A model generated the notes under the pieces. The model did not search any database. It had not been told where the DNA came from and saw only the letters and a list, made by a program, of their open reading frames with translations. Below, in pieces: positions 1 through 40,622 of a stretch of DNA of 40,622 bases. How positions within the stretch are numbered: position 1 is the stretch's first letter; each line of letters starts with the position of its first letter. The DNA comes from a virus (lineage: Duplodnaviria > Heunggongvirae > Uroviricota > Caudoviricetes). The stretch is from IMG/VR virus record IMGVR_UViG_2534682002_000024; one strand, written 5' to 3'. The position numbers were made by a program, and so were the translations under genes.

Positions 1-1251
1 CTACGCTAAACCAATAAAGAACCCGGCAATGGTGGCACTCATCAGGTTAGAAAGTGTCGCCGCCGCCAGCGCGCGTAAACCAAGCTGGGCGATTTCCGGC
101 GCACGGTGTGGCGCAACCGCAGAAAACGCCCCCACCACCACCCCGATAGAACCAAAGTTAGCGAAACCGCACAACGCGAAGGAAATAATCGCCACGGTTT
201 TAGCATCCAGAGTGCCAGCCGTTTGCAGATAGGGTGAGAAATTGAGATAAGCGACAAATTCATTTATTGCCAGTTTCTGTCCAATCAAACTCCCGGCAAG
301 ATTCGCATCACTCCAGTCAACACCCATTACCCACGCCAGTGGGGCCAGCAGATAACCTACAATGGACTCCAGCGAGGCATGTTCAAAACCAAACCAGCCG
401 CCAACGCCGCCGATAATACCGTTAATTAACGCAATGATGGCGACGAATGCCATCACTACTGTCGCCACACCTGCGGCGATTTTCAGCCCGGTCATTGCCC
501 CTGTCGCGGCGGCTTCAATAATGCTTTTTGGCGGTGTTTCGGTGAAAGAGAGGTTATTAAAAGAAACCTGCGAAGATTCCGTAGCCGGGCTTAGCAGGCG
601 GGCAAACAAGATCCCCCCGGGGATCGCCATTAACGATGCCGCCAGCAAATATTCCACAGGCACGCCCAGTGCGGCATAACCAATCATTGTCGAACCAGCA
701 ATCGAGGCCATGCCGCTACAAATCGCTGTAAATAATTCATTGCGATTCAGCCGATCGATAAAGGGCTTCACAATCGCCGGAATTTCGTTTTGCCCGAGGA
801 AAATGGTAGTGACCGCGACGAATGACTCAATCTTGCTGATATTTAATGCTTTCTGGAATATACCGCCGAGAATGCGAATTAAAATCCCCATCACACCGAT
901 GTAGTAGAGAATACTCACCAGTGCAGTGACGAAGATAATTGCCGGTAATACCCTGAAACCAAAGATAAATCCTGCGCCATCAAATAAGGTGTCCATTTTC
1001 GGTCCGACCAGAGAACCGAAGATAAATGCGCTACCCGCGTCGCTGTACGCCATCACTTTATGCACACCAAAAGCGACTTTTTCAGCGACCCAACGCCCTG
1101 GCGGTAACCAAAGCATAATGCCGCCAATCACGACCTGTAACACTAACGCCGCGCCAACGGTACGCAGGCTGATCTTCTTCTTGTTTACTGACAGTAAAAA
1201 CGCAATCGTCAGCAATACCACCATTCCCAGAACACTTCTCATGACATCCAT
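1..1251 (-). CDS. NupC-family concentrative nucleoside transporter (host gene, 3' end runs off window start)
   Basis: 416-aa multi-pass membrane ORF whose N-terminus MDVMRSVLGMVVLL and overall profile match enterobacterial CNT transporters (NupX/PsuT type); recognised from memory, paralog not resolved. Confidence 0.85.
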   Translation of the reverse strand: MDVMRSVLGMVVLLTIAFLLSVNKKKISLRTVGAALVLQVVIGGIMLWLPPGRWVAEKVAFGVHKVMAYSDAGSAFIFGSLVGPKMDTLFDGAGFIFGFRVLPAIIFVTALVSILYYIGVMGILIRILGGIFQKALNISKIESFVAVTTIFLGQNEIPAIVKPFIDRLNRNELFTAICSGMASIAGSTMIGYAALGVPVEYLLAASLMAIPGGILFARLLSPATESSQVSFNNLSFTETPPKSIIEAAATGAMTGLKIAAGVATVVMAFVAIIALINGIIGGVGGWFGFEHASLESIVGYLLAPLAWVMGVDWSDANLAGSLIGQKLAINEFVAYLNFSPYLQTAGTLDAKTVAIISFALCGFANFGSIGVVVGAFSAVAPHRAPEIAQLGLRALAAATLSNLMSATIAGFFIGLA

Positions 1252-1350
1252 AGTGATTATCTCTTCATGTCATATTGGGCGACGGCTTTCTGCCCATCAG
1301 AAATAGCCAGGCCTGCATCTTGCGATACCGGCCCGGCTTGTTATCAACAC

Positions 1351-1565
1351 TTAATGGGTTTTGATGTAGCCGCGCACGCACTCTTCGACTAAGCCCCAGA
1401 ACCAGTCGCTATCAATAGTGATGCCGACTTTGGTATTAGCGGGCTTGCCAAGAACGCCCAGCTCGTCGCAGACGGTACGCCCATAACAAGGGCCACTGTT
1501 GACGTCCACTTCGACGTACATCTCCTGGGTTTTAATGCCATCAGGGTATAGCGCGGCGATTTTTT
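1351..1565 (-). pseudogene. 3' remnant of a host gene truncated by the prophage; C-terminal pattern resembles nucleoside hydrolase family
   Basis: Track ORF 1351..1581 starts with an ATG that falls inside the putative phage end repeats. The tail (PDG...YVEVDV...GRTVCD...[12 protein letters not shown]) resembles IU-nucleoside hydrolase C-termini and sits beside a nucleoside transporter. Family assignment is from memory only. Confidence 0.4.
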
Positions 1566-1640
1566 TGATACCGATTTGCATTTCATTTGATACTGCTGAA
1601 AAACGCCGATACGCAACTTATTTGATACTAAATCGGCGCT
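1564..1640 (+). repeat. Prophage right-end region with three direct TTTGATAC repeats (candidate MuA-type transposase binding sites)
   Basis: TTTGATAC occurs at 1564, 1586 and 1621. The first two are 22 bp apart, matching the periodicity of Mu end-binding sites, and a TG dinucleotide lies at 1566-1567. This is about 100 bp beyond the mom-like stop, as in Mu. Confidence 0.5.
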
Positions 1641-1674
1641 TTTCTTTTGAGTTTTAGAATGAGTTTTTAAGCGC

Positions 1675-2412
1675 TCATTCACTCTCTTTCAAACCAGTTT
1701 TAACTGTTTGTGGTTTTGGGTAAGGCTGGACTTTGAATAGCTTTGTGTTGAGGCGTTTTTTGGCCCTCTTGTTCAGAAACCGGATGTAACGAAACTGTCG
1801 GAACTTATGAACATTGGCTCTGTCAATATTAGCCCTCAGATGTTCACCTCGTTGTCCGCCTCGTTTAATGGCATTCCTGCAAATCTCGTGATACCACTCG
1901 CCATCAAGTTCATAGAATATTGATTCATGGCTGCCTACATAATCAAAATTGCTTGCCTGATACACGACACCAAGACAGCCACAACGCTCATCTGCAAACG
2001 ACTGAACCCACTGTACCTGCGGATAAAGCTGCCTGATTAGCTTGAGCGCGTAACTGATTGCCCTTGATTCGGAGTTTCTCGGCATACAGTCATGCAGCCA
2101 TAGCCGGTTAAGCTCCATATATTCTCGGTTCTGCGTACCCGTTACGACGCGTGCACCACTGTTTGGGTTAAGGGCGTAACCCCATTGCATTACGCCAACA
2201 AGTTCCCGTTCTGAAAATATGCCCAGATGAAGGTAGGAGTTATTTACGAAACGGTGGCTGTAATGTTTATTGACGATGACCAGTCTGGCCAGCCAGCAAC
2301 TTATTGTCTCAACCCGCAACTCACGGGAGCCATAACCAACGATATTGTCGTTATAGCGAATAAGTTCAGGCGTGCTGATGATTCGGGATGTGACTTGCTT
2401 TCTGTTCCCCAC
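1675..2412 (-). CDS. mom: Mom-like DNA modification protein (acyltransferase-like)
   Basis: 245-aa ORF that is the last gene before the prophage end and overlaps the 3' end of a Com-like zinc-finger gene, which is the com-mom arrangement of Mu. Size is near Mu Mom (about 231 aa). Identity rests on context, not sequence recall. Confidence 0.6.
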
Positions 2413-2566
2413 GACAGGATTTCCTTGTGTATGTGGGGTGCTCTGTGGCGCTCGGAGATGTGATTTGATTGAGGGTTTTACAGCGCGGACATTTTACTTC
2501 CAGATAACTGAAACTGGCCCGTGCCAGTAGCTTATTGCAGTGTCGGCACCGTATGTTTCGATACAT
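2366..2566 (-). CDS. com: Com-like zinc-finger translational activator
   Basis: [14 protein letters not shown]...VKCPRCK has the CxxC...CxxC spacing and residues of Mu Com (IRC.NCNKLL...CPRCK). An AGGAGG Shine-Dalgarno lies 10 nt upstream of the ATG at 2566. The track ORF begins at an upstream ATG (2611) that I consider less likely. Confidence 0.7.
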
Positions 2567-2599
2567 GGCCGCATAACCTCCTGCTTTGTTGTTGATGCC

Positions 2600-2790
2600 T
2601 TTCTCATGCAATCGATCGACAAAAACGATCGATTCGATTTGTTTAATTGATACAACAAATAGATTGAAAAGTCATCAACAATGATTCAGGTAGGTGATTA
2701 TTTACTTAAAGAAAACGAAGAGTTAGGTGGTGAAAACGATCATAAAATGATCATTTTATTGACTTTTTATATAGTGAAGGTAGGATCGCG
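2600..2790 (-). promoter_or_regulatory. GATC-rich candidate Dam/OxyR-regulated mom promoter region
   Basis: Five GATC sites (2614, 2627, 2738, 2749, 2784) within about 175 bp upstream of com in AT-rich DNA. Mu Pmom is controlled through clustered Dam sites. Confidence 0.4.
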
Positions 2791-2979
2791 CGTATATGTA
2801 GTATGTTTCAAATCAATGGGATACTACATACATAAAGAGCGACCCAGATAGCGCGAACTATTCTGGGCCGATTTAGACAATTTTGCATCAATGCTTTACT
2901 TCGAGCTCGTGGCGTATCCTATGATATTCCCCAGTCTCCTGTAAAGCAGAGATGCATAAAAAGGAGATCTTTATCATGG

Positions 2980-3147
2980 ATGAAAGAGCCTGTTTGCCCT
3001 GCCTGTAAGACTCCCTTACAGCTCATCTATCGCCGTTCTCGATCTCAAAATGGCAAGACATACAAACCAAAAAATGCTTCCTGTTTCAGGATGCTGATAT
3101 GTCCTGCCTGTTCTCCCCGGAGGGAAAATACACAAAACGTGCATTAA
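2980..3147 (+). CDS. Unlisted 55-aa double-CPAC zinc-ribbon ORF (MKEPVCPACKTPLQLIYRRSRSQNGKTYKPKNASCFRMLICPACSPRRENTQNVH)
   Basis: Found by manual translation; below the ORF track size cutoff. AGGAG at 2962-2966 precedes it. Two CPAC motifs plus a third Cys suggest a zinc ribbon. It is divergent from com-mom in an otherwise non-coding gap of about 570 bp. Confidence 0.3.
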   Translation: MKEPVCPACKTPLQLIYRRSRSQNGKTYKPKNASCFRMLICPACSPRRENTQNVH

Positions 3148-3185
3148 CAAATTCACCCGGCAGGGAAACCTGCCGGTCGGTATTG

Positions 3186-3431
3186 TTACATCATAGTACC
3201 GTCAGTTCCGGGCTGAACCGGCTCTGGTTGCTCTACGGGTTGAGGCTCATTTTCCGTGCTGTTTTCAGCCGGAGAACGGCCAACCATTCGGGCCAGCACT
3301 TCATCAACATATGCGTCGATTTGTGCCTCAAAATCCTTGCGAACCTGCGCCTTCAGCACGCGGTTCACTTCTTCAGAATAAAGTGCCTGTTTGACAAGCT
3401 CTTCAGTAACCGTGCCTTTAATCTCTGGCAT
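3186..3431 (-). CDS. Hypothetical 81-aa protein with helical N-terminus and acidic proline-rich tail
   Basis: ORF with AAGGAG-like RBS upstream (caaaaggagaatattc-ATG). No recognisable family. Confidence 0.5.
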   Translation of the reverse strand: MPEIKGTVTEELVKQALYSEEVNRVLKAQVRKDFEAQIDAYVDEVLARMVGRSPAENSTENEPQPVEQPEPVQPGTDGTMM

Positions 3432-3466
3432 GAATATTCTCCTTTTGCAGGTATATTGCCCCGTTA

Positions 3467-3649
3467 TCAGAGCGGGGTCGGGTCGTTTGGGGATGACGGT
3501 GCCTGTGCTGTTTTACTGAGTTTTTCAGCTGCCGCATCATCAATTTTACGGCGAATATAATTTCTGATGACCTTATAACCGCCGCTCACCAGATATAACG
3601 CACTGACCACTGCGCAGAAATAAAGCAGCATTGTATGAACGAATGTCAT
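3467..3649 (-). CDS. Hypothetical 60-aa small membrane protein (one N-terminal TM helix, basic C-terminus)
   Basis: Hydrophobic stretch MLLYFCAVVSALYLVSGGY followed by a charged tail. A GC hairpin (CCCCGttatcagaGCGGGG, about 3453-3470) separates it from the next gene. Confidence 0.45.
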   Translation of the reverse strand: MTFVHTMLLYFCAVVSALYLVSGGYKVIRNYIRRKIDDAAAEKLSKTAQAPSSPNDPTPL

Positions 3650-3795
3650 ATAACCTTACCTTTGATATTGACTACATAATTCGTTATCGGGTAAAAACAT
3701 CGAAGCGACTGATAACTACTCCTTCGGTAGTATTTTTATTTTCCTTTATGGGTTAGGTAGCTCCCGCCAGCCGTATCATGACCGGCGGGATTTTT

Positions 3796-5835
3796 TTATT
3801 CTGTTACCGCTTTTTTCACTTCCACCACAATGCTGTCAATCAGCACCGGGTAAGTTGCATTTTTGGTGATATCCGTTACGCGGAGTTTGTCCACCGGGAA
3901 AGTTCCTACTGGTGACTGCGTCAGGGTAAACGCGGCACCATCCTGACCATCAATAACCGGAATAACCTGAAGGCTGTTATTTCCTGCAAAACGGAAGGCC
4001 AGCGTATGCCATTCATTATCAAATGCACCAAAGGTTCCCAGTTTCTGGTTATTTGTTGCCACTTTTGCATTGTGGTACATCACATTCAGGTCTTTTGCGT
4101 CTGTCTGGATGTAGAACGATGCCAGCAGATTATTCCCTGCATCCCCTGTCAGGGTGACACCCTGCGGCAGAGAGGAAACCGGCCAGTAAAGCGCCATGAC
4201 ATACTGGTTTGCCACCAGGTCGCCAGGTACTTTAAAACGACAACTGATTAAACCACCATTTTTCAGCAGTTCAGCACCAGTACCGGCATCATGATCCAGA
4301 TACCAGGATGATTTACCTGTTTCCTTGGTCAGTTTCATTGCCTTACCACCTGTGCCTCCTGCATCACTGATAATTTCAGCTTTACCGCCAGCCGGCTCCC
4401 AGCCCTGGGCTTTCAGATTTCCTTCTGACTCACTGACACGGTAAGACAGCAGTGTTGTGGTTACTGCTTCAGTTTCTGAAGGTGACGGCACTGGTGCTTC
4501 AGTTTCAGAAGATGGAACATCGGCTTTTACTGTGGTTCGCCCTGCATGAGTCAGAACAGCCGTGGCCAGACGGTCAGAAATAATACCCCGGCGCGCCCAG
4601 GCACTGAAATGGCTGGCCCGGTCCGCAGATGTCCAGGTAGCGGCACTGTTACGCCACGTTGAGCCGTAATAACCAATGGATTCAATATCCGGGTCTTCTG
4701 CCGGATTGTTGGTGGGTACATTCACGCCATTTTCATCTGTCATTAATGGAACGAAATGAATGTTTTTATCTGTTTTGTTTTTGTAGCCGCCATAGATTGC
4801 CTGGTATGCTGGTTCATTTTTCTGTTTCCAGAAATACGTGGTATCGCCACAAATCCACGGAACGCCAGCAGCACTGCCACCGGTACACTGTTCCGCCTGT
4901 TCAGCCAGGTCTGCGCGGAATTTTTCCACCATCGCCAGAAACAGCGCAGAATGCTCCGTCGGCTTCGCATCAATATCAAACTCGCCCTGCATCCACACCA
5001 CAGCAAGCAGGCGGTTTTTCGGGTTCTTCGCCAGTGCCGCTTTTGTCCGGCTGATTAAGTCCTTATACAGCGGCTTATCCACACCCCAGCGGGCTGAGTC
5101 CTCTGAAGCACCCGTGCTGTCACTGTACGTGCCGTCAGCACCCGCCGTGAATGCAGAACCACCACGGCAGCAGGGAACCAGCAGAATCCCCGCATCTGCC
5201 GGAATAAACGGCAGCAGTTTTTTGGCAATGTGAAGCCCCTGACCCACGGTGCCATATTGCCCTTTAGCCACATCCGCTTTCGGGTGATTTTTTCCACTCA
5301 TATCCTGCACATCATGCAGACAGTGGTCGGCCAGAATGATGTCGTTATACTGACAGGCTTTACCTCCCGGCGTGACTGTACTGCGACGGGCTAACTGCAT
5401 AATACGCGGTTCGGGGCGGTCATATGTCTCCGGCAGTGGCAGACCTTCACCGTAAGCCATACCGTTTGACTGACCAGCAAGAACCACCACGTAATACCAG
5501 GAAGGGGAGCTGGAAGCAGTTTCATTTCCTGACGGACGGGTATGTGTTTCAGCATTATCCCAGTCTGACGGTTCAGCAGTACCGGCAACATCAGCACTTA
5601 ACGGAATGACCGCACCAATACCCGCTCCGGTAATTTCCACACTCGGATCACCGGATACTGGCCTTACCCACAGGCAATCCCGTGTATTAAAACTGATGAG
5701 ACAGTCAGCAAATGTCATTCCTCCTTTTGTTTCGGCCGGAGGAAAGGGAGCCTCAAGAAATGCCGCTGTACCACCGGAAACTTTAACAGTAAAGTTTCCG
5801 GGCATTGATGATAGTTGAACCCATTTGGACGTCAT
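3796..5835 (-). CDS. 679-aa SGNH/SASA-type carbohydrate esterase with lectin-like beta-sandwich C-terminal domain (cargo gene)
   Basis: VVVLAGQSNGMAYGEG carries the GQSN motif typical of sialate O-acetylesterase-like (SASA/DUF303) SGNH hydrolases. No N-terminal signal peptide. An S/T/P-rich linker precedes a C-terminal region that looks like a concanavalin/laminin-G type domain. It occupies the gin to com-mom interval. Confidence 0.6.
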   Translation of the reverse strand: MTSKWVQLSSMPGNFTVKVSGGTAAFLEAPFPPAETKGGMTFADCLISFNTRDCLWVRPVSGDPSVEITGAGIGAVIPLSADVAGTAEPSDWDNAETHTRPSGNETASSSPSWYYVVVLAGQSNGMAYGEGLPLPETYDRPEPRIMQLARRSTVTPGGKACQYNDIILADHCLHDVQDMSGKNHPKADVAKGQYGTVGQGLHIAKKLLPFIPADAGILLVPCCRGGSAFTAGADGTYSDSTGASEDSARWGVDKPLYKDLISRTKAALAKNPKNRLLAVVWMQGEFDIDAKPTEHSALFLAMVEKFRADLAEQAEQCTGGSAAGVPWICGDTTYFWKQKNEPAYQAIYGGYKNKTDKNIHFVPLMTDENGVNVPTNNPAEDPDIESIGYYGSTWRNSAATWTSADRASHFSAWARRGIISDRLATAVLTHAGRTTVKADVPSSETEAPVPSPSETEAVTTTLLSYRVSESEGNLKAQGWEPAGGKAEIISDAGGTGGKAMKLTKETGKSSWYLDHDAGTGAELLKNGGLISCRFKVPGDLVANQYVMALYWPVSSLPQGVTLTGDAGNNLLASFYIQTDAKDLNVMYHNAKVATNNQKLGTFGAFDNEWHTLAFRFAGNNSLQVIPVIDGQDGAAFTLTQSPVGTFPVDKLRVTDITKNATYPVLIDSIVVEVKKAVTE

Positions 5836-5934
5836 AATAATCAGCCTGTTCCTGAATAAACTGAATTATCATATCCACAGACCGATAAACGCCATTTTGC
5901 GTTAATTCAGTAAAGGCCCAACAAAGAGAGCGTC

Positions 5935-6495
5935 TTATTTTTCCGAAACGCTCGCAGGATAATAACGATAAAGGGTTGAAAGACCGATATCAAAAATAAG
6001 TGCCACCTGTCTTCGACTGACACCCCCGGCCAGTAAACGCCCGACCTGCTCGTATTGTTCCTGCGTGAGACGGCGGGGTCTGCCGCCGGTTCGTCCCCTT
6101 TCACGGGCAGCTGCAAGACCAGCCCGTGTCCGTTCGACAATTAATTCACGCTCCATTTCTGCCAGCGCACCCATTATGTGAAAAAAGAAGCGCCCCATGG
6201 GGGTTGACGTATCAATGTTGTCAGTAAGACTACGAAAATTTATCCCCTGTTGCTGTAATTCATCTGTCAGCGCAACAAGGTGGCGCATACTGCGCCCCAG
6301 CCTGTCCAGTTTCCAGACCATCAGCGTGTCACCGGGTTTTAGTTTCTTCAGTGCCCGCTTCAGTCCCGGCCGCTGTGTCGTTTTACCACTCATTTTGTCT
6401 TCAAAAATCTGCTCACATCCTGCACATTCCAGCGCATTTCTTTGTAAACCGGTGTTCTGGTCATTTGTTGATACGCGTATATAGCCAATCAGCAT
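5935..6495 (-). CDS. gin: Gin/Pin/Hin-family serine DNA invertase
   Basis: MLIGYIRVSTNDQNTGLQRNALECAGCEQIFEDK...WKLDRLGRSMRHL is nearly identical in pattern to Gin/Pin. 186 aa. Transcribed away from the adjacent invertible segment. Confidence 0.9.
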   Translation of the reverse strand: MLIGYIRVSTNDQNTGLQRNALECAGCEQIFEDKMSGKTTQRPGLKRALKKLKPGDTLMVWKLDRLGRSMRHLVALTDELQQQGINFRSLTDNIDTSTPMGRFFFHIMGALAEMERELIVERTRAGLAAARERGRTGGRPRRLTQEQYEQVGRLLAGGVSRRQVALIFDIGLSTLYRYYPASVSEK

Positions 6496-6552
6496 GTATT
6501 TACCTTCCTTAAAAAGAGGTGGAAAAGCCTTTTAAAGTAGATATACGGCATC

Positions 6553-6578
6553 CCTGAAACCTCGGTTTACGGGATACG
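6553..6578. repeat. gix-like crossover site (gin-proximal)
   Basis: GAAACCTCGGTTTACGGGA resembles the Mu gix core (AAACCGAGGTTT) and is an inverted copy of the site at 7976-8001; 16 nt are identical. Confidence 0.7.
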
Positions 6579-6929
6579 GTAAACAGGGCCGCGAATGCCC
6601 TGCCATCAAACGGTACGGCTGTTGCAGCAAGCAGGCTGGCAAATGCCCGCAGAATCAATGGTGTCGCCTTTGACGGCACGCAGGATATAAACATTACGTC
6701 AGGAATGCCGGAATCAACGGCCAATCAGCGTTATGTTACAGGGGTAAGACTGGGAGCGCAGGCATTAAGCGGCGGACTGGAATATAATTACTCCCTGTCA
6801 TCAGGAAATGTGATTACCGGTTTTAAGACTGACGGAGACTGGGAAATGCGTGGTGGTGATGACCGTGTTTATTACAGACAGATACAATATTGTATTAATG
6901 GGCATTGGGTATCCGCTGCAAGTATTTAA
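6558..6929 (+). CDS. Silent alternative tail-fiber C-terminal cassette (S'v-like), no start codon of its own
   Basis: The frame opens directly at the gix site and reads NLGLRDTVNRAANALP...INITSGMPESTANQRY..., closely parallel to S residues NLGLRETVNKAADALP...INITSGMTQSTADGRY..., then diverges at the tip. The track lists only the ATG-started 3' part (6705..6929). Confidence 0.7.
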   Translation, partial: NLGLRDTVNRAANALPSNGTAVAASRLANARRINGVAFDGTQDINITSGMPESTANQRYVTGVRLGAQALSGGLEYNYSLSSGNVITGFKTDGDWEMRGGDDRVYYRQIQYCINGHWVSAASI

Positions 6930-7050
6930 TTAACGGGGGCATAGCACACAGCAGCCAGCATCTGAAATATGCGTTATTTCAGACAAGCATTGCCTGTATA
7001 TGGCGATAGTATTATTCCTGTTTTTATCATTGATTTACATGGTGATGTTT

Positions 7051-7572
7051 ATGCAACTGATTAATGTCAAACGATATTACCCGAAAGACAAACCCTATGG
7101 TGAGGATGTTCAGTATTTCCAGAGTGAGGACGGAAGGGATTTTTATGAATCTATCCCGCTTTTTACAAAGAAATACAAACTCTGTATTTCGCCTGTAACG
7201 GGTATTATCTGCTCTGTTGCTGAAGATGTCTCTGCTTTATATCCGGCAGGTTTTACTGTTGTTGAAGTGGACGAACTGCCGGAAGGTGTGAATATTGACG
7301 GTAACTGGCAGTTTTCTGATGGCCTGATATCAAAGGTGCCGGTAAACTGGAAGACGGTTGCTGAAAAGCGTCGCTCATCGCTGCTCCAGGAAGCCAACGA
7401 AACCGTGGATGACTGGAAAACAGAATTAAAACTGGACATGATTAGCGATGAAAATAAATTACAGCTGACGCGCTGGATGGCGTATATCCGACAGCTTAAA
7501 GAAATGCACTTTAATGATATTGCCAGTGAGGGGCATTACCAGGCGATTCCCTGGCCGGAAAAACCGGAATAA
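7051..7572 (+). CDS. Tail fiber assembly protein (Tfa/U-type chaperone)
   Basis: C-terminus ...TRWMAYIRQLKEMHFNDIASEGHYQAIPWPEKPE matches the conserved Tfa C-terminal pattern. Start placed at ATG 7051 (MQLINVKRYY) rather than the track start at 7000. Confidence 0.75.
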   Translation: MQLINVKRYYPKDKPYGEDVQYFQSEDGRDFYESIPLFTKKYKLCISPVTGIICSVAEDVSALYPAGFTVVEVDELPEGVNIDGNWQFSDGLISKVPVNWKTVAEKRRSSLLQEANETVDDWKTELKLDMISDENKLQLTRWMAYIRQLKEMHFNDIASEGHYQAIPWPEKPE

Positions 7573-7606
7573 TTCAGAGGGTGCATTCAGCACCCTTTTC
7601 TGTGGT

Positions 7607-8518
7607 TTACACTGAACTTACCGTTCTCCAGGTATTATTAATATAAATCTGAACCGGGCGATAATAGACCCCACCGATATTGTCCGCAGACCGGGAGCCG
7701 GTTTCCTGCACGTTAATACCGGAAAGCATACAACCGGAAGGTGCGCTGTAATTCCATGACATTTCATTGCCTCCGGGTGAATGATAGCTCTGTGCTCCAA
7801 GCTGAACATTCTGTACATACCGGCCATCTGCGGTTGACTGCGTCATTCCTGACGTGATGTTGATATCCAGCGTTCCGTCAAAAGGAACACCATTAATATT
7901 TCTTGGGGTGGCGAGTCTGTTTGCTGCCACGGCGGTTCCAGCCGATGGCAGGGCATCAGCAGCCTTATTTACCGTTTCCCGTAAACCGAGGTTATCGATA
8001 AAGGTTCCTTTGTCCTGGATATCCGCGCCATTCTGGTCCCTGCGCAGGTAACGGTTATCACCTTCGCTCCTGCTGTAAACATCCAGATTATTACGGGCGG
8101 TTTCCGCATTCTCCAGGTCGGCAAGGTTCTGATCCTTCGCCAGGGCATTAACGTCAGCGGGACCAAGACTGTTTTTTGTGGCAAGCGTCCCCAGACCAAG
8201 ATAACCACGGGCCAGACGCTGGGCTTCCGCACCGGCATCAGCAATTTCTTTCAGGTTGTTTTTCCGGGAAAAGGCATTCGCAGCGATAATGGCTTTAATG
8301 GACAGCGTAAGCTGGTTTAACTGCGCCTTATCCGGCTGAATACTGGCTTCAGCCAGAATATTCAGCAGTTCGGCCTGGAGAATATTCAGCCAGTCCTGAC
8401 CAATCCAGCTGATACCTTTTTGTCCGTCACCTTCGGTAAACCAGGTGGTGGTATTACTCTGCGCCGGAGCCAGTTCAGGCATATTCGCCACGCCGGAATT
8501 ATTATCAACATGGAACAT
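7607..8518 (-). CDS. Tail fiber protein S (constant N-terminal part plus currently expressed variable C-terminus)
   Basis: Follows baseplate genes and contains the gix site at about residue 175. Start placed at ATG 8518, which overlaps the upstream stop as TAATG. Confidence 0.75.
   Translation of the reverse strand: MFHVDNNSGVANMPELAPAQSNTTTWFTEGDGQKGISWIGQDWLNILQAELLNILAEASIQPDKAQLNQLTLSIKAIIAANAFSRKNNLKEIADAGAEAQRLARGYLGLGTLATKNSLGPADVNALAKDQNLADLENAETARNNLDVYSRSEGDNRYLRRDQNGADIQDKGTFIDNLGLRETVNKAADALPSAGTAVAANRLATPRNINGVPFDGTLDINITSGMTQSTADGRYVQNVQLGAQSYHSPGGNEMSWNYSAPSGCMLSGINVQETGSRSADNIGGVYYRPVQIYINNTWRTVSSV
7976..8001. repeat. gix-like crossover site inside S
   Basis: CCCGTAAACCGAGGTTATCGATAA closely resembles Mu gix (TTCCTGTAAACCGAGGTTTTGGATAA, from memory) and is inverted relative to the site at 6553-6578. 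Confidence 0.7.
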
Positions 8519-9078
8519 TAAATATTCTCCTCTTTGTGACTGTTTGCATACACGTAAATAAACGTCTGCCATGCAGGCTTATAACGGTTCAGAATACATT
8601 CCAGCGCACCACCCTCATAAATACGCAGCGGGGTGAGAATATCATCCAGCACATTCATATTCCGGTAGCCGGTTTCACTGTTTATCGTGACAATACTGAC
8701 CCACTGTGAATCCGGTGATGGCTGAATATCTATTTCATAACCAAACTCTGCCGCAAACCGGATATAAAATTCACGGTTAAGAGAGGGTTTCATCCGGTAT
8801 TTATTCCCTGCATAACGCTGACGTTCCTGAATGGTTGCGCCGGTCATATCACATTCCGGTAACCCCAGATAACGCTCCCAGTCTTCCAGCAGCAGACGGG
8901 ATGAATCAGGAAAACGTTCTGCCAGCATCTGGTTACCGGTCCAGGAAACACGCTCCGTGGAATGACTGAGGCCCAGGCACAAAGCCGCAAGAACGGATGA
9001 CGGCCGCTTATCCCATGCCAGCCCGTCAGGCAGCAACTGCAACAGGGCGCGCTGATGCGGGGTCAGGGTTACAGCCAT
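8518..9078 (-). CDS. Mu gp48-like tail/baseplate protein (P2 gpI analogue)
   Basis: Position between baseplate J and tail fiber; 186 aa; translationally coupled to neighbours. Confidence 0.6.
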   Translation of the reverse strand: MAVTLTPHQRALLQLLPDGLAWDKRPSSVLAALCLGLSHSTERVSWTGNQMLAERFPDSSRLLLEDWERYLGLPECDMTGATIQERQRYAGNKYRMKPSLNREFYIRFAAEFGYEIDIQPSPDSQWVSIVTINSETGYRNMNVLDDILTPLRIYEGGALECILNRYKPAWQTFIYVYANSHKEENI

Positions 9079-10154
9079 GTGATTTCCCCCACGGTCAGCA
9101 ACTCTGTATCTCCGGCCATCACGGACTTCAGCGGACTGCGAACTTCAAAATCCTCCAGTCCTTTCACCCCTGCAACAGCCCGCCAGAATGATGAAGGCAA
9201 TACAAGTCCACCCGGCCGCGATTCGTTATAAAGCAGGTCCGTTAATGCCTGTTTTACGGCAGCCTGATTTTCCGGCGTTTTGGGTACAATCCTGATCTCA
9301 AACGCCACCGGCTTATTGGTCAGCTTAAACACGCTGATTGTCGGCCCAAGTGGCTGACCAACGGGCTGGCCCGTCGCCGGATCATCATGACTGCGGATAT
9401 AATCCGCCACCCGCTTCACATCACCTTCTCCGGGGAAAATGTCAGGGTTATTATCCTGAACAAAAGTCACACCAACACTACCCGCCTCAGGCCATTCAGG
9501 CTTACACCATGCCCGCGTCACGCCCGGTACTTCCCGTGCCCAGCGTTCAAAATCATACTGTGTTCCCCCTGATGGCGGGTTCTGTACCCGGAATACCAGC
9601 CTGGACAGCAACTCCGGCACCGTTTCCACATCCGCACCACCGGTGAGTCCCGTGCCGGTAACCGTGGCTGTCTGGTTGATGCCCGCCTGTGGCGTGATAA
9701 AGGACAGGCGGGTTCCGGTCGGGGTATTTCCGGCGCGCCCCGCACTTTCCGCCTCCACATTAACATTCAGTGTTCCGGCTTTTCCGGTCGCAGAGCCGGT
9801 GATGCGGTACACAACACCATCGCTTCGCTGAAGGAGTACGCCTTCCGTGATCCCTGCATCCGTGGTCAGCATCAGTTGTACCGGTCCGTCAGCGCGGGAA
9901 GCCGGTTTACGGATGACACCCCAGAATGCGCAGTGTTTCAGGAGTTCGGCTTCATCAGCTTCTGTCGGAATTATCTGCCGGGAGATCCAGGCCAGATGTT
10001 CATGCTCCTGTGCTGACAGACCCGCCAGTGCATACGCAATGGCATTCAGGGTGGTTTCATTCACGCCCGGCTGCGAACCGGGCAGGCGCTGGCTGATATC
10101 CTGTTGTGTCTGTGTGATCAGTTGCGCCAGTGGTAAGGGCTGATAAGGCATCAT
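9069..10154 (-). CDS. Baseplate J-like protein (Mu gp47)
   Basis: 361-aa ORF in the conserved position after the gp46-like gene; size typical of baseplate J family. Confidence 0.7.
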   Translation of the reverse strand: MMPYQPLPLAQLITQTQQDISQRLPGSQPGVNETTLNAIAYALAGLSAQEHEHLAWISRQIIPTEADEAELLKHCAFWGVIRKPASRADGPVQLMLTTDAGITEGVLLQRSDGVVYRITGSATGKAGTLNVNVEAESAGRAGNTPTGTRLSFITPQAGINQTATVTGTGLTGGADVETVPELLSRLVFRVQNPPSGGTQYDFERWAREVPGVTRAWCKPEWPEAGSVGVTFVQDNNPDIFPGEGDVKRVADYIRSHDDPATGQPVGQPLGPTISVFKLTNKPVAFEIRIVPKTPENQAAVKQALTDLLYNESRPGGLVLPSSFWRAVAGVKGLEDFEVRSPLKSVMAGDTELLTVGEITWL

Positions 10155-10588
10155 TCCCCCTTCATATCAGCATAAAAAATCATCGGATGTCTGCTTCCGT
10201 CCGGCAGGGTGATTTTCACGGAAAGCGAAAGGCGATCATGCCCCACACGCATGGCATGACATACCACGGATGTGGCAGCACCGCTTTTATGCAGCCACGC
10301 CAGCGCTTCATCAGCATAGGCCTGTGCACGGCTGACCACGGAGGACAGCGTCTTTTCACGGCTTAACAGCCAGAGACGGGAGCCAATGGGGCGCTCCCGG
10401 AAACTGTCTCCCCACCATCCCCGACGGTCACGGGTGCCGTCAGGGATTTCATCGGAATCCAGCGCCCGCCTGTCCGTAAACAGTGAAATAATGACCGCAG
10501 TCAGCAGGCTGTTATCCGTCAGAAGATCTGCGCCGTTCAGTTGCAGGGAACCACAACCCTGATCCCAGACGACAGCAATATCAGCCAT
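10151..10588 (-). CDS. Mu gp46-like baseplate protein (P2 gpW analogue)
   Basis: Start placed at internal ATG 10588 (MADIAVVWDQG...), overlapping the upstream stop as ATGGCTGA. The track ORF extends further upstream in an overlapping frame. Confidence 0.65.
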   Translation of the reverse strand: MADIAVVWDQGCGSLQLNGADLLTDNSLLTAVIISLFTDRRALDSDEIPDGTRDRRGWWGDSFRERPIGSRLWLLSREKTLSSVVSRAQAYADEALAWLHKSGAATSVVCHAMRVGHDRLSLSVKITLPDGSRHPMIFYADMKGE

Positions 10589-11195
10589 TCTCTGGTCCTC
10601 CCGTTTTGCTGCCTTCACCGTTATCGTGATGCACATGACCTGAATAGGTGATCCCGGCAATAACCGCTTCGGACATCGTGAACGCCCCCTGTGATCTTCC
10701 GGTGCCGTCAATGGACACATTGCCTTTGACATGCAGGTTCTTATCCACTGTGATATTACCGGTAAAGTGAGCCTCCGGTGTATCCACCTGAACACCTTCA
10801 TCGGCGTAAATCTCCAGTGTCTTACAGGTCACAATGATCCGGCCGTTCTTTGTCAGACGTATACGGTGCCCCTCATGGTGATACACGCCGGTATCTCCGG
10901 CGGTAAGTCCGGTCGGGCGACTGCGGCGGTCTTCCACCACAAGCACCACGGCCTGATCCCGTTGTCCGCCAGCACAGGCCAGAAAAACTTCCGCACCAGG
11001 CAGGGGGACGCTGATTTGCCCGTACTGCTGGGGGCGTTCAACGTCATCAAAGGTTTCACCATCCATACCGGTGATTTGCACATTCTGGATTTTCAGCGTG
11101 TCCGTTGTGCCGGTCAGTACACCACGCCCGAACAGCAGACGAACACCCCGCATCACGGGGGCCAGAAGGCGGCTGATGACTTCGTCATTCATCAT
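10581..11195 (-). CDS. Baseplate assembly protein V / central spike (Mu gp45)
   Basis: 204 aa with N-terminal OB-like region and C-terminal beta-helix-like repeats (GNITVDKNLHVKGNVSIDG), typical of gpV. Confidence 0.7.
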   Translation of the reverse strand: MMNDEVISRLLAPVMRGVRLLFGRGVLTGTTDTLKIQNVQITGMDGETFDDVERPQQYGQISVPLPGAEVFLACAGGQRDQAVVLVVEDRRSRPTGLTAGDTGVYHHEGHRIRLTKNGRIIVTCKTLEIYADEGVQVDTPEAHFTGNITVDKNLHVKGNVSIDGTGRSQGAFTMSEAVIAGITYSGHVHHDNGEGSKTGGPENG

Positions 11196-12309
11196 TGAAT
11201 TTAATCCCCTGTTTTTTCATCTGTGCCCGCACGAAGGCGTCCACGTCACCCGCATTTCCGCTTCCGCTGTTTCCCGGCTCTGCCGGAACAATAAAGCCGT
11301 CACGGGGTGCCAGAATCAGACGGGTGGTTTCGCCGTGATTTGCATCCAGCGAAAACTCCACCTGACAGACAAGAAGATCACGCTCTTCCACTCCGGTGCG
11401 GGGAGCCGTGACAGCCGTCAGCAGGTTGATATCCCACAACTGGCCGTTCTCCCGAAACCAGTGCCGCACGGTGGCTGTCAGGCGCACAGAGCGGGCAACC
11501 GCCCGGCGCATTTCCCGGACAGCCCTCTGGCGTGCACCGTCTGCATCAACAGCATGATCCGCCAGCACAATTTTCGGTCTGTAACGGTGGATGGCACTGT
11601 CTGTCACCGTACCAACTGGTGCGGCCAGCGTTCCGGCTGTCAGTGCATCCCCGGCATGACCACCACCACGCCCGTGCCCCCGTACACGGTATTCACTGTG
11701 GCGCAGACGGTGATCCACGTTGTGATCCAAATCCAGCAGATTTTCGCCCAGCGTCAGCGTGTCGCCACGCTGACTGCCGGCCTGAGTGAAAACCAGTTCA
11801 CCGGCGGCATTACTGGTTACCAGGACGCCTCTGTGTCTCGCGGCCCGTGTCAGCGCATCTGCCACGGTTTCTGAATTTTCCAGTGTGAAGGTGGAAAAGG
11901 GCCGGGCTGCCGTTGCATCATTTACCTGCCAGCGCACCGTGACCCCGAACGGAGCACACAAATCTGAAGCAATGTGCTCCAGCGTGCGGTTCCTCCACTG
12001 GCTGCCCGGATGAATGGCTGAACAGTCCACCAGGTCACCGGTTTTATCCCGTCCGCTGAGCGTGATCTGAAAACGCGTGGCGCTGATGCGCTGCCGGACC
12101 TGATCCAGCCAGCCAGTGATCACAGGCTGACCGTCAATGCGCAATTCCAGAGACTGACCGGCACGGACGGATGACGGAAGGCGTACACCGGGCATCATTA
12201 CCCCCAGTTCAAAGGAGCCCGCCAGATGTTCAAGAGAGCGACGAACACTCACCGTCAGCCAGCCGGAAAAAATCTCACCGCCCAGATACAGTTCAACCCT
12301 GCTGCTCAC
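11185..12309 (-). CDS. Mu P-like tail/baseplate hub protein (gp44)
   Basis: 374-aa ORF between the N-like and V-like genes, as in Mu. Confidence 0.65.
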   Translation of the reverse strand: MSSRVELYLGGEIFSGWLTVSVRRSLEHLAGSFELGVMMPGVRLPSSVRAGQSLELRIDGQPVITGWLDQVRQRISATRFQITLSGRDKTGDLVDCSAIHPGSQWRNRTLEHIASDLCAPFGVTVRWQVNDATAARPFSTFTLENSETVADALTRAARHRGVLVTSNAAGELVFTQAGSQRGDTLTLGENLLDLDHNVDHRLRHSEYRVRGHGRGGGHAGDALTAGTLAAPVGTVTDSAIHRYRPKIVLADHAVDADGARQRAVREMRRAVARSVRLTATVRHWFRENGQLWDINLLTAVTAPRTGVEERDLLVCQVEFSLDANHGETTRLILAPRDGFIVPAEPGNSGSGNAGDVDAFVRAQMKKQGIKFNDE

Positions 12310-13663
12310 TAATCACCTCCACTGAATGGCCTCCGGGAATGAACAGCGGATCAACAATACCGTTACGGCGCACAAAACGTTGCCAGCCGGTACTGTTCCC
12401 GGTGGCACGGTACAGGGTCACCAGTGCAGGCTCGGTGGTACGTACAGTCACTACTGTTGCACCGGGTAGCTGAACTCCCCGTGTATTCAGATCCTCTGTC
12501 AGTGCCAGTCTGGCATCACGAAGCGTCAGCGCCGTGGCGGTATACCCCTGCCCGGACAGTGTCATCACCTGCCGTTCGAGCGCTTCGCTTAAGTCACGGT
12601 TAATGCGCTGAAGATCAACTGAACTTTCCAGCCAGACAGGCCAGGTACGGTGGGCTGCGTCACTGTCCGGCAGGGTTTCCTGACTGAGAACCTGATCCAG
12701 CAGTTTTCCCACGGTCTGTGCCTGGGCCACCACGGCAGCACTCTGCATTACCGCCCGTATCAGACGAATATTCTTTTGTGCTGCCGGTGTCAGACCGATG
12801 AGAGTCTGCGGATTATCCTGCTCATCCAGCACGTAACGCAGGGAAGATAATGTCCTGTACAGTTGCGGCATTCCCTGAGAGACGGCGGATGTCGTCCGGC
12901 CGATACTGCCACCGGGCCGGGTATTCAGGCCTCCTGAAGACAGTGACGGCAGCGATGGCAGGGTGATCAGGGCACTGAAAAGCCCCGCAAAAGATGAGGC
13001 CATGCGGGAAGGTGCTGTCAGTAATGCCGTGGCATTCCCTTTCAGCGCCGTGAACGTGGCAGTAAAGGCACTGATATCCTGTACAATCCCCATGCCGGAA
13101 ACGGCATTTTCCAGGGCGGACACCTTATCACTGATGGTTTCGGTCATTGCCTGGACATCGTGCATTCCGTCAGAGATCACCGTCCAGCCCGCTTCCAGGG
13201 TTTCAAAAACCTGCCCGAGCGCGGTGGTACTCTTCTGCTCCAGAATGGCGGCCGTGTCCTGTGTGACAGCAGGTGCGGTATCATCACTTACCGGCGTGAC
13301 ATTAATGGTGAACTCAACCACGCCCTGTTCAGCGGCGTTATAACGACTTTCAAAGCTGTTTATCAGCACATTTAACGTGCCGTAATCCGGGTGAAGCAGC
13401 TCCCCGGCACCGGGAGCACGAAGGGCATCACGCAGACGATTTCGCTGTGTCTGAACATCATCCCCCATCACAAGTACACTGAACGTAAATTCAGTCAGTT
13501 TAGGTCCCAGATCGTCTGCCCCACCGGTTTCCCGTAACGGATATTCCCGACGGACAATGTTTCGCCCACCACGTTCGCGCTGCTCACGCCAGACGAGGAA
13601 CGGCACACCACGGAACGCACCACGACCGTCACCAGAGGCCATAATTCCCTCCGTTCCAGACAT
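12293..13663 (-). CDS. Mu N-like DNA circularization / tail protein (gp43)
   Basis: 456-aa ORF directly after the tape measure gene. Confidence 0.65.
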   Translation of the reverse strand: MSGTEGIMASGDGRGAFRGVPFLVWREQRERGGRNIVRREYPLRETGGADDLGPKLTEFTFSVLVMGDDVQTQRNRLRDALRAPGAGELLHPDYGTLNVLINSFESRYNAAEQGVVEFTINVTPVSDDTAPAVTQDTAAILEQKSTTALGQVFETLEAGWTVISDGMHDVQAMTETISDKVSALENAVSGMGIVQDISAFTATFTALKGNATALLTAPSRMASSFAGLFSALITLPSLPSLSSGGLNTRPGGSIGRTTSAVSQGMPQLYRTLSSLRYVLDEQDNPQTLIGLTPAAQKNIRLIRAVMQSAAVVAQAQTVGKLLDQVLSQETLPDSDAAHRTWPVWLESSVDLQRINRDLSEALERQVMTLSGQGYTATALTLRDARLALTEDLNTRGVQLPGATVVTVRTTEPALVTLYRATGNSTGWQRFVRRNGIVDPLFIPGGHSVEVISEQQG

Positions 13664-15704
13664 TCACATCCAGTCCGTGACCGGACGTGTCATCAATATC
13701 AATACTGCGAGCCTGCCACCCTTCCGGGGCAACCAGCTCCACACGGGCAGAGGCTTTTTGTACCGCCTGTCCACTGCTTTCATCATCACTGCCCCGTAAT
13801 TTCTGCCAGGCTTCAGTCAGCCATCCCCCCAGATAGTTACCGAGATAGCTGCCCACCGTAGAACCAATGGCAATCCCCACAGGTCCGGCTGCCGCCCCCA
13901 GCGCACCACCGGCAATACTGCCTGCAAGAGAGCCGACCGCTTCTCCCTTGTCTGTGGCACTGGCGCTGCCATCCAGCAGAACCGGGGCTGCCATCGCGCC
14001 AGCCCACAGGGCACCTCCACCCAGCCGGCCGGCCAGTCCACCGGCACTGCGGAAAAAGCCGGAGAAACGCCCCAGCCCCATGCGGCTACCGACAGACGAA
14101 AGTAACCCACCGGCGCGCCCCATCATGCGCCCCCAGAACCCTGCCCCACCAGAAGAGGGAGACGGTGGCACTGGGGACGGTGGCAGGGGAGGCGTGACCG
14201 GTCTTCCGCGCCCCGGTCCGCGTTTCCTGCGGCCCCGCCCCTGACGTCCGCCTGAGGATGTATCGGTCGCGCCGGTGCCGGACAGTCCTCCTGTGGGCCA
14301 GTTTGTTACAAGTACTGGCTGAACGGCTGCCGGATTTACCCCGGTAAGAAAGTTTATAAAACGTTGCCCTCGTCCCTGAGATGTGCCTGGTGGTGTTCCG
14401 GCCGGAGGAGAGCGCCGGAAAGGTGAGGTAAGGAAGGCCGCCGCTGATAATCCGTATCCCAGCAATGCAGCACCCGGACGTATAATCCCCGTTCCGACAG
14501 CCCGCGCCATTTTCAGGGCACGGGTGGCGAGATACATGTACAGCAGGTATTTCGCGGCGGTCTGTGCCCCCTGACCAATGCGATCCAGCGCATCACCATA
14601 GCCCGCATCCCGCAGAGCCTGAAGCGTGTCGCGTACCTTTCTGATCGCCTGATAAAACCCTGTCACTGCATCACGGGCATACTCAAAGCCCTGGTTCATG
14701 GCTGATGCCGTACTTTCCGCCAGGGAATGGTAACTGCCATCAGATTTGGCACTGTCAACCCATGAAAGAAATCCCCTGAGATTACCCTTCAGTTTTTCAA
14801 ATGGCCCACTGTCCATCACATCCCGGGCAAACTGATCCCAGACGTCACCCATCATGGCCGTCAGGCCACTCCAGGAATTCATTGCGTCCTTTTGTGCTCC
14901 CCTGGCCTGTTCCGCCAGCGTCTGAAATAACAGGCGAATACTGTCCGGCCCAAGCAGCCCTTTTTCACCAAGTTTTCTGACCACTTTCTGGTCCACACCC
15001 AGACGATCAGCCAGCACGCGGTAGGCATTAATGCCGTAGGTGGCAAGAATATTTGCATCCGCTGCCTGAATACTGCCTCTTGCATACATCTGTTTCAGTT
15101 GCAGGGATGCCCCCTGTGCATCGGACAGTGACCAGCCGCCCACGGCACCCTGATCCTGAAGCATGGTGACAAAATTTCGGGCCTCCCTGTCACTCATACC
15201 AAAGCCCAGACTGGACGTATATTCCTGCATGACGCCAGCCAGCCCCCAGGTGGTTTCCTTCGCATTCTGTATTGCCCACCTGCGGACATCATCAGTTTTC
15301 GCCCGATCCCCTTTGTAAAGGGAGTTCAGGCGAATCATATAGGTTTCCATCTCCGCTGCCGGGCGAATAAATCCCCGGTTAAAGCCATATACAGCAGCAC
15401 CACCGGCCAGCATTCCGTAAAGATTGCTGATCCGCCCGATGGTGCCGGTAATACTGCCCTGAAGACGGTCAAAATCAGAAGTGACATGGCGGATACTGCC
15501 CCGCACCCCGGCCAGCGTGCGCTGCATCCTGCTTCCGAGTACATCTGTTTCCTGCCCGGCACGGCGGGCAGCATTTCCCAGGCCACCCAGCCCCGCCTGG
15601 CCGGAGCGTGAGAATGCCCCCAGCTCCTGTGACCACTGGCGGGATTTGGCTGAGATATTGCCGAGCAAATCAACTATCAGAGATGCTCTGAGATTTCGGG
15701 CCAT
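13629..15704 (-). CDS. Tail tape measure protein
   Basis: 691 aa, long helical N-terminal region, proline-rich then glycine-rich C-terminal tracts; lies after the chaperone pair. Confidence 0.8.
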   Translation of the reverse strand: MARNLRASLIVDLLGNISAKSRQWSQELGAFSRSGQAGLGGLGNAARRAGQETDVLGSRMQRTLAGVRGSIRHVTSDFDRLQGSITGTIGRISNLYGMLAGGAAVYGFNRGFIRPAAEMETYMIRLNSLYKGDRAKTDDVRRWAIQNAKETTWGLAGVMQEYTSSLGFGMSDREARNFVTMLQDQGAVGGWSLSDAQGASLQLKQMYARGSIQAADANILATYGINAYRVLADRLGVDQKVVRKLGEKGLLGPDSIRLLFQTLAEQARGAQKDAMNSWSGLTAMMGDVWDQFARDVMDSGPFEKLKGNLRGFLSWVDSAKSDGSYHSLAESTASAMNQGFEYARDAVTGFYQAIRKVRDTLQALRDAGYGDALDRIGQGAQTAAKYLLYMYLATRALKMARAVGTGIIRPGAALLGYGLSAAAFLTSPFRRSPPAGTPPGTSQGRGQRFINFLTGVNPAAVQPVLVTNWPTGGLSGTGATDTSSGGRQGRGRRKRGPGRGRPVTPPLPPSPVPPSPSSGGAGFWGRMMGRAGGLLSSVGSRMGLGRFSGFFRSAGGLAGRLGGGALWAGAMAAPVLLDGSASATDKGEAVGSLAGSIAGGALGAAAGPVGIAIGSTVGSYLGNYLGGWLTEAWQKLRGSDDESSGQAVQKASARVELVAPEGWQARSIDIDDTSGHGLDVNVWNGGNYGLW

Positions 15705-15706
15705 AC

Positions 15707-15889
15707 TTACTGCTTCGTTCTGATGATTTTTTCTGTCTGTCGGCAGTGCCGGTAAAGTTGCGACAGGGGGAGGTTAAGCGCCCATTCCGGACCGCTTTTT
15801 GTCACCATCCCCAGGATAATTGCCGCTTCTTCAATCTGATCCCGACACTGCGCCTGATCGCCCCCGGTCAGCTGCCAGCTTTCCGGCAA
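15707..15889 (-). CDS. Overlapping downstream ORF of the tail assembly chaperone pair (candidate frameshift extension)
   Basis: 60-codon ORF overlapping the 3' end of the chaperone gene in the +1 (equivalently -2) frame and ending at the tape measure start. A G5 run (minus strand, 15861-15865) lies in the overlap. Confidence 0.45.
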   Translation of the reverse strand: MPESWQLTGGDQAQCRDQIEEAAIILGMVTKSGPEWALNLPLSQLYRHCRQTEKIIRTKQ

Positions 15890-16325
15890 GCGCGGTATCC
15901 AGCAGGCTGACCGCTGCCATCAGGCGGGAGAGATCGCGCTCGCTTAACTGTCCAATCTGACGGGGTGACAACGGACCTTCAATGTCTCCCACTGCGGCAA
16001 TCTGACGGCGCAGCAGTGCAACACCGCGTAACGACGGAGACGCTATCAGCATCGGGCCATTGTTTGTCTCCACCACGCGCTCGGCTTCTGCTTCTGCGTC
16101 AATACTGTCTTTCGCTGTCAGTTCCCGGAACGTGACACGATATTCACGGGTCTCACCAAACGGCAGACCATCAAGCAGATCCACATATCCCTTTGCCAGT
16201 TGCTCTGTCAGCCCGGCAGTGCGTGGATCAGCCCCCTCAAGTGCTTCCCGGATTGCCTCCATCACGGCTGCCTCGGAAACTGCCGTTTTTTTCTTACGTG
16301 TGGTCATTTTATTTTTCCTGATCAC
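15831..16325 (-). CDS. Tail assembly chaperone (Mu gp41-like)
   Basis: 164-aa acidic protein between tail tube and tape measure. Confidence 0.6.
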   Translation of the reverse strand: MIRKNKMTTRKKKTAVSEAAVMEAIREALEGADPRTAGLTEQLAKGYVDLLDGLPFGETREYRVTFRELTAKDSIDAEAEAERVVETNNGPMLIASPSLRGVALLRRQIAAVGDIEGPLSPRQIGQLSERDLSRLMAAVSLLDTALAGKLAADRGRSGAVSGSD

Positions 16326-16687
16326 TGAACACGGGTACTGGTGGCGCTGGCGAACTTCACGGAGATCTCCCCGCCACCGTCAAGCGAGGCCGGTTCACTG
16401 CTCCAGGCCTTCGTCATCATGTGGACTTCGCCGGTATCCGCCACAAACTCGATAGTGACAGCAGTCCAGTTGTTGATTTCATCGGCGGCTGGTGAACCTT
16501 CTCCGCCTGCCGGAAATTTGCAGTCCAGTGTCGCTTCACGTGGTTTCTGGCGGTAACCATAGACTTTCGCGCCTTTCACCACTTCACGTTCAAAACCTGA
16601 CGGAGAAAATGTAGCCCCCTCAAGCGTCTCGTATTCCTGACCGTTCACACGGATAGTGGCCGTGCCCTGATACTGTTTTCCGCTCAT
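16322..16687 (-). CDS. Tail tube protein (Mu M-like)
   Basis: 121 aa, immediately after the sheath gene. Confidence 0.7.
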   Translation of the reverse strand: MSGKQYQGTATIRVNGQEYETLEGATFSPSGFEREVVKGAKVYGYRQKPREATLDCKFPAGGEGSPAADEINNWTAVTIEFVADTGEVHMMTKAWSSEPASLDGGGEISVKFASATSTRVQ

Positions 16688-16695
16688 GCCTTACC

Positions 16696-18195
16696 TCACA
16701 AAATGAAACGGATCTGTGCTGCCAGGAAGCGGAACTGGTTAACCAGATCCGGCGTGCATAACACGTCAAGACGGTTTCGATCTGACGCATTACGCTCCAC
16801 AAGCAGATTCTTTTTAAAGGTGTCCAGATTTTCGACCAGCCCGAGTTCCACCCACTCTTCACCCAGCGAAATTAACTGAAGCTTCATGATCTCCGGCGTC
16901 ACGATATTCTGACCGGCACGAACGGGCGTCCCGTCATCAGCCAGTTTATGGCGCGGAAAACGTTGTGTGATAAAAGTACGCAGGGAATAACGCAGCCAGG
17001 AGAGGGTGTAGATGGTTTCCACATCCAGATAGCTGGGATCACTTTCGCCGTACACGTTCTGGCGATACATGGTCACCTGACGTTCGATCTGAACCACATC
17101 ACCGGCAGCCACACTGACCGTGGCAATCCCTCCCCACAGCAGACTGTTACGCTCTTCACGCGTCAGACGATCGGCCGGGGCCGGGGCCATGCGTGACGGA
17201 AGCGCCAGCGTCTGAAGCGGACGCGCAGGATCTGCCCCCAGAGACGGCGCACAGGTGGCGCAGACCGCCGCTGCCCAGAGGTAATCCGGTTCAGGGGCTT
17301 TGGGAATGAATGTGCAGGTCGCCAGAAAATCATTGCGTTTTGCCCCGAATGCCTGCACCTCACCAAACGTGCCGGTATGCGCCATCCACAGCACACCGTC
17401 AGACATTTTGGCCGGTCCCCAGCGTTTCAGAAGCTCATCACTGATGATTTTCAGGTTTGCATCATCCTTATAGGGCATGACGACATAGTTGTACTGGCGA
17501 TCGCCCATACCCGCCACGCTTCGGGTGATATCCGGGTTAGTGGCTTTTGTTTTGGGATACCCAAGTTCAATGGTCAGTCCACCCGGTGTGGTTTCTCCGT
17601 CATGATAATTAACACGGATATCATGTACGGAACATTCACCGGTAAAACGGGCATTAATTCCCATACTTCCCTTGAGTCCGCTGGCGTTATCTGCTACCTG
17701 ACCTGCATAAGCACTGAAGGGCGCATCAGCATCGGCATTAATAACAGAGACCAGAGCGTCAATAAGCTCCTTACCTTTCTGCCCCTTCGTGACAGCCAGC
17801 AGATAACGCCGACCGCCGATATAAATGTGCAGAACACCATCCTGAGAGGCGGTGCCAATTATATTCATGAGACATGCCTGAGCCTGACCGGTGCCGCTCC
17901 CCTGAGCAATGGCATACAGTTCAGCATCAGGATTGATGGCGATAAATTCCGCCACCATCAGGGCAATCATGGAGCCGCGCCCCCAGAATTCTGTTGCCTG
18001 AGACGCACGGGTGATCCTGACCGGAACATCCAGAACACCGGCACCGTCCACGGCATTCTCTTTCATTCTCGCCTGACCAAACAGCAGCACACACTGACGC
18101 TGTGCCGGAGTGCCGGTGACAGCCATGGAGTTATTAAACTCAACCTCAATCAGCGGTATACGGCGGTCATTACCGATCCCGTCAAAATTAATCAT
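16696..18195 (-). CDS. Contractile tail sheath protein (Mu L-like)
   Basis: 499 aa; size and position typical of myovirus sheath. Confidence 0.8.
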   Translation of the reverse strand: MINFDGIGNDRRIPLIEVEFNNSMAVTGTPAQRQCVLLFGQARMKENAVDGAGVLDVPVRITRASQATEFWGRGSMIALMVAEFIAINPDAELYAIAQGSGTGQAQACLMNIIGTASQDGVLHIYIGGRRYLLAVTKGQKGKELIDALVSVINADADAPFSAYAGQVADNASGLKGSMGINARFTGECSVHDIRVNYHDGETTPGGLTIELGYPKTKATNPDITRSVAGMGDRQYNYVVMPYKDDANLKIISDELLKRWGPAKMSDGVLWMAHTGTFGEVQAFGAKRNDFLATCTFIPKAPEPDYLWAAAVCATCAPSLGADPARPLQTLALPSRMAPAPADRLTREERNSLLWGGIATVSVAAGDVVQIERQVTMYRQNVYGESDPSYLDVETIYTLSWLRYSLRTFITQRFPRHKLADDGTPVRAGQNIVTPEIMKLQLISLGEEWVELGLVENLDTFKKNLLVERNASDRNRLDVLCTPDLVNQFRFLAAQIRFIL

Positions 18196-18437
18196 TGCGG
18201 TTTCTCCTTATCGGATGCCGGTTGGGCGACCGGTTTTTCTGTCGCAGTCGTTGCATCCGCAGATACAGCCGGAGCCTCTTCAGCGGCTTTTTCAGCCTGA
18301 ATGACATCGCCGTCATCAAGACGCCGACACCAGAACGGCGTAAAGGGCTTTTCCTCCCCCTCCTGTGCCAGCGGGCGCATTGTGTCGGGATCACGAATCA
18401 GGCGTCCCGGCGCGGGTTTGATAAAGATGGTTTTCAT
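18192..18437 (-). CDS. Mu gp38-like small structural/assembly protein
   Basis: 81 aa with A/E/P-rich tail, upstream of sheath. Confidence 0.5.
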   Translation of the reverse strand: MKTIFIKPAPGRLIRDPDTMRPLAQEGEEKPFTPFWCRRLDDGDVIQAEKAAEEAPAVSADATTATEKPVAQPASDKEKPQ

Positions 18438-18998
18438 TTACAGTTCCTCCGGCGGTTCGACCGCCGTTGTCGTGTTCCCCGGCAAATCAATATGTGCCTC
18501 AAACGGCGGCGTACCGGGCGGCTCCACAAAGGTTTCGTAATGACGCAGGAAGTCGTCCAGCGAGCTGATATCGGTCAGCGGTGCGATCATTTCCTCGCAG
18601 GAGAAATAAAGCGCATACATCACCGCACCACTGTCCGCCTGGGTTTCGGTGTAACCGTTGACCGCCTTTTCAAAGTAAAGCGGTGAGGTTTTTTCTGTTC
18701 TGAAGCCGTTAAGCACGGCAATCAGCCGGGCCACAATCTGATACAATCCGGGACGGCTGGCCTCACGCCCGTTGAGCATGTCGCCGATGACGTAGAACAC
18801 CCAGTGACTGACCAGGCGACCACGGGTACGGCCTTCACCGGCACCCAGCCAGGCAACGTAGATCGCCGGGGCGTTAATCAGCATGGTGCGCAGTACGCTG
18901 TCGTTCCAGTCGCCGGGATGCGTGTCAACAGACACCAGTTCATTCCCGAAATACTCACGGATACGGGCGATGTATGCCTGTTCGGTTTCCGTAATCAT
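18438..18998 (-). CDS. Mu gp37-like head-tail joining protein
   Basis: 186 aa, in the conserved block between capsid and sheath. Confidence 0.5.
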   Translation of the reverse strand: MITETEQAYIARIREYFGNELVSVDTHPGDWNDSVLRTMLINAPAIYVAWLGAGEGRTRGRLVSHWVFYVIGDMLNGREASRPGLYQIVARLIAVLNGFRTEKTSPLYFEKAVNGYTETQADSGAVMYALYFSCEEMIAPLTDISSLDDFLRHYETFVEPPGTPPFEAHIDLPGNTTTAVEPPEEL

Positions 18999-19414
18999 AT
19001 GAAGCCCTTCTGGTTGCGCCCGAATACCGCTGCATCAGACTGAACCTGTGGTAAATCCCCGGATTCAGGGGCCGCTCCGTTCGTATCCACACCTACCGGC
19101 ACATTGCCGTTCATGACATCTTTCAGCCAGGCCAGCGCCTCACGGTAACGGTCACGCGCCTGATCTGAGGCTCGCTGATCGCACAGGTAATAAAAGGCAA
19201 TCGCGCAACAGTGCTGAACAAGAACGGCCGGAATAACCTCCAGCGGCAGCGTGTAACGGGCGGACAGATAGCTGTCGATAAGGGCTGACGCATCTGTCAG
19301 CGCCCGGTTCAGCTTGCGCGTATCCGGCTCATCCGAACGGGGCACAGCCAGTAACGGCCTGAGCAAATCCTCGCGGTAACGCGCCCGCATATCGGTTTCA
19401 GTGGCGTAATTCAT
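18995..19414 (-). CDS. Mu gp36-like head-tail connector protein
   Basis: 139 aa, in the conserved block between capsid and sheath. Confidence 0.5.
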   Translation of the reverse strand: MNYATETDMRARYREDLLRPLLAVPRSDEPDTRKLNRALTDASALIDSYLSARYTLPLEVIPAVLVQHCCAIAFYYLCDQRASDQARDRYREALAWLKDVMNGNVPVGVDTNGAAPESGDLPQVQSDAAVFGRNQKGFI

Positions 19415-19809
19415 GCACGGGCCTGTTTCGCTTTGTTACCGGTCTTTTTCCAGGGAGCATCCTGTCCGGCTTCGGCTTCGGCTTCGGCTTCGGCTTCGGC
19501 TTCGGCTTCGGCTTCGGCTTCGGCTTCGGCTAAATCTGTACCGGCCACTGCATGAACCACACCCGCCACGCTCCCCGCATCATCAGCAGACGTCTGTAGT
19601 ATTCGCACAGTGAGGCATGGCTCCGCCTCCAGTCGGGCAAGCTGCTCCGGGGTGACCTCAACCTGCTGACGTCCACGCGTGAACAGAAACCCCGCACGAC
19701 GAAACGCCGAACGACTGCAACGCACTTCTGCCAGCACCGTGACAGAATTGTCACCACTGACCTGAAGACCTGAATCATCTGTTGCTGCCACAGTGTGATG
19801 TTCATTCAT
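19411..19809 (-). CDS. Mu J/gp35-like head-tail protein carrying an (EA)10 dipeptide repeat
   Basis: 132-aa ORF following the major capsid gene; contains AEAEAEAEAEAEAEAEAEAEA encoded by a hexanucleotide tandem repeat. Confidence 0.6.
   Translation of the reverse strand: MNEHHTVAATDDSGLQVSGDNSVTVLAEVRCSRSAFRRAGFLFTRGRQQVEVTPEQLARLEAEPCLTVRILQTSADDAGSVAGVVHAVAGTDLAEAEAEAEAEAEAEAEAEAEAGQDAPWKKTGNKAKQARA
19468..19530. repeat. (GGCTTC)10 perfect tandem hexanucleotide repeat inside a coding region
   Basis: Ten uninterrupted GGCTTC units plus a partial unit, read directly from the sequence; in-frame, encoding (Glu-Ala)n on the minus strand. Confidence 0.95.
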
Positions 19810-19852
19810 ATTTGCCCTCCGCAGGGGCCGGGCCGCAAGCCCGGCTCACCGT

Positions 19853-20800
19853 TTACAGATAATCCGCGACAACCAGCTCCAGCTTGCCCTTCATCTCGTT
19901 AGAGACGGTTGCGTTTCCGTCTGCGAACAGTTCACGCTCCAGCAGCTGCACCGCCTGTTTTTCCAGCGAGGTGGGGACAACAATATGGGTGGGTTTAATG
20001 CCGAGTTTGCGGCCACCGTCAGCGGTAAATTCGCGCATGGCTGACCAGCCGTGCCACAGTGCATCCAGCGTCAGCGGTGACTGCATCATGTAGGCCATCT
20101 GCCAGAAGCCGTAGCCCACATTGCGACGGGCGGATGCACCAAACACAAATTCGTTATCGGTGAATGCGCGACCTTCATCGACTTTGGTCTGGGCAACCAG
20201 TTCAGCCTTACGGCGATCCTGATAAATCAGCGGTTTTACCGCGCGGGAGCAGTCAAGCAGATACCAGGCCGGACCGCTGTAATCAGCCTGTGCGCCGACA
20301 GAGCCGGTTTTTGCCACAAACATATTGCTGACCATCTGCGCATCCCCGGAGCCATCCACTTTGGGGTAAACCGGATGTTCGGTATCAAAGAAGTTCTGAC
20401 CGTCATAGCAGGCCGCACTGATCCCGTCACGCAGGGCAGCAAAGACCAGCTCATCCGGTTGTACCGCCGCAGCGCGCCCCATCTCCTGGAACAACGGGGA
20501 ATAAATACCGAGGTTGTCGTCTTCGAAGTCATCGCGGCTAATGGCGACAGTGCCTTCAAAAGTTTTGTTCACGATGGCATAGCCATAGGCTTTCATCTTC
20601 TCGATGACGCGGGAGCCGATCCACTCACGGAACTGCGGGAACTGCCCCAGCCAGCCGTAGGTGTTGGATTTCGATGTGGAGGGCACGGTCATCGCAATTT
20701 TTTTGTACTGCGACGGGGCCATGGACATCCCGGCCTGAAAATCAGAACGGTAGCCCGTCATCAGGGCGGTGATCATCGCCGGTGTAATCGGGGTAGGCAT
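19853..20800 (-). CDS. Major head (capsid) protein, Mu T-like
   Basis: 315 aa, follows the protease/scaffold gene. Confidence 0.8.
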   Translation of the reverse strand: MPTPITPAMITALMTGYRSDFQAGMSMAPSQYKKIAMTVPSTSKSNTYGWLGQFPQFREWIGSRVIEKMKAYGYAIVNKTFEGTVAISRDDFEDDNLGIYSPLFQEMGRAAAVQPDELVFAALRDGISAACYDGQNFFDTEHPVYPKVDGSGDAQMVSNMFVAKTGSVGAQADYSGPAWYLLDCSRAVKPLIYQDRRKAELVAQTKVDEGRAFTDNEFVFGASARRNVGYGFWQMAYMMQSPLTLDALWHGWSAMREFTADGGRKLGIKPTHIVVPTSLEKQAVQLLERELFADGNATVSNEMKGKLELVVADYL

Positions 20801-21924
20801 TATTGCATTTCCTCTTTCATTTTCAGGAACTCGGCTTCGGTTTTACCCAGCAGTTTGGCGGCCGCGATATCTTCAGCCGACAGCACAGCGGTGGCAGTCT
20901 TTTTATCCGGCACGGTCACGGTGTCGGTCTGAAGGCCGGTCAGGGCCGCAACCGGCTGGCGGGCGTCAAGCTGTGCAGAAAGTGCCGCCACGCCAATCTG
21001 CCCGCCCAGTTGTTCCAGATAGCCGCGTTCACTTTTGAAGATGCGTCCTTCGGACTCGGCCTTGTCCAGCAACTGCTCCAGCGTGGTGCTGCCGTGCTGC
21101 GCCGACAGCGCAACGTATTCGGTACGCAGGGCGTTATACGTTTCAACGGGCACGTATTTCGTCAGGTCAATACTGCCGCCAGCCGGTGTGCCTTTTGCAG
21201 TTTCCAGCTCTGCCGACAGACTGGCGACCTGTGTTTTCAGGTTGTCGTGTGCATCCGCACGGGTTTTGATCCCGGTGAGGGCAGACAGCGCTGCCGTGCC
21301 CAGCTCCGGCGTAAATTCGTCACCGTCAGCCACGGTCAGACCGAGCGCCGTCAGCAACTGGCGTAATTGCTCATTCATGGAGGTATCCTTTAAAGGAGGG
21401 TTTAAGGCGTTATAAAGGTCATCCGCCGACAGTGCGGCGACAGGATTCATGCCGGTCAGACCGGGGTCACCGGTAATAGCCAGCATCCGAAGTTCGACAG
21501 GTTCGCCGGTGCTCTCGTCATAGCCAATCACCGGTGAAAACCAGGGGAATTCGTTATTACGCAGATGTTCAAGGGCCGGAGGGTTCCACTTCGGGCGCAC
21601 CTCGAAACCTCGCTCTTCACTGAAGCGAAAATTCTCCGGTGAGGCCATCACAAAACCGGCAGCCGGTGCCGGATGTCCCTCAATCAGGGTCTGGTGGTTG
21701 TAGTCAATTTTCACCGGCTGATTGAGCGCCACAACACGGGAGACCATGCGCTCAACGGCTGCATGGTTGATCAGCCAGCCCTCGGCCGGTTTTTCCGGGC
21801 GACCGTCACGGGCCTTTACCCGACCGGCTGGCATGATCTGACACCAGTCACCGTCCCCGTCTGCGGACAGGCTGATGGCATTCAGAATGGCATAAGCAAG
21901 TTTGGGCGTGTTTTTCGTCTTCAT
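20800..21924 (-). CDS. Head protease/scaffold protein, Mu I-like
   Basis: 374 aa with coiled-coil, Ala-rich C-terminal half typical of scaffolds; immediately upstream of the capsid gene. Confidence 0.75.
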   Translation of the reverse strand: MKTKNTPKLAYAILNAISLSADGDGDWCQIMPAGRVKARDGRPEKPAEGWLINHAAVERMVSRVVALNQPVKIDYNHQTLIEGHPAPAAGFVMASPENFRFSEERGFEVRPKWNPPALEHLRNNEFPWFSPVIGYDESTGEPVELRMLAITGDPGLTGMNPVAALSADDLYNALNPPLKDTSMNEQLRQLLTALGLTVADGDEFTPELGTAALSALTGIKTRADAHDNLKTQVASLSAELETAKGTPAGGSIDLTKYVPVETYNALRTEYVALSAQHGSTTLEQLLDKAESEGRIFKSERGYLEQLGGQIGVAALSAQLDARQPVAALTGLQTDTVTVPDKKTATAVLSAEDIAAAKLLGKTEAEFLKMKEEMQ

Positions 21925-22100
21925 TCCGGCAGCATAGGCCGGGAATTTTCAGGGCGGGTTTTGCGGGATTTCAGGAAGTGCTTTCAGGGGAAAAATACAA
22001 AGGCGCTTCACGCAGATTTTAAAGCCCGTTAAATTCAGGTTAGAAAATCACGACACGCGCCTGAAGGGGGTAAGGTAATGCATTTGCATACCTTAAACAA

Positions 22101-22574
22101 TTAAGGCGTTTCTGTGGCCTTTTTAAAGCGTTTTCTGATTTCGTCCATGATCTCCTGCTCTGCCACCTGATCAAAGCCCATATACGGACGTGCACCAATG
22201 GCCGCCGGTCCAGGCGGCATACCTGGCAGGCCCCCCCACTGATGAATGGCCGCATAAGGCTCATTTGATCCAATCAGCGCCCAGGTATCGCCATAATCCG
22301 TGGTCAGGCGTCGGGCCAGATCGCCGTTCAGCGTCAGGATTTTGCCGGGCATGTATCCCTTACGGGTACGCCACTTGCGGTAAGGATCTGACCAGTCATG
22401 CCAGCGTTCGCCGTCCGGCTCTTTTTCCTGTTCAAACGCCATTTCTGACGATGACAGAAGGCTGGACGCCACACTGCGGGTCAGGTCTTTTCCACCACCC
22501 ACAAACTGAAGCCGGGCAAAGACCCGCTGGAGACGCGTAACGTCAACAACGACAGCGGCATCAATGGATGACAT
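22101..22574 (-). CDS. Virion morphogenesis protein, Mu G-like
   Basis: 157 aa between the F-like and I-like genes. Confidence 0.65.
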   Translation of the reverse strand: MSSIDAAVVVDVTRLQRVFARLQFVGGGKDLTRSVASSLLSSSEMAFEQEKEPDGERWHDWSDPYRKWRTRKGYMPGKILTLNGDLARRLTTDYGDTWALIGSNEPYAAIHQWGGLPGMPPGPAAIGARPYMGFDQVAEQEIMDEIRKRFKKATETP

Positions 22575-22695
22575 ATTGCCTCCGCATAAAGGATGAATAT
22601 AAAATAAACAGGCGGTCAGTGTACGCTTAACTGGTAAAGTCGGTGCCTGCCTCCGGGTGGATCATGTATGCGGGTTCGACCCCCGCCACTGACCG

Positions 22696-24027
22696 TTAAT
22701 CAATATCTCCTTCCAGTACCTCAAGCATTCCGCCCCGGATATCCGATTTCAGCTTATCCATATTGATAACCCGGTAAGCATTAACAATCACATCCAGTTT
22801 ATCCGGCTGACGCTTCAGGCTGTACGGTGCATTAACGGCAATCTGCACACTGCCATCCTGATTTTCCACGATATACATCAGATTGTTGTGCCGTTTGTCC
22901 CACAGTACCGCTTTTGGCCTTGCCAGCATTGCCGGTAAGCGCCCGAAATCCTCCGGCGTCAGGGCGATACCGTCATTCTGATGTTTCATGCTGTCCGCAT
23001 GGAGCACATTTTTACCGCTCATCGCCAGCAGGCGGGCCGGTGGCGTTCCCGTCCGGCTTTCCACCGCCTGCGCAATGCTTTCGGTCATAAAGCCCAGCGT
23101 GCGGATATCGTTACCGCCTCGCCGGGTTTTCATGATGTTTTTTGCCCAGATGCGGAACGCCAGTTGCCGCTCCGGGCTGTTGTTCATCTCCTGAACCACC
23201 ATTTCCCGCAGCGCCGGGCTTTTCACCTCGATCAGTTTACGGATCAGCGCCTGGTCTGTGCCGAACGCCGCCGAACCGGGGTTATATGACCAGCCCACAT
23301 CCGGTGTCATGGTTCTGGTGCCATCTGAATATGTGGTCACCGGCATTTCTCTGACTTCCCCGGTCTGCTTATCCACGCCAGCCTCAACATTGCGGGTGGA
23401 GAGATGATCCTGACCGGATGAAACGGATAACCCCATCGCATCCAGACGGGCCTGAGACAATGGCCGGACACGGCAGCGACAGTTCCAGCCATTGGGCGGG
23501 TAGTGTGTATTCCAGAACGGATCGTCATAGCGGAATACCAGACCGTTAAGGGCGGAATGCGCCGGGCGGGTGCGGCTGTCCATCACCGCCACATACTGCC
23601 AGAACGGATGCGTGTCCGTGTTGTTCATCATCTGCGTGTAACGCCCGGCATTGTAAGCCACACGGGTGTTCACGTTGTAAATCAGCGCCAGACGGCGGGG
23701 ACTGCCCAGCTGCACTTCTTCCGCGTTACCGGCACTGTCCACCACAATCTGTTTTCCCCACCATCCCAGCTTTTGCAGGCGGGGTGTCAGTGTGCGGATA
23801 AATGCTTTCTGTGAAATCCCCTCATCAACAGCACGCTGCACTTCCGCCTGTAGTGTGGTCAGTACGTCCAGGCGTGCCACTTTTGCCGCCGTGAATGAAC
23901 GGGCATGAACATCTGCGTTTGTTTCGAACCAGTTCCAGCTGATATGCGCCCCTTTGGCGCGGAAGTATGCCACCGCCTCTTTTGAGGGAAGCGTGGCGGC
24001 ATAACCTAAATCAATCCCCTGTGCCAT
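22696..24027 (-). CDS. Head morphogenesis protein, Mu F-like (minor head protein)
   Basis: 443 aa following the portal gene. Confidence 0.75.
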   Translation of the reverse strand: MAQGIDLGYAATLPSKEAVAYFRAKGAHISWNWFETNADVHARSFTAAKVARLDVLTTLQAEVQRAVDEGISQKAFIRTLTPRLQKLGWWGKQIVVDSAGNAEEVQLGSPRRLALIYNVNTRVAYNAGRYTQMMNNTDTHPFWQYVAVMDSRTRPAHSALNGLVFRYDDPFWNTHYPPNGWNCRCRVRPLSQARLDAMGLSVSSGQDHLSTRNVEAGVDKQTGEVREMPVTTYSDGTRTMTPDVGWSYNPGSAAFGTDQALIRKLIEVKSPALREMVVQEMNNSPERQLAFRIWAKNIMKTRRGGNDIRTLGFMTESIAQAVESRTGTPPARLLAMSGKNVLHADSMKHQNDGIALTPEDFGRLPAMLARPKAVLWDKRHNNLMYIVENQDGSVQIAVNAPYSLKRQPDKLDVIVNAYRVINMDKLKSDIRGGMLEVLEGDID

Positions 24028-25609
24028 CCAGCATCCCCTTCATTTCCGCAGCAAACATGGCATCACTGAGCAGCGTCATCAGGCGGGAATCATCCATTTC
24101 ACGGTAAAGGGCAGGCAGGTCTGCCAGTGCCTCCGCCAGCCCCCGCGTTCTGATGGCTTCAATGACCGGCTCCAGTACCGGGTCGATGGCCTCCTGTAAC
24201 CGGCGGGCAGGCACCGCATCCCCCATGTCGTCCAGTTCATCTCGGGGGCTGCTCTTCGCTTCCGGCAGTCTGGCAGCCAGCGCTGTCTGCTCTGTCTTCT
24301 CCTGTTTTTCCGGTGGCATCTCTTTGTCTGTCTGAGCAGGTTCATTGCCACTCTGACGGACACGGAAGATGGCTTCACCGGGGGCAGGCTGTGGAATACC
24401 GGTCTGCTCCCGTACCCAGGGATCAGGAATATCCATCCCCGTACTGAGCTGCATCACCGCACTGGTGATTTTGGTGATATCCCCCGGCTCTTTTGTCTGG
24501 AAACAGATACGCGGCAGGCGACGGATATCAATGGCGTGGGCGGTGTTCAGGGCATACAGCGGATACACCAGATCGCGGTTCAGCGTGGCGGCCAGCTGGC
24601 GTAAATCAGAATCCCTGATTTCCCGGCGCACCTCGTTATGCACTTCACCCAGCGAGCGCGCGCCTTTGTCTCCGGCTTCCGTGGTCAGCGTGCCGCCGAG
24701 TATTGCTTTGGAGATGGAACGCTCCCCCCACGAAATCATGGTTTCAAACGGATCGGCCTGACCGTTCGCGGCTGCCTGAAACTCCAGCGACATCCCGGCC
24801 GGGATGATCCCGCCTGTACGTCGCCCGATATCCATCACCGCCCGCATCAGGGCGCTTTTCTGCTCCGGTGTTGCCCCGGACGGGTATTTACCGACCTTCA
24901 TCGGCAGGCCGTACACCTCCAGAAATTCAGCCAGATCGCGCACGGAATAGTTTTTGAAAATGAACGGCCAGATAAGCGTTCTGACAAGCCCTGTTGCGCC
25001 GCCGTAACCGGTGCGTGAACGTGACTGATGCACTATCCAGCCAAAGGGCTGAAACGCCACCCCGGCATGGCTGCCGTCACGCAGCCGCAGTTCGCTCAAA
25101 TCATCCGGGTTAAGGCAGAAATGCCCGCTGTCACGCCAGCGGATGGCGCGGATGATGTGCATTTTACCGAGCATCCCGTGCTCAATCTCCATGCAGGAAT
25201 AGCCTTTCAGGATGGCATCGGTGGCATCAAACAGCATGGCATCAAACCAGTCGGCGGAATGCAGGTATTCGTCGAGCATTTCCGCGTCCTTTTTCTCATT
25301 CGCGCTGGCGTTCGGGGGCGGCTCAATACTCCAGGGCACCCCCTGAATGGCAAGACGTCGCTTGCCCAGCTCTGCAAAAAGATGGGTATCCTTTTCTTCA
25401 ATGTCAGCGGCCAGATCGGACTGGGCAATCAGATCGCCACGTTCAGCCCCGCGAAGGCACTGTGCCGCCCGGTTCGGGGTGATACCCGAGGCCGGATGTT
25501 CAATATAACGGCTGGCAATCTGCGGAATATCCAGCGCGGCACTCTGCATCTCCGGGTCAAAGGAGAAAGGTTTTCCGTCAAGATCAATTATACGTCCCAC
25601 TACCAGCAC
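24011..25609 (-). CDS. Portal protein (Mu gp29 / DUF935-like)
   Basis: 532 aa directly after the large terminase, with an acidic C-terminal tail. Confidence 0.8.
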   Translation of the reverse strand: MLVVGRIIDLDGKPFSFDPEMQSAALDIPQIASRYIEHPASGITPNRAAQCLRGAERGDLIAQSDLAADIEEKDTHLFAELGKRRLAIQGVPWSIEPPPNASANEKKDAEMLDEYLHSADWFDAMLFDATDAILKGYSCMEIEHGMLGKMHIIRAIRWRDSGHFCLNPDDLSELRLRDGSHAGVAFQPFGWIVHQSRSRTGYGGATGLVRTLIWPFIFKNYSVRDLAEFLEVYGLPMKVGKYPSGATPEQKSALMRAVMDIGRRTGGIIPAGMSLEFQAAANGQADPFETMISWGERSISKAILGGTLTTEAGDKGARSLGEVHNEVRREIRDSDLRQLAATLNRDLVYPLYALNTAHAIDIRRLPRICFQTKEPGDITKITSAVMQLSTGMDIPDPWVREQTGIPQPAPGEAIFRVRQSGNEPAQTDKEMPPEKQEKTEQTALAARLPEAKSSPRDELDDMGDAVPARRLQEAIDPVLEPVIEAIRTRGLAEALADLPALYREMDDSRLMTLLSDAMFAAEMKGMLDGTGD

Positions 25610-27264
25610 CCCCGATCAAATTCATGATATGCCTCATCGTCATCACGATAACCGCCCTCCATGGCCCGCGACCGCTCCGGCAGCGCCTGACAGGCTGATT
25701 CATCCAGGATGAAGCCCTCCATGTATGACGCCCGGTTTGCCATACAGAGCGCCACGGCAAAATCGCCATGGCGGCGGGCGTTCACAGCCGTTGCGTTCTG
25801 GTCCTTCGTACGCCCCTTGTCAATTTGCGGGATACCGTTCACCACCTTCACATGGCGCAAATCATCAAGCGTGGTCTGATGGCGGGCGACGAGGATATTC
25901 TGATCCTCAAACTCGGCCTTCAGTTTTGGCATCCACTCGCAGTACCACTTCGGCGATAACATCACGCAGTCGATGATGTCCGGGCCAAAGGCCAGCAGCG
26001 CGGCTTCGGCCAGATAGCCGCCGTTACCGGTGGCGTCGAACGCCGCACCGACCAGCGCCGGAACGCGGGTCAGGATGTACATCATCACCTGCTCCTGCTG
26101 GGCATACGGCAGGTTGCGCAGCTCCACGCGAAACACCTCGCGTTTTGCCAGGGATTCAGTGATTTCCAGCAGCACAAAACAGGACAGGTCTCCGGTGCGG
26201 GCAAAGTCTTCCCCGAAGCTGAAGCGGGAACGGGAATTTAACGCCTCTAAAAGCGGTTTTAAATGTTCTTCACACCAGGTTAAAACCTCCGATTCACGCA
26301 GCCATGCGGCACGGCTGATGAAGTCGTCCGGGGCTTCAAACGTCAGAATCGGGATGTCGCGGATCATCGCCATTTCAATAAGCGCGTGAGGAATATAGGC
26401 ACCGCCGGATTTTTTCGGGATACAGCCGTATTCCTCGTCGGCATCCTCACGGGTCGGGGCGTTTTTGTAGAGATCATCACGCCACTTCTGCTCGCTTTCC
26501 GGTGACCATTCGCGGCCGGTGACATAACAGATACGACGGTACAGCCCGTCCGCAATGGCATCATCCAGGGTAATGCGGTGGACGCTGTAATCCTTGCGCC
26601 CTTCGCGGGCTTCCTGAATGTACTGATTAAACAGATTATCGACGCCGTTATGCGTGGAGATAATACGCACGCGCGCGCCCCACATGGTAAGCGCCATTGC
26701 CGCCTTGAGAAGCTCATCCAGTGACTCGTGGAACGCGGCTTCATCAATCACCACATCCCCCTGAAGGCCGCGCAGGTTTGACGGACGGGAAGACAGTGCC
26801 TGAATTTTGAATCCACTGTTCGGAAAGCGGATCATGTAGGTCAGAATTTCTTCTTTTTTATCCCGATCCCAGAAGGTCTGCTCATACACATCAGCATCTG
26901 CCAGCTGGTTAAAGGCACGGGAGAACAGTGCGCAGGCAGAAATATATTCCAGCGCCATCTCCTGCTTTGACCCCACATAAAACACATTGCGGCCACCACG
27001 CCGCTTAGGCTTTGCGGCGGTAATGACGTTACGCCCGGCTTCCGCCCAGGTAAGCCCGGTGCGGCGGGATTTTTCCGCGATGCAGACCTCGCTTTCATCC
27101 TCAAACCAGCGGGCCTGATAATCCAGAAATACCGGCATATCACCGGGCAAATCAAGGCTGTCCGGCACATCCACGCCCAGCAGGGCTTTTTCACCGGCCA
27201 GATCAATTTTGCGGGTGGAGACGGTATTCGTCAGTAAGGGGGAGAGTTCTTCGGCGTTATTCAT
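25600..27264 (-). CDS. Terminase large subunit (Mu gp28-like)
   Basis: 554 aa; ATPase-like N-terminal region and nuclease-like C-terminal region with conserved acidic residues. Confidence 0.8.
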   Translation of the reverse strand: MNNAEELSPLLTNTVSTRKIDLAGEKALLGVDVPDSLDLPGDMPVFLDYQARWFEDESEVCIAEKSRRTGLTWAEAGRNVITAAKPKRRGGRNVFYVGSKQEMALEYISACALFSRAFNQLADADVYEQTFWDRDKKEEILTYMIRFPNSGFKIQALSSRPSNLRGLQGDVVIDEAAFHESLDELLKAAMALTMWGARVRIISTHNGVDNLFNQYIQEAREGRKDYSVHRITLDDAIADGLYRRICYVTGREWSPESEQKWRDDLYKNAPTREDADEEYGCIPKKSGGAYIPHALIEMAMIRDIPILTFEAPDDFISRAAWLRESEVLTWCEEHLKPLLEALNSRSRFSFGEDFARTGDLSCFVLLEITESLAKREVFRVELRNLPYAQQEQVMMYILTRVPALVGAAFDATGNGGYLAEAALLAFGPDIIDCVMLSPKWYCEWMPKLKAEFEDQNILVARHQTTLDDLRHVKVVNGIPQIDKGRTKDQNATAVNARRHGDFAVALCMANRASYMEGFILDESACQALPERSRAMEGGYRDDDEAYHEFDRGCW

Positions 27265-27845
27265 CAGGCTTTACCCAACAGAATCCCCTTAATACGGGAC
27301 TCAAGCTGTTCACTCATCCCGTCCACGCCGCGCAGCTCGTCGGTGACGGCGTTTGCCATCTCTTCAGCAAATGCGGCCCGGATTTCTTTTTCACGCTTAA
27401 TGCTGCGCTCGGCGGCACTTTCCGCACGCTGTGCTGACAGGAGGATGTCCTTAATAAGACGCATATCCACGTCGCTGTCACTGTTCAGGGATTCGGTCGC
27501 GGCACGCAGACGGCGGTACATCAGGGCGCGGGACATCTCCAGGATCAATGCAGTGGTTTCACCGGTTGGCTTGTCCCCCAGTTCGGCCATCATGGCTTTT
27601 GTCTGCTCGCGTAAATCACGCAGGTTACGGGCAATCAGCTCATTACGGGAGGCTTCCCGGCTGATGGCCGCCGGTGAAAGCTGCTGCTCTTCCGGCAGGC
27701 CCGCCTCACGGATCAGACGGTTGATTTCCTCGCGTATCTGGACCTGCGTCAGACGTTTTTCACGCAGCATTTCCAGCAGTGGCTTACGGATGCTGTCGGG
27801 GAGCAAATCCACCTTGCGCACGCGTCCACGCGTCGGCTTGTCCAT
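27264..27845 (-). CDS. Putative terminase small subunit (Mu gp27-like)
   Basis: 193-aa helical, charged protein immediately upstream of the large terminase. Confidence 0.6.
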   Translation of the reverse strand: MDKPTRGRVRKVDLLPDSIRKPLLEMLREKRLTQVQIREEINRLIREAGLPEEQQLSPAAISREASRNELIARNLRDLREQTKAMMAELGDKPTGETTALILEMSRALMYRRLRAATESLNSDSDVDMRLIKDILLSAQRAESAAERSIKREKEIRAAFAEEMANAVTDELRGVDGMSEQLESRIKGILLGKA

Positions 27846-27847
27846 CG

Positions 27848-28138
27848 TTACCCCCTTGCGCGTGGTTTCTTCACACCCGGAACGCTGGCGCGGCCTTCCG
27901 CCACATCCTGCCCCCGGCCGGTCAGTTCCGCGATGAAATAACCGTTAATCAGAACGCGTTTGCGCACCAGTCCCTGCTCGGCAAGCCAGGCAATGTGGGT
28001 GTGAACGGTGTCGCGGGACACGCGGTGGCCGTAATCATCCAGACAGTCCTGGAGCACGGATTCACCCAGTTCACCGTTGTAATCTGCCAGCGACCGCAGA
28101 ATGACCAGACGCTGATCTTCAGTAATGAAATTACTCAT
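27848..28138 (-). CDS. Mu gp26-like protein
   Basis: 96-aa ORF, conserved position. Confidence 0.45.
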   Translation of the reverse strand: MSNFITEDQRLVILRSLADYNGELGESVLQDCLDDYGHRVSRDTVHTHIAWLAEQGLVRKRVLINGYFIAELTGRGQDVAEGRASVPGVKKPRARG

Positions 28139-28442
28139 TCGTTTTTTTCCTTACCGCCTGCTCCAGCAGCAGTTCGTTCTGATAGGAGACAGAGCGGAGC
28201 GTGGCGTTCGTGGTTTTCAGTTCACCCCGCAGGGTCACGATTTCCACATTCAGACGGTTGACCTCAGCTTCTGTCGGCAGTGACGACAGGCGGGTTTCCA
28301 CCTTCTCAACGCGGTCGGAGAGTTTTTCAAAGGCCTCGCGGGGGACAAACGTTTTGCGCATCAGCGCCATGAATATCCCGCCAGCGGTTGCCGTCGCCGA
28401 AAGGATCGGCACAACATAATCTTTAACGATGCTGACCCACAT
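28131..28442 (-). CDS. Mu gp25-like membrane protein (possible releasin-type lysis factor)
   Basis: 103 aa with one N-terminal TM segment (VVPILSATATAGGIFMALM) and a coiled-coil tail; located in the lysis region. Confidence 0.5.
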   Translation of the reverse strand: MWVSIVKDYVVPILSATATAGGIFMALMRKTFVPREAFEKLSDRVEKVETRLSSLPTEAEVNRLNVEIVTLRGELKTTNATLRSVSYQNELLLEQAVRKKTNE

Positions 28443-28650
28443 GACGGGCCTCCATGATGTTCTGGCAGTTCACACAACGGATGGCATCCGGCACAGCAAC
28501 AAGACGTGCGGCGGGGATCTCTCCGCCACAGTCCGCGCAGACACGTCTGCCCGGAGCATCCATTGCCCGGCGCTTACGTGTCAGCCGGTTACAAAGGGCG
28601 CGTTCTGATCCCCGCTCCATCACAGCCTGAGCACGATCTGAATCATCCAT
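28423..28650 (-). CDS. TraR/DksA-family C4 zinc-finger protein
   Basis: CADCGGEIPAARL...IRCVNCQ is a C4 zinc finger of TraR/DksA type. Start placed at ATG 28650 (MDDSDRAQ), which has an AAGGA RBS. Confidence 0.7.
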   Translation of the reverse strand: MDDSDRAQAVMERGSERALCNRLTRKRRAMDAPGRRVCADCGGEIPAARLVAVPDAIRCVNCQNIMEARHVGQHR

Positions 28651-28660
28651 ACCTTTTTCC

Positions 28661-29032
28661 TTACTTCGTCTTTCCTGCCGGAACAGCAGGCGTTCCGGCC
28701 ATATCAGTAAATTCATGTTGTCGCCGCGCCTCCAGACGACGAATACTGGCCTTGTCCACGTTGCAGTTCTTGATCACCGCCAGCAGTTGCAGGTTGTAAG
28801 TGACCGATGCCCCAAACGTGAACGGCTCCGGCACAGGAGGGACCAGGCAGTCAGCCAGCCATTCAGCGGGGATCGGCACCGGCTTCACAGGCACGTATTT
28901 CACAGACGGCCCGGCGCACCCGATCAGCCACATCATCAGGAACAGGGGCAGAGGCCGCAGGCACCGCTGCCAGCGACCGGCGGACAACGCTCTGCTGTCC
29001 CTCGCTGTGCTGAATGTTCTGTTGTTTTTCAT
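28661..29032 (-). CDS. Putative o-spanin (outer-membrane lipoprotein spanin subunit)
   Basis: Lipobox LIGC after a hydrophobic segment, proline-rich mature part, and an overlapped out-of-frame arrangement with the upstream i-spanin candidate. Start codon uncertain. Confidence 0.5.
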   Translation of the reverse strand: MKNNRTFSTARDSRALSAGRWQRCLRPLPLFLMMWLIGCAGPSVKYVPVKPVPIPAEWLADCLVPPVPEPFTFGASVTYNLQLLAVIKNCNVDKASIRRLEARRQHEFTDMAGTPAVPAGKTK

Positions 29033-29363
29033 TCGTGGCCGCCTCACTGATTTGTGAAATGAGTTGCAGGGTGTGCTGCTGATTTGCCAGCACCTGACGC
29101 GCCTCATCCCGCTCACGCACAAGCACCTGATTATTGTCTTCAAGGCGCTGCGTCTTCTGGTGCATTCCCCATATCGCGGCAACCAGTACAGCGATAATCC
29201 CCAGCGCCGCCATGCACGCCCCGGCAATCAGGGCCGGTAAGGCATTATTCACCGCAGCCACAGGACACCCCGTAACAGCAGTACCGCACACAGCAGCGCT
29301 ATCATGAGCGGTCGCCAGAAGCGGTTCAGACTTTCGGCAAGTCGTAGCGACATAACCATTCAT
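28863..29363 (-). CDS. Putative i-spanin (inner-membrane spanin subunit)
   Basis: TM segment (ALPALIAGACMAALGIIAVLVAAIW) followed by a coiled-coil periplasmic region; directly after the endolysin. Start codon uncertain. Confidence 0.5.
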   Translation of the reverse strand: MNGYVATTCRKSEPLLATAHDSAAVCGTAVTGCPVAAVNNALPALIAGACMAALGIIAVLVAAIWGMHQKTQRLEDNNQVLVRERDEARQVLANQQHTLQLISQISEAATNEKQQNIQHSEGQQSVVRRSLAAVPAASAPVPDDVADRVRRAVCEIRACEAGADPR

Positions 29364-29826
29364 CCGCCGAACGGCGGGCCTCAAGGCCGGGGAGTTTCAC
29401 CCCCTTTGAATAAATCCAGCGGATATACTGCTTACAGGACGCGGGCATCTGCCCGGCATTGATCAGGCGCAGAAGCGTGGAGTTGCGGAAGTTCGTTTCA
29501 CCGGCCCAGAAGATCCACGAAGCCAGCGCCACAGTCTGACCACGGGTAAGCGGCACCTGAACACGCCGATCAATGGCCGCAAAGGCCCATTTCATGTCCT
29601 TTTCCAGTAGTTCCAGGCATTCTTCATCCGTCAGGGTCATACCCGGTTTCACATCCGGGCCGGTATGGCCGTAACAGATGGTGGGTGTACCGGTGGGATC
29701 GATATACGTGGAGTTTTCTTTCCCTTCCCAGTAACCGGTGTAATGCGTGGCAATCGTGAACGTCCCGGCACCGGCCAGAACAAGGGCAATCAGCTTTTTA
29801 CGCAGTGGTGCGGGGAGTTTTGGCAT
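29326..29826 (-). CDS. Endolysin, phage lysozyme family with N-terminal signal-anchor-release type hydrophobic segment
   Basis: Hydrophobic segment LIALVLAGAGTFTIA at the N-terminus, then a lysozyme-like body. No holin gene was recognised nearby. Confidence 0.75.
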   Translation of the reverse strand: MPKLPAPLRKKLIALVLAGAGTFTIATHYTGYWEGKENSTYIDPTGTPTICYGHTGPDVKPGMTLTDEECLELLEKDMKWAFAAIDRRVQVPLTRGQTVALASWIFWAGETNFRNSTLLRLINAGQMPASCKQYIRWIYSKGVKLPGLEARRSADEWLCRYDLPKV

Positions 29827-29897
29827 TGTTACGCTGTCTCATGATGTTCTCTGAGTCAGCGTAACGGTGAAGGAAAGGCGGCAGGCTTTGCGGAATA

Positions 29898-30323
29898 TCA
29901 GAAAAGTGGCGGTTGCGTTCTTGCCAGATGCAGACGGCGCTGTTCACGTATGACGGTATAAATCTGGGTTTCTGACATCCGGTAATGGCGGCGAAGGGAT
30001 TCAATTTTCTCGCCCCGGTCCCAGCGCGAAAATATCTCATTGTTTCGCAGCTCGGCAAAGAGAGATTCCCCGACCGGCAGGTAATAACCCCGTCCGCCCA
30101 TATAGGCTGCCTGAGCCGCAGCCACCTTGCGTGCCAGTTTACCGGCCAGTACCGGCTCAATCCCCTGACGCTGAAGTTCTGCGCCGGTGACTTCAACCAG
30201 TTCTGACAGGGTCCGCGGCCAGTTCTTTTTGAGAACATCATCAGGGATGTCATCAAGGCGGTCGATAAGGGCGTGCAGTTGCTCACTGTCACCACCAAAC
30301 ATGCTCATCTGAGTTTCTGCCAT
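29898..30323 (-). CDS. Mor/C-family transcriptional activator
   Basis: 141 aa; the C-terminal part (GRGYYLP ... IYTVIREQRRLHLARTQPPLF) parallels Mu Mor as I recall it. Whether it is the Mor or the C equivalent is not resolved. Confidence 0.7.
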   Translation of the reverse strand: MAETQMSMFGGDSEQLHALIDRLDDIPDDVLKKNWPRTLSELVEVTGAELQRQGIEPVLAGKLARKVAAAQAAYMGGRGYYLPVGESLFAELRNNEIFSRWDRGEKIESLRRHYRMSETQIYTVIREQRRLHLARTQPPLF

Positions 30324-30354
30324 ATCAGCCTCCGGTTCTCACGTTCCCGGTAAG

Positions 30355-30386
30355 TTTAAAATAAAAATCCCGCGTTGTGGCGGGAT
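30355..30386 (-). terminator. Intrinsic terminator downstream of gemA-like gene
   Basis: Hairpin ATCCCGC-gttgtg-GCGGGAT (30367-30386) followed on the minus strand by a T-rich run (TTTTTATTTTAAA). Confidence 0.5.
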
Positions 30387-30392
30387 TTGGGG

Positions 30393-30902
30393 TTAACGGG
30401 GAAGTGATTTTTCATACTGCCTGCAAACGGCGTCATACCCCATCAGCGTGCGTTCGGGCATTCCCATCGCGGCCAGCATTTTGCGGCGGTGCCATCGCTT
30501 GAGACGCTCCAGCACATCTGAGGCCAGGGCGGGGTGTTGCTCCAGCCACTGCCAGTTTGCCACACCTTCGCCGCCGTTCTGCGCGGCCGTCTGCGATTTC
30601 ACCCAGCGGTTAAGGGCGGTTTCCGCACCATCGGTGATAAAGCCCTGCCGGAGCATCACCTTCCAGATGGCGCGAATTTTGGCGGTCACCGTACCCGGTT
30701 TTAAGGCCCGGTTAACCGGGTTCTGACGCACTTTAAAACCGCGTTTTTTGAAAACATCCAGCACGCGGGATAACTCATCCGGTGACATATCCCGGCAGCT
30801 GGTTTTGCCGGTGGCTGCCAGCAGCGCGGATGTATAAGTCTCATCATCCAGGGCAAGCTCGCGCTTTGCCACATGAATGGCGGATATCAGTTTTCCTCTC
30901 AT
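30393..30902 (-). CDS. GemA-like protein (Mu gp16 family)
   Basis: 169 aa; sits immediately upstream of the Mor/C-type gene as gemA does in Mu. Confidence 0.65.
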   Translation of the reverse strand: MRGKLISAIHVAKRELALDDETYTSALLAATGKTSCRDMSPDELSRVLDVFKKRGFKVRQNPVNRALKPGTVTAKIRAIWKVMLRQGFITDGAETALNRWVKSQTAAQNGGEGVANWQWLEQHPALASDVLERLKRWHRRKMLAAMGMPERTLMGYDAVCRQYEKSLPR

Positions 30903-31195
30903 ACCGTATTTACCTTTTTACGGACATGGAAAGCCTTTTCTGCCTCATCCCACCGGGCATGGTGTGTTGGTGGAATAATCATTATGTGCCAGCCATCTCT
31001 GGTTGTTATCCGGCAGAAAAATTCACCGCTATATAACACAATGGCCTGCTGAATGAGCGCATCAGCCGCCCGTTCAACCGGATGTCTTTTATCAAAAAAG
31101 CAGATGATTTTTCGACATAACCACCGGGTAATAACAAATGCGCCGAAAAAGGATGTGATATATAAGCACCAGAACAACAGAGAACTATTGTCCAT
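30899..31195 (-). CDS. Hypothetical membrane protein (one N-terminal TM helix)
   Basis: 98-aa ORF; hydrophobic segment LLFWCLYITSFFGAFVI. Confidence 0.45.
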   Translation of the reverse strand: MDNSSLLFWCLYITSFFGAFVITRWLCRKIICFFDKRHPVERAADALIQQAIVLYSGEFFCRITTRDGWHIMIIPPTHHARWDEAEKAFHVRKKVNTV

Positions 31196-31382
31196 TATCT
31201 TTCTCCTTATTCACTCTTCTGCGGCATTCGGCACAGTCATCAGGGCTTTCAAATGTATCCGGCTCGCGATTATGAGCCAGATATAACCACCGTCCACATA
31301 TACTGATATTTTCGCCTGTTTTAAAAAAATGATGCTTCCTGGCCATTAGTGGCCGCGCCCATCCAGCGGGTAGACTATTCAT
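31185..31382 (-). CDS. Hypothetical 65-aa protein with possible Cys-based metal-binding motif
   Basis: Short ORF in the co-oriented early operon, containing ICGRW ... DDCAEC. Confidence 0.4.
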   Translation of the reverse strand: MNSLPAGWARPLMARKHHFFKTGENISICGRWLYLAHNREPDTFESPDDCAECRRRVNKEKDNGQ

Positions 31383-31710
31383 TTGCTTTATCCTCCATGC
31401 TGGACAGAATCATATGTATTAATGTCGGGCGTGGAGATATACGCATTTCATTAAGCGTCTGAAGGGCAGCAACAGCTGCCTGTTTATCGGTGCCTTTGGC
31501 AATTTCAGCAAGAGAATGCACAATCCATAACGGGCTTAACGCTACGGCTGAATGCAGAATCATGTCATCCATAATAATTTCTGGCATATCCCGTTTGTCA
31601 CATTCTTTATCCATAAAAGAAACGATTTTTTCTGCATCTTCCGGTTTCATGCCTCCGGCGATGAGAATTTTACGATATTCATAAGACGATCTTAATTCAA
31701 TACTCATCAT
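31375..31710 (-). CDS. Hypothetical early protein
   Basis: 111-aa ORF in the co-oriented early operon. Confidence 0.45.
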   Translation of the reverse strand: MMSIELRSSYEYRKILIAGGMKPEDAEKIVSFMDKECDKRDMPEIIMDDMILHSAVALSPLWIVHSLAEIAKGTDKQAAVAALQTLNEMRISPRPTLIHMILSSMEDKANE

Positions 31711-31722
31711 TCACCTGCCTGT

Positions 31723-32115
31723 TTAATCAGTTTCCAGTGCTTTGCTACGGGCAACAGCCTCACACTCAAAAAATACCGACTCCGGCACACGCTCCTTTAA
31801 TTCACGAACAAGAAAATCATTAACGAGTTCATGACGTCTTATATTTCTTTCCTTTTCCTCCTGGCGCAATACAGCAAGGCGGTATTCAACAGTCCGGCGT
31901 TGTTTCTGAAAGACAGCTAGTGCTTTTCTGGCAGAGTTACGCCATGTATCATCGCCACAGGGTTCGTATTCAAGCTGAAATTTAATCTCTTCAATGGTTT
32001 CTTTTATTTTTGCCAGCAAGCTAAGACAGTCGCTGATTGTCTTCAGTTTTTCATTATCAATATAACTTCTCACGCATTCACCTCCCGTCATTCCGGTAAA
32101 GCTGAAATATGGCAC
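31723..32115 (-). CDS. Hypothetical early protein (coiled-coil); start may be an internal ATG
   Basis: 130-aa ORF in the co-oriented early operon. Confidence 0.4.
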   Translation of the reverse strand: MPYFSFTGMTGGECVRSYIDNEKLKTISDCLSLLAKIKETIEEIKFQLEYEPCGDDTWRNSARKALAVFQKQRRTVEYRLAVLRQEEKERNIRRHELVNDFLVRELKERVPESVFFECEAVARSKALETD

Positions 32116-32399
32116 CAGTGCGTCACCTGTCCGTCCTCATCTTCAAGGCAGGCTCCGGTTTCTTCATCAATAAAAAAGCCTTCATACCCCATATGGCCGA
32201 TGCGCAGTTCCTGTTGGTCACCATACTGAACAATCAGCACGACAGCCTCCATATCAGGCGGAAATGCGTCATCCAGTGAATGCCAGGGATAACCGCGCAA
32301 ATCCCCGAAATAAACACCGGTCAGCGTTCCGCCACAAACCGACATTCCGGCGACACATACCAGAGGCTCGTCTGATTCAACAAATAATGTCGTTATCAT
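32088..32399 (-). CDS. Hypothetical strongly acidic early protein (candidate DNA mimic)
   Basis: 103 aa with about 19 Asp/Glu against 2 Arg and no Lys, clustered as DEETGACLEDEDGQ; translationally coupled to the upstream gene. Confidence 0.45.
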   Translation of the reverse strand: MITTLFVESDEPLVCVAGMSVCGGTLTGVYFGDLRGYPWHSLDDAFPPDMEAVVLIVQYGDQQELRIGHMGYEGFFIDEETGACLEDEDGQVTHWCHISALPE

Positions 32400-32947
32400 G
32401 GCATTAACTCCCGTAATACAACATCTTCGGCAGTCCGGCGATGGTGATAAATAAAATTCACCGTACTCTCGGATAATTCAAATTTCTCGCCTATTTCCCG
32501 GAAGGTAAGACGTCGTGGTGATTCAGCATCCCGTAATTCACGAATAAGATGAACATCATCATCAGGTATACGGGTGAAGGGCAGCAACTCTCCGTATTTT
32601 TTCATGCTTACGCCAATATATCGCGCCCGTTTGTGGACAGAATCCCGGTCTCGCCCCAGATATTCTCCTATTTGCTTACCGGTCATCGTTCTGGCATTTT
32701 TTCGGATAAATTTATCTTCATCATGTTTAAATCTTGGACGTTTGCATTTGAGCAACTCCGGGTAAGTACCGCGTAATAAAACAATCCGGTTATGTACACC
32801 CCAGAAACTTCTTTTTACCCTGACAGCAATATCCTTAACCGGGGTGGATGGATAAAGCGCAATCAGCAGTGCATCTTCTTCAGGTGTCCACGCACGGACA
32901 TGAGCGGGTGCACGGCCTTTTCGCCCCATGGGTTGTAAAATCATCAT
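32396..32947 (-). CDS. Hypothetical early protein with SANT/Myb-like WTPEEDALL motif and C-terminal HTH-like segment
   Basis: 183-aa ORF containing AWTPEEDALLIALY and LTFREIGEKFELSESTV. Confidence 0.45.
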   Translation of the reverse strand: MMILQPMGRKGRAPAHVRAWTPEEDALLIALYPSTPVKDIAVRVKRSFWGVHNRIVLLRGTYPELLKCKRPRFKHDEDKFIRKNARTMTGKQIGEYLGRDRDSVHKRARYIGVSMKKYGELLPFTRIPDDDVHLIRELRDAESPRRLTFREIGEKFELSESTVNFIYHHRRTAEDVVLRELMP

Positions 32948-32950
32948 ACA

Positions 32951-33466
32951 TCACCCCCTGACTCGCTTTTCAGCAGCATAAAACTCATCAGACAGAATTT
33001 CGGTCATTTTCTGTTTTGCGGGTTTTACGCCGCACTGAAGGTAAATCACATCGTCAACGCAGAACCACTCCACAGGGCCAAACAGGATTGCCGAGAAATC
33101 AATACCCAGCCAGAACAACAGGGCATCGGTTCTGGCATACGTGACGGGCGAATATTCACGCCACAGACTGTTAAGTTCGTCAGAGGCAGCGCACAGGGCT
33201 TTGGGAATACACGATGTGCGCGGCGTGCAGCTCCAGCCATTCGACGCAGTCGGTTTTCGCCATAAGTCGCGATGAAAAGGATATTTGTTATCCGTAAAAC
33301 GCAGTCCTTTAAAATAAAAACCATTGATACCGGATACAAATACCGACCGACAATCAACATTCAGCACGGCCTCAAGACGTTTTGCCTCATCCTTAACTTT
33401 CTTGTAGTCCTGCTGGTATTTTTGCCACGCAGCCAGCGCGGAAGGGTTTGATGTTTTAAAGAACAT
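32951..33466 (-). CDS. Hypothetical early protein
   Basis: 171-aa ORF in operon context. Confidence 0.45.
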   Translation of the reverse strand: MFFKTSNPSALAAWQKYQQDYKKVKDEAKRLEAVLNVDCRSVFVSGINGFYFKGLRFTDNKYPFHRDLWRKPTASNGWSCTPRTSCIPKALCAASDELNSLWREYSPVTYARTDALLFWLGIDFSAILFGPVEWFCVDDVIYLQCGVKPAKQKMTEILSDEFYAAEKRVRG

Positions 33467-33999
33467 TACGCCACCTCCGCAGATATCCCGGCAGGCGCAG
33501 CCGTCCGGTCAACAATCAGGTAACGCAGAACATGTTCGGTGATATTCCAGCCGCTTAAACCGCAGATAATGACACCCAGGCGAATGTCGATATACGCCAT
33601 CACAAACTGGGGCACGCCTTCTTTCATGGCCTGCTCATCAACTTCAGCCACCACATAAACGGTTTCGCAGGTCAGTACGCCCTGAGCAAATTCCCACGCC
33701 ATCGACGGAATATCATGCCCCTCAATCCACGGCAGGGATTTTCTGAAGCTGCACCACTGAACATCATCAGCCGCACCTTCCTGGCTGCATTTGCGACGAA
33801 CCGGCTGCACCGGGCGGGGACGCGGAATATCATAAAAACCGTTACATTCCGTCAGCACCCCGGCATCGACCGCATCACGCAGAAAATAAACCATCGAGGA
33901 TGGCGGCATATTCATTTTTTCAGCCAGAATGCCGCAGGTCAGACGCCCGTAAATACTCAGCCAGTTTTTAACCCCTTCAAGCACTTTTGCATCAATCAT
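33466..33999 (-). CDS. Hypothetical early protein
   Basis: 177-aa ORF in operon context. Confidence 0.45.
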   Translation of the reverse strand: MIDAKVLEGVKNWLSIYGRLTCGILAEKMNMPPSSMVYFLRDAVDAGVLTECNGFYDIPRPRPVQPVRRKCSQEGAADDVQWCSFRKSLPWIEGHDIPSMAWEFAQGVLTCETVYVVAEVDEQAMKEGVPQFVMAYIDIRLGVIICGLSGWNITEHVLRYLIVDRTAAPAGISAEVA

Positions 34000-34002
34000 G
34001 AA

Positions 34003-34545
34003 TTATTCCTCCGTCAGCGCCACATATTCAGAATGTTTAATTTCCTGGCATTCTTCAGGAATACACCCTTTTATTTCCCTGCCATAAGCGCCTACTTTAA
34101 ACACCACGCACAGGGCATCACGGGAGAGCGACGGGGTCCACCAGGAGTCCGTGTTAAACATGGAGGGGATTCTCATTACCCCCAGCTTTTCACAGAGCCA
34201 GACAAGGAAATCAGGACGCTTTCTTAACTCACGTTCAGCGGTTTCAATCATTGCGGCAATCGCCGGACCTTCAGGGCATGACTCATCAGGTCTGGCAATA
34301 AAGCACGGTCCGTCCCCGATAAAAGCCACATCATCGCGCTTACGCCAGCCCGCAGGCAGAGCACCAGAAAAATAAAACTCACTGATTACGTCCATGGCAA
34401 ACGGCTTTAAGCGCAATCCGGCAGCGCCTGTATTTTTCAGTAATGCCCGAAGAATACTGTTGCGTAGCGGTAAAACAGTCTGTTGATATTTGGTGAAATA
34501 TTTATTTGTCTGCACACGGTCTAATTTGAAATAAAAATATGCCAT
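34003..34545 (-). CDS. Hypothetical early protein
   Basis: 180-aa ORF following gam. Confidence 0.45.
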   Translation of the reverse strand: MAYFYFKLDRVQTNKYFTKYQQTVLPLRNSILRALLKNTGAAGLRLKPFAMDVISEFYFSGALPAGWRKRDDVAFIGDGPCFIARPDESCPEGPAIAAMIETAERELRKRPDFLVWLCEKLGVMRIPSMFNTDSWWTPSLSRDALCVVFKVGAYGREIKGCIPEECQEIKHSEYVALTEE

Positions 34546-34642
34546 ATATCCTGTTCCTTATTTTCAGTTTACAGGCGCAGGCAGTCCCCTGACGCGAGCG
34601 CCATAATTAAAACGAAGTGATATTTAATTGATTAATGCGGTG

Positions 34643-35173
34643 TTATTTATTCAGTCCGGCGTCCTGTTCAAAAGGCTCGACATAAAAACTTTCAGCGCCT
34701 TTATTCACCTTAATACCGGCAATCCCTTTCACCGCATCCGGCTCCGCCAGGACCGCTTCCTTGTTCACTTCCTCTTTCGTGCGGATAAAACGCTCAAGGC
34801 CCATACGGCGCAGCATTTCAATCACACCTTCCACATCACGACTGACGCTGCATGATGGATTCCCCAGTCGCCATGACACCGTTCCGGTGGTCAGATTGGC
34901 TGTTTTGGTTTTGCCGCCGTTCGTCAGCTCATCGCGGTTGGTTTTGCACCAGTCCTGAATCCCCTTAAAAAGCACTTTGATTTCTTTTTTAAGGTTTTCA
35001 ATTTGCGGCGTATAACGGGCGGTGATTTCTGCCACTTCATCATTCATCGCCGTTTCCAGCCGCAGCGCCTCTCGCTGAATATCGCCCAGGGTGCGGATAT
35101 CGCGGCTGACTTCTTCGCGGGTCTGCGGTGCAGCCTCGGCTGCGGCCTTTAATTTTGTAACACGTTTAGCCAT
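34643..35173 (-). CDS. gam: Gam-like host-nuclease inhibitor / DNA-end binding protein
   Basis: 176-aa charged helical protein at the Mu gam position; size matches Mu Gam (about 174 aa). Confidence 0.7.
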   Translation of the reverse strand: MAKRVTKLKAAAEAAPQTREEVSRDIRTLGDIQREALRLETAMNDEVAEITARYTPQIENLKKEIKVLFKGIQDWCKTNRDELTNGGKTKTANLTTGTVSWRLGNPSCSVSRDVEGVIEMLRRMGLERFIRTKEEVNKEAVLAEPDAVKGIAGIKVNKGAESFYVEPFEQDAGLNK

Positions 35174-35184
35174 TTTGTTTTTCC

Positions 35185-35478
35185 TTATTGCAGTGTGCCT
35201 GATGCTTTATGCACGCGGTGGCGTTTAATGATGGCATCCGCCCCAAAAGCCTGTACAGATGCCTGAAATTCCGCTGAGAGAAACTGAATAATTACAGGAC
35301 TGTGATACTGGAGAATGCTTGCATAAACGTCACAGAGTGACGTCGGCCTGTTATCCGTATCACGTTCTGTTTTCACATCCACTCCAATCTTTTCATGCAC
35401 TTCAACACTGTCATTGCCTGCCGGTTTTTCGTCATGCGAAACATGCTCAAATTCAAAAATAACGCGTACTTTGCTCAT
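35185..35478 (-). CDS. Hypothetical small early protein, paralog A
   Basis: Start placed at internal ATG 35478 (MSKVRVIFEFEH). N-terminus parallels the adjacent gene. Confidence 0.45.
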   Translation of the reverse strand: MSKVRVIFEFEHVSHDEKPAGNDSVEVHEKIGVDVKTERDTDNRPTSLCDVYASILQYHSPVIIQFLSAEFQASVQAFGADAIIKRHRVHKASGTLQ

Positions 35479-35482
35479 GGAA

Positions 35483-35755
35483 TTACCCCTGCTGATTAAA
35501 TTCATTACCTTTAATAACCCCGGAACTCATGTTCATATCTTTCATGAGCGCTCTGGCTTTCATTGCCACAAGTTCAGCAAAGTCTCTGCTTTCCGCGAGC
35601 ATAACCACTCCAAAAATCATGGCGGGTCCATCACCTTTCTGCTTTATCCCGGTTGAACGTATGTCCAGACTTACCCCCATGCGCACTGTTCCATCAGCGT
35701 TTTTATGGATAACGTGCTCCTTGTATTCGAAAATAATGCGTACGACTTTACTCAT
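35483..35755 (-). CDS. Hypothetical small early protein, paralog B
   Basis: MSKVVRIIFEYKEH...; the DNA around both start codons is also similar. Confidence 0.45.
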   Translation of the reverse strand: MSKVVRIIFEYKEHVIHKNADGTVRMGVSLDIRSTGIKQKGDGPAMIFGVVMLAESRDFAELVAMKARALMKDMNMSSGVIKGNEFNQQG

Positions 35756-36033
35756 CCTCTGGTCCTCGTTCTGTTTGGATAACTGACCCGGCGTCTGACC
35801 TCACGGCAGAACCGAATCATGGCATTAAAGGCTTCTTCCTCCGTCACCGCTTCCGGTATCCCCGGAACCAGTAACTGCTCCTGTTCATCACGTCCATGAC
35901 GCGCCATAACCTCAATCACATGCCGTACCGTGGCAGGCTTTCCGGCAACTATCGGCAATGCACCTTCCGGCAGGACGTAACCAAACTCAATAAGACCACT
36001 CGACCACGCCCATGCAATGAGATTTTTTTTCAC
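35752..36033 (-). CDS. Hypothetical early protein
   Basis: 93-aa ORF, translationally coupled. Confidence 0.4.
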   Translation of the reverse strand: MKKNLIAWAWSSGLIEFGYVLPEGALPIVAGKPATVRHVIEVMARHGRDEQEQLLVPGIPEAVTEEEAFNAMIRFCREVRRRVSYPNRTRTRG

Positions 36034-36034
36034 C

Positions 36035-36301
36035 TCACACCTCCCAGTAAACCGTGCAGCCGCTGATGCGGGTGGCCTTCACACGGCGGCGCAGGCCGTT
36101 GGTCTGTATGGTGATTTCAATTTCACCGGTTCCCTGCACGTTGCCTACCGGCGGCGTGGTTTTCAGTGCAAAACGTTGTGGGTAGCGCTTACTGCGTTCC
36201 AGTACCGCACCGGCAAGTTCGGTCAGACGGCGCGCGCTGTTCAGGGAGTCGAATAAATTCATTTTGTTACCGCAGGATTGCATATTCATATAACACCTCA
36301 T
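36035..36301 (-). CDS. Hypothetical early protein
   Basis: 88-aa ORF; true start possibly an internal ATG (MNLFDSLNSARRL). Confidence 0.4.
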   Translation of the reverse strand: MRCYMNMQSCGNKMNLFDSLNSARRLTELAGAVLERSKRYPQRFALKTTPPVGNVQGTGEIEITIQTNGLRRRVKATRISGCTVYWEV

Positions 36302-36529
36302 TTAGCTGACTTGTTTCGCACCAACAGAACGGCATATTCCGCTGTAAACTTCTGTCGCACCTTCGCGATCAAGTCCGGCAGATATCACCATTCGTGTGCG
36401 GTCATTAAATTCAAAAAGTAAATCGCCACATTCTTTATTTTCGGCCAGTGAAATCACCTTCACGTTATCGAAATTAACCAGGTAAAAGCGTCCGTAAATA
36501 TCAGGAATATAAAATACCGCCATAATCAC
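36302..36529 (-). CDS. Small protein at the Mu kil position
   Basis: 75 aa, immediately downstream of B; Mu Kil is about 74 aa. Assignment is positional only. Confidence 0.4.
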   Translation of the reverse strand: MIMAVFYIPDIYGRFYLVNFDNVKVISLAENKECGDLLFEFNDRTRMVISAGLDREGATEVYSGICRSVGAKQVS

Positions 36530-37458
36530 ACCTGTGAGAGTAATTCAGGGTTGGTATAAACCTCTTTAAAGGCCGCATTAATATGTTTTTCTGTCAGCGC
36601 CGCACCTTCACCGCTGGCGGTGAGCCACGCCTGGTTAAGCGTATGTGTCAGAACGCGTAACGCTCCCGGCTTTTCAGCGATAGCCTGCATGACGGCCAGC
36701 TCGGCCTCACCACTGATACCCCATGCCCTGGCAATGGCCAGCACATCCGCCTTTTTGGCCTTGCGAAGTTGTTTTGTACGGGCAAGACGGCTGAACAGGC
36801 GCGATAAATCATCAAAGGCGCGGCGTCCACCTTTAAACAATCCGCGCGGGTTACCAATAAGCACCATCCCGATCCCCGTGGCGTCCTGAATTGCCCGGAG
36901 TTGCTCCAGACCGTCAATACCAAGATGATCCGCCTCATCCACAATCACCAGTCCACGCGTTCCCATCAGGCGACGGCGGATGGCGCGGGATAATGCCCCT
37001 TTGTTCGCGCGGGTGTAATCAATCCCCAGCGCATCGGCCAGCTCCAGCAGACACTCCGTGACGCTGGAGTGCGCGGGTGACAGGGTGATCATCCAGGTGT
37101 TTGGTTGCTCCTGGCAGTAATTACGGGCAGTGGCCGTTTTACCCACACCCGGTACGCCCACAATAACGTTAATACAGCCCATCAGACGAACCGCCTGAAA
37201 CAGTGCGCGCAGCTCCTGGACTGTCTGCGTTTCCACAAACTGCGGCGGTTCCGGCAGTGCGCTTTGTTTATTCCAGTTCTCATACCAGGAACGCAGGGAA
37301 GCAGCCACAGCAGCGTTATCGCCTTTATATTTTCCCTTACGGAAAGCCGATAATGTGCCGTCGGAAATTCCCGCCTCTCTGGCGATGGCATACTGCGTCA
37401 GTACGCCGCCATCAATAAGTTCATCAATGGTCTTGATTACATCGTTAATATCAGTCAT
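36526..37458 (-). CDS. B: DNA transposition protein B (AAA+ ATPase)
   Basis: 310 aa with Walker A GVPGVGKT; N-terminal HTH-like region; directly downstream of the transposase. Mu B is 312 aa. Confidence 0.85.
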   Translation of the reverse strand: MTDINDVIKTIDELIDGGVLTQYAIAREAGISDGTLSAFRKGKYKGDNAAVAASLRSWYENWNKQSALPEPPQFVETQTVQELRALFQAVRLMGCINVIVGVPGVGKTATARNYCQEQPNTWMITLSPAHSSVTECLLELADALGIDYTRANKGALSRAIRRRLMGTRGLVIVDEADHLGIDGLEQLRAIQDATGIGMVLIGNPRGLFKGGRRAFDDLSRLFSRLARTKQLRKAKKADVLAIARAWGISGEAELAVMQAIAEKPGALRVLTHTLNQAWLTASGEGAALTEKHINAAFKEVYTNPELLSQV

Positions 37459-37529
37459 ATTATTAACCTCTCATTTGATACCTTGTTTAATCAAATAACC
37501 TGAGTCGCCGCTCGGGTTATTTTTTTATT

Positions 37530-39620
37530 TCAGGCCAGCGGGTCATTTTCTTTTAATTTCGCTTCCAGCAACTGCAATCCCCGCTGGAAATTACGCTCGT
37601 ATTCTTCATCAGGTTCATCGTCAGCGACCGGTTGCTGAACGATCACCGCATTACCCACAGGGCGATAGATGTTTTCCAGCCATGGCTCCTGCTGCTTGTG
37701 CTCCAGCACGTTGACCACCTCATCCTCGGCATCACGGATTTTTTCCTCTGCGCGTTTACGCATGCCTTTAAGGCGTTGCTGCTGTTTGTAGTATTCCGCG
37801 CTGACCGGGAAGGCTTCGCGTTTATTGCCGCCCCATACCGCCTCGCAAATCACGCTGCCATCCAGGCGACGTACGGTAATTCGTTCGGCATCATGAATGT
37901 CATAGCTGATAAGCACCTTGCGGCCATGCTCATCACGCAGCTCGGGAGCGTAGTAAATATTATTCAGCCAGCGTATTTCACAGCGTCTTACAGGGCGTTC
38001 CACCATCGGCCGGAACATATCCCGCAGCTCAACATCGGACAGCCATTCAATTTCCGTGTCCTCTTCCGCCAGGCGTTTTTTTCTGAACTCCGCCGGGCTG
38101 TAATGCTTGCCGTTCGGTTTTATGGGTAATTCATCGTGCGGCCGGTTGTTGTACCACTCAACACCATCACGAATGGCATCAATCAGTTCAGCCCAGGACG
38201 GTAAATCACGCATCGCTGACTGCTGCCGGGCGTTCAGCCGTTTGCCCTGTTGCAGGGCACTGAATGCCGAGCGTAAATCGCGGTTGGTTTTACGTAACGT
38301 CTCGCGATCTGCACCTTTCCCGAAATAGGTGCGGTATTTACGGGCTATGCGCATCGGTAATGTGCGGTTAAGCCGTTCGATAATGCCCCGTCCCTGCGGG
38401 TTACCGGCAATCCCTGTCGGGTGATTAATCCCCAGTCGCGGCAGAATCCCCACAACTTCCTTATCCAGGATGTCGGCGGTTTCCCCGGAACCGTTATCCG
38501 AGTAATACAGAAACGGTTTGCCGTGATTACGAATACCGTGCTGTATGGCACCGGCTACGGCGAAAACATTTTCAGCCAGGTCAAGGCTCCAGCCCACCAC
38601 AAAGCGCGTGCCACCGTCGATAACAAAGGTCACTTCCGGTGCAAATGGCCGCCCGTGAACCGGGTGCCTGCATTTCAGCTTCATGCCGTGACCGTCACCA
38701 ATCCAGACATAATTCACCGGCATTTTTGACCAGTCGCGGCGCGTGAATCCCTCAAGCTGGCGATATTCACTGCCGGTCACCCGGCCTTTTTGTTTCACCA
38801 CTTCCGGCAGTTTCTTCATTGCGCGGCGAATGGTGTCATAAGACGGCATGATATCGAGCATATAAGGCTCATCAGCGTGCCGGTGCTGCCATTCAGCGAC
38901 AAAATCCTCGTAGGCCTCGGTCATTGGTCGGCCGTTTGACTGGCGATACTGCGCCAGAAATTCGGGCAGCCAGTTAATATCTTCGGCTTTTATTTCCTGG
39001 CGCTTACCCGGTGCCAGCAAAAGCAGGCGTTCGGCGGCGTTCTGCGCCTTGTTAAAGGCTGCAATCCAGCGTTTCAGCGTGATTTCACTCAACGCACGGC
39101 TGTTTCCCTTTTTGGCGTTCGCCGTCTCAACCATTGCCACAATGCGCTCGTCCAGCTGCGAACGTGCCAGGTTGTCAACGATAAACCGGATAGCTTTCGC
39201 ACAGCTGAAACCGGGTTGTTGCGCGACTTTCATCACTTCGCTGACGATCGCGATTCGTGCATCAGCCACCTGGCGCTGGTTTTCAGTCAGGGCATTAAGG
39301 CGTTCAACCATCAGTTGTGGTGATCCGCGATATGCCTCCACCGCATCAACCACGGCAGGCGAGCGTCTGGCCTTTGTCACCACCGGAGCCGGTGATTCAT
39401 CGGCTTTTTGCGTCATCAGTTGCAGGGCGTAGCGTTCACGTAATGCCTGCTGCGTCACTTCAGGTAAACAGTCGATACTGTATTCAGTTGCTTTAGAGCC
39501 TGAGCGACGACGGGAACAACAGCTTTTCCCTTGTACGTAACGTTGTAATGCCTGGCGAATACCTTTTGTTGTAGCAGGCATTCCGGGCGCGCCAATCAGT
39601 TCTTTTGCAATGACATACAT
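37530..39620 (-). CDS. A: Mu-type DDE transposase A
   Basis: 696 aa following ner; N-terminal DNA-binding region, central RNase H-like region, C-terminal charged domain. Size matches MuA (663 aa). Confidence 0.85.
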   Translation of the reverse strand: MYVIAKELIGAPGMPATTKGIRQALQRYVQGKSCCSRRRSGSKATEYSIDCLPEVTQQALRERYALQLMTQKADESPAPVVTKARRSPAVVDAVEAYRGSPQLMVERLNALTENQRQVADARIAIVSEVMKVAQQPGFSCAKAIRFIVDNLARSQLDERIVAMVETANAKKGNSRALSEITLKRWIAAFNKAQNAAERLLLLAPGKRQEIKAEDINWLPEFLAQYRQSNGRPMTEAYEDFVAEWQHRHADEPYMLDIMPSYDTIRRAMKKLPEVVKQKGRVTGSEYRQLEGFTRRDWSKMPVNYVWIGDGHGMKLKCRHPVHGRPFAPEVTFVIDGGTRFVVGWSLDLAENVFAVAGAIQHGIRNHGKPFLYYSDNGSGETADILDKEVVGILPRLGINHPTGIAGNPQGRGIIERLNRTLPMRIARKYRTYFGKGADRETLRKTNRDLRSAFSALQQGKRLNARQQSAMRDLPSWAELIDAIRDGVEWYNNRPHDELPIKPNGKHYSPAEFRKKRLAEEDTEIEWLSDVELRDMFRPMVERPVRRCEIRWLNNIYYAPELRDEHGRKVLISYDIHDAERITVRRLDGSVICEAVWGGNKREAFPVSAEYYKQQQRLKGMRKRAEEKIRDAEDEVVNVLEHKQQEPWLENIYRPVGNAVIVQQPVADDEPDEEYERNFQRGLQLLEAKLKENDPLA

Positions 39621-39621
39621 A

Positions 39622-39870
39622 TCATGACGCCTTTCTCATATAGCTCTTAACCTGGTATCGACTGGGCCAGATTTCTTCAGGCGATACCCCAAGAGCATCA
39701 GCAATTATTTGCTGATACGGTCGGCAAGGAGTACGTAATACGCTTTTCAGCGAATCCCTGCTGTAACCAGCCTTTAAAGATAAAGAGCGCAGTGATAAGC
39801 CAGCCATGTGTAAGCGCGCCTTGATGATTTCAGGCGGCCAATCGTGATCTGAAACTTCTCTTCTACTCAT
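39622..39870 (-). CDS. ner: Ner-like DNA-binding regulator
   Basis: 82 aa; ...QQIIADALGVSPEEIWPSRY matches the Ner/Nlp signature (EQIIANALETKPEVIWPSRY in Mu, from memory). GAGGAAG RBS upstream. Confidence 0.8.
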   Translation of the reverse strand: MSRREVSDHDWPPEIIKARLHMAGLSLRSLSLKAGYSRDSLKSVLRTPCRPYQQIIADALGVSPEEIWPSRYQVKSYMRKAS

Positions 39871-40037
39871 ACTTCCTCTATTCTAAAAAGTTACCCGCGC
39901 GGATATTCGTGCGGATATCTGTACGGGTAAATAATAGAACAAACAAAAGAACCAGATCAAGGTATTTTGTTCTTTTTATTCTTTGTAGTGTTTTTGTTAT
40001 TAATATCAATAAGATAAATACAAAGGAACCTGAGAGC
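39871..40037. promoter_or_regulatory. Divergent c/ner control region with candidate operator dyad
   Basis: 39-bp element TTACCCG-cgcGGATATtcgtGCGGATATctgta-CGGGTAA (39891-39929) has 7-bp inverted arms and two direct GCGGATAT copies; AT-rich DNA follows. Confidence 0.5.
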
Positions 40038-40622
40038 ATGAACATGAAAAACAGTTCTTTTCTCGACGAAGGAAAAGAACCAGTGATCGAACGGATTTTT
40101 CGTCTTGCAGAGCGTTACAAATCGAGAAGTGAGGCGGCTAGAGCATGGGGAATAAACGTTCAGACATTGCAGAACTACTACAAAAGGAGAAACAATCAGC
40201 CGCCACCACAACCAAGAAAGCACCATCTCCAGAACATTGCAGAAAGAGAACATGTATCTATGGAGTGGCTAGTCCATGGTTATGGTGATGAGCCAAGCAT
40301 GAAAAAAGAACCAATTGAACAAGCAAAAAGAACAAAAAAACAAAGAATTGATGATAGTGATTCCATCATCATGAGGGCGTGGGACTCGCTAACTTCATCT
40401 GAACAAGAGATTTTGTCCAACTTATTGATCAGAAAAGGGGCCGAACTACTAACCGTTTTGCTTGATACAGATATTCAAAAACTGCACTCATTGAGCGGAG
40501 TCAAAAGAGCACTAGCATTGAGTCTACAAGAGTTACCCGATGATACTGTAAGAGAGATTTATGAAGAATGTGAAGCTAAGGTTAATCATTTAAATGTAAC
40601 CCAGAAAAAGGCTAGTGCGTAA
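40038..40622 (+). CDS. Putative c-type repressor (divergent from ner)
   Basis: Start placed at ATG 40038 (AGGAA RBS upstream), giving 194 aa, near Mu repressor size (196 aa). N-terminal HTH-like segment RSEAARAWGINVQTLQNYYKR. Divergent orientation to ner. Confidence 0.55.
   Translation: MNMKNSSFLDEGKEPVIERIFRLAERYKSRSEAARAWGINVQTLQNYYKRRNNQPPPQPRKHHLQNIAEREHVSMEWLVHGYGDEPSMKKEPIEQAKRTKKQRIDDSDSIIMRAWDSLTSSEQEILSNLLIRKGAELLTVLLDTDIQKLHSLSGVKRALALSLQELPDDTVREIYEECEAKVNHLNVTQKKASA

Follow-up and report, generated by a model that had tools for sequence, protein, structure and literature searches.

Genes and features at the locus

The stretch of DNA analysed here (hereafter the window; 40,622 nt) begins with an intact gene for a nucleoside transporter, to which we apply the name nupX used for it in the annotation of intact genomes, and continues through a fragment of rihB into the end of a phage and on into phage genes (Table 1). 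In addition to the genes tabulated, these include a Gin-like invertase (a resolvase by Pfam) and Mu-type morphogenesis genes. From this gene content, which extends from Mom and Com to the transposase and the ner-like regulator, we read the window as a Mu-like prophage in reversed orientation, with its right end at the host junction and its left end beyond the last base of the window. By Pfam, a DDE transposase, A, and an adjacent MuB-type AAA+ ATPase, B, lie near the left end, and com and mom are the last genes before the right terminus, both as in Mu-like phages. Relatives of the prophage annotate com as a 201-nt gene of the Com family. Across the whole window ARAGORN detected no tRNA and an Rfam scan no RNA family, and thus no RNA gene or tRNA att site appears to be involved.

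Table 1. Coordinates of the features described in the text, with amino acid identity to the corresponding proteins of phage Mu
Feature	Position	Strand	Description	Identity to Mu protein
nupX (yeiJ)	1–1251	−	Intact, 416 aa; NupC-family nucleoside transporter; Pfam Nucleos_tra2_N, Gate, Nucleos_tra2_C	
rihB 3' fragment	1351–1546	−	CDS nt 747–942, i.e. codons 250–313 and stop	
Chimeric 76-aa ORF	1351–1581	−	Residues 1–11 from phage end, codon 12 spans junction, residues 13–76 are RihB 250–313	
Target-site duplication AGGG, right-hand copy	1543–1546		From junction and intact-site sequences	
Prophage right end (attR)	1547–1628	+	Terminal T at 1547, 5'-TATAGCGCGG; transferred strand ...CGCTATA-3'; contains R1–R3	
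Hairpin and U-run (GAAAAGCGCCGAU...AUCGGCGUUUUUC)	1598–1644	− (mom-sense)	13-bp stem, R3 in loop	
mom (DNA modification)	1675–2412	−	Last phage gene towards host junction; Pfam Mom, E 2.6e-77	79%
com	2366–2566	−	Zinc-ribbon translational activator of mom; Pfam Zn_ribbon_Com; 66-aa form as in relatives	47%
MuB-like AAA+ transposition ATPase (B)	36526–37458	−	Pfam Phage-MuB_C, E 2.5e-25; AAA_22	48%
Transposase A	37530–39620	−	696 aa; putative binder of TTTGATAC; Pfam Mu-transpos_C, E 1.5e-17; weak HTH_Tnp_Mu_1	Local matches only, 21–32%, E about 1e-7
ner-like early regulator	39622–39870	−	Pfam HTH_35	43% (Ner)
Repressor-position gene	40038–40622	+	194 aa; no Pfam family; ends at last base of window	None

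Position of the prophage–host junction

When positions 1–1700 were compared by megablast with 5,426 complete E. coli genomes, nearly all of the genomes matched. The matches in O157 genomes, at 100% identity, ended at base 1547, with the remainder covered by none of the 5,426 genomes in these alignments, and the sequence from 1548 onwards was found, at a wide range of loci, in ~210 complete E. coli genomes. An earlier note, made on the DNA letters without database searches, had proposed that a prophage–host junction lies here and that it disrupts a nucleoside-hydrolase-like gene beside the nucleoside transporter gene, and had advised that the flank be aligned with an uninterrupted locus. Both proposals were borne out by this alignment: host identity stops at 1547, the phage side recurs at many other loci, and in a prophage-free genome the order is nupX–rihB–yeiL, with a 313-aa rihB that is whole at this locus in thousands of E. 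coli genomes. rihB lies upstream of nupX on the same strand, with a gap of 99 bp between the two.

In order to place the junction to the base, ten complete insertions of the prophage family were compared, namely six that were fetched, Sp18 of E. coli O157:H7 strain Sakai, two pairs of right and left junctions, and the rihB insertion itself. All ten are bounded, in the orientation of the window, by 5'-TATAGCGCGGCG...CACCTGGTTACA-3' (in short, TATAGCG...GGTTACA), with flanks that change directly outside, and each of 20 distinct left junctions consists of GGTTACA followed by unrelated sequence. As the flanks change right outside these invariant termini, 1546 is the last base of host DNA and the phage begins with a T, at 1547. 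The right junction thus reads catcaggg/TATAGCG (host in lower case, the slash marking the junction; in longer form, ...catcaggg/TATAGCGCGG).

The other end of the prophage lies outside the window, 272 bp past position 40622. To locate it, we derived the chimeric RihB protein that an insertion with a 4-bp duplication should have created on the left, and looked up this exact sequence. The predicted chimera of 275 aa (RihB 1–250 and 25 residues specified by the phage end) is identical to protein EKK46247.1 of E. coli 8.0586, and look-ups of chimeras predicted for three neighbouring registers found no such proteins on record. The left-junction DNA and the 76-aa ORF of the right junction are present on one contig, JH970058.1 (246,585 bp) of assembly GCA_000305375.2. 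The left junction reads GGTTACA/agggttaatc (in longer form, ...CACCTGGTTACA/agggttaatcag), and the uninterrupted target site is catcagggttaatc, given also as ...catcagggttaatcag. With 1547–40622 of the window and the 272 bp beyond, the prophage measures 39,348 bp.

Target-site duplication and termini

A 5-bp target duplication had been anticipated at the other prophage end. A duplication was indeed found there, but it is one of 4 bp (AGGG), as in all ten insertions (AGGG, CGAT, CGGA, CTTT, AGCA, GGTG, CGAA, TTTA, GACA and GGAA). A length of 5 bp was rejected, as in nine of these the bases directly outside the 4-bp repeats are not the same on both sides; the rihB insertion mimics a 5-bp duplication (AGGGT) because the host base that follows AGGG is a T, as is the terminal base of the phage. 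For two insertions, composites of 300 nt made from 150 nt of flank per side aligned as 296 nt in uninterrupted genomes, which sets the duplication at exactly 4 bp; with the rihB insertion, three duplications were verified against intact sites in total. Hence the element combines invariant termini with a target duplication of fixed length, in the manner of Mu-like phages. The termini themselves are asymmetric: the left end is ...GGTTACA-3', with a terminal CA, and the transferred strand of the right end is ...CGCTATA-3', with a terminal TA that is invariant in the ten insertions, such that the TG...CA pattern of Mu is not present at both ends.

Repeats at the prophage ends

Three copies of TTTGATAC had been listed, at 1564, 1586 and 1621, with the first two 22 bp apart, and had been suggested to mark the right end of the phage. 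All three are present as described, on the + strand, and with the ends defined this suggestion holds as well: the cores, which face inward, start at nt 18, 40 and 75 from the right terminus (R1, 1564–1571; R2, 1586–1593; R3, 1621–1628), and the left end mirrors them with three TTTGATAC cores at nt 18, 113 and 165 from its own terminus. All six sites face inward and share an extended consensus of roughly A-TTTGATAC-(C/T). Within the 40.6-kb window there are five copies of TTTGATAC, compared with 0.94 expected from shuffled sequences, none of which reached five.

With its three repeats at either end, a 22-bp spacing between R1 and R2, and an L1 that stands away from L2 and L3, the layout is shared with phage Mu, the attR and attL of which likewise hold three sites each. 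In the site plan of MuA, R1 and R2 are contiguous, being spaced by 22 bp and abutting the terminus, and L1 is separated from L2 and L3, by ~90 bp. We found an ACGAAAA-like core in the Mu ends at nt 12 and 34 from the right (22 nt apart) and at nt 21 and 166 from the left; this CGAAA-type core is unrelated to the TTTGATAC of the present prophage, and R3, which is inverted in Mu, is direct here. A second comparison is provided by the FluMu/SuMu-like Pasteurellaceae phage vB_MhM_3927AP2 of Mannheimia, which has the closest transposase of any named phage (44.6% identity over 84%). In this phage the motif is TTTTGCATAG, found at nt 18 and 165 from the left terminus and in two right-end copies 22 bp apart, which lie at nt 18 and 40 from TGTAAGCGG if the outer 48 nt are packaged host DNA. 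Its right terminus, TGTAAGCGGTCGATTT, is similar to TATAGCGCGGCGATTT; unlike the present prophage, however, it has a canonical TG/CA right terminus and some of its motif copies are inverted. Geometry that is kept while the motif changes along with the transposase is what would be expected of transposase-binding sites, and the TTTGATAC repeats are as such most likely the sites R1, R2 and R3 of attR.

Alternatively, the repeats might belong to the 3' region of mom, as regulatory or structural elements (parts of a terminator or a site for a host factor), or might form an inward promoter. R3 does fall in the loop of the strong hairpin downstream of mom, and a weak sigma-70-like match (TTGATA-18-GATACT) is formed by, or overlaps, R1 and R2. 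Promoter-like matches, however, are no more numerous here than in shuffled sequence, the left end has no mom and yet carries TTTGATAC three times, again at 18 nt from the terminus and with the orientation mirrored, and the Mannheimia relative, with its diverged transposase, has another motif at the same positions. We consider it improbable, on these grounds, that the repeats serve mom rather than the transposase. The hairpin itself is a likely terminator of mom: when folded as RNA, the 141 nt from 1560 to 1700 have a minimum free energy of −39.2 kcal/mol, with a z-score of −5.6 relative to shuffles.

Two further repeated elements were observed. A perfect 12-nt copy of the extended end site, TCATTTGATACC, identical to L1, is located at 37471–37482 (+), in the 71-bp gap between the stop of A (37530) and the start of B (37458), just upstream of the ribosome-binding region of B; it is identical in seven related prophages. 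This copy may allow the transposase to bind internally and so regulate B, or may have some other role. Additionally, a 13-nt sequence, TTTAAGCGCTCAT, occurs at 1666–1678 and at nt 95–107 of the left end; with respect to the termini, the two copies point in opposite directions. The right-end copy contributes to a hairpin that overlaps the mom stop codon, and the sequence could be a host-factor site.

Disruption of rihB and the 76-aa ORF

The 313 codons of rihB are severed after nt 750 of the coding sequence (codon 250), with the insertion at codon 249/250. The two halves now lie 39 kb apart, each in frame with a few codons of the phage end, the 5' part in the 275-aa chimera and the 3' part in the chimera of 76 aa. 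In the latter, the initial 11 codons and two bases of codon 12 are non-host, whilst residues 13–76 are identical to residues 250–313 of the 313-aa RihB of a prophage-free genome. The ORF is thus the truncated C-terminus of a host protein joined to phage-end sequence, which is what the earlier note had supposed. The note had further placed the start of the ORF inside the repeats; the ATG (1579–1581) does lie between repeats one and two, but the junction, at 1546/1547, is 17 nt outside the first of them.

Gene callers annotate this ORF, and it has a weak match to Pfam IU_nuc_hydro that covers profile positions 243–296 of 297 and, at 33 bits, stays below the gathering cut-off of 34.2. It might on this basis be taken for a real small gene encoding a conserved, stand-alone C-terminal nucleoside-hydrolase domain, an explanation to which we assign a very low probability. 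The exact 76-aa protein is recorded in just two contigs, both of one assembly, and the proteins that cluster with it are truncated fragments of RihB. A conserved 76-aa gene was looked for in prophage-free genomes and, instead, thousands of genomes hold the intact rihB at this locus. Moreover, the 12 starting codons of the ORF lie in or across the phage terminus, and on direct reading no Shine–Dalgarno-like sequence precedes its ATG.

Functional IU-nucleoside hydrolases possess the full-length fold with an N-terminal DxDxxxDD motif. Compared with RihB (YeiK), the pyrimidine ribonucleoside hydrolase of E. coli, the 76-aa ORF lacks residues 1–249 and hence this motif; it is therefore a gene fragment rather than, functionally, a member of the family, and it is very unlikely to specify an active enzyme. 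The DxDxxxDD motif (residues 9–16) and His239/Asp240, the role of which in the YeiK structure is catalytic, are located on the other fragment, the 5' piece, from which the last 63 residues of RihB are missing. Judging from these sequences, activity of either piece is unlikely.

With regard to the neighbouring transporter gene, no promoter-like match was detected on the nupX strand in the interval between the junction and nupX, and our search of the literature for a rihB–nupX operon or transcription unit found nothing usable. If nupX relies on the promoter of rihB, one might speculate that it is now cut off by the prophage and by the hairpin that follows mom. The exact insertion is recorded solely in E. 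coli strain 8.0586, and is an ordinary strain-specific event involving a known prophage family; the lack of an intact rihB in this strain accordingly represents routine strain-specific gene disruption. The proteins of 76 and 275 aa annotated as 'nucleoside hydrolase' are artefacts of the insertion, and should be labelled as the halves of a pseudogene.

Choice of insertion sites

Sp18-type prophages have been reported to occupy positions that vary from one O157 strain to another and are packaged, and Sp18 DNA, like that of Mu, does not circularize (PMC7430833, PMC2669165). In agreement with Mu-like behaviour, the ~210 genomes and 20 distinct left flanks described above represent many unrelated insertion sites. 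In strain 61_150228 (NZ_AP026099.1) the rihB paralogue rihA has received a prophage of this family, at the 4-bp target CTTT, most likely by coincidence in view of the more than 20 other, unrelated sites. A site-specific mode of integration, with a favoured att site in rih genes, for which this one relative might be cited, was rejected on the variety of insertion sites and has a negligible probability, as more than 20 further insertions are in unrelated genes (including flgG, sorM, lsrC, icmH and a CRISPR-cas flank), the rihA and rihB targets are unlike (CTTT versus AGGG), the sole site-specific recombinase found is the Gin-like invertase, and the prophage encodes a DDE transposase and MuB.

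Relationship to Sp18 and to phage Mu

The closest of the named elements is the Mu-like prophage Sp18 of strain Sakai, with which the prophage is near-identical genome-wide (97.4% DNA identity over 37,683 of 39,076 window bases, or 96%). The two share termini, TTTGATAC sites and a 4-bp duplication (TTTA in Sp18), as well as the gene order from c, ner, A and B to gin, the accessory block, com and mom. They differ in that Sp18 is inserted in sorM and the present prophage in rihB, and that Sp18, at 38,755 bp against 39,348 bp here, has another repressor allele and some differences in the early region, the first ~420–630 nt being unaligned. It is in the immunity region that the two diverge most. 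In the Sakai record Sp18 is annotated at 5040971–5079729, whereas by its junctions it extends from 5040970 to 5079724, with offsets of 1 and 5 bp. Among E. coli relatives more generally we observed two sets of transposase and repressor alleles, with A proteins of 696 and 680 aa. The right end, compared by megablast with a phage collection, matched no isolated phage, only two records of Stx phages into which a Mu-like element had been inserted.

We thus regard the sequence from 1547 onwards, with a high degree of confidence, as attR of a 39,348-bp Mu-like prophage of the Sp18 type that transposed into rihB of strain 8.0586, with the repeats as its likely transposase sites. An Sp18-type element would have entered rihB in this strain by DDE transposition. 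In this process the A transposase would bind R1–R3 and the three matching left sites, leading to a transpososome that would cut at the invariant termini and join them to the target with a 4-bp stagger, and the AGGG duplication would result.

The resemblance to Mu is uneven. Features in common are random insertion with a short duplication of fixed length, the position of com–mom as last genes about 115–130 bp from the right terminus (128 bp from the mom stop codon in the present prophage), and a left terminus that begins TGTA. At the DNA level about 28% of the prophage aligns with the Mu genome, at ~69% identity. Whilst a relationship to Mu is clear for Mom, B and the morphogenesis genes (Table 1), blastp of transposase A against MuA gave nothing beyond the local matches tabulated, and a phmmer search of A against the PDB did not return any MuA structure, the best hits being retroviral integrase cores. 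Transposase A is much nearer to its counterparts in the Mannheimia phage (44.6%) and in Pseudomonas D3112-like phages (about 30%) than to MuA. With A closer to Pasteurellaceae and D3112-like phages and Mom, B and the morphogenesis genes closer to Mu, the transposition module is a mosaic.

Target duplications of 5 bp for Mu and 6 bp for B3 have been documented (PMC8705779). The 4 bp found in all ten insertions, Sakai Sp18 included, together with the TA of the right terminus where Mu has TG/CA ends, set the present element apart from Mu in the strict sense, as does a transposase that is not orthologous to MuA. The element is, therefore, Mu-like in the broad class, and lacks three features specific to Mu, namely the 5-bp duplication, the CA right end and the MuA orthologue. 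As the duplication is 4 bp rather than 5 bp, the Mu mechanism is not transferable unchanged. We are slightly inclined to view Sp18-type phages as a distinct branch of Mu-like transposition, characterized by a 4-bp stagger, a TA-3' right end where CA-3' is near-universal, and a transposase nearer to Pasteurellaceae and D3112-like phages. In the searchable literature we found no statement of a 4-bp duplication, or of the distinctness of such a branch, for Sp18-type phages, and the papers on SfMu and on Pseudomonas saltoviruses do not discuss duplication length. A modest gain of the comparison are the base-exact ends of the Sp18-type prophages that are widespread in EHEC, with their 4-bp scar and TA right terminus. 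These are of importance where software sets the limits of transposable prophages by searching for TG/CA ends and duplications of 5 or 6 bp, and also provide a natural variant for the study of target stagger in DDE transposases and of their tolerance of ends other than CA.

Accessory block and further observations

In Mu, gin is directly followed by com and mom, whereas in the present prophage an accessory block at 3186–5835 (−) intervenes between the Gin-like invertase and com. It encodes a 679-aa protein with a SASA sialate-O-acetylesterase domain and DUF6645, followed by small DUF1378 and DUF826 proteins. The block resembles the nanS-p/DUF1378/DUF826 cassettes of lambdoid EHEC prophages, a likeness that would suggest exchange between prophage types. 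Between the DUF826 gene and com, ORFs at 2980–3560 (+) correspond to what is probably an accessory gene in decay, which is annotated as frameshifted in most relatives and has its full 465 nt in strain E2855, where it is intact.

In four relatives, RefSeq annotates an 80-nt 'tRNA-OTHER' (at ~21.5–22.2 kb) between virion and head morphogenesis genes, which corresponds to the region of the window around 22–23 kb. Finally, the tail-fibre and tail fibre assembly genes beside the invertase are surrounded by inverted repeats, with one pair of 179 nt (6558–6736 and 7815–7993; 75% complementarity) and a second pair of 19 nt (6425–6443 and 7498–7516) in the tail-fibre region. The tail fibre assembly gene is found on opposite strands in two related prophages, which is consistent with an active switch resembling the G segment.

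Follow-up and report, generated by a model that had tools for sequence, protein, structure and literature searches.

The window, a stretch of 40,622 nucleotides of DNA, contains near its beginning the genes com and mom of a Mu-like prophage. They are the final two minus-strand genes ahead of the phage end, with mom as the terminal gene of the prophage, whose end at position 1547 is located 128 nt past the mom stop codon. The genes and features on which our analysis is based are the following:

1547..1674, minus strand: right end of the prophage, in which three repeats of the TATCAAA type, presumably transposase sites, were read from the sequence
1675..2412, minus strand: mom, 245 aa, GUG start at 2412-2410, predicted tRNA(Gly)-dependent adenine aminoacyltransferase and last gene of the prophage
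2366..2566, minus strand: com, 66-aa zinc-finger translational activator (Pfam PF10122)
2407..2438, minus strand: translation-inhibition stem-loop (TIS), in which CCCCAC (2438-2433) pairs with GUGGGG (2412-2407)
2438..2451, minus strand: predicted Com-binding RNA hairpin GCGC[CACAGA]GCAC with the loop motif CC-ACA-GAG and one C.A mismatch in the stem
2592..2605, minus strand: candidate -10 zone of the com-mom promoter, either GAGAAA (2605-2600) or CATCAA (2597-2592), proposed from relatives only
2610..2634, no strand assigned: perfect palindrome AATCGATCG-N7-CGATCGATT with GATC at 2614 and 2627, a putative Dam-sensitive OxyR half-site
2637..2651, minus strand: candidate second OxyR half-site ATCAATTAAACAAAT, 7 nt upstream of the inner palindrome, agreeing with 6 of 10 consensus positions (hand count)
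2738..2787, no strand assigned: three distal GATC sites (2738, 2749 and 2784) outside the conserved com-mom control block
29898..30323, minus strand: late activator gene of the Mor/C family, with 39% identity to Mu C (E 4e-35) and 27% to Mu Mor

The first 1546 nucleotides of the window are E. coli chromosome, comprising nupX and the 3' part of rihB with 100% identity to many strains, and the Mu-like prophage extends from 1547 to the end of the window, which stops inside a repressor-side gene. The insertion has interrupted the host gene rihB at the junction 1546/1547, with nupX-rihB as the host flank. This boundary is supported by the observation that matches to other genomes begin at 1547, and it is equally annotated in LC727881, where a 98%-identical 'Mu-like phage' is found inside an Stx phage. 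The right end of the prophage (1547-1640) reads ...CGCCGCGCTATA and thus terminates in TA as opposed to the CA found in Mu. Of 5426 complete E. coli genomes searched, 194 contain near-identical copies of the prophage (up to 99.8% identity) at many chromosomal sites, most of these genomes being O157:H7, and the rihB junction is absent from all 5426. The same com and mom genes, annotated by PGAP, reside in Sp18-type prophages of E. coli O157:H7 and other STEC, whose DNA is 99.8% identical in many O157:H7 chromosomes, whereas the copy in the window is distinguished by its insertion in rihB; the likeness to Sp18 refers to descriptions in the literature. According to such descriptions, Sp18 encodes homologues of Mom and of Mom regulators (PMC3299994).

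The relationship of the terminal gene to its counterpart in Mu is close. Its product aligns to Mu Mom over 229 aa with 79% identity and no gap and carries a 12-residue C-terminal extension relative to the Mu protein, and the DNA is about 71% identical to mom of Mu, D108 and SfMu. The protein matches Pfam PF25680 over profile positions 1-202 of 202 (E 2.6e-77, 259.5 bits at a cut-off of 27.1) and aligns without gaps to the solved chain of Mu Mom (PDB 8bv8_A, E 1.7e-123). The alignment to Mu Mom that the earlier note had proposed as a check thus reveals strong similarity, at odds with its impression of a divergent protein. At the level of nucleotide substitutions, the comparison with Mu mom gives a pN of 0.147 against a pS of 0.80, with synonymous sites being saturated, which shows that strong purifying selection acts on the gene. 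At least 1000 public contigs encode precisely this 245-aa sequence, under the name 'protein mom' or 'Mom family adenine methylcarbamoylation protein', and the near-identical gene in RefSeq is named 'tRNA(Gly)-dependent adenine aminoacyltransferase Mom'. Since neither Mom nor Com has a match in NCBIfam, this RefSeq name must stem from another rule.

The chemistry of the Mu enzyme was described in a study from 2026, where Mom was found to transfer glycine from Gly-tRNA(Gly) to the N6 of adenine in double-stranded DNA, with the adduct rearranging to 6-NcmdA (PMC13219725). In the same study, the variants R111A, S124A and R151A lost activity and that of D149A was greatly reduced, whereas H58, Y59, Y159, W181 and the dimer residue W48 were found to be important and an HTH-like insertion encompassing about residues 175-209 to be required (PMC13219725). 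All of these positions, W48, H58, Y59, R111, S124, D149, R151, Y159 and W181 in Mu numbering, are identical in the protein encoded in the window, where the residue number is that of Mu minus 8, and the Mom-specific HTH-like insertion (residues about 175-209) is identical in 28 of 35 residues. A GNAT fold with an HTH-like insertion is thus predicted from the match to 8bv8_A and from the identity in the insertion. At 79% identity, the protein would be expected to act late in lytic growth, transferring glycine from Gly-tRNA(Gly) to the N6 of adenine in the double-stranded DNA of the phage, and the resulting adduct would convert to 6-NcmdA, by which the phage DNA would become protected from restriction enzymes. 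The suggestion that the modification might differ in its chemistry, which had been made on the basis of the presumed divergence, is not supported. An enzyme installing a modification other than that of Mu Mom could be invoked in view of the 21% of residues that are unlike those of Mu Mom and the 12-residue C-terminal extension, but we ascribe next to no probability to it, given the identity of all residues implicated in activity and dimerization, the lack of gaps, the conservation of the insertion and the report that far more distant metagenomic homologues of Mom are active in the Mu Mom assay (PMC13219725).

The gene preceding mom encodes a protein that matches the Pfam family PF10122 (Zn_ribbon_Com) with an E-value of 1.9e-12 (46.9 bits, cut-off 22.9) and that is 47% identical to Mu Com. 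It overlaps the 5' end of mom by 47 nt, and the described arrangement of a Com-type zinc finger overlapping the start of a terminal 245-aa gene is thus borne out by the Pfam match, the overlap and the GTG-start reading frame at 1675..2412. The cysteines are located at positions 7, 10, 26 and 29, equivalent to C6, C9, C26 and C29 of Mu Com, and the earlier assignment was thus correct for the first two residues and off by one for the second pair, which had been placed at 27 and 30. The gene order, the terminal position at the right end and the extent of the overlap, which is about 50 nt in Mu (Mup54/Mup55), are all shared with the com-mom operon of Mu, whereas the upstream neighbours differ, with a small zinc-ribbon ORF and a DUF826 gene in place of the gin gene of Mu. 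RefSeq refers to Com as a 'DNA-binding transcriptional regulator', whereas the characterized Mu Com is an RNA-binding translational activator. Some database entries list a 61-aa version of Com with a different start.

In Mu, Com binds a small hairpin with the loop motif CC(N)2-3GAG, as defined by SELEX, which adjoins the TIS, and the stem of the latter contains the GUG start of mom (PMC6483171). Both elements are found in the window, where the fold of the mRNA around the mom start, which had been proposed as a check, contains a predicted hairpin and a TIS. The hairpin is located directly 5' of the stem that sequesters the start codon, the layout of a Com-target RNA, and it can be aligned to the hairpin of Mu, AUGC[CUGCGA]GCAU, with which it shares a loop of the form CC(N)3GAG. 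The TIS, with a predicted folding energy of -12.6 kcal/mol (z -2.35) and an additional pairing of AGGA with UCCU, encloses the Shine-Dalgarno sequence AAGGAA of mom (2426-2421) and contains its GUG start in a CCCAC/GUGGG stem as in Mu. Compared to the Mu structure, the stem is longer by one G-C pair and by the additional AGGA/UCCU pairing, and the hairpin contains the C.A mismatch. For the analysis of covariation, 100 related com-mom loci were collected, from which 15 distinct junction sequences were used. Among these 15 loci, four of four stem pairs of the hairpin change on both sides with 95% of cells being paired, and the covariation score was reached by none of 500 shuffles and collapsed in all slid registers. 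The 5-bp core of the TIS (CCCAC/GUGGG) is invariant in the 15 loci. Taken by itself, the hairpin of the window is predicted to form only 2 bp. The C.A mismatch is also found in two diverged relatives of 80-82% identity (L050 and L051) and is thus not a recent lesion, whereas a third locus (L044) contains a U-A pair at the same position. Together, these features would place the Shine-Dalgarno sequence and the GUG start of mom in a locked CCCCAC...GUGGGG stem-loop, which would be opened when Com, translated from the same mRNA, binds to the adjacent hairpin; the anatomy is evident in the RNA and the binding is proposed by analogy to Mu. Nucleotide C2438 is able to pair in either the hairpin or the TIS, which might offer a simple route for Com binding to weaken the latter.

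Upstream of com, GATC sites are found at 2614, 2627, 2738, 2749 and 2784, between 51 and 221 nt from the com ATG, and the earlier count of five sites within about 175 bp is thus confirmed (2614-2787, 174 bp). It constitutes the densest 175-bp cluster of GATC sites in a phage that is otherwise mildly poor in this motif, with 129 sites in the whole window as opposed to 155 expected, which might suggest that all five sites form a single extended Dam-sensitive control region of com-mom, as had been implied. However, 21% of trials in which 129 sites were randomly distributed over 40.6 kb contained at least one cluster of five or more, and the local expectation, which varies with the composition model, is between 0.7 and 3.2 sites; the bare count of five is therefore weak evidence. 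The block that is conserved upstream of com within the phage family encompasses only about 110 bp, and two loci (L033 and L045) retain com-mom together with this proximal block but contain unrelated sequence where the distal GATC sites are located. Although two of the three distal sites recur in L050, a more distant relative, all three lie within a variable plus-strand ORF (2681..2851) that is frameshifted differently in relatives. We have also considered the distal pair as a second OxyR half-site and rejected it, as its spacing of 11 nt does not conform to a 15-nt half-site and as it is not conserved. We thus regard a control region extending over all five sites as quite unlikely. What stands of the earlier proposal is a Dam-sensitive control that is plausible for the pair of sites within the palindrome, which are the only two that are conserved in diverged com-mom loci.

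On sequence grounds, this proximal pair is clearly non-random. The palindrome consists of a 9+9 bp inverted repeat with 100% complementarity, whose 23-nt core (2611-2633) reads ATCGATCG-N7-CGATCGAT. It differs at only 2 of 23 positions from the core ATCGATCGTTTATATCGATCGAT of the operator of E. coli agn43 (flu), a match found in none of 100 shuffles, and it aligns with GATC sites II and III of agn43, which share its 13-nt spacing. The palindrome also aligns with the element AATCGATC-N9-GATCGATT of Mu Pmom, which carries the Mu GATC sites 2 and 3. In 51 of 55 distinct sequences upstream of com, a pair of GATC sites spaced by 13 or 18/19 nt is located within 130 nt of the gene, compared to a background of 0.001 per 130 nt in the same loci. 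The loci lacking such a pair (L011, L012, L094 and L098) are among the most distant, with 68-70% Mom identity, and two of them (L011 and L012) are marine. A GATC pair of the operator type is also not found upstream of com in a partly overlapping set of distant com-mom loci (L010, L011, L012, L095 and L098), some from marine gammaproteobacteria, three of which contain no GATC within 250 nt of com. These five loci share an inverted repeat CCACAGTGA...CACTGTGAACC and a GCCTATCA box upstream of com, a pattern that suggests a different transcriptional control.

In the gtr operon of P22, a pair of GATC sites with 13-bp spacing is contained within one OxyR half-site, and methylation abolishes the binding of OxyR (PMC2909390). 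Similarly, the promoter Pmom of Mu is jointly governed by Dam and OxyR (PMC3378877). In light of the gtr precedent and of the control described for Mu, it is well founded to infer a Dam-sensitive control by OxyR also for this com-mom operon. The palindrome just upstream of com would in this case act as an OxyR half-site, from which OxyR would be kept off by Dam methylation of the two GATC sites. Both dam and oxyR are present in the E. coli host. An upstream GATC palindrome is common to Mu and the window, and GATC sites are found in an OxyR-type operator upstream of com in both cases, although three conserved sites are present in Mu, as in agn43, and only two here, where the first is missing. 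A second OxyR half-site at 2637..2651, which shares ATCAATTAAA with Mu Pmom, is a weak candidate.

The presumed operator and the promoter are positioned differently from Mu. The positions of the Mu OxyR and C sites used for the comparison are in part those described in two reports (PMC3378877; PMC4461284). The order found in Mu, with the operator followed by a separate C site (TTAT-N6-ATAA) and a -10 element TAAGAT, is not present in the window. The distance between the second GATC and the com ATG is only 47 nt compared to about 74 nt in Mu, and a succession of operator, C site, -35/-10 elements and leader as in Mu can therefore not be accommodated. The palindrome is 27 bp closer to com, with GATC sites at -64 and -51 instead of -91 and -78, and at so short a distance from the com ATG (51-64 nt) its overlap with the core promoter in the -35/spacer zone is unavoidable. 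In relatives, TATACT, TATAGT or GATAAA is found 8-9 nt after the second GATC, where the window contains GAGAAA, and TATCAT or TATCAA 16 nt after it, where the window contains CATCAA. With either of these -10 candidates, the palindrome would come to lie over the -35/spacer zone and the GATC sites at roughly -45/-32 or -37/-24. A scan with the sigma-70 consensus did not detect a minus-strand promoter between the palindrome and com, as would be expected for a promoter that depends on an activator. Upstream of com, neither the Mu C-binding site (TTATGCCCCAATAA) nor the Mu -10 element TAAGAT is recognizable, and a search for a C-activator motif common to this region and to the presumed lys, I and other late intergenic regions returned only trivial 9-mers with one mismatch.

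As in Mu, a C-type late activator is encoded elsewhere in the genome. The gene at 29898..30323 is the sole Mor/C-family gene annotated by PGAP in a near-identical prophage, and its product is likely to activate the com-mom promoter. Following the exclusion of OxyR by Dam methylation, this C-like activator would then drive a weak com-mom promoter. The convergent DUF826 and zinc-ribbon genes are separated by a GC-rich hairpin (3157-3177), an indication that com-mom has a promoter of its own; the hairpin probably insulates com-mom from the tail operon.

The same activator also enters an alternative account of the palindrome, in which the element is bound by a protein other than OxyR, either the C-like activator or another dimer, and in which the GATC sites are incidental to a dyad of the CGATCG type. 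Such an account would be in accord with the location of the palindrome roughly where C binds in Mu relative to com, with the absence of a recognizable separate C site and with the binding of Mor/C proteins to dyad sites (PMC2582627). However, the counterpart of the element in Mu is located upstream of the mapped C site and is separate from it, the agn43 operator, which differs at 2 of 23 positions, works without a phage protein, and no similar palindrome is found upstream of other presumed late genes. We thus consider a binder other than OxyR to be unlikely, although it retains some weight, and continue to favour OxyR as the protein recognizing the palindrome.

The compacted geometry, in which the distance from the presumed operator to com is 27 bp shorter than that in Mu, is only a modest novelty. 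A more far-reaching interpretation would hold that the OxyR/Dam operator has in this lineage been moved onto the core com-mom promoter, where it may, together with the distal GATC pair, constitute a heritable on/off switch of the kind found in gtr and agn43. As in the window, the GATC pairs of P22 gtr are spaced by 13 bp with each contained in one OxyR half-site, and the promoter-proximal pair at -46/-33 overlaps the promoter, in line with the geometry that we infer for the palindrome. However, the phase variation of gtr involves two GATC pairs and three half-sites, whereas only one OxyR-like pair is evident in the window. The agn43 system, in which a third GATC is located 19 nt upstream and the operator just downstream of the -10 element, confers phase variation on a host adhesin and does not need a phage activator. 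We regard such a switch as highly doubtful, but if it existed, lysogens would differ from one another in the epigenetic state of mom, or in that of the divergent zinc-ribbon gene, instead of relying on a simple late-lytic gate.

Collectively, the module in the window is genuine, intact and entirely conventional, and it is already annotated and described in the literature. It is very likely an orthologue of the com-mom operon of phage Mu, residing in a Mu-like prophage of the Sp18 type in E. coli and gated twice, at the level of translation and of transcription, as in Mu. The view that it is instead a silent relic in a defective prophage might be raised since many O157 prophages are defective and since a neighbouring plus-strand ORF is frameshifted. 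Still, neither of the two reading frames is disrupted, the RNA elements of the regulation have been conserved, the extent of nonsynonymous change compared to Mu is low, and Sp18 was judged to be intact in silico (PMC2669165). In addition, the presence of the prophage at many chromosomal sites in the 194 complete genomes indicates recent transposition, and we thus deem a silent relic very improbable. Beyond its correct annotation, the orthologous module is of little significance, as it represents a standard anti-restriction system with an enzyme chemistry that was worked out in 2026 on the Mu protein, to which Mom of the window is 79% identical. As a small comparative addition, our analysis identifies the GATC palindrome of fixed spacing as a conserved companion of com-mom in enterobacterial Mu-like phages, whose distance to com differs between lineages, which could be of interest to researchers studying Dam/OxyR switches.

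Several observations concern the surroundings of the module. The region between com and the DUF826 gene (window 2681-3147, plus strand) is a variable cargo spot. It contains the ORF at 2681..2851, which is disrupted by frameshifts that vary from one copy of the prophage to another, and a 55-aa zinc-ribbon ORF (2980..3147, plus strand) with a CPAC...CPAC pattern that is kept in relatives including L050 and L051; in the annotation by PGAP, both are treated as a single frameshifted hypothetical gene. A perfect 10-bp inverted repeat TATGTAGTAT-N16-ATACTACATA without a T-run (2795-2830) is kept in the diverged L050 and L051. Further into the prophage, an invertase-like gene (5935..6495) adjoins oppositely oriented tail-fibre fragments, and this arrangement (5935-7572) fits the 'invertible host-specificity region distinct from Mu' of Sp18. 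A search of the whole window against Rfam at gathering thresholds gave no match and ARAGORN did not detect a tRNA in it; both are thus silent at about 22600-22690, which corresponds to a feature that PGAP annotates as 'tRNA-OTHER' in a near-identical prophage (L003 21973-22052). Finally, the frequency of GATC varies along the prophage, with normal values in the structural block at 9000-29700 (102 sites compared to 87-123 expected) and a depletion in two regions, one at 3800-9000 encompassing the DUF6645, invertase and tail-fibre genes (3 sites compared to 15-17 expected) and the other at 29700-36400, which extends from the activator to the early-gene region (2 sites compared to 22-24 expected).

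Follow-up and report, generated by a model that had tools for sequence, protein, structure and literature searches.

A 55-codon zinc-ribbon gene behind a predicted structured leader, beside com in Sp18-type Mu-like prophages

Introduction

The mom control region of bacteriophage Mu is Dam-sensitive, and mom itself is considered toxic. Translation of mom is activated by Com (PF10122), a small, basic zinc-ribbon protein with four cysteines in two knuckles, including CPxC. To our knowledge no gene product has been assigned to momP2 of Mu. This is a divergent promoter in the mom control region that fires away from mom, according to a passage of PMC3378877 that cites Sun and Hattman 1998.

Other systems offer further points of comparison. 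The late-gene activators Ogr and Delta of phages P2 and P4 (PF04606) are small zinc-binding proteins with four cysteines. The Ogr motif is C-X2-C-X22-C-X4-C. The YgiT/MqsA zinc finger (TIGR03831) and the generic zinc-ribbon families of Pfam have CxxC, about 30 residues of beta hairpins, and CxxC. Lambdoid phages carry morons, which are units of promoter, gene and terminator.

We have analysed a 40,622-nt stretch of DNA from a virus of the Caudoviricetes (IMG/VR record IMGVR_UViG_2534682002_000024), here called the window, in which a small ORF with two CPAC motifs lies in the gap upstream of com. Its product resembles Com in being small and basic with four cysteines in two knuckles, and both genes are found within one control region of a Mu-like phage. 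However, its knuckles are 31 residues apart rather than the 15 found by alignment in the Com of the window. Moreover the gene is on the opposite strand some 400 bp away, is monocistronic as predicted, lies outside the mom operon and is missing from Mu. The likeness to Ogr and Delta extends to a small phage protein with four cysteines, but the cysteine spacing and the phage lineage differ. The order of knuckles and hairpins is that of YgiT/MqsA and the generic zinc ribbons, but the matches fall below curated cut-offs and cover a knuckle or part only, and the protein has neither an HTH domain nor a toxin partner. The gene is moron-like in having its own predicted promoter and terminator, a low GC content and an alternative occupant, and in being missing from the type phage. 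Unlike a moron it follows a long conserved structured leader that is common to the alternative occupants and tied to the mom control region. Its homologues in Salmonella have the same cysteines, MDKE start, leader and position divergent from com. They differ in lacking C35, in a shorter C-terminal tail and in their cargo neighbours, and they too are uncharacterised.

Results

The gap upstream of com

The window contains a Mu-like prophage inserted in a host gene, and its left end corresponds to the right (mom) end of the phage. The genes that frame the gap are:

1..1251, minus strand: host transporter gene
1675..2412, minus strand: mom
2366..2566, minus strand: com, starting at ATG 2566 (the PGAP start)
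2980..3147, plus strand: gene for the 55-aa C4 zinc-ribbon protein, ATG 2980 to TAA 3147
3186..3431, minus strand: DUF826 gene, on the far side of the gap from com
3467..3649, minus strand: DUF1378 gene
3796..5835, minus strand: SASA/DUF6645 esterase gene (sialate-esterase-like)
5935..6495, minus strand: gin invertase

The same order is found in prophage Sp18 of E. coli O157:H7 Sakai (ECs4992-ECs4998). The DUF826, DUF1378 and SASA/DUF6645 genes (window 3186-5835) are placed between gin and com of a Mu-like prophage. Stx phages typically carry a DUF826/DUF1378/SASA esterase trio in their late region. We considered an origin of the zinc-ribbon gene from this Stx-phage cassette (nanS-p/DUF1378/DUF826) and rejected it, given Salmonella copies that are without the cassette.

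The gap measures 619 bp between ATG 2566, where com starts, and the stop of the DUF826 gene at 3186. The figure of about 570 bp in the original prediction corresponds to 574 bp, which is obtained when com is extended to TTG 2611, and does not apply to the ATG start. The gap had been described as AT-rich, and it is, with a GC content of 0.41 compared with 0.53 for the whole window; that of the zinc-ribbon ORF is 0.45. It had also been thought otherwise empty. This is not the case, as it holds the mom control region, a predicted promoter and structured leader, and a 56-aa ORF (2681..2851). Seven GATC sites occur in the gap where 2.3 are expected (P 0.006). Two are located between the divergent promoters and one in the predicted −10 element of the promoter that we call P1. 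The enrichment fits a Dam-sensitive mom control region as in Mu.

A conserved reading frame with frame-specific synonymous bias

The ORF 2980..3147 encodes MKEPVCPACKTPLQLIYRRSRSQNGKTYKPKNASCFRMLICPACSPRRENTQNVH. The 55 codons on the plus strand, the AGGAG ribosome-binding site and the two CPAC motifs about 30 residues apart, all of which were in the original prediction, can be read directly in the sequence. The motifs occupy residues 6-9 and 41-44, and the knuckles are separated by 31 residues. The Shine-Dalgarno sequence is as follows:

2962..2966, plus strand: AGGAG, within AAGGAGATCTTTAT, identical in all E. coli and Salmonella copies

The length of the ORF alone means little, since an ATG-initiated ORF of at least 55 aa was found in 31% of shuffled gaps. 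Requiring two CxxC motifs as well reduced this to 0.08% of shuffles, and of 20,000 shuffles none had two CPxC motifs in such an ORF.

The substitutions are more informative. Of 11 variable sites tabulated for the E. coli copies, reading in this frame makes 7 synonymous, whereas the other two frames give 2 and 3; one further site is nonsynonymous (R to Q). The Salmonella copies have 13 synonymous and 4 nonsynonymous sites in frame, against 1/14 and 3/12 in the other two. Pooling the two species gives 20 of 29 sites synonymous (binomial P ~8e-7 against a neutral 25%); with diversity low, few events underlie the counts within each species. Between E. coli and Salmonella, identity at codon positions 1, 2 and 3 is 62, 73 and 40%, 15 of the 25 identical residues are specified by different codons, dN is 0.42 with dS saturated, and all indels are multiples of three, so that whole codons are gained or lost.

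Of the 18 family sequences aligned, 17 have all of the knuckle cysteines C6, C9, C41 and C44, the exception being one rare variant. The middle cysteine C35 is not conserved, and is absent in the Salmonella form. Among 39 E. coli-type copies sampled, 35 are intact with the four knuckle cysteines, three have the change C7Y and one is frameshifted. Handles for the altered forms are L032/L054, L040 and L041 (C7Y), L023 and L053 (frameshifts in A runs) and P0045 (third cysteine to tyrosine). About one in ten sampled copies thus has a change expected to inactivate the zinc ribbon, which would fit an accessory gene that is dispensable, in prophages undergoing decay.

The frame-specific synonymous bias, together with a homologue of 43-46% identity that has the same cysteines in the same position, argues that 2980..3147 is a genuine stand-alone protein-coding gene. 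The suggestion of a small zinc-ribbon-type gene is borne out by this comparison, and the conservation of the ORF and its four knuckle cysteines in related prophages, proposed as a check, was found to extend to the Salmonella homologue.

The start codon of the window requires comment. The in-frame ATG 2980 is spaced from AGGAG by 13 nt. ATG 2976, at 9 nt, is better spaced but is out of frame, opening a 10-codon ORF that reads MDERACLPCL and stop. Most relatives lack the G at window position 2982, so that their DNA reads ATGGATAAAGAG and ATG 2976 is in frame (MDKEPVCPAC...) to give a protein of 56 aa. The insertion of G at 2982 in the lineage of the window and Sakai itself creates the new in-frame ATG 2980. 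From this comparison the ancestral start is evidently ATG 2976, with the G inserted in the lineage of the window. Because of the 13-nt spacing and the better-placed out-of-frame ATG, expression in the window may be weaker than in lineages without the G.

Homologues and predicted fold

An exhaustive HMMER search of 1.8 billion representatives gave four matches, of which one was a distant relative, a 53-aa Salmonella protein. The Salmonella homologues are 52-53 aa in length and 43-46% identical (e.g. UniRef A0A379QYM7_SALER; P0032 and P0034). They form a cluster of 59 variants, one on 511 contigs, all annotated as separate small proteins. Two profile searches revealed no further homologues, none of the GTDB species representatives carries the ORF, and in the phage collection it was found only inside two Stx phages with a Mu-like insert. 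Within these collections the family is thus found only in Mu-like prophages of E. coli and Salmonella, always beside com-controlled modification genes.

No characterised Pfam family was matched, and generic zinc ribbons scored below threshold (Zn_ribbon_TFIIB with 21.2 bits against a cut-off of 22; Trm112p with E 0.005). NCBIfam gave YgiT_finger only, for the Salmonella form (E 0.04), and PHROGs a weak match to the uncharacterised phrog_9584 (E ~0.01). There was no match to PADLOC defence profiles at E<=0.1, and none in a sequence search of the PDB. Neither sequence, profile nor fold comparison yielded a relative of known function; by fold, the nearest matches were to small, cysteine-rich phage proteins, themselves uncharacterised.

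The kinship with Ogr/Delta or Com that had been proposed comes down to a generic CPxC knuckle. As a Com paralogue the protein was rejected, with an hhalign probability of 6.4% over 7 columns and no PF10122 match at E<=1; as a positive comparison, the Com of the window itself matches PF10122 at 3.2e-12. Membership of the Ogr/Delta family was rejected likewise, with no PF04606 match at E<=1 in the Pfam scan.

AlphaFold2 gave a model with mean pLDDT of 79.9 and strands at residues 14-18, 21-23, 26-28 and 36-40. As modelled, the protein is a four-stranded C4 zinc ribbon, in which the two CPxC knuckles should hold one zinc ion. The net charge calculated from the sequences is +9 here and +6 in the Salmonella form.

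Public annotation and the upstream frame

The gene had been called unlisted. That is true of the gene list on which the prediction was based and untrue of public records, which cover this DNA under other names. In Sakai Sp18 it is the last third of ECs4996 (154 aa; NP_313023.2), an uninterrupted ORF with its last 55 residues identical to the zinc-ribbon ORF. In a near-identical O157:H7 genome (99.5% identity with the window here, and 99.9% over a wider 6-kb region) PGAP annotates the equivalent of 2681..3147 as 'hypothetical protein, frameshifted', joining the zinc-ribbon ORF to the following:

2681..2851, plus strand: 56-aa ORF, probably non-coding, overlapping the mom control region, P1 and stem-loops 1 and 2

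Relative to Sakai, the window has indels of +3 and −1 nt around 2829-2846. The continuous frame from ATG 2681 to the stop at 3147 is broken in the window, and is out of the zinc-ribbon frame in most lineages. In the commonest lineage (P0012, 213 contigs) the upstream ORF leaves the zinc-ribbon frame and has an unrelated end, with a length of 135 aa. The upstream 100 codons have 6 synonymous and 14 nonsynonymous sites in frame, compared with 5/15 and 7/13 in the other frames, and the upstream part differs from the small ORF in this respect (Fisher test, P 0.008). In Salmonella the upstream frame is closed and there is no fused ORF; the small gene is annotated separately (52-53 aa).

Given that the upstream codons have no coding signature, and overlap the mom control region and the structured leader, the 154-aa ECs4996 ORF is probably an over-call. 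The 56-aa ORF is probably non-coding. Both the 154-aa and the frameshifted-pseudogene calls would be artefacts of an open frame that runs through regulatory DNA into a real gene. The name ECs4996 was not found in the literature searched or in the Sakai Ribo-seq supplements, which list short genes only (PMC5597208).

Promoter, leader and terminator

The elements predicted on either side of the gene are as follows:

2759..2786, plus strand: predicted sigma-70 promoter P1, TTGACT-16 nt-TAGGAT, back to back with the com-mom control region
2795..2830, plus strand: stem-loop 1 (UAUGUAGUAU...AUACUACAUA) at the predicted 5' end of the transcript, with an invariant stem and a variable loop
2843..2867, plus strand: stem-loop 2, with a hypervariable stem that is always compensated
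2884..2956, plus strand: stem-loop 3, a long hairpin with a 16-nt inverted repeat at its base (TGCATCAATGCTTTAC at 2884-2899, partner at 2941-2956)
3157..3176, no strand assigned: terminator-like hairpin CCGGCAGG-GAAA-CCTGCCGG, between the convergent zinc-ribbon and DUF826 genes

The consensus scan for P1 is not significant alone. However, its hexamers and 16-nt spacing are kept over wholly different spacers in Salmonella, as TTGACT-16-TAAGAT and TTGACG-16-TATAAT. The scan and this conservation together suggest that P1 is a conserved promoter. A GATC (2784-2787) overlaps its −10 hexamer, and is missing from several Salmonella versions.

The leader is predicted to be extensively folded. The helix of stem-loop 1 is 100% paired in seven sequences with one compensatory pair, and has a stability of −10.4 kcal/mol (z −2.9). 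Stem-loop 2 has at least seven unrelated stem sequences among E. coli and Salmonella, each of which folds to 9-13 bp; it is not a canonical terminator on either strand. The inverted repeat of stem-loop 3 contains two mismatches. At −29.3 kcal/mol (z −6.4) this hairpin was not equalled in stability by any of 200 shuffled sequences. It has compensatory pairs at 94:166 and 121:141 and G-U pairs that fit the plus strand only, while some of its pairs are broken. For the whole leader structure 97.4% of cells are paired in seven related sequences, compared with 93.4% on shuffling and 27-48% when the structure is slid. The leader is conserved more than the coding sequence between E. coli and Salmonella. 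An Rfam search of 2400-3300 gave chance-level matches only.

Downstream, the GC-rich hairpin at 3157-3176 has −19.7 kcal/mol (z −4.5) on the plus strand and −19.3 kcal/mol (z −3.0) on the minus strand, with a T tract too weak for the terminator scan. The Salmonella homologue ends in a canonical terminator, CTCCAGCC-TTAT-TGGCTGGAG-TTTTT. The promoter, the transcript ends and the RNA structures are all predictions.

Several minor features of the leader were noted. Positions homologous to stem-loop 2 are also present in L003, L006, L035, L044 and L045, and the unit of ~79 bp containing it is tandemly duplicated in O91 (L005) and Salmonella L045. The sequence TCTCCT (2935-2940) is complementary to AGGAGA of the ribosome-binding site (2962-2967); in a transcript from which the left arm of this hairpin (stem-loop 3) is missing, TCTCCT is predicted to pair with the Shine-Dalgarno sequence at −13.9 kcal/mol, with a z of −1.2 that is not significant. 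Within stem-loop 3 there is a candidate activator-type promoter, TTTACT-19-TATGAT (2895-2925), with a palindrome GCATCAATGC centred near −43. Its −10 is conserved, yet the same bases are accounted for by the RNA hairpin.

An exchangeable slot

The gap sequence is present in 233 of 5,426 complete E. coli genomes, at many chromosomal sites as expected of a transposing phage. The zinc-ribbon gene always lies 390-440 bp divergent from com, accompanied by mom or a C5 DNA methyltransferase, while its far-side neighbours change entirely between prophages. With the cargo variable and the com side constant, the gene belongs with the com end and not with the esterase cargo. That it might regulate the adjacent cargo, as had been suggested, is therefore unlikely.

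The slot may also be empty or differently filled. In Mu the gene is missing and only 94 bp separate gin from com, and in the E. coli variant L024 both leader and gene are absent. A scan with the leader revealed six prophages, including FORC_069, with an unrelated ORF after the same leader:

L004 3862-4068: alternative 68-aa ORF, also in L056, L060, L062, L064 and L067, conserved, with the start MDKLTTD[PQ]KLQAARIAADITIAAMTST...

The 68-aa ORF also starts ATGGATAAA, and has no Pfam, NCBIfam or PADLOC match. Prophages of the FORC_069 type keep com-mom and the leader, with this ORF in place of the zinc ribbon. Because the zinc-ribbon gene is missing in Mu and L024, and replaced by the 68-aa ORF elsewhere, it is probably not needed by com-mom. 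The picture that emerges from these comparisons is of an exchangeable small-gene slot behind a conserved predicted promoter and leader, adjoining the mom control region.

The modification gene itself also varies. In many Salmonella Mu-like prophages (L035 3398-4610; L044, L045 and L047-L051) com is followed by a 350-aa C5 DNA methyltransferase (PF00145) and not by mom, and the same arrangement occurs in one E. coli contig (L024 165-1217). It appears that Com has here come to control another DNA-modification enzyme.

Discussion

We consider it probable that 2980..3147 is a stand-alone 55-aa zinc-ribbon gene with its own transcription unit, located in an exchangeable slot by com; its basic product may be a nucleic-acid-binding modulator. 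Transcription would begin at the sigma-70 promoter 2759-2786, and pass through an untranslated leader of ~185 nt with three stem-loops to reach the AGGAG and the ATG. It would end at a hairpin terminator common to the gene and the convergent DUF826 gene. In Sp18-type Mu-like prophages of both E. coli and Salmonella, the gene would occupy an accessory slot at the mom end. The very basic protein would bind nucleic acid and act as a small modulator, dispensable for com-mom. The nucleic-acid binding is deduced from the charge and fold only, and as a function it is our tentative best guess. We rate an accessory factor that binds protein almost as highly, and a dedicated regulator of mom lower.

Two other readings concern whether there is a gene at all. 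We find it hardly credible that the ORF arose by chance, with its conservation due to an overlapping RNA or DNA element. ORFs of such length are indeed common in shuffles of the gap, and the surrounding DNA is highly conserved for regulatory reasons. But the third-position and synonymous bias is confined to the zinc-ribbon frame, every indel that separates the E. coli and Salmonella forms is a multiple of three, the cysteines are kept at 43-46% identity, and two CPxC motifs never arose in the shuffles. It is very unlikely, if somewhat less so, that a frameshift in a 154-aa gene of the ECs4996 type has left the 55-aa ORF as a C-terminal pseudogene fragment. Such a gene could be seen in the uninterrupted ORF of Sakai Sp18 ending in the same sequence, in the frameshifted PGAP call in the near-identical relative, in the assignment of the long ORF to the PHROG family phrog_26524, and in its being open through an indel-rich region in two lineages. 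Yet the long ORF leaves the zinc-ribbon frame in the lineage of 213 contigs, and its upstream 100 codons have a synonymous count no better than those of other frames while overlapping the promoter, GATC sites and covarying hairpins. In Salmonella, moreover, the small gene stands alone behind a closed upstream frame.

The remaining alternatives accept the gene and differ in its role. The product could be moron-type cargo whose target is a protein of the host or of a rival phage, and not nucleic acid, with a role in exclusion, anti-defence or host modulation. This is possible but not our favoured view. The predicted promoter and terminator, the GC content below that of the phage, the absence from Mu, the variable slot with its alternative occupant next to other cargo, and the closest folds among uncharacterised small cysteine-rich phage proteins are all as expected for a moron. 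By contrast there is no PADLOC match and no evident partner, the strong positive charge favours a nucleic-acid ligand, and the leader is conserved more strongly than is typical of a simple moron. We are more doubtful that the protein is, as had also been suggested for mom, a dedicated regulator of the com-mom or com-methylase operon, for example an RNA- or DNA-binding repressor or co-activator, divergently transcribed and coupled to mom via shared Dam-sensitive DNA. The constant divergent placement next to com with Mom and C5 methylase alike, the GATC enrichment with one site in the −10 of P1, the basic protein and the momP2 precedent in Mu (in the passage of PMC3378877) would suit such a regulator. 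However, Mu has no such gene, FORC_069-type com-mom prophages carry the unrelated 68-aa ORF instead, L024 has neither leader nor gene, the GATC in the −10 is missing from several Salmonella versions, and there is no homology to Com.

Our preferred reading, a stand-alone gene for a basic modulator in an exchangeable slot, can be extended in a more speculative and rather unlikely form. This would be a divergent arm of the mom control region of Sp18-type prophages, giving an mRNA with a three-hairpin leader that encodes an exchangeable small protein. Expression would be coupled through GATC-rich (Dam/OxyR-type) DNA to the toxic modification operon, with the zinc ribbon modulating that operon or its consequences, and the arm would be the counterpart of momP2. 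Like momP2, P1 is predicted to fire away from mom out of the same control region, but the P1 region does not align with Mu, and we put forward the equivalence of P1 and momP2 as a hypothesis only.

The find is mainly one of re-annotation and is modest. It would correct the annotation in ~230 complete genomes of E. coli, the Sakai reference for O157:H7 among them, where a real gene of 55-56 aa is hidden in a probably fictitious ORF of 135-154 aa or flagged as a pseudogene. It defines a small, uncharacterised zinc-ribbon family, and brings to light a conserved structured leader and a predicted promoter firing away from mom. If the gene or the leader interacts with mom control, there would be a purpose for the long-known divergent transcription there. 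If not, this is one more small prophage accessory protein.

Other features of the com-mom control region

A 9-bp hairpin made of two CGATCG sites (AATCGATCG-ACAAAAA-CGATCGATT; window 2610-2634) precedes the com start by ~45 nt and is probably part of the com-mom leader; it is conserved in Salmonella. For the mom promoter and the C-protein site there are two candidates, put forward as suggestions only: ACCACC-17-TAAGTA at 2703-2731 on the minus strand, and a published prediction 121 bp upstream of com.

In uninduced Sakai com (ECs4997) had an RNA RPKM of 81.7 and a footprint RPKM of 727 in LB, and 178 and 405 respectively in BHI (PMC5597208, S2 table). com is thus translated in the Sakai lysogen.

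Follow-up and report, generated by a model that had tools for sequence, protein, structure and literature searches.

The window, by which we mean the whole 40,622-nt stretch analysed here (IMG/VR record IMGVR_UViG_2534682002_000024), includes the right end of a Mu-like prophage with gin, an esterase gene, a pair of small genes and com/mom (Table 1). Both small ORFs were found where the original prediction had placed them, on the minus strand between the esterase and com-mom, and they encode proteins of 60 and 81 aa. The window's gin, com and mom genes have the same order and strand as at the canonical Mu right end. However, gin and com are 94 bp apart in canonical Mu, with no ORF in the interval, and ~3.3 kb apart in the window, where the interval is made up of an esterase cassette and a variable segment. 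Only gin and mom of the window align to Mu (71-75% nucleotide identity). The variable segment (~2676-3156, from the mom promoter to the hairpin past the second small gene) differs among Mu-like prophages, and we found no lambdoid counterpart of it.

Table 1. Features at the right end of the Mu-like prophage, in window coordinates.
Feature	Position	Strand	Description
nupC-family gene	1-1251		Beyond mom
Truncated rihB fragment	ORF 1351-1581		Beyond mom
Mom-family gene (mom)	1675-2412	-	PF25680 Mom; 71% nucleotide identity to Mu mom
com	2366-2611	-	PF10122 Com; downstream boundary of the inserted cassette
ORF convergent on the DUF826 gene	2980-3147	+	
8-bp GC hairpin	3157-3176		Directly past DUF826; common to the convergent plus-strand ORF; dG -21.7, z = -2.9
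DUF826 gene	3186-3431	-	81 aa; predicted cytoplasmic acidic protein; C-terminus ...TDGTMM
DUF1378-DUF826 junction	3439-3477	-	Weak 5-bp GC hairpin (3459-3477), stop codon (3467-3469), AAGGAG (3439-3444)
DUF1378 gene	3467-3649	-	60 aa; predicted bitopic inner-membrane protein
Antisense promoter-to-terminator unit	3668-3797	+	Candidate small RNA of ~94 nt (~3704-3797), from sequence, folds and profile match
NanS-p-type sialate O-acetylesterase	3796-5835	-	679 aa; PF03629 (SASA) and PF20350 (DUF6645); phrog_143; first gene of the cassette
gin-type DNA invertase	5935-6495	-	74.6% nucleotide identity to Mu gin; upstream boundary of the cassette

A tblastn search of 50,697 phage records gave no Mu match to either small protein. 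Because the gin-com gap of Mu spans just 94 bp and only gin and mom align, neither small gene is a Mu gene, in agreement with the original prediction; yet Pfam and PHROG have named families for both. For the 60-aa protein, for which a profile-database search had been suggested, we obtained a full-length match to PF07125 (DUF1378; E 1.2e-38, 131.5 bits against a cut-off of 25, residues 1-59 on model positions 1-59 of 59) and a match to phrog_494 (E 3.5e-34). RefSeq names the identical protein, WP_000144787.1, a "DUF1378 family protein" and holds it in identical prophages. The window protein shares with the family its length, its position after a SASA esterase and the invariant motif LYF..V..LYL.SGGY..R...R..I..A.EK; it differs in being only 52-55% identical to the copies of 933W, VT2-Sakai and most Stx phages, and in residing in a Mu-like rather than a lambdoid prophage. 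All 262 DUF1378 clusters came from Escherichia, Shigella or Citrobacter, and none of the 262 carried a functional name. A profile search of genome contigs with the DUF1378 alignment returned no confirmed match.

The DUF1378 protein has a single hydrophobic segment, with a 19-residue Kyte-Doolittle maximum of 2.02 at residues 3-21 and a hydrophobic helix spanning approximately residues 3-24. It had been described as a single-pass membrane protein with a basic tail. The single helix was borne out; the basic part, however, is a +5 cluster at residues 26-36 adjoining the membrane, and the distal tail (37-60) is disordered, rich in proline (Pro/Ser/Thr) and carries a net charge of -2. AlphaFold2 modelled one helix over residues 2-49, followed by a disordered end.

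The 81-aa protein matched PF05696 (DUF826; E 3.1e-15, 56.5 bits against a cut-off of 25, residues 1-52 on model positions 1-52 of 75) and phrog_311 (E 5.4e-30), and is identical to RefSeq WP_001114107.1, which bears the DUF826 name in identical prophages. It has a pI of 4.4 and a net charge of -8, and consists of a helical N-terminal domain that is conserved (1-52) and a variable tail (53-81) that is indeed acidic and proline-rich, as predicted, with a net charge of -6 and six prolines. In the AlphaFold2 model, helices cover residues 10-17 and 20-50 (pLDDT >90), and the tail is disordered from residue 56 (pLDDT <50). The fit of the N-terminal 52 residues to the model, and the combination of a helical domain with a variable acidic tail, are shared with all long family members; the window copy is, however, only ~42% identical to the Stx-phage copies, and the family also holds short, tail-less members of 59-60 aa that stand alone at other prophage positions. 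The family is tiny, with 41 representatives at 50% identity in a profile search of 1.84 billion representative proteins. The label "head completion protein" that DUF826 bears in PhiR phages was backed by no profile. We also considered YdfR of the E. coli K-12 Qin prophage, which binds RNase E (PMC13232886), as a relative, and rejected it: YdfR belongs to DUF1327 and gave no BLASTP alignment to the window protein. Both small genes are thus already catalogued in families of unknown function, and the locus is an annotated pair, not a new system.

At the junction of the two genes, the original prediction had pointed to a GC hairpin immediately upstream of an AAGGAG ribosome-binding site. Both elements are present: a CCCCG/CGGGG stem encloses a 9-nt loop that holds the DUF1378 stop codon, and the AAGGAG lies 7 nt ahead of the DUF826 ATG. 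The 66-nt fold, however, was no more stable than expected from its composition (z = -0.38, with 67 of 200 shuffles equally stable). In other Mu-type alleles, the position is taken by a different stem of 7 bp (z = -2.3), and most lambdoid alleles have no hairpin and a weak ribosome-binding site. We therefore rejected the junction hairpin as a regulatory element, since its stability is no better than that of shuffles and it is not conserved. Only the Mu-context alleles uniformly have the 35-nt spacing together with an AAGGAG/AAGGAGG site. The GC hairpin directly past DUF826 has no full U-tract after its stem, which is why it was unlisted in the scan of the window. Homology among Mu-context cassettes begins at 3150/3157, and this hairpin is likely the 3' end of the cassette transcript.

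We then compared the locus with its relatives by mapping marker proteins onto 85 loci, of which 80 were IMG/VR loci from the DUF1378 alignment and five came from databases. In every locus with sufficient upstream sequence, DUF1378 lies directly downstream of a co-oriented esterase gene, and DUF826 lies directly downstream of DUF1378 in 84 of the 85 loci, the exception being L076. By context, 54 loci are lambdoid (ending in holin and endolysin), 30 are Mu-like (gin to com/mom) and one, L076, is P2-like. The lambdoid order is stx/Q, esterase, DUF1378, DUF826, holin (e.g., VT2-Sakai and PhiR5_2); the Mu-like order, that of the window, is gin, esterase, DUF1378, DUF826, com/mom; and the P2-like order is spanins, esterase, DUF1378, tail-completion genes, without DUF826. 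We found the identical trio order at 15 more independent sites among E. coli, Shigella and Citrobacter, and also around three remote DUF826 representatives. The two genes are thus a conserved, co-oriented pair that is foreign to canonical Mu. Over ~100 loci and three unrelated backbones, what is invariant is the link between esterase and DUF1378; the pair is therefore conserved in related elements through the esterase and not through Mu or prophage ends. The idea of a module belonging to the end of a prophage did not hold up, as the pair forms the distal part of an esterase cassette that in lambdoid prophages usually sits just before the holin.

In the phage collection, 351 records matched the NanS-p-like esterase, 309 matched DUF1378 and 306 matched DUF826. 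About 12% of the records with a NanS-p-like esterase lack the pair, among them Stx1a_14040 and the E2348/69 prophages PP2 and PP5, so the esterase does not require the pair. The esterase-holin gap is 447 bp in both Stx1a_14040 and E2348/69 PP2; the gap in Stx1a_14040 contained no ORF comparable to the pair, and no DUF1378 or DUF826 gene was annotated after the PP5 esterase. When the collection was searched by megablast or blastn, only two records were recovered, both with the identical Mu-like insert, and tblastn was needed to find the lambdoid copies, whose DNA is too diverged for a nucleotide search. Nucleotide homology of the pair to lambdoid copies is confined to the DUF1378 core (3516-3622), and the esterase is ~78% identical to lambdoid nanS-p over 3807-5498.

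The closest described counterpart is the nanS-p region of Stx prophages, which lies between stx and the holin gene S (933W L0105 with two small downstream ORFs; VT2-Sakai orf42-orf43). It has the same three genes in the same order and strand, with an antisense unit in the first spacer. The window differs in lying between gin and com/mom, where Q, stx and holin are absent, in its stronger intercistronic ribosome-binding site and in the N-terminal domain of its esterase. There, 113 residues stand in place of DUF1737, the capsid-binding domain of the lambdoid versions, and we obtained no Pfam match to DUF1737 (PF08410) in the window esterase. This distinct N-terminus is found in the Mu-context alleles and, in the phage database, only in the Mu-like insert. 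ORFs of DUF826 and DUF1378 between nanS-p and S have been listed before as of unknown function (PMC10462455); a literature search on the locus tags Z1467, ECs1208 and L0106/L0107 returned nothing relevant. From these comparisons, we infer that the esterase gene, an antisense Pas-like small-RNA unit, DUF1378 and DUF826 make up a mobile cassette of ~2.7 kb, of which the pair forms the last two genes. This cassette is usually found in lambdoid prophages of the Stx type, where it lies in the Q-dependent late operon between Q/stx and the holin gene.

The antisense unit occupies most of the 146-nt spacer between the esterase and DUF1378 genes. Its predicted promoter consists of TTGACT (3668-3673) and TAAAAA (3692-3697) separated by an 18-nt gap; the body has a small CUUCGG-type hairpin and a U-rich stretch; and the predicted terminator combines a GC stem (3762-3768/3784-3790) with a T7 run (3791-3797) over the esterase stop codon. 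The unit lies 19-148 nt upstream of the DUF1378 start codon and overlaps neither its ribosome-binding site nor its coding sequence. This architecture is kept in 31-33 of 36 unique spacers, and also in an alignment that includes the validated PasC. One locus, L005, has DUF1378 behind a spacer of 63 nt and no small-RNA unit. There was no Rfam family anywhere in the window.

PasA and PasC of EPEC E2348/69 are Northern-validated, Hfq-dependent RNAs antisense to the esterase, and have trans targets (PMC8550237 Table S6; PMC8550237); a stable Hfq-bound transcript of ~80 nt has been reported only for E2348/69 (PMC8550237). PasC runs from 1290909 to 1290832 (PMC8550237 Table S6), and the E2348/69 esterase next to it ends at 1290830. 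We built an nhmmer profile from lambdoid spacers and Pas units, leaving out every Mu-type sequence, and its sole match in the window was 3654-3797 on the plus strand (E 2.4e-7). Like PasA/PasC (EcOnc51/52 in EHEC), the window unit is antisense, ends at or near the esterase stop codon, has the same promoter-terminator architecture and matches the profile significantly. It differs in its body, whose sequence has diverged; blastn aligned nothing but the promoter-proximal part and the terminator, in a single class. The small RNA of the window is a predicted one. The E2348/69 units also differ in filling the esterase-holin gap without DUF1378 or DUF826. Overall, the profile match and the shared architecture identify the window unit as a homolog of the PasA/PasC small-RNA locus. 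The synteny of esterase, PasA/C and holin has been described by Zhu, Shabalina and Storz, with DUF1378 and DUF826 unmentioned (bioRxiv 10.64898/2026.05.13.724894).

Both small genes are under purifying selection: dN/dS is 0.13 in the core of DUF1378 and 0.24 in the N-domain of DUF826, and the tails are relaxed. Among Mu-context alleles, dS reaches ~1 and dN/dS is 0.1-0.3, and all ORFs are intact and of constant length. Identity to the window copy is 100, 88, 78, 76, 74 and 59% for the Mu-context DUF1378 alleles, 100 and 72% for DUF826, and 100, 66 and 60% for the esterase. The Mu-like lineage has thus carried the cassette for a long time, and the dN/dS of 0.1-0.3 at dS ~1 indicates that the pair is kept by selection away from a lysis cassette. 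Pairwise distances of the DUF1378 core correlated more strongly with those of the DUF826 N-domain (r = 0.59) than with those of the esterase C-terminus (r = 0.41). In 17 sequence pairs, however, the DUF826 N-domains were near-identical and the DUF1378 proteins differed by >30%, and L005 likewise shows reassortment. Since alleles of DUF1378 and DUF826 reassort, we concluded that there is no allele-specific co-adaptation.

Searches for remote homologs yielded no significant match. Neither protein had an informative Pfam or NCBIfam match; weak TraQ matches (E 0.04-0.16) are probably an effect of transmembrane composition. Profile searches of the PDB were negative, and a Foldseek search of the DUF826 model against the PDB found no matches. 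A promoter scan revealed nothing above shuffle expectation in or upstream of the pair, suggesting that esterase and pair share a transcript.

Our preferred reading, which we hold tentatively and at somewhat less than even confidence, is that a membrane-anchored DUF1378 and its cytoplasmic partner DUF826 are co-expressed and act with the esterase, late, at the inner membrane. By the positive-inside rule, DUF1378 would span the inner membrane in an N-out/C-in orientation, so that the basic helical stretch would face the cytoplasm. The likely partner of DUF1378 would be DUF826, a helical protein of the cytoplasm whose acidic tail is disordered; the complementary charges (the +5 cluster against the acidic DUF826) and the correlated distances of the two proteins suggest such a complex. 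Their site of action would be the inner membrane, in the late phase of infection, and their task would be connected to the esterase cassette; ahead of lysis, for example, they could keep the esterase, or some other late protein, at the membrane or pass it on. They would not provide the lysogen with immunity or act in it as a toxin.

Three observations count against an esterase-coupled role: the esterase occurs without the pair, short DUF826 proteins occur alone, and alleles reassort. Moreover, NanS-p of phi24B decorates the capsid, to which it is bound via its N-terminal DUF1737, and is assembled in the cytoplasm (bioRxiv 10.64898/2026.04.10.717836), so it is not evident why it would require a partner in the membrane. 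The linkage of esterase and DUF1378 could also be structural rather than functional, because the antisense unit reaches into the esterase stop codon on one side and is 19 nt away from the start of DUF1378 on the other, such that few recombination breakpoints would be tolerated in the spacer.

We think it unlikely that the pair is instead a lysis accessory that tunes timing, in which an antiholin-like or SAR-endolysin-regulating membrane protein works with a cytoplasmic modulator and the link to the esterase is only positional. Known lysis-timing analogues are T4 RI/RIII and the Mu "releasin", and DUF1378, small and single-pass with a charged cytoplasmic segment, is like many lysis regulators. 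In the lambdoid context, by far the commonest, DUF826 ends 6-160 bp before the holin gene in a shared late operon. However, the holins adjoining these cassettes belong to at least three unrelated Pfam families (PF04971, PF16080 and S21-type), such that no specific partner is conserved, and the Mu-like and P2-like sites have no adjoining holin downstream; for both reasons, we regard the esterase as the constant partner. The lambdoid loci already carry a separate holin, and pair-less lambdoid cassettes have the same holin and endolysin. The Mu-like pair remains under purifying selection between gin and com/mom, with no lysis gene beside it in the window, and the P2-like DUF1378 comes after the spanins and before the tail genes. 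Finally, we found no match of the pair to any holin or antiholin Pfam model.

A more far-reaching proposal, which we consider distinctly unlikely, is that the esterase, the antisense small RNA, DUF1378 and DUF826 constitute a self-contained mobile cassette for life in mucus that moves between lambdoid, Mu-like and P2-like morphotypes and swaps the N-terminal docking domain of the esterase to suit each virion, with DUF1378 and DUF826 as dedicated membrane-anchored handling factors. The pair would then retain the signal-less esterase at the inner membrane, control when it is loaded onto virions or released at lysis, or modulate host sialic-acid uptake. If true, the pair would represent a novel type of accessory protein that serves an enzyme carried by phages.

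The original prediction had leaned toward superinfection exclusion or a toxin-like factor. In its most developed form, DUF1378 would be a toxic or exclusion small membrane protein under control of the antisense small RNA, as in type I toxin-antitoxin or abortive-infection-like systems, and DUF826 a modulator. The protein is small, hydrophobic and single-pass, the conserved antisense unit would pair with read-through mRNA upstream of the DUF1378 start, and a cassette positioned after gin could permit expression in a Mu-like lysogen. Nevertheless, we judged this very improbable. Neither protein matched any of the 5027 PADLOC defence models at E up to 1, and in most genomes DUF1378 belongs to the Q-dependent late operon, whose timing does not suit immunity. 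The antisense unit misses the ribosome-binding site and coding sequence of DUF1378, and L005, which has DUF1378 and no small-RNA unit, argues against an obligate toxin-antisense pairing. Conversely, PasA and PasC are abundant in E2348/69 without any DUF1378 gene there, and they have targets in trans (PMC8550237). Just as poor a prospect is that the pair is useless in the Mu-like prophage, carried in passively with the esterase and persisting through linkage only: the cassette did move as one unit, in other prophages the esterase functions with no pair beside it and nucleotide homology to lambdoid copies is confined to the DUF1378 core, but the Mu-context ORFs are all intact and constant in length, with strong AAGGAG/AAGGAGG sites and a fixed 35-nt spacing, and their dN/dS stays at 0.1-0.3 at dS up to ~1.

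We therefore return to a DUF1378-DUF826 pair that would act with the esterase at the inner membrane. What is new at this locus is the linkage across backbones, the evidence for selection and the neighboring Pas-type small-RNA locus; together, the linkage, the selection and the Pas-type spacer favor a role linked to the esterase or to the late stage over one in Mu biology or immunity. In most Stx phages of the phage collection, the pair follows stx and nanS-p directly (309 of the 351 records that match a NanS-p-like esterase), and it is presumably produced alongside Shiga toxin when the prophage is induced.

We delimited the end of the prophage by its host neighbors. The ORF matching the ribosylpyrimidine nucleosidase (RihB) model lies beside a nupC-family gene, and the prophage therefore ends at ~1600-1675, with rihB disrupted by it. 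Other strains carry this type of prophage at different sites (comEC, a flagellar locus, etk, and the interior of Stx prophages), a variety expected for transposition.

Features of the prophage right end and its esterase cassette (window coordinates)
Feature	Position	Strand	Remark
nupC-family transporter gene	1-1251	-	adjoins the RihB-matching ORF
76-aa ORF, RihB fragment	1351-1581	-	matches residues 248-313 of the 313-residue RihB model
GATC-rich 9-bp palindromic hairpin, AATCGATCG...CGATCGATT	2610-2634	+	immediately upstream of com
Variable segment	2676-3156		mom promoter region to post-DUF826 hairpin
ORF inside variable segment	2681-2851	+	
Distal ORF inside variable segment	2980-3147	+	
Conserved antisense promoter-to-terminator unit	3668-3797	+	candidate small RNA of ~94 nt; esterase-DUF1378 spacer
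Esterase residues 1-113	5497-5835	-	N-terminus unrelated to DUF1737

Inward from this end lies the DNA-modification module. The GATC-rich hairpin presumably resembles the mom regulatory region of Mu, which is controlled by Dam methylation. In the otherwise near-identical prophage of strain 90-3040, an annotated DNA cytosine methyltransferase gene (L001 4461-5513) occupies the position of mom, where the window has a Mom-family gene; the right-end DNA-modification module is exchangeable. The neighboring segment varies: what other Mu-like prophages have in common with this stretch is only 2612-2675 or 2612-2953. RefSeq annotates the variable segment as a frameshifted hypothetical gene; its distal ORF, which is convergent with DUF826, encodes 55 aa that include two zinc-ribbon-like CxxC pairs.

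The VT2-Sakai record, like many Stx-phage records, lacks an annotation for the DUF1378 gene. There, orf43 (L002 4047-4466; 139 aa as deposited; compare phrog_8301) overlaps this gene in a different frame; it is apparently the 81-aa DUF826 gene (L002 4221-4466), called too long.

Both its profile match and its architecture make the antisense unit in the esterase-DUF1378 spacer a homolog of the EPEC E2348/69 PasA/PasC locus; no Rfam family matches it. The T-run of the unit's terminator, with which it overlaps, and 19 nt separate the -35 element from the start codon of DUF1378. In prophage PP2 of E2348/69, the 447-bp esterase-holin gap contains two such promoter-terminator units in tandem (L097 2765-3045); one is PasA, and the second, which is PasC-like, runs up to the esterase stop. 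The tandem arrangement accounts for the "minor" 236-nt PasA species reported previously (PMC8550237).

We also found esterase and DUF1378, without DUF826, in a P2-like prophage (L076 2788-5174; IMGVR_UViG_2671181127_000013), flanked by spanin genes on one side and tail-completion genes on the other. This prophage, whose esterase has a DUF1737-like N-terminus, adds a third backbone to those that carry the cassette. In NanS-p of phi24B, DUF1737 is the capsid-binding module (2026 preprint, bioRxiv 10.64898/2026.04.10.717836). The Mu-context esterase lacks this domain and has an unrelated 113-aa N-terminus in its place, which in the phage database is carried only by this Mu-like insert. Because this N-terminus replaces DUF1737, yet one Mu-context locus (L028) retains DUF1737, our analysis suggests that the virion-docking domain of the esterase has been swapped between phage backbones.

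Follow-up and report, generated by a model that had tools for sequence, protein, structure and literature searches.

A nanS-p-type sialate O-acetylesterase gene with an unrelated N-terminal domain in the gin to com-mom interval of a Mu-like prophage

The window, that is the whole stretch of DNA analysed (40,622 nucleotides; IMG/VR record IMGVR_UViG_2534682002_000024), carries about 3.3 kb between a gin-type invertase gene and com (Table 1). In Mu, gin stops at position 35673 and com starts at position 35768, leaving a gap of 94 bp, so that Mu, as an earlier note on this DNA had stated, has no gene at the esterase position; the gene is not part of the Mu core genome. No DNA similarity to Mu was found between window positions 2344 and 6105. 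The 679-aa open reading frame of the earlier note was confirmed from ATG to stop, on the minus strand between the Gin-type invertase and com-mom. It had been described as filling the gap alone; the esterase stood, but four genes are present, namely the esterase gene, a DUF1378 gene, a DUF826 gene and an opposite-strand gene that is frameshifted in the window and intact (154 aa) in O26 RM10386. The first three form a trio closed by a terminator-like hairpin, which was not among the results of a consensus scan. The esterase gene adjoins the tail-fibre/host-range region.

Table 1. Features of the region between gin and com-mom (window coordinates)
Feature	Position	Strand	Basis
gin-type DNA invertase, upstream boundary of cargo region	5935..6495	-	Pfam Resolvase+HTH_7; 75% aa identity to Mu Gin
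nanS-p-type sialate O-acetylesterase gene, 679 aa (orthologue of Sp18 ECs_4993)	3796..5835	-	ATG-to-stop ORF; phrog_143 over aa 62-677, E=0
domain X, aa 1-80, small all-beta, in place of DUF1737	5596..5835	-	AF2 model; weak phrog_4772 match
linker 1, aa 81-112, disordered, ending ...ASSSPSW; recombination joint	5500..5595	-	pLDDT <50; identity profile shift
SGNH/SASA esterase core, aa 113-430: GQS123N, G226, QGE283-285, RASH409	4546..5499	-	3pt5 match; Pfam SASA
linker 2, S/T/P/E-rich, aa 431-458	4462..4545	-	direct sequence reading
lectin-like jelly-roll domain (DUF6645), aa 459-679, with Y545, Y550, Y575, F646	3799..4461	-	6yp6 match; Pfam DUF6645
DUF1378 gene, 60 aa, hydrophobic helix at N-terminus; trio gene 2	3467..3649	-	Pfam DUF1378, E 1e-38
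DUF826 gene, 81 aa; trio gene 3	3186..3431	-	Pfam DUF826, E 3e-15
terminator-like hairpin (CCGGCAGG-TTTC-CCTGCCGG, then GTGAATTTGTT) closing the trio	3146..3176	-	read by eye
opposite-strand gene, frameshifted in the window	2681..3147	+	phrog_26524
com-mom, downstream boundary of cargo region	1675..2566	-	Pfam Zn_ribbon_Com + Mom; PGAP com start
com	2366-2566	-	
mom	1675-2412	-	Pfam Mom; 79% aa identity to Mu Mom

The earlier note had read an SGNH/SASA core, an S/T/P-rich linker and a lectin-like C-terminus from the sequence, with no signal peptide, and each of these was borne out. Pfam matched SASA over aa 116-312 (E 6.6e-12), with GQSN at aa 121-124, and DUF6645 over aa 524-642 (E 4e-70); the stretch at aa 431-458 is rich in S, T, P and E, and direct reading of the N-terminus shows no hydrophobic segment resembling a signal. 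Over aa 104-428 the core aligns with PDB 3pt5, the chromosomally encoded NanS (YjhS) of E. coli (E 2e-118), and has the GQSN, QGE and R-x-S-H motifs in common with it. NanS, with about 330 aa, consists of this one domain, whereas the window protein adds an N-terminal domain (domain X), two linkers and a C-terminal domain matching the lectin-like jelly-roll structure solved for NanS-p, PDB 6yp6 (E 3e-112). By the definitions that PMC10462455 gives for SGNH blocks and aromatic sugar-site residues in NanS-type enzymes, the catalytic domain contains all four blocks (GQSN, G, QGE, R-x-S-H) and the C-terminal domain contains the aromatic sugar-binding site. The residues S123, G226, Q283-G284-E285 and H409 are invariant in six alleles; Y545, Y550, Y575 and F646 align with Y510, Y515, Y540 and F611 of vb_24B_21, and these four aromatic residues are kept in the window allele and most other alleles. 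A full-length AF2 model built from the single sequence was discarded (pLDDT 33).

The protein belongs to the NanS-p family. Its SASA core is 83% and its DUF6645 domain 79% identical to those of the Stx/lambdoid NanS-p proteins (933W L0105/z1466, phi24B vb_24B_21/gp84, phage 1717 gp44), with 78% identity to the phage 1717 protein over aa 102-673. Like them it has P/S/T-rich linkers, lacks a signal peptide and is prophage-encoded, and its gene is succeeded by those for DUF1378 and DUF826; this trio also occurs in Stx2 phage Stx2_14040, and in Stx phages it sits between stx and the holin gene, the DUF826 gene preceding the latter. The carrier differs, being a transposable Mu-type myovirus prophage instead of a lambdoid phage, in which nanS-p lies between stx/Q and the lysis genes. 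The window gene follows gin and precedes com-mom, and thus does not occupy the place in the lambdoid late region that comes after Q/stx and before holin S. The Mu-type carrier is not SOS-inducible (PMC2669165).

The gene had been taken as unknown at this position. This did not hold: its counterpart in prophage Sp18 of E. coli O157:H7 Sakai is ECs_4993 (675/679 aa identical, 99%; identical gin-to-mom gene order), which is annotated only as 'hypothetical protein', and the NanS-p family to which the gene belongs is experimentally characterised. Sp18 lies at a different insertion site (sorM in Sakai). A literature search found no paper naming ECs4993-4995, and none naming a Mu-like nanS-p allele. 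At least 999 public contigs encode exactly the window protein, named there either 'sialate O-acetylesterase' or 'DUF6645 domain-containing protein'.

Six E. coli Mu-like prophages with differing chromosomal insertion sites were inspected (Sakai Sp18, CFSAN027343, O26, mouse M1, TOE17 and O91:H21), and in all six the trio is flanked by gin or the tail-fibre genes on one side and by com-mom on the other. At a coverage of 80% or more, the whole stretch was found in at least 168 of 5426 complete E. coli genomes; this com-mom occurs in 226 genomes, 168 of them with the whole stretch. A Mu-like prophage of Salmonella likewise carries a related, domain-X esterase downstream of gin. Conservation here in all Mu-like phages, which would have spoken against the earlier reading, is half borne out: it holds for the Sp18-type E. 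coli lineage and fails for Mu.

The N-terminus sets the window protein apart from its lambdoid relatives, which begin with the capsid-binding domain DUF1737 (aa 3-50 of the phage 1717 protein in Pfam). Domain X stands in its place; Pfam gave no match in aa 1-104 of the window protein, and hhalign of domain X against the DUF1737 region returned a probability of 0.7%. The AF2 model of domain X has a pLDDT of about 90 over aa 10-70 and is all-beta with six strands, whereas DUF1737 consists of a helix and three strands (bioRxiv 10.64898/2026.04.10.717836). Protein divergence of domain X reaches 44% among Mu-like prophage alleles, with pN 0.24 vs pS 0.77 and synonymous sites saturated; the domain is under purifying selection. 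It has no paralogue among the window ORFs and was not found in scans of GTDB species representatives. A phmmer search with aa 1-105 against 1.84 billion representatives gave only five matches; the match P0005 was dropped as a low-complexity repeat.

DNA similarity to Stx-phage nanS-p begins at position 5497, and in the identity profile domain X goes with the Mu-like backbone, whereas the enzyme part is exchanged. Recombination with lambdoid alleles has replaced the esterase and lectin segments since the cassette took up residence, which shows cassette-level recombination between Mu-like and lambdoid prophages in the same cell.

Homologues of domain X (profile E 1e-13 to 1e-18) also occur in lambdoid prophages (L025; Salmonella P0022-P0027, phrog_4772). 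There the domain is a separate 81-aa ORF overlapping the esterase start by ATGA, whereas in the window the two are fused; its partner carries SASA and DUF6645 domains and shows 49% identity to the window protein. The L025 pair is translationally coupled and lies between the tail genes I and J. In L006-8 domain X follows the tail-fibre genes and its partner is a shorter DUF6645 protein of 343 aa. Domain X, like DUF1737, therefore exists both fused and as a stand-alone protein of about 81 aa, and we infer that it may be an alternative docking or oligomerisation module.

The gene is very probably an Sp18-type NanS-p allele of a Mu-like prophage, with the trio cassette, domain swap and mosaicism described above. 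It is the first gene of the three-gene cassette, which in the Sp18 lineage has long been settled between the tail-fibre/gin region and com-mom. For its substrate, timing of expression, release route and the role of domain X, we infer the following. [quoted passage not shown] As the protein lacks a secretion signal, the substrate is most likely reached on phage lysis of the cell, or while the enzyme is attached to the particle. Released enzyme would turn O-acetylated sialic acid into Neu5Ac, which E. coli can catabolise, and domain X would stand in for the lambdoid capsid anchor DUF1737. Scans of the window for expression signals gave no match to the Mu C-site pattern TTAT-N6-ATAA, no copy near nanS-p or com of a 22-nt motif common to the lys and head-protease upstream regions, and background-level sigma-70 hits only.

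NanS-p enzymes let pathogenic E. coli use the O-acetylated sialic acids of gut mucus, and many copies occur per STEC strain. The family itself is already known; what is added here is a further allele class on a transposable, non-SOS-inducible phage, one that may be missed where nanS-p is recognised by its Stx/lambdoid context or by DUF1737.

A second reading departs from the NanS-p allele described above only in the site of action: domain X would dock an oligomeric esterase on Mu-type particles, at a capsid hexon, the tail or a fibre, placing a sialate esterase and a lectin on its surface for mucus transit or adhesion. Virion association is reasonable because NanS-p of phi24B (gp84) is an abundant virion protein that decorates the capsid, anchored by DUF1737 in the hexon pores (bioRxiv 10.64898/2026.04.10.717836). 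Domain X holds the exact position of DUF1737 before a disordered linker, shares its habit of occurring fused or alone, is coupled to an esterase between tail genes in one lambdoid prophage, and stays linked to the Mu-like backbone despite enzyme swapping. However, the anchor of gp84 is the very domain missing from the window protein, a fold search with domain X returned no known decoration or docking domain, and no late-promoter motif precedes the gene. The split pairs would uncouple anchor from enzyme unless the two associate non-covalently, and the linkage to the backbone can be explained by position beside a non-homologous flank. Display on the virion is thus a tentative possibility, on balance unlikely. 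Its generalisation is rather unlikely as well: N-terminal docking modules would be interchangeable by particle type, DUF1737 for phi24B-like capsids, domain X/phrog_4772 for particles of the Mu type and of some lambdoid phages, and perhaps further modules besides, with the Sp18-type myovirus displaying sialate esterase and lectin. If true, this would parallel, among viruses of bacteria, the receptor-destroying haemagglutinin-esterases known from influenza C virus and coronaviruses, serving mucus transit or retention. The replacement of DUF1737 by an unrelated, selected module, fused here and split elsewhere, bears on virion carriage in general and on particle specificity.

The main idea of the earlier note, whose interpretation is partly supported overall, was that the enzyme removes O-acetyl groups from the host O-antigen or capsule, exposing a phage receptor or converting the serotype of the lysogen. 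SGNH esterases do occur on phage tailspikes, and the gene lies next to the tail-fibre/host-range region. However, the typical hosts (O157, O26, O91) are not known for sialylated surface polymers, and the protein has neither a signal peptide nor a tail-fibre-like N-terminal adaptor. Its catalytic domain is close to that of Stx-phage NanS-p and to NanS, both with demonstrated sialic acid activity. For close relatives, the demonstrated substrate is the 9-O-acetylated sialic acid on host mucin rather than O-antigen or capsule (PMC8065619, PMC10462455); LPS deacetylation by NanS-p is raised as an open possibility in the former. Deacetylation of the bacterial surface is accordingly judged improbable.

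That the cassette is a decaying remnant of lambdoid recombination, functionless in the Mu-like phage, as the frameshift in the adjoining opposite-strand gene and the mosaic of the esterase part with lambdoid alleles might suggest, is already disfavoured and scarcely credible, since the esterase ORF is intact in 6/6 of the inspected E. coli Mu-like prophages despite the divergence of domain X, whose synonymous sites are saturated, dN/dS is 0.06-0.2 in the esterase and C-terminal domains, and every catalytic residue is kept.

The interval between the Gin-type invertase gene and com-mom holds four genes in the window. Mu has a gap of only 94 bp there (gin end 35673, com start 35768), short as the earlier note had said, whereas the window interval measures ~3.3 kb, and blastn of the window against Mu gave no similarity between 2344 and 6105. 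The 679-aa ORF proposed to occupy this gap is present, but not as its sole gene. The flanking Gin and Mom proteins are 75% (amino acids) and 79% identical to those of Mu. The opposite-strand gene next to com is frameshifted in the window and in CFSAN027343 and intact in O26 RM10386 (154 aa) and Sakai (ECs_4996); the C-terminal part of its product carries CxxC pairs, and M1 and TOE17 have a different 86-aa gene in its place.

Features of the esterase locus and associated signals (window positions)
Feature	Position	Strand	Assignment or remark
com, mom	downstream of esterase ORF		Pfam Zn_ribbon_Com, Mom
Palindromic stretch	~2610-2635		two GATC sites
Frameshifted gene	2681-3147	+ (opposite strand)	between DUF826 and com; phrog_26524 match, function unknown
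DUF826 gene	3186-3431		81 aa
DUF1378 gene	3467-3649		60 aa
Hairpin	3761-3797		directly after esterase stop
Esterase ORF	3796-5835	minus	679 aa, ATG to stop
Gin-type invertase	5935-6495	minus	Pfam Resolvase + HTH_7; upstream of esterase ORF
Inverted arms	6558-6736 and 7815-7993		179 nt, 75% complementary
Alternative fibre C-terminus	6705-6929	+	inside invertible segment
Fibre-assembly gene	7000-7572	+	inside invertible segment
22-nt motif	21953-21974 and 29880-29901 (-)		two copies

The esterase ORF is assigned by sequence to the known and characterised NanS-p family. Pfam placed SASA at aa 116-312 and DUF6645 at aa 524-642, and phrog_143 covered aa 62-677 (E = 0). Among solved structures, aa 104-428 matched the E. 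coli 9-O-acetyl-N-acetylneuraminate esterase NanS/YjhS (3pt5, E 2e-118) and aa 459-674 matched 6yp6, deposited as 'NanS-p' (E 3e-112), which is the lectin-like jelly-roll domain of phi24B vb_24B_21 (PMC10462455). All four NanS-type SGNH blocks (GQS123N, G226, QGE283-285, RASH409) and the C-terminal aromatics of the proposed sugar site (Y545, Y550, Y575, F646), both as defined in PMC10462455, are kept. With NanS-p of Stx2 phage 1717 the protein shares 78% identity over aa 102-673. Low-complexity, S/T/P-rich linkers lie at aa 81-112 and aa 431-458, and direct reading of the N-terminus found no signal-peptide-like hydrophobic run. The structural description in the earlier note thus stands: the SGNH/SASA core (Pfam SASA, 3pt5, SGNH blocks), the lectin-like C-terminus (DUF6645, 6yp6), the absence of a signal peptide and the linker, which is that at aa 431-458, with a second at aa 81-112. 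Its interpretation is supported in part.

According to a review (PMC8065619), the NanS-p alleles from EDL933 and O104:H4 have been shown to remove acetyl groups from Neu5,9Ac2 and from mucin glycans and to allow growth on Neu5,9Ac2. The window protein is likely active as a sialate 9-O-acetylesterase whose C-terminal domain binds carbohydrate; made without a secretion signal, it would reach the cell exterior through phage-mediated lysis, or act on particles, and would supply Neu5Ac from O-acetylated mucin sialic acids. The analysis itself showed its family membership, conserved active site, synteny, domain swap, mosaicism and selection; for substrate, timing and release, we infer from its relatives.

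The NanS-p kind was already known, and what is new here is a swap of the N-terminal module on a Mu-type carrier. Lambdoid NanS-p proteins begin with DUF1737 (phage 1717, aa 3-50), whereas the window protein begins with an unrelated domain X (aa 1-80), in which Pfam found no match and which hhalign paired with the DUF1737 region at a probability of 0.7%. An exhaustive phmmer search of 1.84 billion representatives matched domain X only to E. coli fragments and one Salmonella relative; a profile search added further Salmonella proteins, including complete stand-alone 81-aa ones (phrog_4772, no assigned function). The prophage holds no domain-X paralogue. From a 12-sequence alignment, AF2 confidently predicted an all-beta fold of six strands, with pLDDT about 90 over aa 10-70, and disorder in the tail behind it. 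Purifying selection acts on domain X, with pN 0.24 and pS 0.77 between the window and TOE17 alleles.

In phi24B, gp84 (NanS-p) is an abundant virion protein whose DUF1737 occupies, as a hexamer, the pore of the central hexons in the T=9 capsid; cleavage later removes its esterase and lectin parts (bioRxiv 10.64898/2026.04.10.717836). By analogy, and from gene position, domain X is most attractively read as a module for docking or oligomerisation that stands in for the DUF1737 capsid anchor, although this is considered rather unlikely. Against a simple tether count the lack of any structural match and the occurrence of split forms. In Salmonella lambdoid prophages an 81-aa domain-X ORF directly follows tail-fibre and fibre-assembly genes, its end overlapped by the gene of a 343-aa DUF6645 protein. 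In L025, a lambdoid prophage from IMG/VR, tail genes I and J flank the domain-X ORF, which overlaps the gene of a 685-aa SASA+DUF6645 protein by ATGA, with GGAGG just upstream; beyond the start of the linker, this 685-aa protein and the window protein share 49% identity. Like DUF1737, domain X thus comes in two forms, fused to a NanS-type esterase or encoded apart from it; it always accompanies such esterases and lies in late or tail regions. Salmonella also has other NanS-like N-termini, which suggests that the family has more than two alternative N-terminal modules; P0011, P0014 and P0017 are Salmonella NanS-like esterases with other short starts (MSRRVMSYSGYPLTVL..., MGIFIGLTPGTVQ...).

An O-antigen or capsule deacetylase, the role raised in the earlier note, is possible but improbable, since the protein is closely identical to enzymes whose sialate specificity is proven. 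That the ORF is a decaying remnant is very unlikely.

The window is classed on its sequence as an Sp18-type Mu-like prophage. Sp18 of E. coli O157:H7 Sakai (5040971-5079729) has the same gene order, with invertase ECs_4992 followed by ECs_4993 (2040 nt, 'hypothetical protein'), ECs_4994, ECs_4995, ECs_4996 on the opposite strand, com and mom. ECs_4993 is identical to the window protein at 675/679 aa. The earlier note knew of no such gene at this position in Mu. The gene has been public since the Sakai genome sequence. The exact window protein occurs in at least 999 public contigs as 'sialate O-acetylesterase' or 'DUF6645 domain-containing protein'. The literature searched did not mention ECs4993-4995, and the NanS-p papers covered, an incomplete set, named no Mu-like carrier. 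Of 5426 complete E. coli genomes, 168 contain the whole gin-to-mom stretch (coverage of at least 80%) and 226 contain the com-mom of the window.

Synteny was checked, as had been proposed, in six E. coli Mu-like prophages (Sakai Sp18, CFSAN027343, O26 RM10386, mouse strain M1, TOE17, O91:H21 FWSEC0008). All six carry a 679-689-aa DUF6645 protein with DUF1378 and DUF826 between the tail-fibre/gin region and com-mom, and their N-terminal domains diverge by up to 44%. Their insertion loci differ (sorM, lsrC, a prophage portal gene, flgL, ypdB, a hydrolase gene), as expected from transposition. In a Salmonella Mu-like prophage, Mu-type baseplate genes are followed by the tail fibre gene, the invertase gene and two small ORFs, and then by a homologous esterase gene in which the contig ends. 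Judged from this gene content, the cassette is a stable component of the Sp18 lineage and not a one-off capture. Stx2_14040, an Stx2 phage, has nanS-p, DUF1378, DUF826 and a holin gene in this order, so lambdoid and Mu-like phages have the trio in common; phage 1717 has nanS-p and then a DUF826 protein, and the two small genes of the trio were also noted between nanS-p and S in PMC10462455.

From its domain-wise identities, the cassette is internally recombined. The window allele and that of phage 1717 share 83% in the esterase and 79% in the C-domain, against 67-70% and 39-73% with other Mu-like alleles; the N-terminal 80 aa are common only to Mu-like alleles (56-99%). The O91:H21 allele gives the clearest pattern (N-domain 99%, esterase 67%, C-domain 39%, DUF1378 60%, DUF826 100% identical to the window). 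DNA similarity to Stx-phage nanS-p is confined to window 3815-5497, a span that lies between the first linker and a point shortly before the stop codon. Since STEC cells hold many lambdoid nanS-p copies, homologous recombination is the simplest reading of the exchange.

The invertase and esterase genes are separated by 99 bp with no obvious terminator; downstream of DUF826 comes a hairpin whose tail is T-rich. The 22-nt motif CTGAWATYCCGCAAARCCYGCC, probably this phage's promoter element for a late activator (C-type), has exactly two copies where 0.01 are expected, one upstream of the head protease/scaffold gene and one upstream of lys; none precedes com-mom or the esterase cassette. Sp18 has been reported as intact but not mitomycin-inducible (PMC2669165), so its regulation follows a logic other than that of Stx phages. 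The hairpin after the esterase stop (TCCCGCC...GGCGGGA, preceded by A7) reads on the + strand as a stem followed by T7, and looks like a terminator for antisense transcription into the esterase gene. The GATC palindrome (ATCGATCG...GTCGATCGAT) precedes the com start by about 45-70 nt and recalls the Dam/OxyR control region of Mu Pmom.

The inverted arms flank a ~1.4-kb invertible tail-fibre segment adjoining gin, smaller than the G segment of Mu. When the window is aligned to the Mu-like insert annotated in LC727881 (35677-75644; window 1547-40622), the prophage end falls at ~1547; the host flank (1-1546) carries a gene for a nucleoside transporter-like protein and a short piece of a disrupted gene. 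In LC727881 the element measures 39,968 bp against 36,717 bp for Mu, the gin-to-com cargo accounting for ~3.3 kb of the excess. In L006-L008, loci from Salmonella lambdoid prophages with a stand-alone domain X and DUF6645 pair, ArtA-like (Pertussis_S1) and CdtB-like (Exo_endo_phos) toxin genes and two DUF1353 genes lie a few kb away, which makes this prophage arm rich in cargo genes. The first linker ends in ASSSPSW (aa 107-113, nt ~5497-5517); motifs that contain SSP are pointed out at the autoproteolytic sites proposed for gp84 (bioRxiv 10.64898/2026.04.10.717836), a resemblance that may be coincidence in an S/P-rich linker.

Follow-up and report, generated by a model that had tools for sequence, protein, structure and literature searches.

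Several phages and prophages switch host range by inverting a short piece of DNA at the end of the tail-fibre gene. In the C segment of P1 (invertase Cin), the P segment of e14 (Pin) and the Min system of p15B, a serine invertase acting on inverted 26-bp sites swaps fibre C-termini, and a Tfa chaperone gene comes with each alternative cassette. Use of Fis and a recombinational enhancer is established for the Gin family. Tail-fibre chaperones are usually regarded as partners of one given tip, and the switches of Mu, P1 and e14 carry one per tip. PMC9608196, citing North et al. 2019, describes the N-terminal half of the Mu chaperones U and U' as the fibre-binding domain, and the same paper states that Mu Tfa remains on the virion and helps to recognise the host surface. 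U and U' are 71% identical in this half. Because Mu keeps two chaperones although their N-domains are this similar, the sharing of one chaperone by two tips is not automatic.

Here we describe a natural and widespread switch that runs with a single chaperone gene, which faces one of the two tips that it presumably serves. It lies in a 40.6-kb stretch of DNA, the whole of which is called the window below. The window element is an Sp18-type Mu-like prophage of E. coli O157, and O157:H7 chromosomes carry Mu-like prophages that match it at 99% identity or more. In the literature that we searched on Sp18 of E. coli O157:H7 Sakai, we found no mention of a single chaperone or its convergent position, of derivatives locked in one orientation or of the mixing of cassette types.

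Anatomy of the invertible segment

The segment is bounded by two 26-bp gix sites in inverted orientation, each with 12-bp half-sites around a 2-bp core, which lie 1,428 bp apart from core to core, in agreement with the initial annotation of this DNA (inverted gix sites around about 1.4 kb). Both were aligned with Mu gix and entered without a strand. gixR (7976-8001; half-site TTCCCGTAAACC, core GA at 7988-7989, half-site GGTTATCGATAA) sits inside the fibre frame (..FIDNLGLRETV..) and matches the Mu gix sequence at 23 of 26 positions, by our own count from the alignment; for gixL (6550-6575; half-site ATCCCTGAAACC, core TC at 6562-6563, half-site GGTTTACGGGAT) the same count gives 19 of 26. The initial annotation had placed the right site exactly, whereas its left site, 6553-6578, was off by 3 nt. 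A flip at the gixL core given here reproduces real genomes. Homology flanking both sites takes the form of a single 179-nt inverted repeat that is 75% complementary (6558-6736 and 7815-7993), as found by a repeat search. Adjoining the segment is the gene for a Gin-type serine invertase (5935..6495, minus strand, 186 aa) with the catalytic motif RVSTNDQ near its N-terminus. This assignment, likewise made at the outset, is confirmed by Pfam matches to Resolvase (E 1.4e-51) and HTH_7 (E 1.7e-14) and by 75% identity to Mu Gin (tblastn). An Rfam search of 5800-8700 returned no match.

Between the gix sites lie three coding parts: the expressed tipA (minus strand), the silent, in-frame tipB (plus strand) and one tfa. 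The fibre ORF (minus strand, 8521 to 7607) encodes 303 aa from MFHVDNN and crosses gixR. Directly upstream of it, at the end of the late tail operon, is a Mu gp48-type baseplate wedge gene (8518..9078, minus strand; Pfam Phage_Mu_Gp48, E 2e-22). The constant N-terminal part of the fibre, Sc (7994..8521, minus strand, ~175 aa), is homologous to Mu S residues 1-191; fibre residues 2-199 align with this stretch of Mu S (5yvq_A) at E 1e-49 overall and E 5e-43 for the stretch. The C-terminus expressed in the window orientation is tipA (7607..7993, minus strand, 128 aa plus stop), whose last 74 aa (fibre residues 230-303) match Mu S tip residues 435-503 (5yvq_A, E 1.6e-5). The window fibre lacks ~240 aa from the middle of Mu S.

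The silent alternative, tipB (6558..6929, plus strand, 123 aa), is a Mu-S-like tip without its own start codon. Its frame opens after a TGA at 6555-57, begins with an N codon at 6558 and stops at 6927-29, and its distal part is 57% identical to the Mu S tip. When the segment is flipped in silico, Sc is fused in frame to tipB in an unbroken fibre ORF of ~300 aa. Both halves of the original proposal for the fibre are therefore upheld: an expressed S C-terminus on the minus strand, and a silent plus-strand C-terminus opening at the gix core, where the first codon lies 4 nt before the core. The cassettes had also been described as alike for about 55 residues and then diverging. A stretch of close similarity is indeed present (76% identity over the first 58 residues), but the ends are not unrelated, being 37% identical over the rest, with homology that extends through the final residue (54% over 129 aa overall, E 2e-40).

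The locus resembles the Mu G segment in its gene order (gp47, gp48, fibre, invertible segment, gin, then com and mom), in the crossover at the same point of the fibre (..NLGL(Q/R)ETVN..) and in a constant fibre N-terminus, outside the segment, to which either tip is joined in frame. Homology to Mu S covers the fibre N-terminus and the distal tip, and Tfa is a homologue of Mu U. In contrast to Mu, the segment measures 1.43 kb instead of ~3.06 kb, the variable parts 123-128 aa instead of ~320-335 aa and the gap between tip and tfa, which is 2 nt in Mu, 121 nt. Mu has a Tfa gene for each tip (S-U and S'-U') and this locus has only one. One tip faces this sole chaperone gene convergently, and a NanS-p-like esterase module separates gin from com and mom.

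The segment inverts in nature. Among complete E. coli genomes, the window orientation is present in 183 and the flipped orientation in 27, so that both orientations, which the initial annotation had proposed looking for, are present in public genomes. For two of the flipped copies (H43 and H44), identity to our in silico flip at the predicted core is 100.0% over 2,701 nt, and a full-length 'phage tail protein' is annotated at the fibre position in flipped genomes. A long-read-confirmed Mu-type inversion (PMC9881135, CP066032) was considered as a parallel and rejected, as it concerns a classical two-chaperone G segment.

A single chaperone, proposed to serve both tips

The sole tail-fibre assembly chaperone gene of the prophage is tfa (7051-7572, plus strand, 173 aa). 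Its product scores 67 bits against Pfam Caudo_TAP (PF02413; cut-off 22.1) and is homologous to Mu U (5yvq_B, E 1e-15 over residues 3-147). As first annotated, tfa is the only gene of its type in the segment and is co-oriented with the silent tipB; it is convergent with the expressed tipA, and the fibre thus has no co-transcribed chaperone in the window orientation, as had also been stated. The initial annotation had named a second chaperone gene elsewhere in the prophage as contrary evidence. We built a profile from 27 Tfa sequences and ran it on every six-frame ORF of at least 30 aa in the 40.6-kb window; it found one ORF at E 2e-87, with the next best at E 0.94. A hidden chaperone antisense to tfa was also considered and rejected, since the open frames there are not conserved between Tfa types. 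Small corrections aside, all elements of the initial annotation are supported by these tests.

The segment is a working Gin/gix inversion switch. We consider it probable, if only just, that it acts as a host-range switch of an Sp18-type prophage in which one generalist Tfa, transcribed on its own, serves both tips. Gin recombines the inverted gix sites, presumably, by analogy with Mu, with Fis and an enhancer in the 5' part of the invertase gene, and each inversion joins the constant fibre N-terminus, read from the minus-strand late tail operon, to tipA or tipB. The one Tfa would be a generalist for a family of small tips with a common C-terminal Y(R/K)-x-x-Q ... W motif, folding whichever tip is made and probably staying bound to it. 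In the flipped state, tfa would be co-transcribed behind Sc-tipB. In the window state, tfa is convergent with the fibre gene and so would have to be transcribed by itself, most likely from the unusually long spacer ahead of it, while a stem-loop in the gap between tfa and tipA would keep the two convergent transcripts apart. Sequence comparison among relatives (below) argues for a single Tfa acting on both tips, rather than one that leaves one of the fibres chaperone-less. If Tfa does serve both tips, its fibre-binding domain would recognise a conserved tip scaffold and not the variable receptor-binding surface, and a 1.4-kb cassette would suffice for a two-state host-range switch, which would be useful in phage or tailocin engineering. 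The arrangement also raises the question of how a Mu-like phage expresses a late structural helper gene that points against its late operon.

The asymmetry could itself be functional, with orientation setting both the tip and the dose of Tfa. The tipB fibre would then receive co-translated Tfa at operon level and the tipA fibre little or none, giving a device with Tfa-capped and largely uncapped states whose ratio is set by the convergent gene pair and the stem-loop. We consider this unlikely.

Conservation of the one-chaperone layout

Two scans of species-representative genomes were nearly empty, the first finding nothing and the second one non-invertible locus, so the family survey was built on IMG/VR contigs and complete E. 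coli genomes. About 25 IMG/VR loci share the order gin / tipB> tfa> <tipA / Sc, and their Tfa identities are 60-100%. The asymmetry would have no functional meaning if a Mu-type two-chaperone segment had simply lost one chaperone in a degenerating prophage. Relatives with two tfa genes of the same Tfa family do exist (L069, L078 and L080), which makes chaperone loss the likely origin of the one-chaperone layout, and some loci are damaged (tipB is frameshifted in L025, tipA is truncated in L030, and L084 has neighbours with frameshifts). However, the layout is stable, in both orientations, across diverged Sp18-like Mu prophages that include lineages with saturated tfa synonymous divergence, and the three coding parts of the segment are under purifying selection. 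Additionally, Sp18 is predicted to be intact and its DNA is spontaneously packaged into particles (PMC2669165). Decay as the whole explanation is exceedingly improbable. Shiga-toxin-producing E. coli commonly carry the element and Sp18 is packaged, so the host range of the element bears on pathogen gene flow.

The cassettes are not found in fixed sets. Tfa type T1 occurs with tipA type A-I and tipB type B-I or B-II, and T2 occurs with A-I or A-II together with B-I, B-III or no tipB; the two Tfa types combine freely with two tipA types and three tipB types. Non-invertible tandem fibre-tfa modules, from Mu-like and other myoviruses (e.g. Salmonella L087), use the same Tfa family (53-58% identity) and have small tips with the same C-terminal motif, many of them A-I-like. 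Unlike the window locus, they have neither an invertase nor a second tip. In ~45 such relatives, most of the tips immediately ahead of the Tfa homologue are A-I-like (..SADNIGGVYYKxxQIYINGxWRxVSG), and the ribosome-binding site in the gap is strong. Because A-I-like tips directly precede the Tfa homologue there, tipA appears to be a natural client of this chaperone family.

One lineage (L012-16, L018 and L023) is locked. A deletion, always with an identical junction, has removed gin, gixL and most of tipB from it, and tfa remains intact and convergent with Sc-tipA. The gin 5' region is deleted, and ahead of tfa only the spacer and ~190 nt are retained. The locked form is present in at least seven complete E. 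coli genomes, including that of strain M3, whose prophage seems intact in the region, and it also occurs in strains from mice. For the tfa of this lineage, dN/dS is 0.10-0.23, with dS up to 0.43. The convergent tfa is thus retained under selection in the locked lineage; this signal may in part be imported by recombination from invertible relatives, because the tfa alleles differ more than the deletion junction does. The gin-less lineage provides a ready-made natural control.

These relatives bear on whether Tfa might serve only the co-oriented tipB, so that tipA would fold without a dedicated chaperone or with an outside helper, for example a Tfa encoded by a resident lambdoid prophage, and fibres would be either Tfa-capped or Tfa-free. 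tfa adjoins tipB in the same orientation and is co-transcribable with tipB only, and its independent expression would have to occur without a detected promoter. Furthermore, every tipB type brings its own spacer and first tfa codons, suggesting that tipB moves as a unit with the start of tfa. Yet one Tfa type pairs with different tipB types, A-I-like tips in non-invertible relatives always have a same-family Tfa 5-17 nt behind them, and the locked lineage, with no tipB to serve, still has an intact tfa with the low dN/dS given above. The mouse strains also speak against the outside helper, as they are unlikely to have the lambdoid prophage load of O157 strains. We therefore regard service to tipB alone as rather unlikely.

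A further possibility is that the window orientation is an OFF state in which the tipA fibre is not assembled for want of a chaperone, making the switch a toggle of infectivity and not of host range. That orientation has no co-transcribed chaperone and is the more common one in complete genomes, and in a dormant prophage it would not be purged by selection. However, the distal region of tipA is under strong purifying selection across lineages (dN/dS 0.05-0.16, with dS from 0.6 to >1.5), tipA has diversified into two types, and the lineage fixed in the window state persists with its tail genes intact. An OFF state is very unlikely on this evidence, and we return to the shared, separately transcribed Tfa.

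Transcription of tfa

The 121 nt that separate the tipB stop from the start of tfa (6930..7050, plus strand) form a spacer that is the candidate site of a tfa promoter. The corresponding gap is 51, 79 or 120-121 nt in the 22 single-tfa invertible loci, except for one with a frameshifted tipB, which reads 110 nt. By comparison, tip and tfa are separated by 5-17 nt in 47 non-invertible loci and four two-tfa loci (Mu and three relatives). A long spacer ahead of tfa is limited to single-chaperone loci. These spacers fall into three unrelated types, mostly AT-rich (57-78% A+T). The last ~60 nt are almost unchanged among loci whose tfa synonymous sites are saturated. We dropped this conservation as proof of constraint, as the mosaic seen against L020, which is 97-100% identical to the window from gin to about 6940 in a sliding comparison, could equally be explained by recombination; the conserved proximal spacer could be a recombination block.

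No plus-strand sigma-70 match of at least 9/12 was found in any of the three spacer types. The same scan, which also covered the locked junction, gave one 9/12 match, 137 nt upstream of tfa in L085, which is at chance level. The exact Mu C-box (TTAT-N6-ATAA, as in Mu Pmom) does not occur anywhere in the window, and matches with one mismatch were uninformative. The prophage encodes a Mor/C-family activator at 29898-30323. A comparison of the spacer with putative late promoter regions yielded no convincing common motif; against the region upstream of the protease/scaffold gene, spacer words gave only two 9/10 matches, which differ in spacing and so are probably due to chance. The spacer holds a perfect 9-bp inverted repeat (6961-6983), which was considered as an activator site and rejected, as there is no other copy in the window. 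Our literature search found no published map of transcription starts that includes Sp18. As these searches yielded no promoter, we infer, and do not observe, separate transcription of tfa from what would be its own promoter.

The lack of a consensus promoter in the spacer would also fit expression of tfa, in the window orientation, from a promoter outside the segment, for instance on the gin/gixL side. An outward promoter near gin would read tipB and tfa just when the late operon cannot. However, no plus-strand promoter-like site was found between 6496 and 6550, and tfa remains intact in the locked lineage, where the gin 5' region and gixL are gone and the spacer with ~190 nt is what is left. 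We consider an outside promoter quite improbable and favour the spacer as the source of tfa transcription.

At its other end, tfa is separated from the convergent fibre gene by a 34-nt gap that contains a stem-loop (7576..7598, plus strand). Its predicted RNA fold has an energy of -17.0 kcal/mol (z -3.1) for the plus strand, compared with -14.7 kcal/mol (z -3.5) for the minus strand. Because a T-run is present on the plus strand only, the stem-loop looks like a terminator for tfa.

Structure of the invertible segment

The window carries a pair of inverted Gin crossover sites that share 23/26 and 19/26 positions with the Mu gix. The right site, gixR, lies at 7976–8001 (core 7988–89), exactly where the initial annotation had placed it. 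The left site, gixL, was also correctly recognized, but its true position is 6550–6575 (core 6562–63), 3 nt to the left of the proposed 6553–6578. Measured core to core, the segment is 1,428 bp long, in agreement with the proposed ∼1.4 kb. The adjacent gin gene (5935–6495, minus) encodes an invertase 75% identical to Mu Gin.

The fiber gene (8521–7607, minus) reads through gixR and encodes a 303-aa protein composed of a constant N-terminus (Sc, 7994–8521) and an expressed tip (tipA, 7607–7993). Residues 2–199 match residues 1–191 of Mu S and the last 74 match the Mu S tip, residues 435–503 (5yvq_A, E 1e-49 overall); unlike Mu S, the window fiber lacks ∼240 central residues. The silent cassette, tipB (6558–6929, plus), encodes 123 aa in a frame that begins directly after a TGA at 6555–57, and in silico inversion at the cores generates an unbroken fiber ORF of ∼300 aa. 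The two tips had been described as similar for about 55 residues and divergent thereafter; the first 58 residues are indeed 76% identical, and the remainder falls to 37% identity yet is alignable to the end. Between the tips lies a single Caudo_TAP chaperone gene homologous to Mu U, tfa (7051–7572, plus), which has the orientation of the silent tip and converges on the expressed tip, as originally read.

The segment inverts in natural genomes

Both orientations, whose detection had been suggested as a check on the proposed switch, were found in public genomes. Among 5,426 complete E. coli genomes, 183 contain the window orientation and 27 the flipped construct, each at ≥80% coverage of a 2.7-kb query, a ratio that should not be over-read because many of these genomes come from the same clones and an assembly captures just the predominant state within a culture. 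Two of the matching genomes (H43 and H44) are 100.0% identical to the flipped construct over all 2,701 nt, confirming both the gix sites and the crossover position. Thus, the Gin/gix segment flips in nature. With a recombinase, its sites, natural inversion and in-frame tip exchange all found, the window switch is a member of the Gin/gix family. It is not a strict Mu-type G segment: in the Mu segment each tip has its own chaperone gene, closely coupled to it, and the window shows neither feature.

One chaperone is combined with several tip types

The ∼3.06-kb Mu segment contains S-U and S'-U', each pair with a 2-nt gap, whereas the window has a single tfa, bearing out the contrast drawn in the initial annotation. 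Using a Tfa profile that combined 25 family members with Mu U and Mu U', we searched all six-frame window ORFs of at least 30 aa for a second chaperone elsewhere in the prophage; the only match was tfa itself (E 2e-87), with the runner-up at E 0.94. Open frames on the strand opposite tfa show no conservation across the Tfa types, indicating that no hidden gene lies there.

Scanning IMG/VR with a Tfa alignment yielded 80 loci, whose parts were annotated by tblastn. The layout gin, tipB, tfa, convergent tipA and Sc occurs in ∼25 loci, in either orientation. Tfa falls into two types, T1 and T2, with 60–64% identity between them; convergent tips are of types A-I and A-II, and co-oriented tips of types B-I (Mu-S-like), B-II and B-III. 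T1 is found with A-I plus B-I or B-II, and T2 with A-I or A-II plus B-I, B-III or no tipB. Because Tfa and tip types combine freely, the chaperone is not tied to one tip. Additionally, ∼45 non-invertible relatives have a fiber gene 5–17 nt upstream of a Tfa homologue with a strong ribosome-binding site, and the tip in that position is most often A-I-like. Thus, the window's expressed tip, which meets tfa head-on, counts among the usual clients of this chaperone family. In three relatives (L069, L078 and L080) that use the same Tfa family, two tfa genes are present in the classical arrangement, from which the single-tfa form was probably derived by loss of one copy. Among the surveyed loci, L025 has a frameshifted tipB and L030 a tipA that ends after 38 residues, each with tfa intact. 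In L020 (IMGVR_UViG_2671180275_000009), gin and the esterase gene are 99–100% identical to the window and tfa only 64%.

We propose that Gin flips the 1.43-kb segment so that the late operon would read either Sc-tipA or Sc-tipB, and that a single generalist Tfa would fold either tip and probably stay on it. In the flipped state tfa would be co-transcribed with the fiber gene, and in the window state it would be transcribed on its own. The N-terminal half of Tfa is described as the fiber-binding domain in a summary of North et al. (PMC9608196). Most invariant columns of the Tfa family lie within the N-terminal ∼97 residues, a pattern that would fit recognition of a common tip scaffold, and Mu U and U' are 71% identical in the N-terminal domain.

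The regions flanking tfa

The 34-nt gap between the convergent tfa and fiber genes is filled by a stem-loop. In T1 loci the stem leads into a T-run on the tfa strand (window 7576–7598), and in T2 loci a hairpin of different sequence has its T-run on the fiber strand (6089–6108 in L022; 5049–5068 in L085). A stable hairpin parts the two genes in both types.

On the other side of tfa, 51, 79 or 120–121 nt separate the tip stop from the tfa ATG in 22 single-tfa invertible loci (110 nt in one locus with a frameshifted tipB), compared to 5–17 nt in 47 non-invertible and four two-tfa loci (Mu included). The long spacers are three unrelated sequences, one per tipB type, and are mostly AT-rich (57–78% A+T). 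Within the spacer type of the window, the ∼60 nt closest to tfa are almost constant among loci with saturated synonymous sites in tfa, which could also reflect a recombination block. Searches for a promoter were negative: no sigma-70 match of at least 9/12 was present in any of the three spacer types, the Mu C-box is absent throughout the window, and no motif common to the spacer and the presumed late promoters was found. By eye, a −10 hexamer matched at 5/6 positions can be seen in each spacer 33–38 nt ahead of the ATG, accompanied by a poor −35; this would fit an activator-dependent promoter and is given no weight as evidence.

A natural locked lineage retains tfa under selection

Seven IMG/VR loci (L012–16, L018 and L023) lack gin, gixL and most of tipB, and the same deletion occurs in no fewer than seven complete E. 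coli genomes of human and mouse origin. All locked copies share one junction, in which a remnant of the gin 3' end runs into the final codons of a tip. In each, the spacer and the convergent Sc-tipA fiber are preserved and tfa is intact. These losses lock the lineage with tfa convergent to the fiber gene. The neighboring tail genes are all annotated as intact in mouse strain M3 (L085), and some are frameshifted in JE86-ST05 (L084).

Among locked copies, tfa has a dN/dS of 0.10–0.23 with dS up to 0.43, and the distal 68 codons of type A-I tipA have a dN/dS of 0.05–0.16 across lineages. One caveat to this signal is that tfa varies more among the copies than the junction, indicating that recombination with invertible relatives contributed. 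Selection on tfa where the convergent fiber is its sole possible client is the strongest argument at hand that the chaperone serves that fiber and is independently expressed. A Tfa serving tipB only is thus unlikely, given that selection on tfa persists where most of tipB is gone. The same lineage and selection data speak against a tfa promoter outside the segment and against the window orientation being an OFF state, both of which we consider improbable. They also speak against simple decay of the layout, which is very unlikely. Tfa specificity and its expression against the late operon are now directly testable questions with a natural locked control available.

Prophage identity and gene surroundings

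The window belongs to the Sp18-type Mu-like prophages of Shiga-toxin-producing E. coli, and several O157:H7 chromosomes are 99–100% identical to window positions 5900–8600. In the literature searched, the Sp18 invertible region is mentioned only in passing. The switch neighbors the Mu-type tail genes Phage_Mu_Gp48 (8518–9078, minus) and Baseplate_J (9069–10154, minus); upstream are a Mor-family activator, GemA and lysozyme, with com and mom at the opposite end. Mu has both mor and C between the gemA and lysozyme positions, whereas among the ORFs scanned here (region 29898–30902) a single Mor/C-family gene (29898–30323) was found. Together with the missing C-box, this suggests that late-gene control may differ from that of Mu.

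Between gin and com/mom, where Mu has nothing, three genes occupy 3186–5835 (minus): one whose 679-aa product combines a SASA sialate-O-acetylesterase domain with a C-terminal DUF6645, a DUF1378 gene and a DUF826 gene. This trio resembles the NanS-p esterase module that Stx phages carry beside their lysis genes. Late transcription reading past the fiber gene would, in the window orientation, enter gin and then the trio. Elsewhere, the ORF at 19411–19809 (minus), part of the head/neck gene block, contains ∼12 tandem CGGCTT copies (19455–19532), which give its 132-aa product an (Ala-Glu)12 stretch close to the C-terminus. Lastly, two Stx1a/Stx2c-converting phage records (LC727881.1 and LC727895.1; H1 and H2), annotated 'region of the inserted Bacteriophage Mu-like phage', hold the same switch with a B-II tip variant at 93% identity, indicating that the Mu-like element has transposed into Stx prophages.

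Follow-up and report, generated by a model that had tools for sequence, protein, structure and literature searches.

The gene cassette at positions 28131-29826 on the minus strand of the window (the whole stretch of DNA analysed, 40,622 nucleotides) constitutes the late lysis operon of a transposable, Mu-like E. coli prophage of the Sp18 type. With a probability of about 0.72, we propose that this operon acts in the manner of Mu, without a holin, by means of a SAR endolysin and a DUF2730 homologue of the Mu releasin. Mu itself has no holin; its gp22 is a SAR endolysin and its gp23 and gp23.1 are the spanins (Chamblee et al. [quoted passage not shown] The original prediction, which described a lysis cassette with no recognisable class I or II holin, had pointed to such a releasin-type mechanism for Mu gp25, in agreement with this published work.

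The prophage was ~98% identical to Sp18 of E. coli O157 Sakai, which has been reported as intact and as having its DNA packaged into particles (PMC2669165), and, of the 5426 complete E. coli genomes, 231 contained a matching cassette (at least 80% query coverage; mostly at least 95% identical). The order of the genes (Table 1) was that of the annotated Mu record AF083977, namely SAR endolysin, i-spanin, o-spanin, gp24, releasin, wHTH and TerS, and the prophage genes were homologous to and syntenic with Mu gp22, 23, 23.1, (24), 25, 26 and 27. With Mu, the prophage has in common a GH24 endolysin whose basic N-terminus is of the SAR type by composition and hydropathy, spanins encoded by two overlapped genes, a small protein rich in Cys and a single-TM DUF2730 protein followed by the wHTH and small terminase genes, as well as the apparent lack of a holin and the presence of a C-type activator directly upstream. 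The identity to the Mu proteins was low, 27-39% (49% over 45 aa for the o-spanin), and this counts against a Mu-like mechanism. Structured RNAs and tRNAs were not found in the window by Rfam and tRNA scans.

We considered that the cassette could be a decaying remnant in a defective prophage, with the holin missing through gene loss, as two genes of the tail-fibre region are annotated as frameshifted in the copy carried by E. coli E2855. However, the same gene set, with no space for a lost gene, was present from Escherichia to Serratia, its frames were intact and showed the signature of purifying selection, Mu itself has the same layout without a holin, and Sp18 is the prophage reported as intact. 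Gene loss is therefore a highly improbable explanation.

Table 1. Features of the lysis operon and its surroundings in the window.
Feature	Position	Strand	Evidence and remarks
gp27 small terminase gene	27264-27845		PF11985 2e-33; next after the gp26-like gene
gp26-like winged-helix protein (VpaChn25_0724 family)	27848-28138	-	NF050184 1e-33, phrog_436 1e-39; syntenic with Mu gp26
DUF2730 protein, Mu gp25 releasin homologue	28131-28442	-	PF10805 7e-20 (residues 6-97), phrog_736 7e-32
TraR/DksA-family C4 zinc-finger protein, Mu gp24 position	28423-28650	-	PF01258, phrog_54 1e-19, TIGR02419
o-spanin (Rz1/LysC-like lipoprotein), Mu gp23.1 homologue	28661-29032	-	PF23793 LysC 1e-15, phrog_3001 8e-42
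i-spanin (Rz/LysB-like), one N-terminal TM segment, Mu gp23 homologue	28863-29261	-	phrog_214 6e-32
Unannotated conserved micro-ORF (orf36), 36 codons, MVMSLRLAESLNRFWRPLMIALLCAVLLLRGVLWLR	29249-29359	-	between lys and i-spanin
SAR-type endolysin (Lys), GH24 lysozyme, Mu gp22 homologue	29326-29826	-	PF00959 6e-37, phrog_7
Intergenic region, 71 bp, putative C-dependent late promoter of the lysis operon	29827-29897	-	inferred
Mor/C-family late transcription activator	29898-30323	-	PF08765 2.8e-32, phrog_532; directly upstream of the cassette

The activator was 39% identical to Mu C and 27% identical to Mu Mor, and a terminator-like hairpin (30365-30388) was found between its gene and gemA. The 71-bp gap that separates it from lys contained a block, CCGCAAA(T/G)CCT ... 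GTTAC(T/G)CT, which was kept in the Citrobacter and Salmonella relatives and in an unassigned contig (L047), and to which the Serratia locus was a poor fit. This block was similar to CCATAATCCCG in the annotated Plys region of Mu. We searched the gap for a sigma-70 consensus promoter and found none, as would be expected if the promoter were activator-dependent. In the first step of the mechanism that we propose, the C-like activator would turn on a promoter located in this gap.

The product of lys shared 39% of its residues with Mu gp22 in an alignment of 158 aa (E 9e-35), and its catalytic triad, E34-X8-D43-X5-T49, could be read directly in the translation, in columns invariant across Mu gp22 and the relatives. 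The N-terminus consists of MPKLPAPLRKK followed by LIALVLAGAGTFTIAT, a G/A/T-rich segment of 16-20 aa. With a Kyte-Doolittle hydropathy (KD) of 1.39 over 19 aa and a G/A/S/T content of 55% (1.09 and 50% in Mu gp22), this segment is weakly hydrophobic, as SAR domains are, and it could be aligned to the N-terminal ends of both Mu gp22 and 3hde/4zpu; it contains two Gly, where Mu has a stretch of six. Among solved chains, 3hde, 4zpu and 3hdf were the closest, and they aligned from residue 5 (E 1e-24), meaning that both the PxxLRK motif and the hydrophobic segment were covered. We take 3hde and 3hdf, which carry the PDB label 'Lysozyme', to be the phage 21 enzyme. In composition and hydropathy, the sequence fits the signal-anchor type of N-terminus that had been proposed for the endolysin. 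A scan of genome contigs with Lys returned one locus only, in Citrobacter.

Four basic residues precede the SAR segment, a cluster of R9-K10-K11 directly ahead of it plus K3, and the LRK(K/R) cluster was kept in the Citrobacter, Salmonella and Serratia relatives. The N-terminus is longer and more basic than that of the Mu enzyme, in which K6 and K7 confer dependence on gp25 (PMC9239132); by analogy, we infer that the basic cluster of Lys would confer releasin dependence here too. In the second step, Lys would be exported by the host Sec system and its SAR segment would keep the inactive enzyme tethered in the inner membrane, K3, R9, K10 and K11 serving as the lock on the cytoplasmic side; we propose both the tethering and the lock because Lys is homologous to Mu gp22 and to the SAR lysozymes among the nearest solved chains.

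The DUF2730 gene is the fourth annotated gene downstream of lys (the fifth with orf36 counted). Its product was 34% identical to Mu gp25 (E 4e-18), was placed in the Mu-like type I group and had a single N-terminal TM segment (KD 1.80), in agreement with the gp25-like single-TM protein of the original prediction. The R29-K30 pair at the junction between the TM segment and the cytoplasm was aligned to R-R of Mu gp25, and the AlphaFold2 model (mean pLDDT 73) was all-helical, with helices H3-30, H35-53 and H58-102 and no enzyme-like fold. Its cytoplasmic domain carries a net charge of +2 (12 acidic and 14 basic residues), whereas that of Mu gp25 is slightly acidic; thus the idea of an acidic microenvironment put forward for Mu gp25 gains no further support here. 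The homology to gp25 comes from our comparison and the releasin function, demonstrated for Mu gp25 only, may be assigned to this protein by analogy. In the third step, the DUF2730 protein, membrane-tethered, all-helical and facing the cytoplasm, would help the SAR segment to leave the bilayer, and in the fourth the released Lys would refold and then degrade the cell wall.

Alternatively, Lys may release itself once it has accumulated, like other SAR endolysins, and the DUF2730 protein may serve another late function, which could be tied to the TraR, wHTH and terminase genes or consist of a general membrane role. The block of TraR, DUF2730 and gp26-like genes is also kept beside the terminase genes in Klebsiella phage Kp4866-3, whose endolysin is of the cytoplasmic, non-SAR type (GH108) and which has multi-TM, holin-like genes; there, too, the TraR-type gene precedes that of the DUF2730 protein. 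Such occurrences in Mu-like phages with non-SAR endolysins and multi-TM genes (also described in PMC9239132) indicate that the role of the family may be broader than SAR release, or different from it. Moreover, most DUF2730 families are paired with non-SAR endolysins, and the Mu 25::cam mutant still lyses, after ~3 h (PMC9239132). However, the protein described here is of the Mu-like type I and accompanies a gp22-type SAR muramidase, the sole pairing for which a requirement has been shown, and Lys has more basic residues ahead of its SAR segment than Mu gp22, in which such residues block spontaneous release. We consider self-release unlikely, and a releasin-dependent Lys remains our preferred reading.

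The TraR/DksA zinc-finger gene of the original prediction was assigned by scores above the family cut-offs (TIGR02419, 7e-22, 77.8 bits against 59.7; PF01258, 8e-12, 45.4 bits against 24.9), and its four Cys, in a CxxC...CxxC arrangement, were visible in the sequence. Similarity to Mu gp24 was weak and confined to the region of the Cys pairs (E 0.015). The gene at the gp24 position in the prophage clearly encodes a member of the TraR family; Mu gp24 itself matched no Pfam model. By its position, the gene is a neighbour of the lysis genes.

The reading frames of the i-spanin and the o-spanin span 28863-29384 and 28661-29227, respectively. The i-spanin was 27% identical to Mu gp23 (E 4e-7), with a TM segment of KD 2.64, and the o-spanin was 49% identical to Mu gp23.1 in its 45-aa aligned region and possessed the lipobox LIGC, with the Cys codon at 28916-28918. 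The most likely start of the i-spanin is GTG 29261: this codon is the homologue of the ATG at which the Citrobacter, Salmonella and Serratia genes begin, and an SD energy of -6.3 kcal/mol was obtained for it, as compared to +0.6 at the PGAP start (29291). For the o-spanin, ATG 29032 is the most likely start (TTG 28987 being the alternative), with an SD energy of -7.7 kcal/mol and an MKNN start common to Citrobacter; the PGAP start (28903) lies downstream of the lipobox. The PGAP starts of both spanins are probably wrong. Since the o-spanin starts within the i-spanin gene and extends beyond its end, the two genes have the overlapped architecture, and both this arrangement and the lipobox are as the original prediction had described them. 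In the fifth step, the complex of the two spanins would disrupt the outer membrane. Taken together, the five steps imply that the timing of lysis would be set by the release of the endolysin and not by a hole-forming holin.

To search for a holin, we scanned six-frame ORFs of at least 25 aa with the Kyte-Doolittle and Wimley-White scales and best-first segment calling; the absence of a holin stated here rests on these hydropathy scans, and the topology calls rest on them together with homology. No coding-strand ORF with two or more hydrophobic segments was detected, either in the cassette or in the whole prophage, and hence no class I (3 TM) or class II (2 TM) holin; a canonical multi-TM holin was the finding that the original prediction had named as evidence against itself. 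Three ORFs with two segments were rejected as holins, being antisense to large structural or transposase genes. No significant match to a holin family was obtained for the examined genes in Pfam, PHROGs or NCBIfam. The single-TM proteins found in addition were orf36, a 98-aa ORF (30899-31195) and a DUF1378 protein (3467-3649).

We also examined an N-terminal extension of the i-spanin frame, from ATG 29363, as a potential two-TM i-spanin or holin. The weak second segment upstream of the i-spanin TM segment falls in this stretch, which evolves as non-coding (pN/pS 1.5-6.6) and in Serratia contains a stop. The PGAP start within it, 29291, lacks an SD, and the extension was rejected. The 61-aa two-TM ORF ECs_5772 of Sakai Sp18 was likewise rejected as a lysis gene: it belongs to a variable early-region segment, replaced by soluble genes in the window, and is thus outside the conserved lysis set. 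Unlike Mu, the prophage has no homologues of gp18-gp20, among which gp19 (4 TM) and gp20 (1 TM) are membrane proteins of the middle operon; gp19 and gp20 each matched their own Mu-specific PHROG alone, and there is no room for such genes. Mu gp20 was discarded as a relative of orf36, as no likeness could be seen by eye.

The S21-R21 system of phage 21 and RrrD (4zpu) are similar in that the lysozyme is homologous over its full length, including the N-terminal anchor segment, and in the proposed principle of a membrane-tethered inactive enzyme that is activated on release. However, a two-TM pinholin gene is present neither beside lys, which is flanked by the 71-bp gap and the activator gene on one side and by orf36 and the spanins on the other, nor anywhere else in the prophage, which has the DUF2730 protein instead.

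The ORF orf36 was absent from the original prediction and from the PGAP annotation, and Mu has no such micro-ORF between lys and the i-spanin gene. It overlaps the 3' end of lys by 34 nt and the start of the i-spanin gene by 13 nt, and the likely start, an invariant Met codon at 29353, gives a product of 34 aa. The frame was intact and of equal length in 26 distinct junction sequences, in the Citrobacter, Salmonella and Serratia loci and in one unassigned contig. The 75 nt that follow the lys stop contained 46 variant states, of which 24 were synonymous in the orf36 frame, compared with 7 and 8 in the other two frames, and variable columns were distributed over the codon positions as 12/7/18. 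The pN/pS of orf36 was 0.2-0.7 in eight of nine pairs. The peptide has one strongly hydrophobic segment (KD 2.31 in the best 19-aa window), and the SD duplex energy is -5.0 kcal/mol. We consider that orf36 is probably a translated gene.

No significant family match was found for orf36 in Pfam, PHROG or NCBIfam. A HMMER search of 1.84 billion representatives returned one true relative of 34 aa and two repetitive false matches; in a collection of 15 billion proteins, the exact peptide was not found and orf36 had been called as a gene only once. A degenerate DNA motif of orf36, searched in IMG/VR and metagenomes, recovered the same lineage alone, plus one chance match. Fusion of Lys and orf36 by -1 frameshifting was rejected, as no slippery heptamer was visible by eye and the overlap varies between clades.

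It is possible, and we say so tentatively, that in Sp18-type Mu-like prophages orf36 contributes to lysis as an inner-membrane peptide of 34-36 aa. The peptide could supply a membrane-acting function, either as a regulator of the retention or release of the SAR endolysin ('anti-releasin' or co-releasin) or as a minimal membrane-depolarising trigger. [quoted passage not shown] Its location within the lysis operon, overlapping two of the lysis genes, its conservation under purifying selection in every relative examined and its hydrophobicity are in favour of this idea. Furthermore, release of Mu gp22 by a pinholin has been observed (PMC9239132), so depolarisation is able to release this class of enzyme, and there is a SAR endolysin system in which lysis cannot proceed without Lcc6, a small single-TM protein outside the known classes (bioRxiv 10.1101/2024.01.23.576932). 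On the other hand, the orf36 peptide has only a single hydrophobic segment, which contains an invariant Arg, practically lacks a soluble domain and matches no holin family. Mu lyses although it has no orf36-like gene, and its lysis is delayed, not triggered, by the energy poison DNP (PMC9239132). In addition, the translation of orf36 is predicted, with an SD of moderate strength and a start buried within the lys coding sequence. We regard a holin-like orf36 as quite unlikely, and keep to the holin-less, releasin-dependent operon.

Two other systems can be compared with the cassette. In P2 (Y, K, lysA, lysB, lysC), the hydrophobic accessory gene lysA lies between the endolysin and i-spanin genes, and orf36 occupies a lysA-like position; the o-spanin of the cassette is also a member of the LysC family (PF23793), and its gene and that of the i-spanin overlap without being embedded, as in P2. 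However, P2 has the holin Y and a soluble endolysin, and LysA is much larger and multi-TM; no sequence similarity between LysA and orf36 was detected. Lcc6 of the Shewanella phage LambdaSo is a small single-TM protein, neither holin, endolysin nor spanin, which is required for lysis together with a SAR endolysin, but it is a protein of 65 aa with a tail in the cytoplasm, its gene is distant from those for lysis, and it acts with a pinholin (bioRxiv 10.1101/2024.01.23.576932); it is set beside orf36 by its description.

Since holin-less, gp25-dependent lysis has already been published for Mu (PMC9239132), the cassette represents a diverged example of a described design. It extends the pairing of releasin and SAR endolysin to the Sp18-type lineage, which is widespread in Shiga-toxin-producing E. 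coli, and this lineage is 'cleaner' than Mu, as it lacks gp19 and gp20, once proposed to be the Mu holin and antiholin. The four basic residues, the other composition of the SAR segment and the non-acidic tail of the releasin homologue provide natural variation for the charge-lock model. As to annotation, the spanin starts in RefSeq appear to be systematically in error, with the o-spanin annotated without its lipobox. The lineage that carries orf36 is found in ~4% of complete E. coli genomes, among which are many STEC. The conserved, hidden orf36 is missed by gene callers, and it could be an overlooked player in the control of the endolysin. If orf36 does take part in lysis, the holin-less Mu design would gain a previously unseen membrane component.

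The absence of a class I or II holin from the lysis cassette, put forward in the original prediction, was confirmed, as the search for a canonical multi-TM holin ORF came out negative. The whole window was scanned in six frames for hydrophobic segments with a best-first algorithm, and this hydropathy scan revealed no coding-strand ORF with at least two such segments, whether within the cassette or across the rest of the prophage. Three antisense ORFs with at least two segments were rejected; they lie opposite the DUF826/DUF1378 genes, the gene for DNA circularisation and that for the transposase. The distance from the activator gene to lys is only 71 bp, too little for genes equivalent to gp19 (4 TM) and gp20 (1 TM) of the Mu middle operon, and no homologues of either were found.

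Two small membrane proteins of the early region were also noted. In prophage Sp18 of E. coli Sakai, ECs_5772 (L078, 19412-19597) encodes 61 aa with a basic C-terminus and two segments of strong hydrophobicity (Kyte-Doolittle hydropathy, KD, 2.62 and 1.91), its overall shape resembling a class II holin; its only match is a PHROG of unknown function (7e-5). It belongs to the variable early region, and its segment is replaced in the window by two soluble genes at 31722-32393. ECs_5772 is thus not conserved with the cassette and is unlikely to be its holin. Just upstream of gemA, a 98-aa protein (30899-31195, minus strand) has a strong N-terminal TM segment (KD 1.82) and matches phrog_17269, of unknown function, with no match in Pfam or NCBIfam. 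In general shape, an N-terminal TM segment with a cytoplasmic tail, it is like the lysis factor Lcc6 of LambdaSo.

Features of the lysis cassette and of further genes in the window, with family matches and relation to phage Mu proteins
Feature	Coordinates	Strand	Family matches and properties	Relation to Mu
Endolysin gene lys	29326-29826	-	GH24 lysozyme; PF00959 at 6e-37; phrog_7	gp22: 39% identity, E 9e-35
orf36	29249-29359	-	36-codon ORF between lys stop (29326) and i-spanin TM segment: MVMSLRLAESLNRFWRPLMIALLCAVLLLRGVLWLR	
i-spanin	28863-29261	-	start best placed at 29261 (GTG); phrog_214 at 6e-32	gp23: 27% identity
o-spanin	28661-29032	-	start best placed at 29032 (ATG); PF23793 LysC at 1e-15; phrog_3001 at 8e-42	gp23.1: 49% identity over 45 aa
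TraR/DksA zinc finger	28423-28650	-	TIGR02419 at 7e-22, above curated cut-off	gp24: Cys motifs only, E 0.015
DUF2730 protein	28131-28442	-	PF10805 at 7e-20; single N-terminal TM segment, KD 1.80	gp25: 34% identity, E 4e-18
Mor/C-family activator	29898-30393 region			C: 39% identity; Mor: 27% identity
Accessory-block proteins	3186-5835	-	679-aa protein with SASA sialate O-acetylesterase and DUF6645 domains; 60-aa DUF1378 single-TM protein; DUF826	

In composition and hydropathy, the N-terminus of the endolysin fits the signal-anchor type segment that had been proposed. Lys, with the catalytic triad E34-X8-D43-X5-T49, begins with MPKLPAPLRKK followed by LIALVLAGAGTFTIAT, and this segment is weakly hydrophobic (KD 1.39 over 19 residues, 55% Gly/Ala/Ser/Thr, in comparison to 1.09 and 50% for the segment of Mu gp22). 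The closest solved chains, 3hde, 4zpu and 3hdf (E 1e-24), align from residue 5 and hence cover the PxxLRK motif and the anchor segment; 3hde and 3hdf we take to be the SAR (signal-anchor-release) endolysin of phage 21. The basic cluster R9-K10-K11 directly precedes the SAR segment and is kept as LRK(K/R) in the relatives from Citrobacter, Salmonella and Serratia. The predicted TraR/DksA zinc-finger gene and gp25-like single-TM protein were likewise recovered by their family matches. The latter is a DUF2730 protein of type I (Mu-like), and the RK at its TM/cytoplasm junction aligns with the RR of gp25. Its AlphaFold2 model is all-helical (H3-30, H35-53 and H58-102; mean pLDDT 73, with 77-92 in the cytoplasmic part), from which we infer only that the protein may be a helical hairpin tethered to the membrane sooner than an enzyme.

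In the Mu record AF083977 the genes follow in the order C, SAR endolysin gp22, i-spanin gp23, o-spanin gp23.1, gp24, releasin gp25, wHTH gp26 and TerS gp27, and the order in the window is the same. Chamblee et al. 2022 (PMC9239132) showed that Mu is without a holin gene and that its SAR endolysin is gp22 and its spanins gp23/23.1; gp25, the prototype of DUF2730, is needed for the release of gp22, its necessity being due to the basic residues K6 and K7 of gp22 (PMC9239132). The same study reported that gp25 also aids the release of unrelated SAR endolysins. Its findings agree with the releasin-type mechanism that the original prediction ascribed to Mu gp25. The shared gene order, the type I DUF2730 protein and R9-K10-K11 before the SAR segment together support a holin-less cassette of the Mu gp25 type.

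With homology and architecture of the cassette shown at the sequence level, its functional steps may be extrapolated from Mu. Late transcription would begin in the 71-bp gap, where most relatives share a block similar to the Plys region of Mu. Lys would then be exported and tethered inactive in the inner membrane, its basic N-terminus acting as the lock, until the DUF2730 protein promoted its release; the wall would be degraded and the outer membrane subsequently disrupted by the spanins. Alternatively, Lys might free itself spontaneously and the DUF2730 protein have another task. Some weight is given to this by Klebsiella phage Kp4866-3 (OK490420.1; L077, 1489-3791), which shares the TraR, DUF2730 and gp26-like block with the window; there the block comes after two multi-TM ORFs and a GH108-type endolysin that is not of the SAR kind, and one of the two ORFs has a weak match to a holin PHROG. 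The study of Mu lysis likewise notes that most DUF2730 types pair with non-SAR endolysins (PMC9239132). The layout in Kp4866-3 shows that genes assigned to DUF2730 are not confined to holin-less cassettes; spontaneous release of Lys is nevertheless improbable in our judgement, and release promoted by the DUF2730 protein is preferred.

The sole Mor/C-family activator found between gemA and lys is closer to Mu C than to Mor and follows gemA past a terminator-like hairpin (30365-30388). No counterparts of Mu mor and of the gp18-gp20 middle operon are present at 29898-30393, and thus the early-to-late cascade may be one step shorter than in Mu.

The i- and o-spanin genes overlap as predicted, and the predicted lipobox L-I-G-C was confirmed, its Cys being encoded at 28916-28918. 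For the i-spanin, GTG 29261 appears to be the best placed start: it is homologous to ATG in Citrobacter, Salmonella and Serratia, and its Shine-Dalgarno (SD) energy is -6.3 kcal/mol versus +0.6 at the PGAP start 29291. PGAP starts of this gene vary by genome, at the equivalents of 29291, 29261 or 29213. For the o-spanin, ATG 29032 (SD -7.7 kcal/mol, with the MKNN start common to Citrobacter) seems best placed, TTG 28987 being the alternative. The PGAP start of this gene (lysC) is GTG 28903 in RefSeq records of identical DNA, e.g. NZ_AP018796.1; as it lies downstream of the lipobox Cys, the annotated o-spanin is left without its lipoprotein signal. In Sakai the o-spanin is without any annotation.

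A transposable prophage of the Mu-like kind spans roughly 1547-40031 of the window and carries all genes of interest on its minus strand; it comprises transposase, gemA, the Mor/C-family activator, terminase, portal and tail genes of Mu type, an invertase and com/mom. Many genomes of Shiga-toxin-producing E. coli are 100% identical over the 2.1 kb that surround the cassette, and of 5426 complete E. coli genomes, 231 have a matching cassette (at least 80% query coverage, identity mostly at least 95%). The prophage as a whole is about 98% identical to Sp18 of E. coli O157:H7 Sakai, which has been reported to be intact and to have its DNA packaged efficiently into particles (PMC2669165). That the cassette is a decayed remnant is very improbable, and is contradicted by its conservation from Escherichia to Serratia. 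The prophage ends near 1547 and 40031, and its left flank (1-1251, minus strand) encodes a seven-segment membrane protein; it is hence inserted at another site than the related prophage in Sakai (sorM) and E2855 (within a lambdoid prophage), as expected for a transposable phage. In the E2855 copy, two genes of the tail-fibre region are annotated as frameshifted. The invertase is separated from com/mom by an accessory block; the identity of DUF826 in it was taken from the annotation of near-identical genomes, and its gene set is presumably the one that follows stx and precedes the lysis genes in Stx phages.

Between lys and the i-spanin gene we found a micro-ORF, orf36, that is not annotated by PGAP and shares 34 nt with lys and 13 nt with the beginning of the i-spanin gene. 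An intact orf36 of constant length is present in 26 distinct junction sequences (RefSeq and IMG/VR), and the ORF is intact also in Citrobacter braakii, Salmonella, Serratia, one unassigned assembly and 14 metagenome contigs. Nearly all sequences retain the pattern M-x-x-R-(L/F) ... W-R-P-x-M ... (L/M)-R-G-V-L-W-L, one E. coli variant having C for W and A for V. The 75 nt past the lys stop show 46 variant states, of which 24 are synonymous in the orf36 frame versus 7 and 8 in the others, and variable columns are distributed 12/7/18 over codon positions 1/2/3. Over the 64 nt that orf36 shares with no other gene, pN/pS was 0.2-0.7 in eight of nine cross-clade pairs and 1.0 in the ninth (Salmonella vs Serratia); the same stretch gave 1.5-6.6 in the i-spanin frame, whose extension contains a stop codon in Serratia, and 1.0-1.4 in the lys frame. 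The SD upstream of orf36 is moderate (-5.0 kcal/mol) and stronger than that of lys. No matches were found in Pfam, PHROG or NCBIfam, no orf36-like ORF exists at the Mu gp22/gp23 junction, and a search of 1.84 billion representative proteins gave a single true relative, an unnamed call of 34 aa that starts at the invariant Met3. We regard orf36 as quite probably a real gene.

The C-terminal 19 residues of the orf36 peptide are strongly hydrophobic (KD 2.31; 2.17-2.51 in the orthologues scored) and enclose an Arg-Gly pair common to all sequences examined. The peptide is no canonical holin. The location of orf36 hints at a part in lysis, and Lcc6, a small single-TM protein outside the known classes, is essential in a different system with a SAR endolysin (bioRxiv 10.1101/2024.01.23.576932). 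That orf36 is the source of a membrane-acting trigger is unlikely, a little more so than spontaneous release of Lys. The holin-less design has already been described for Mu, and the only genuinely new item is the conserved hidden micro-ORF.
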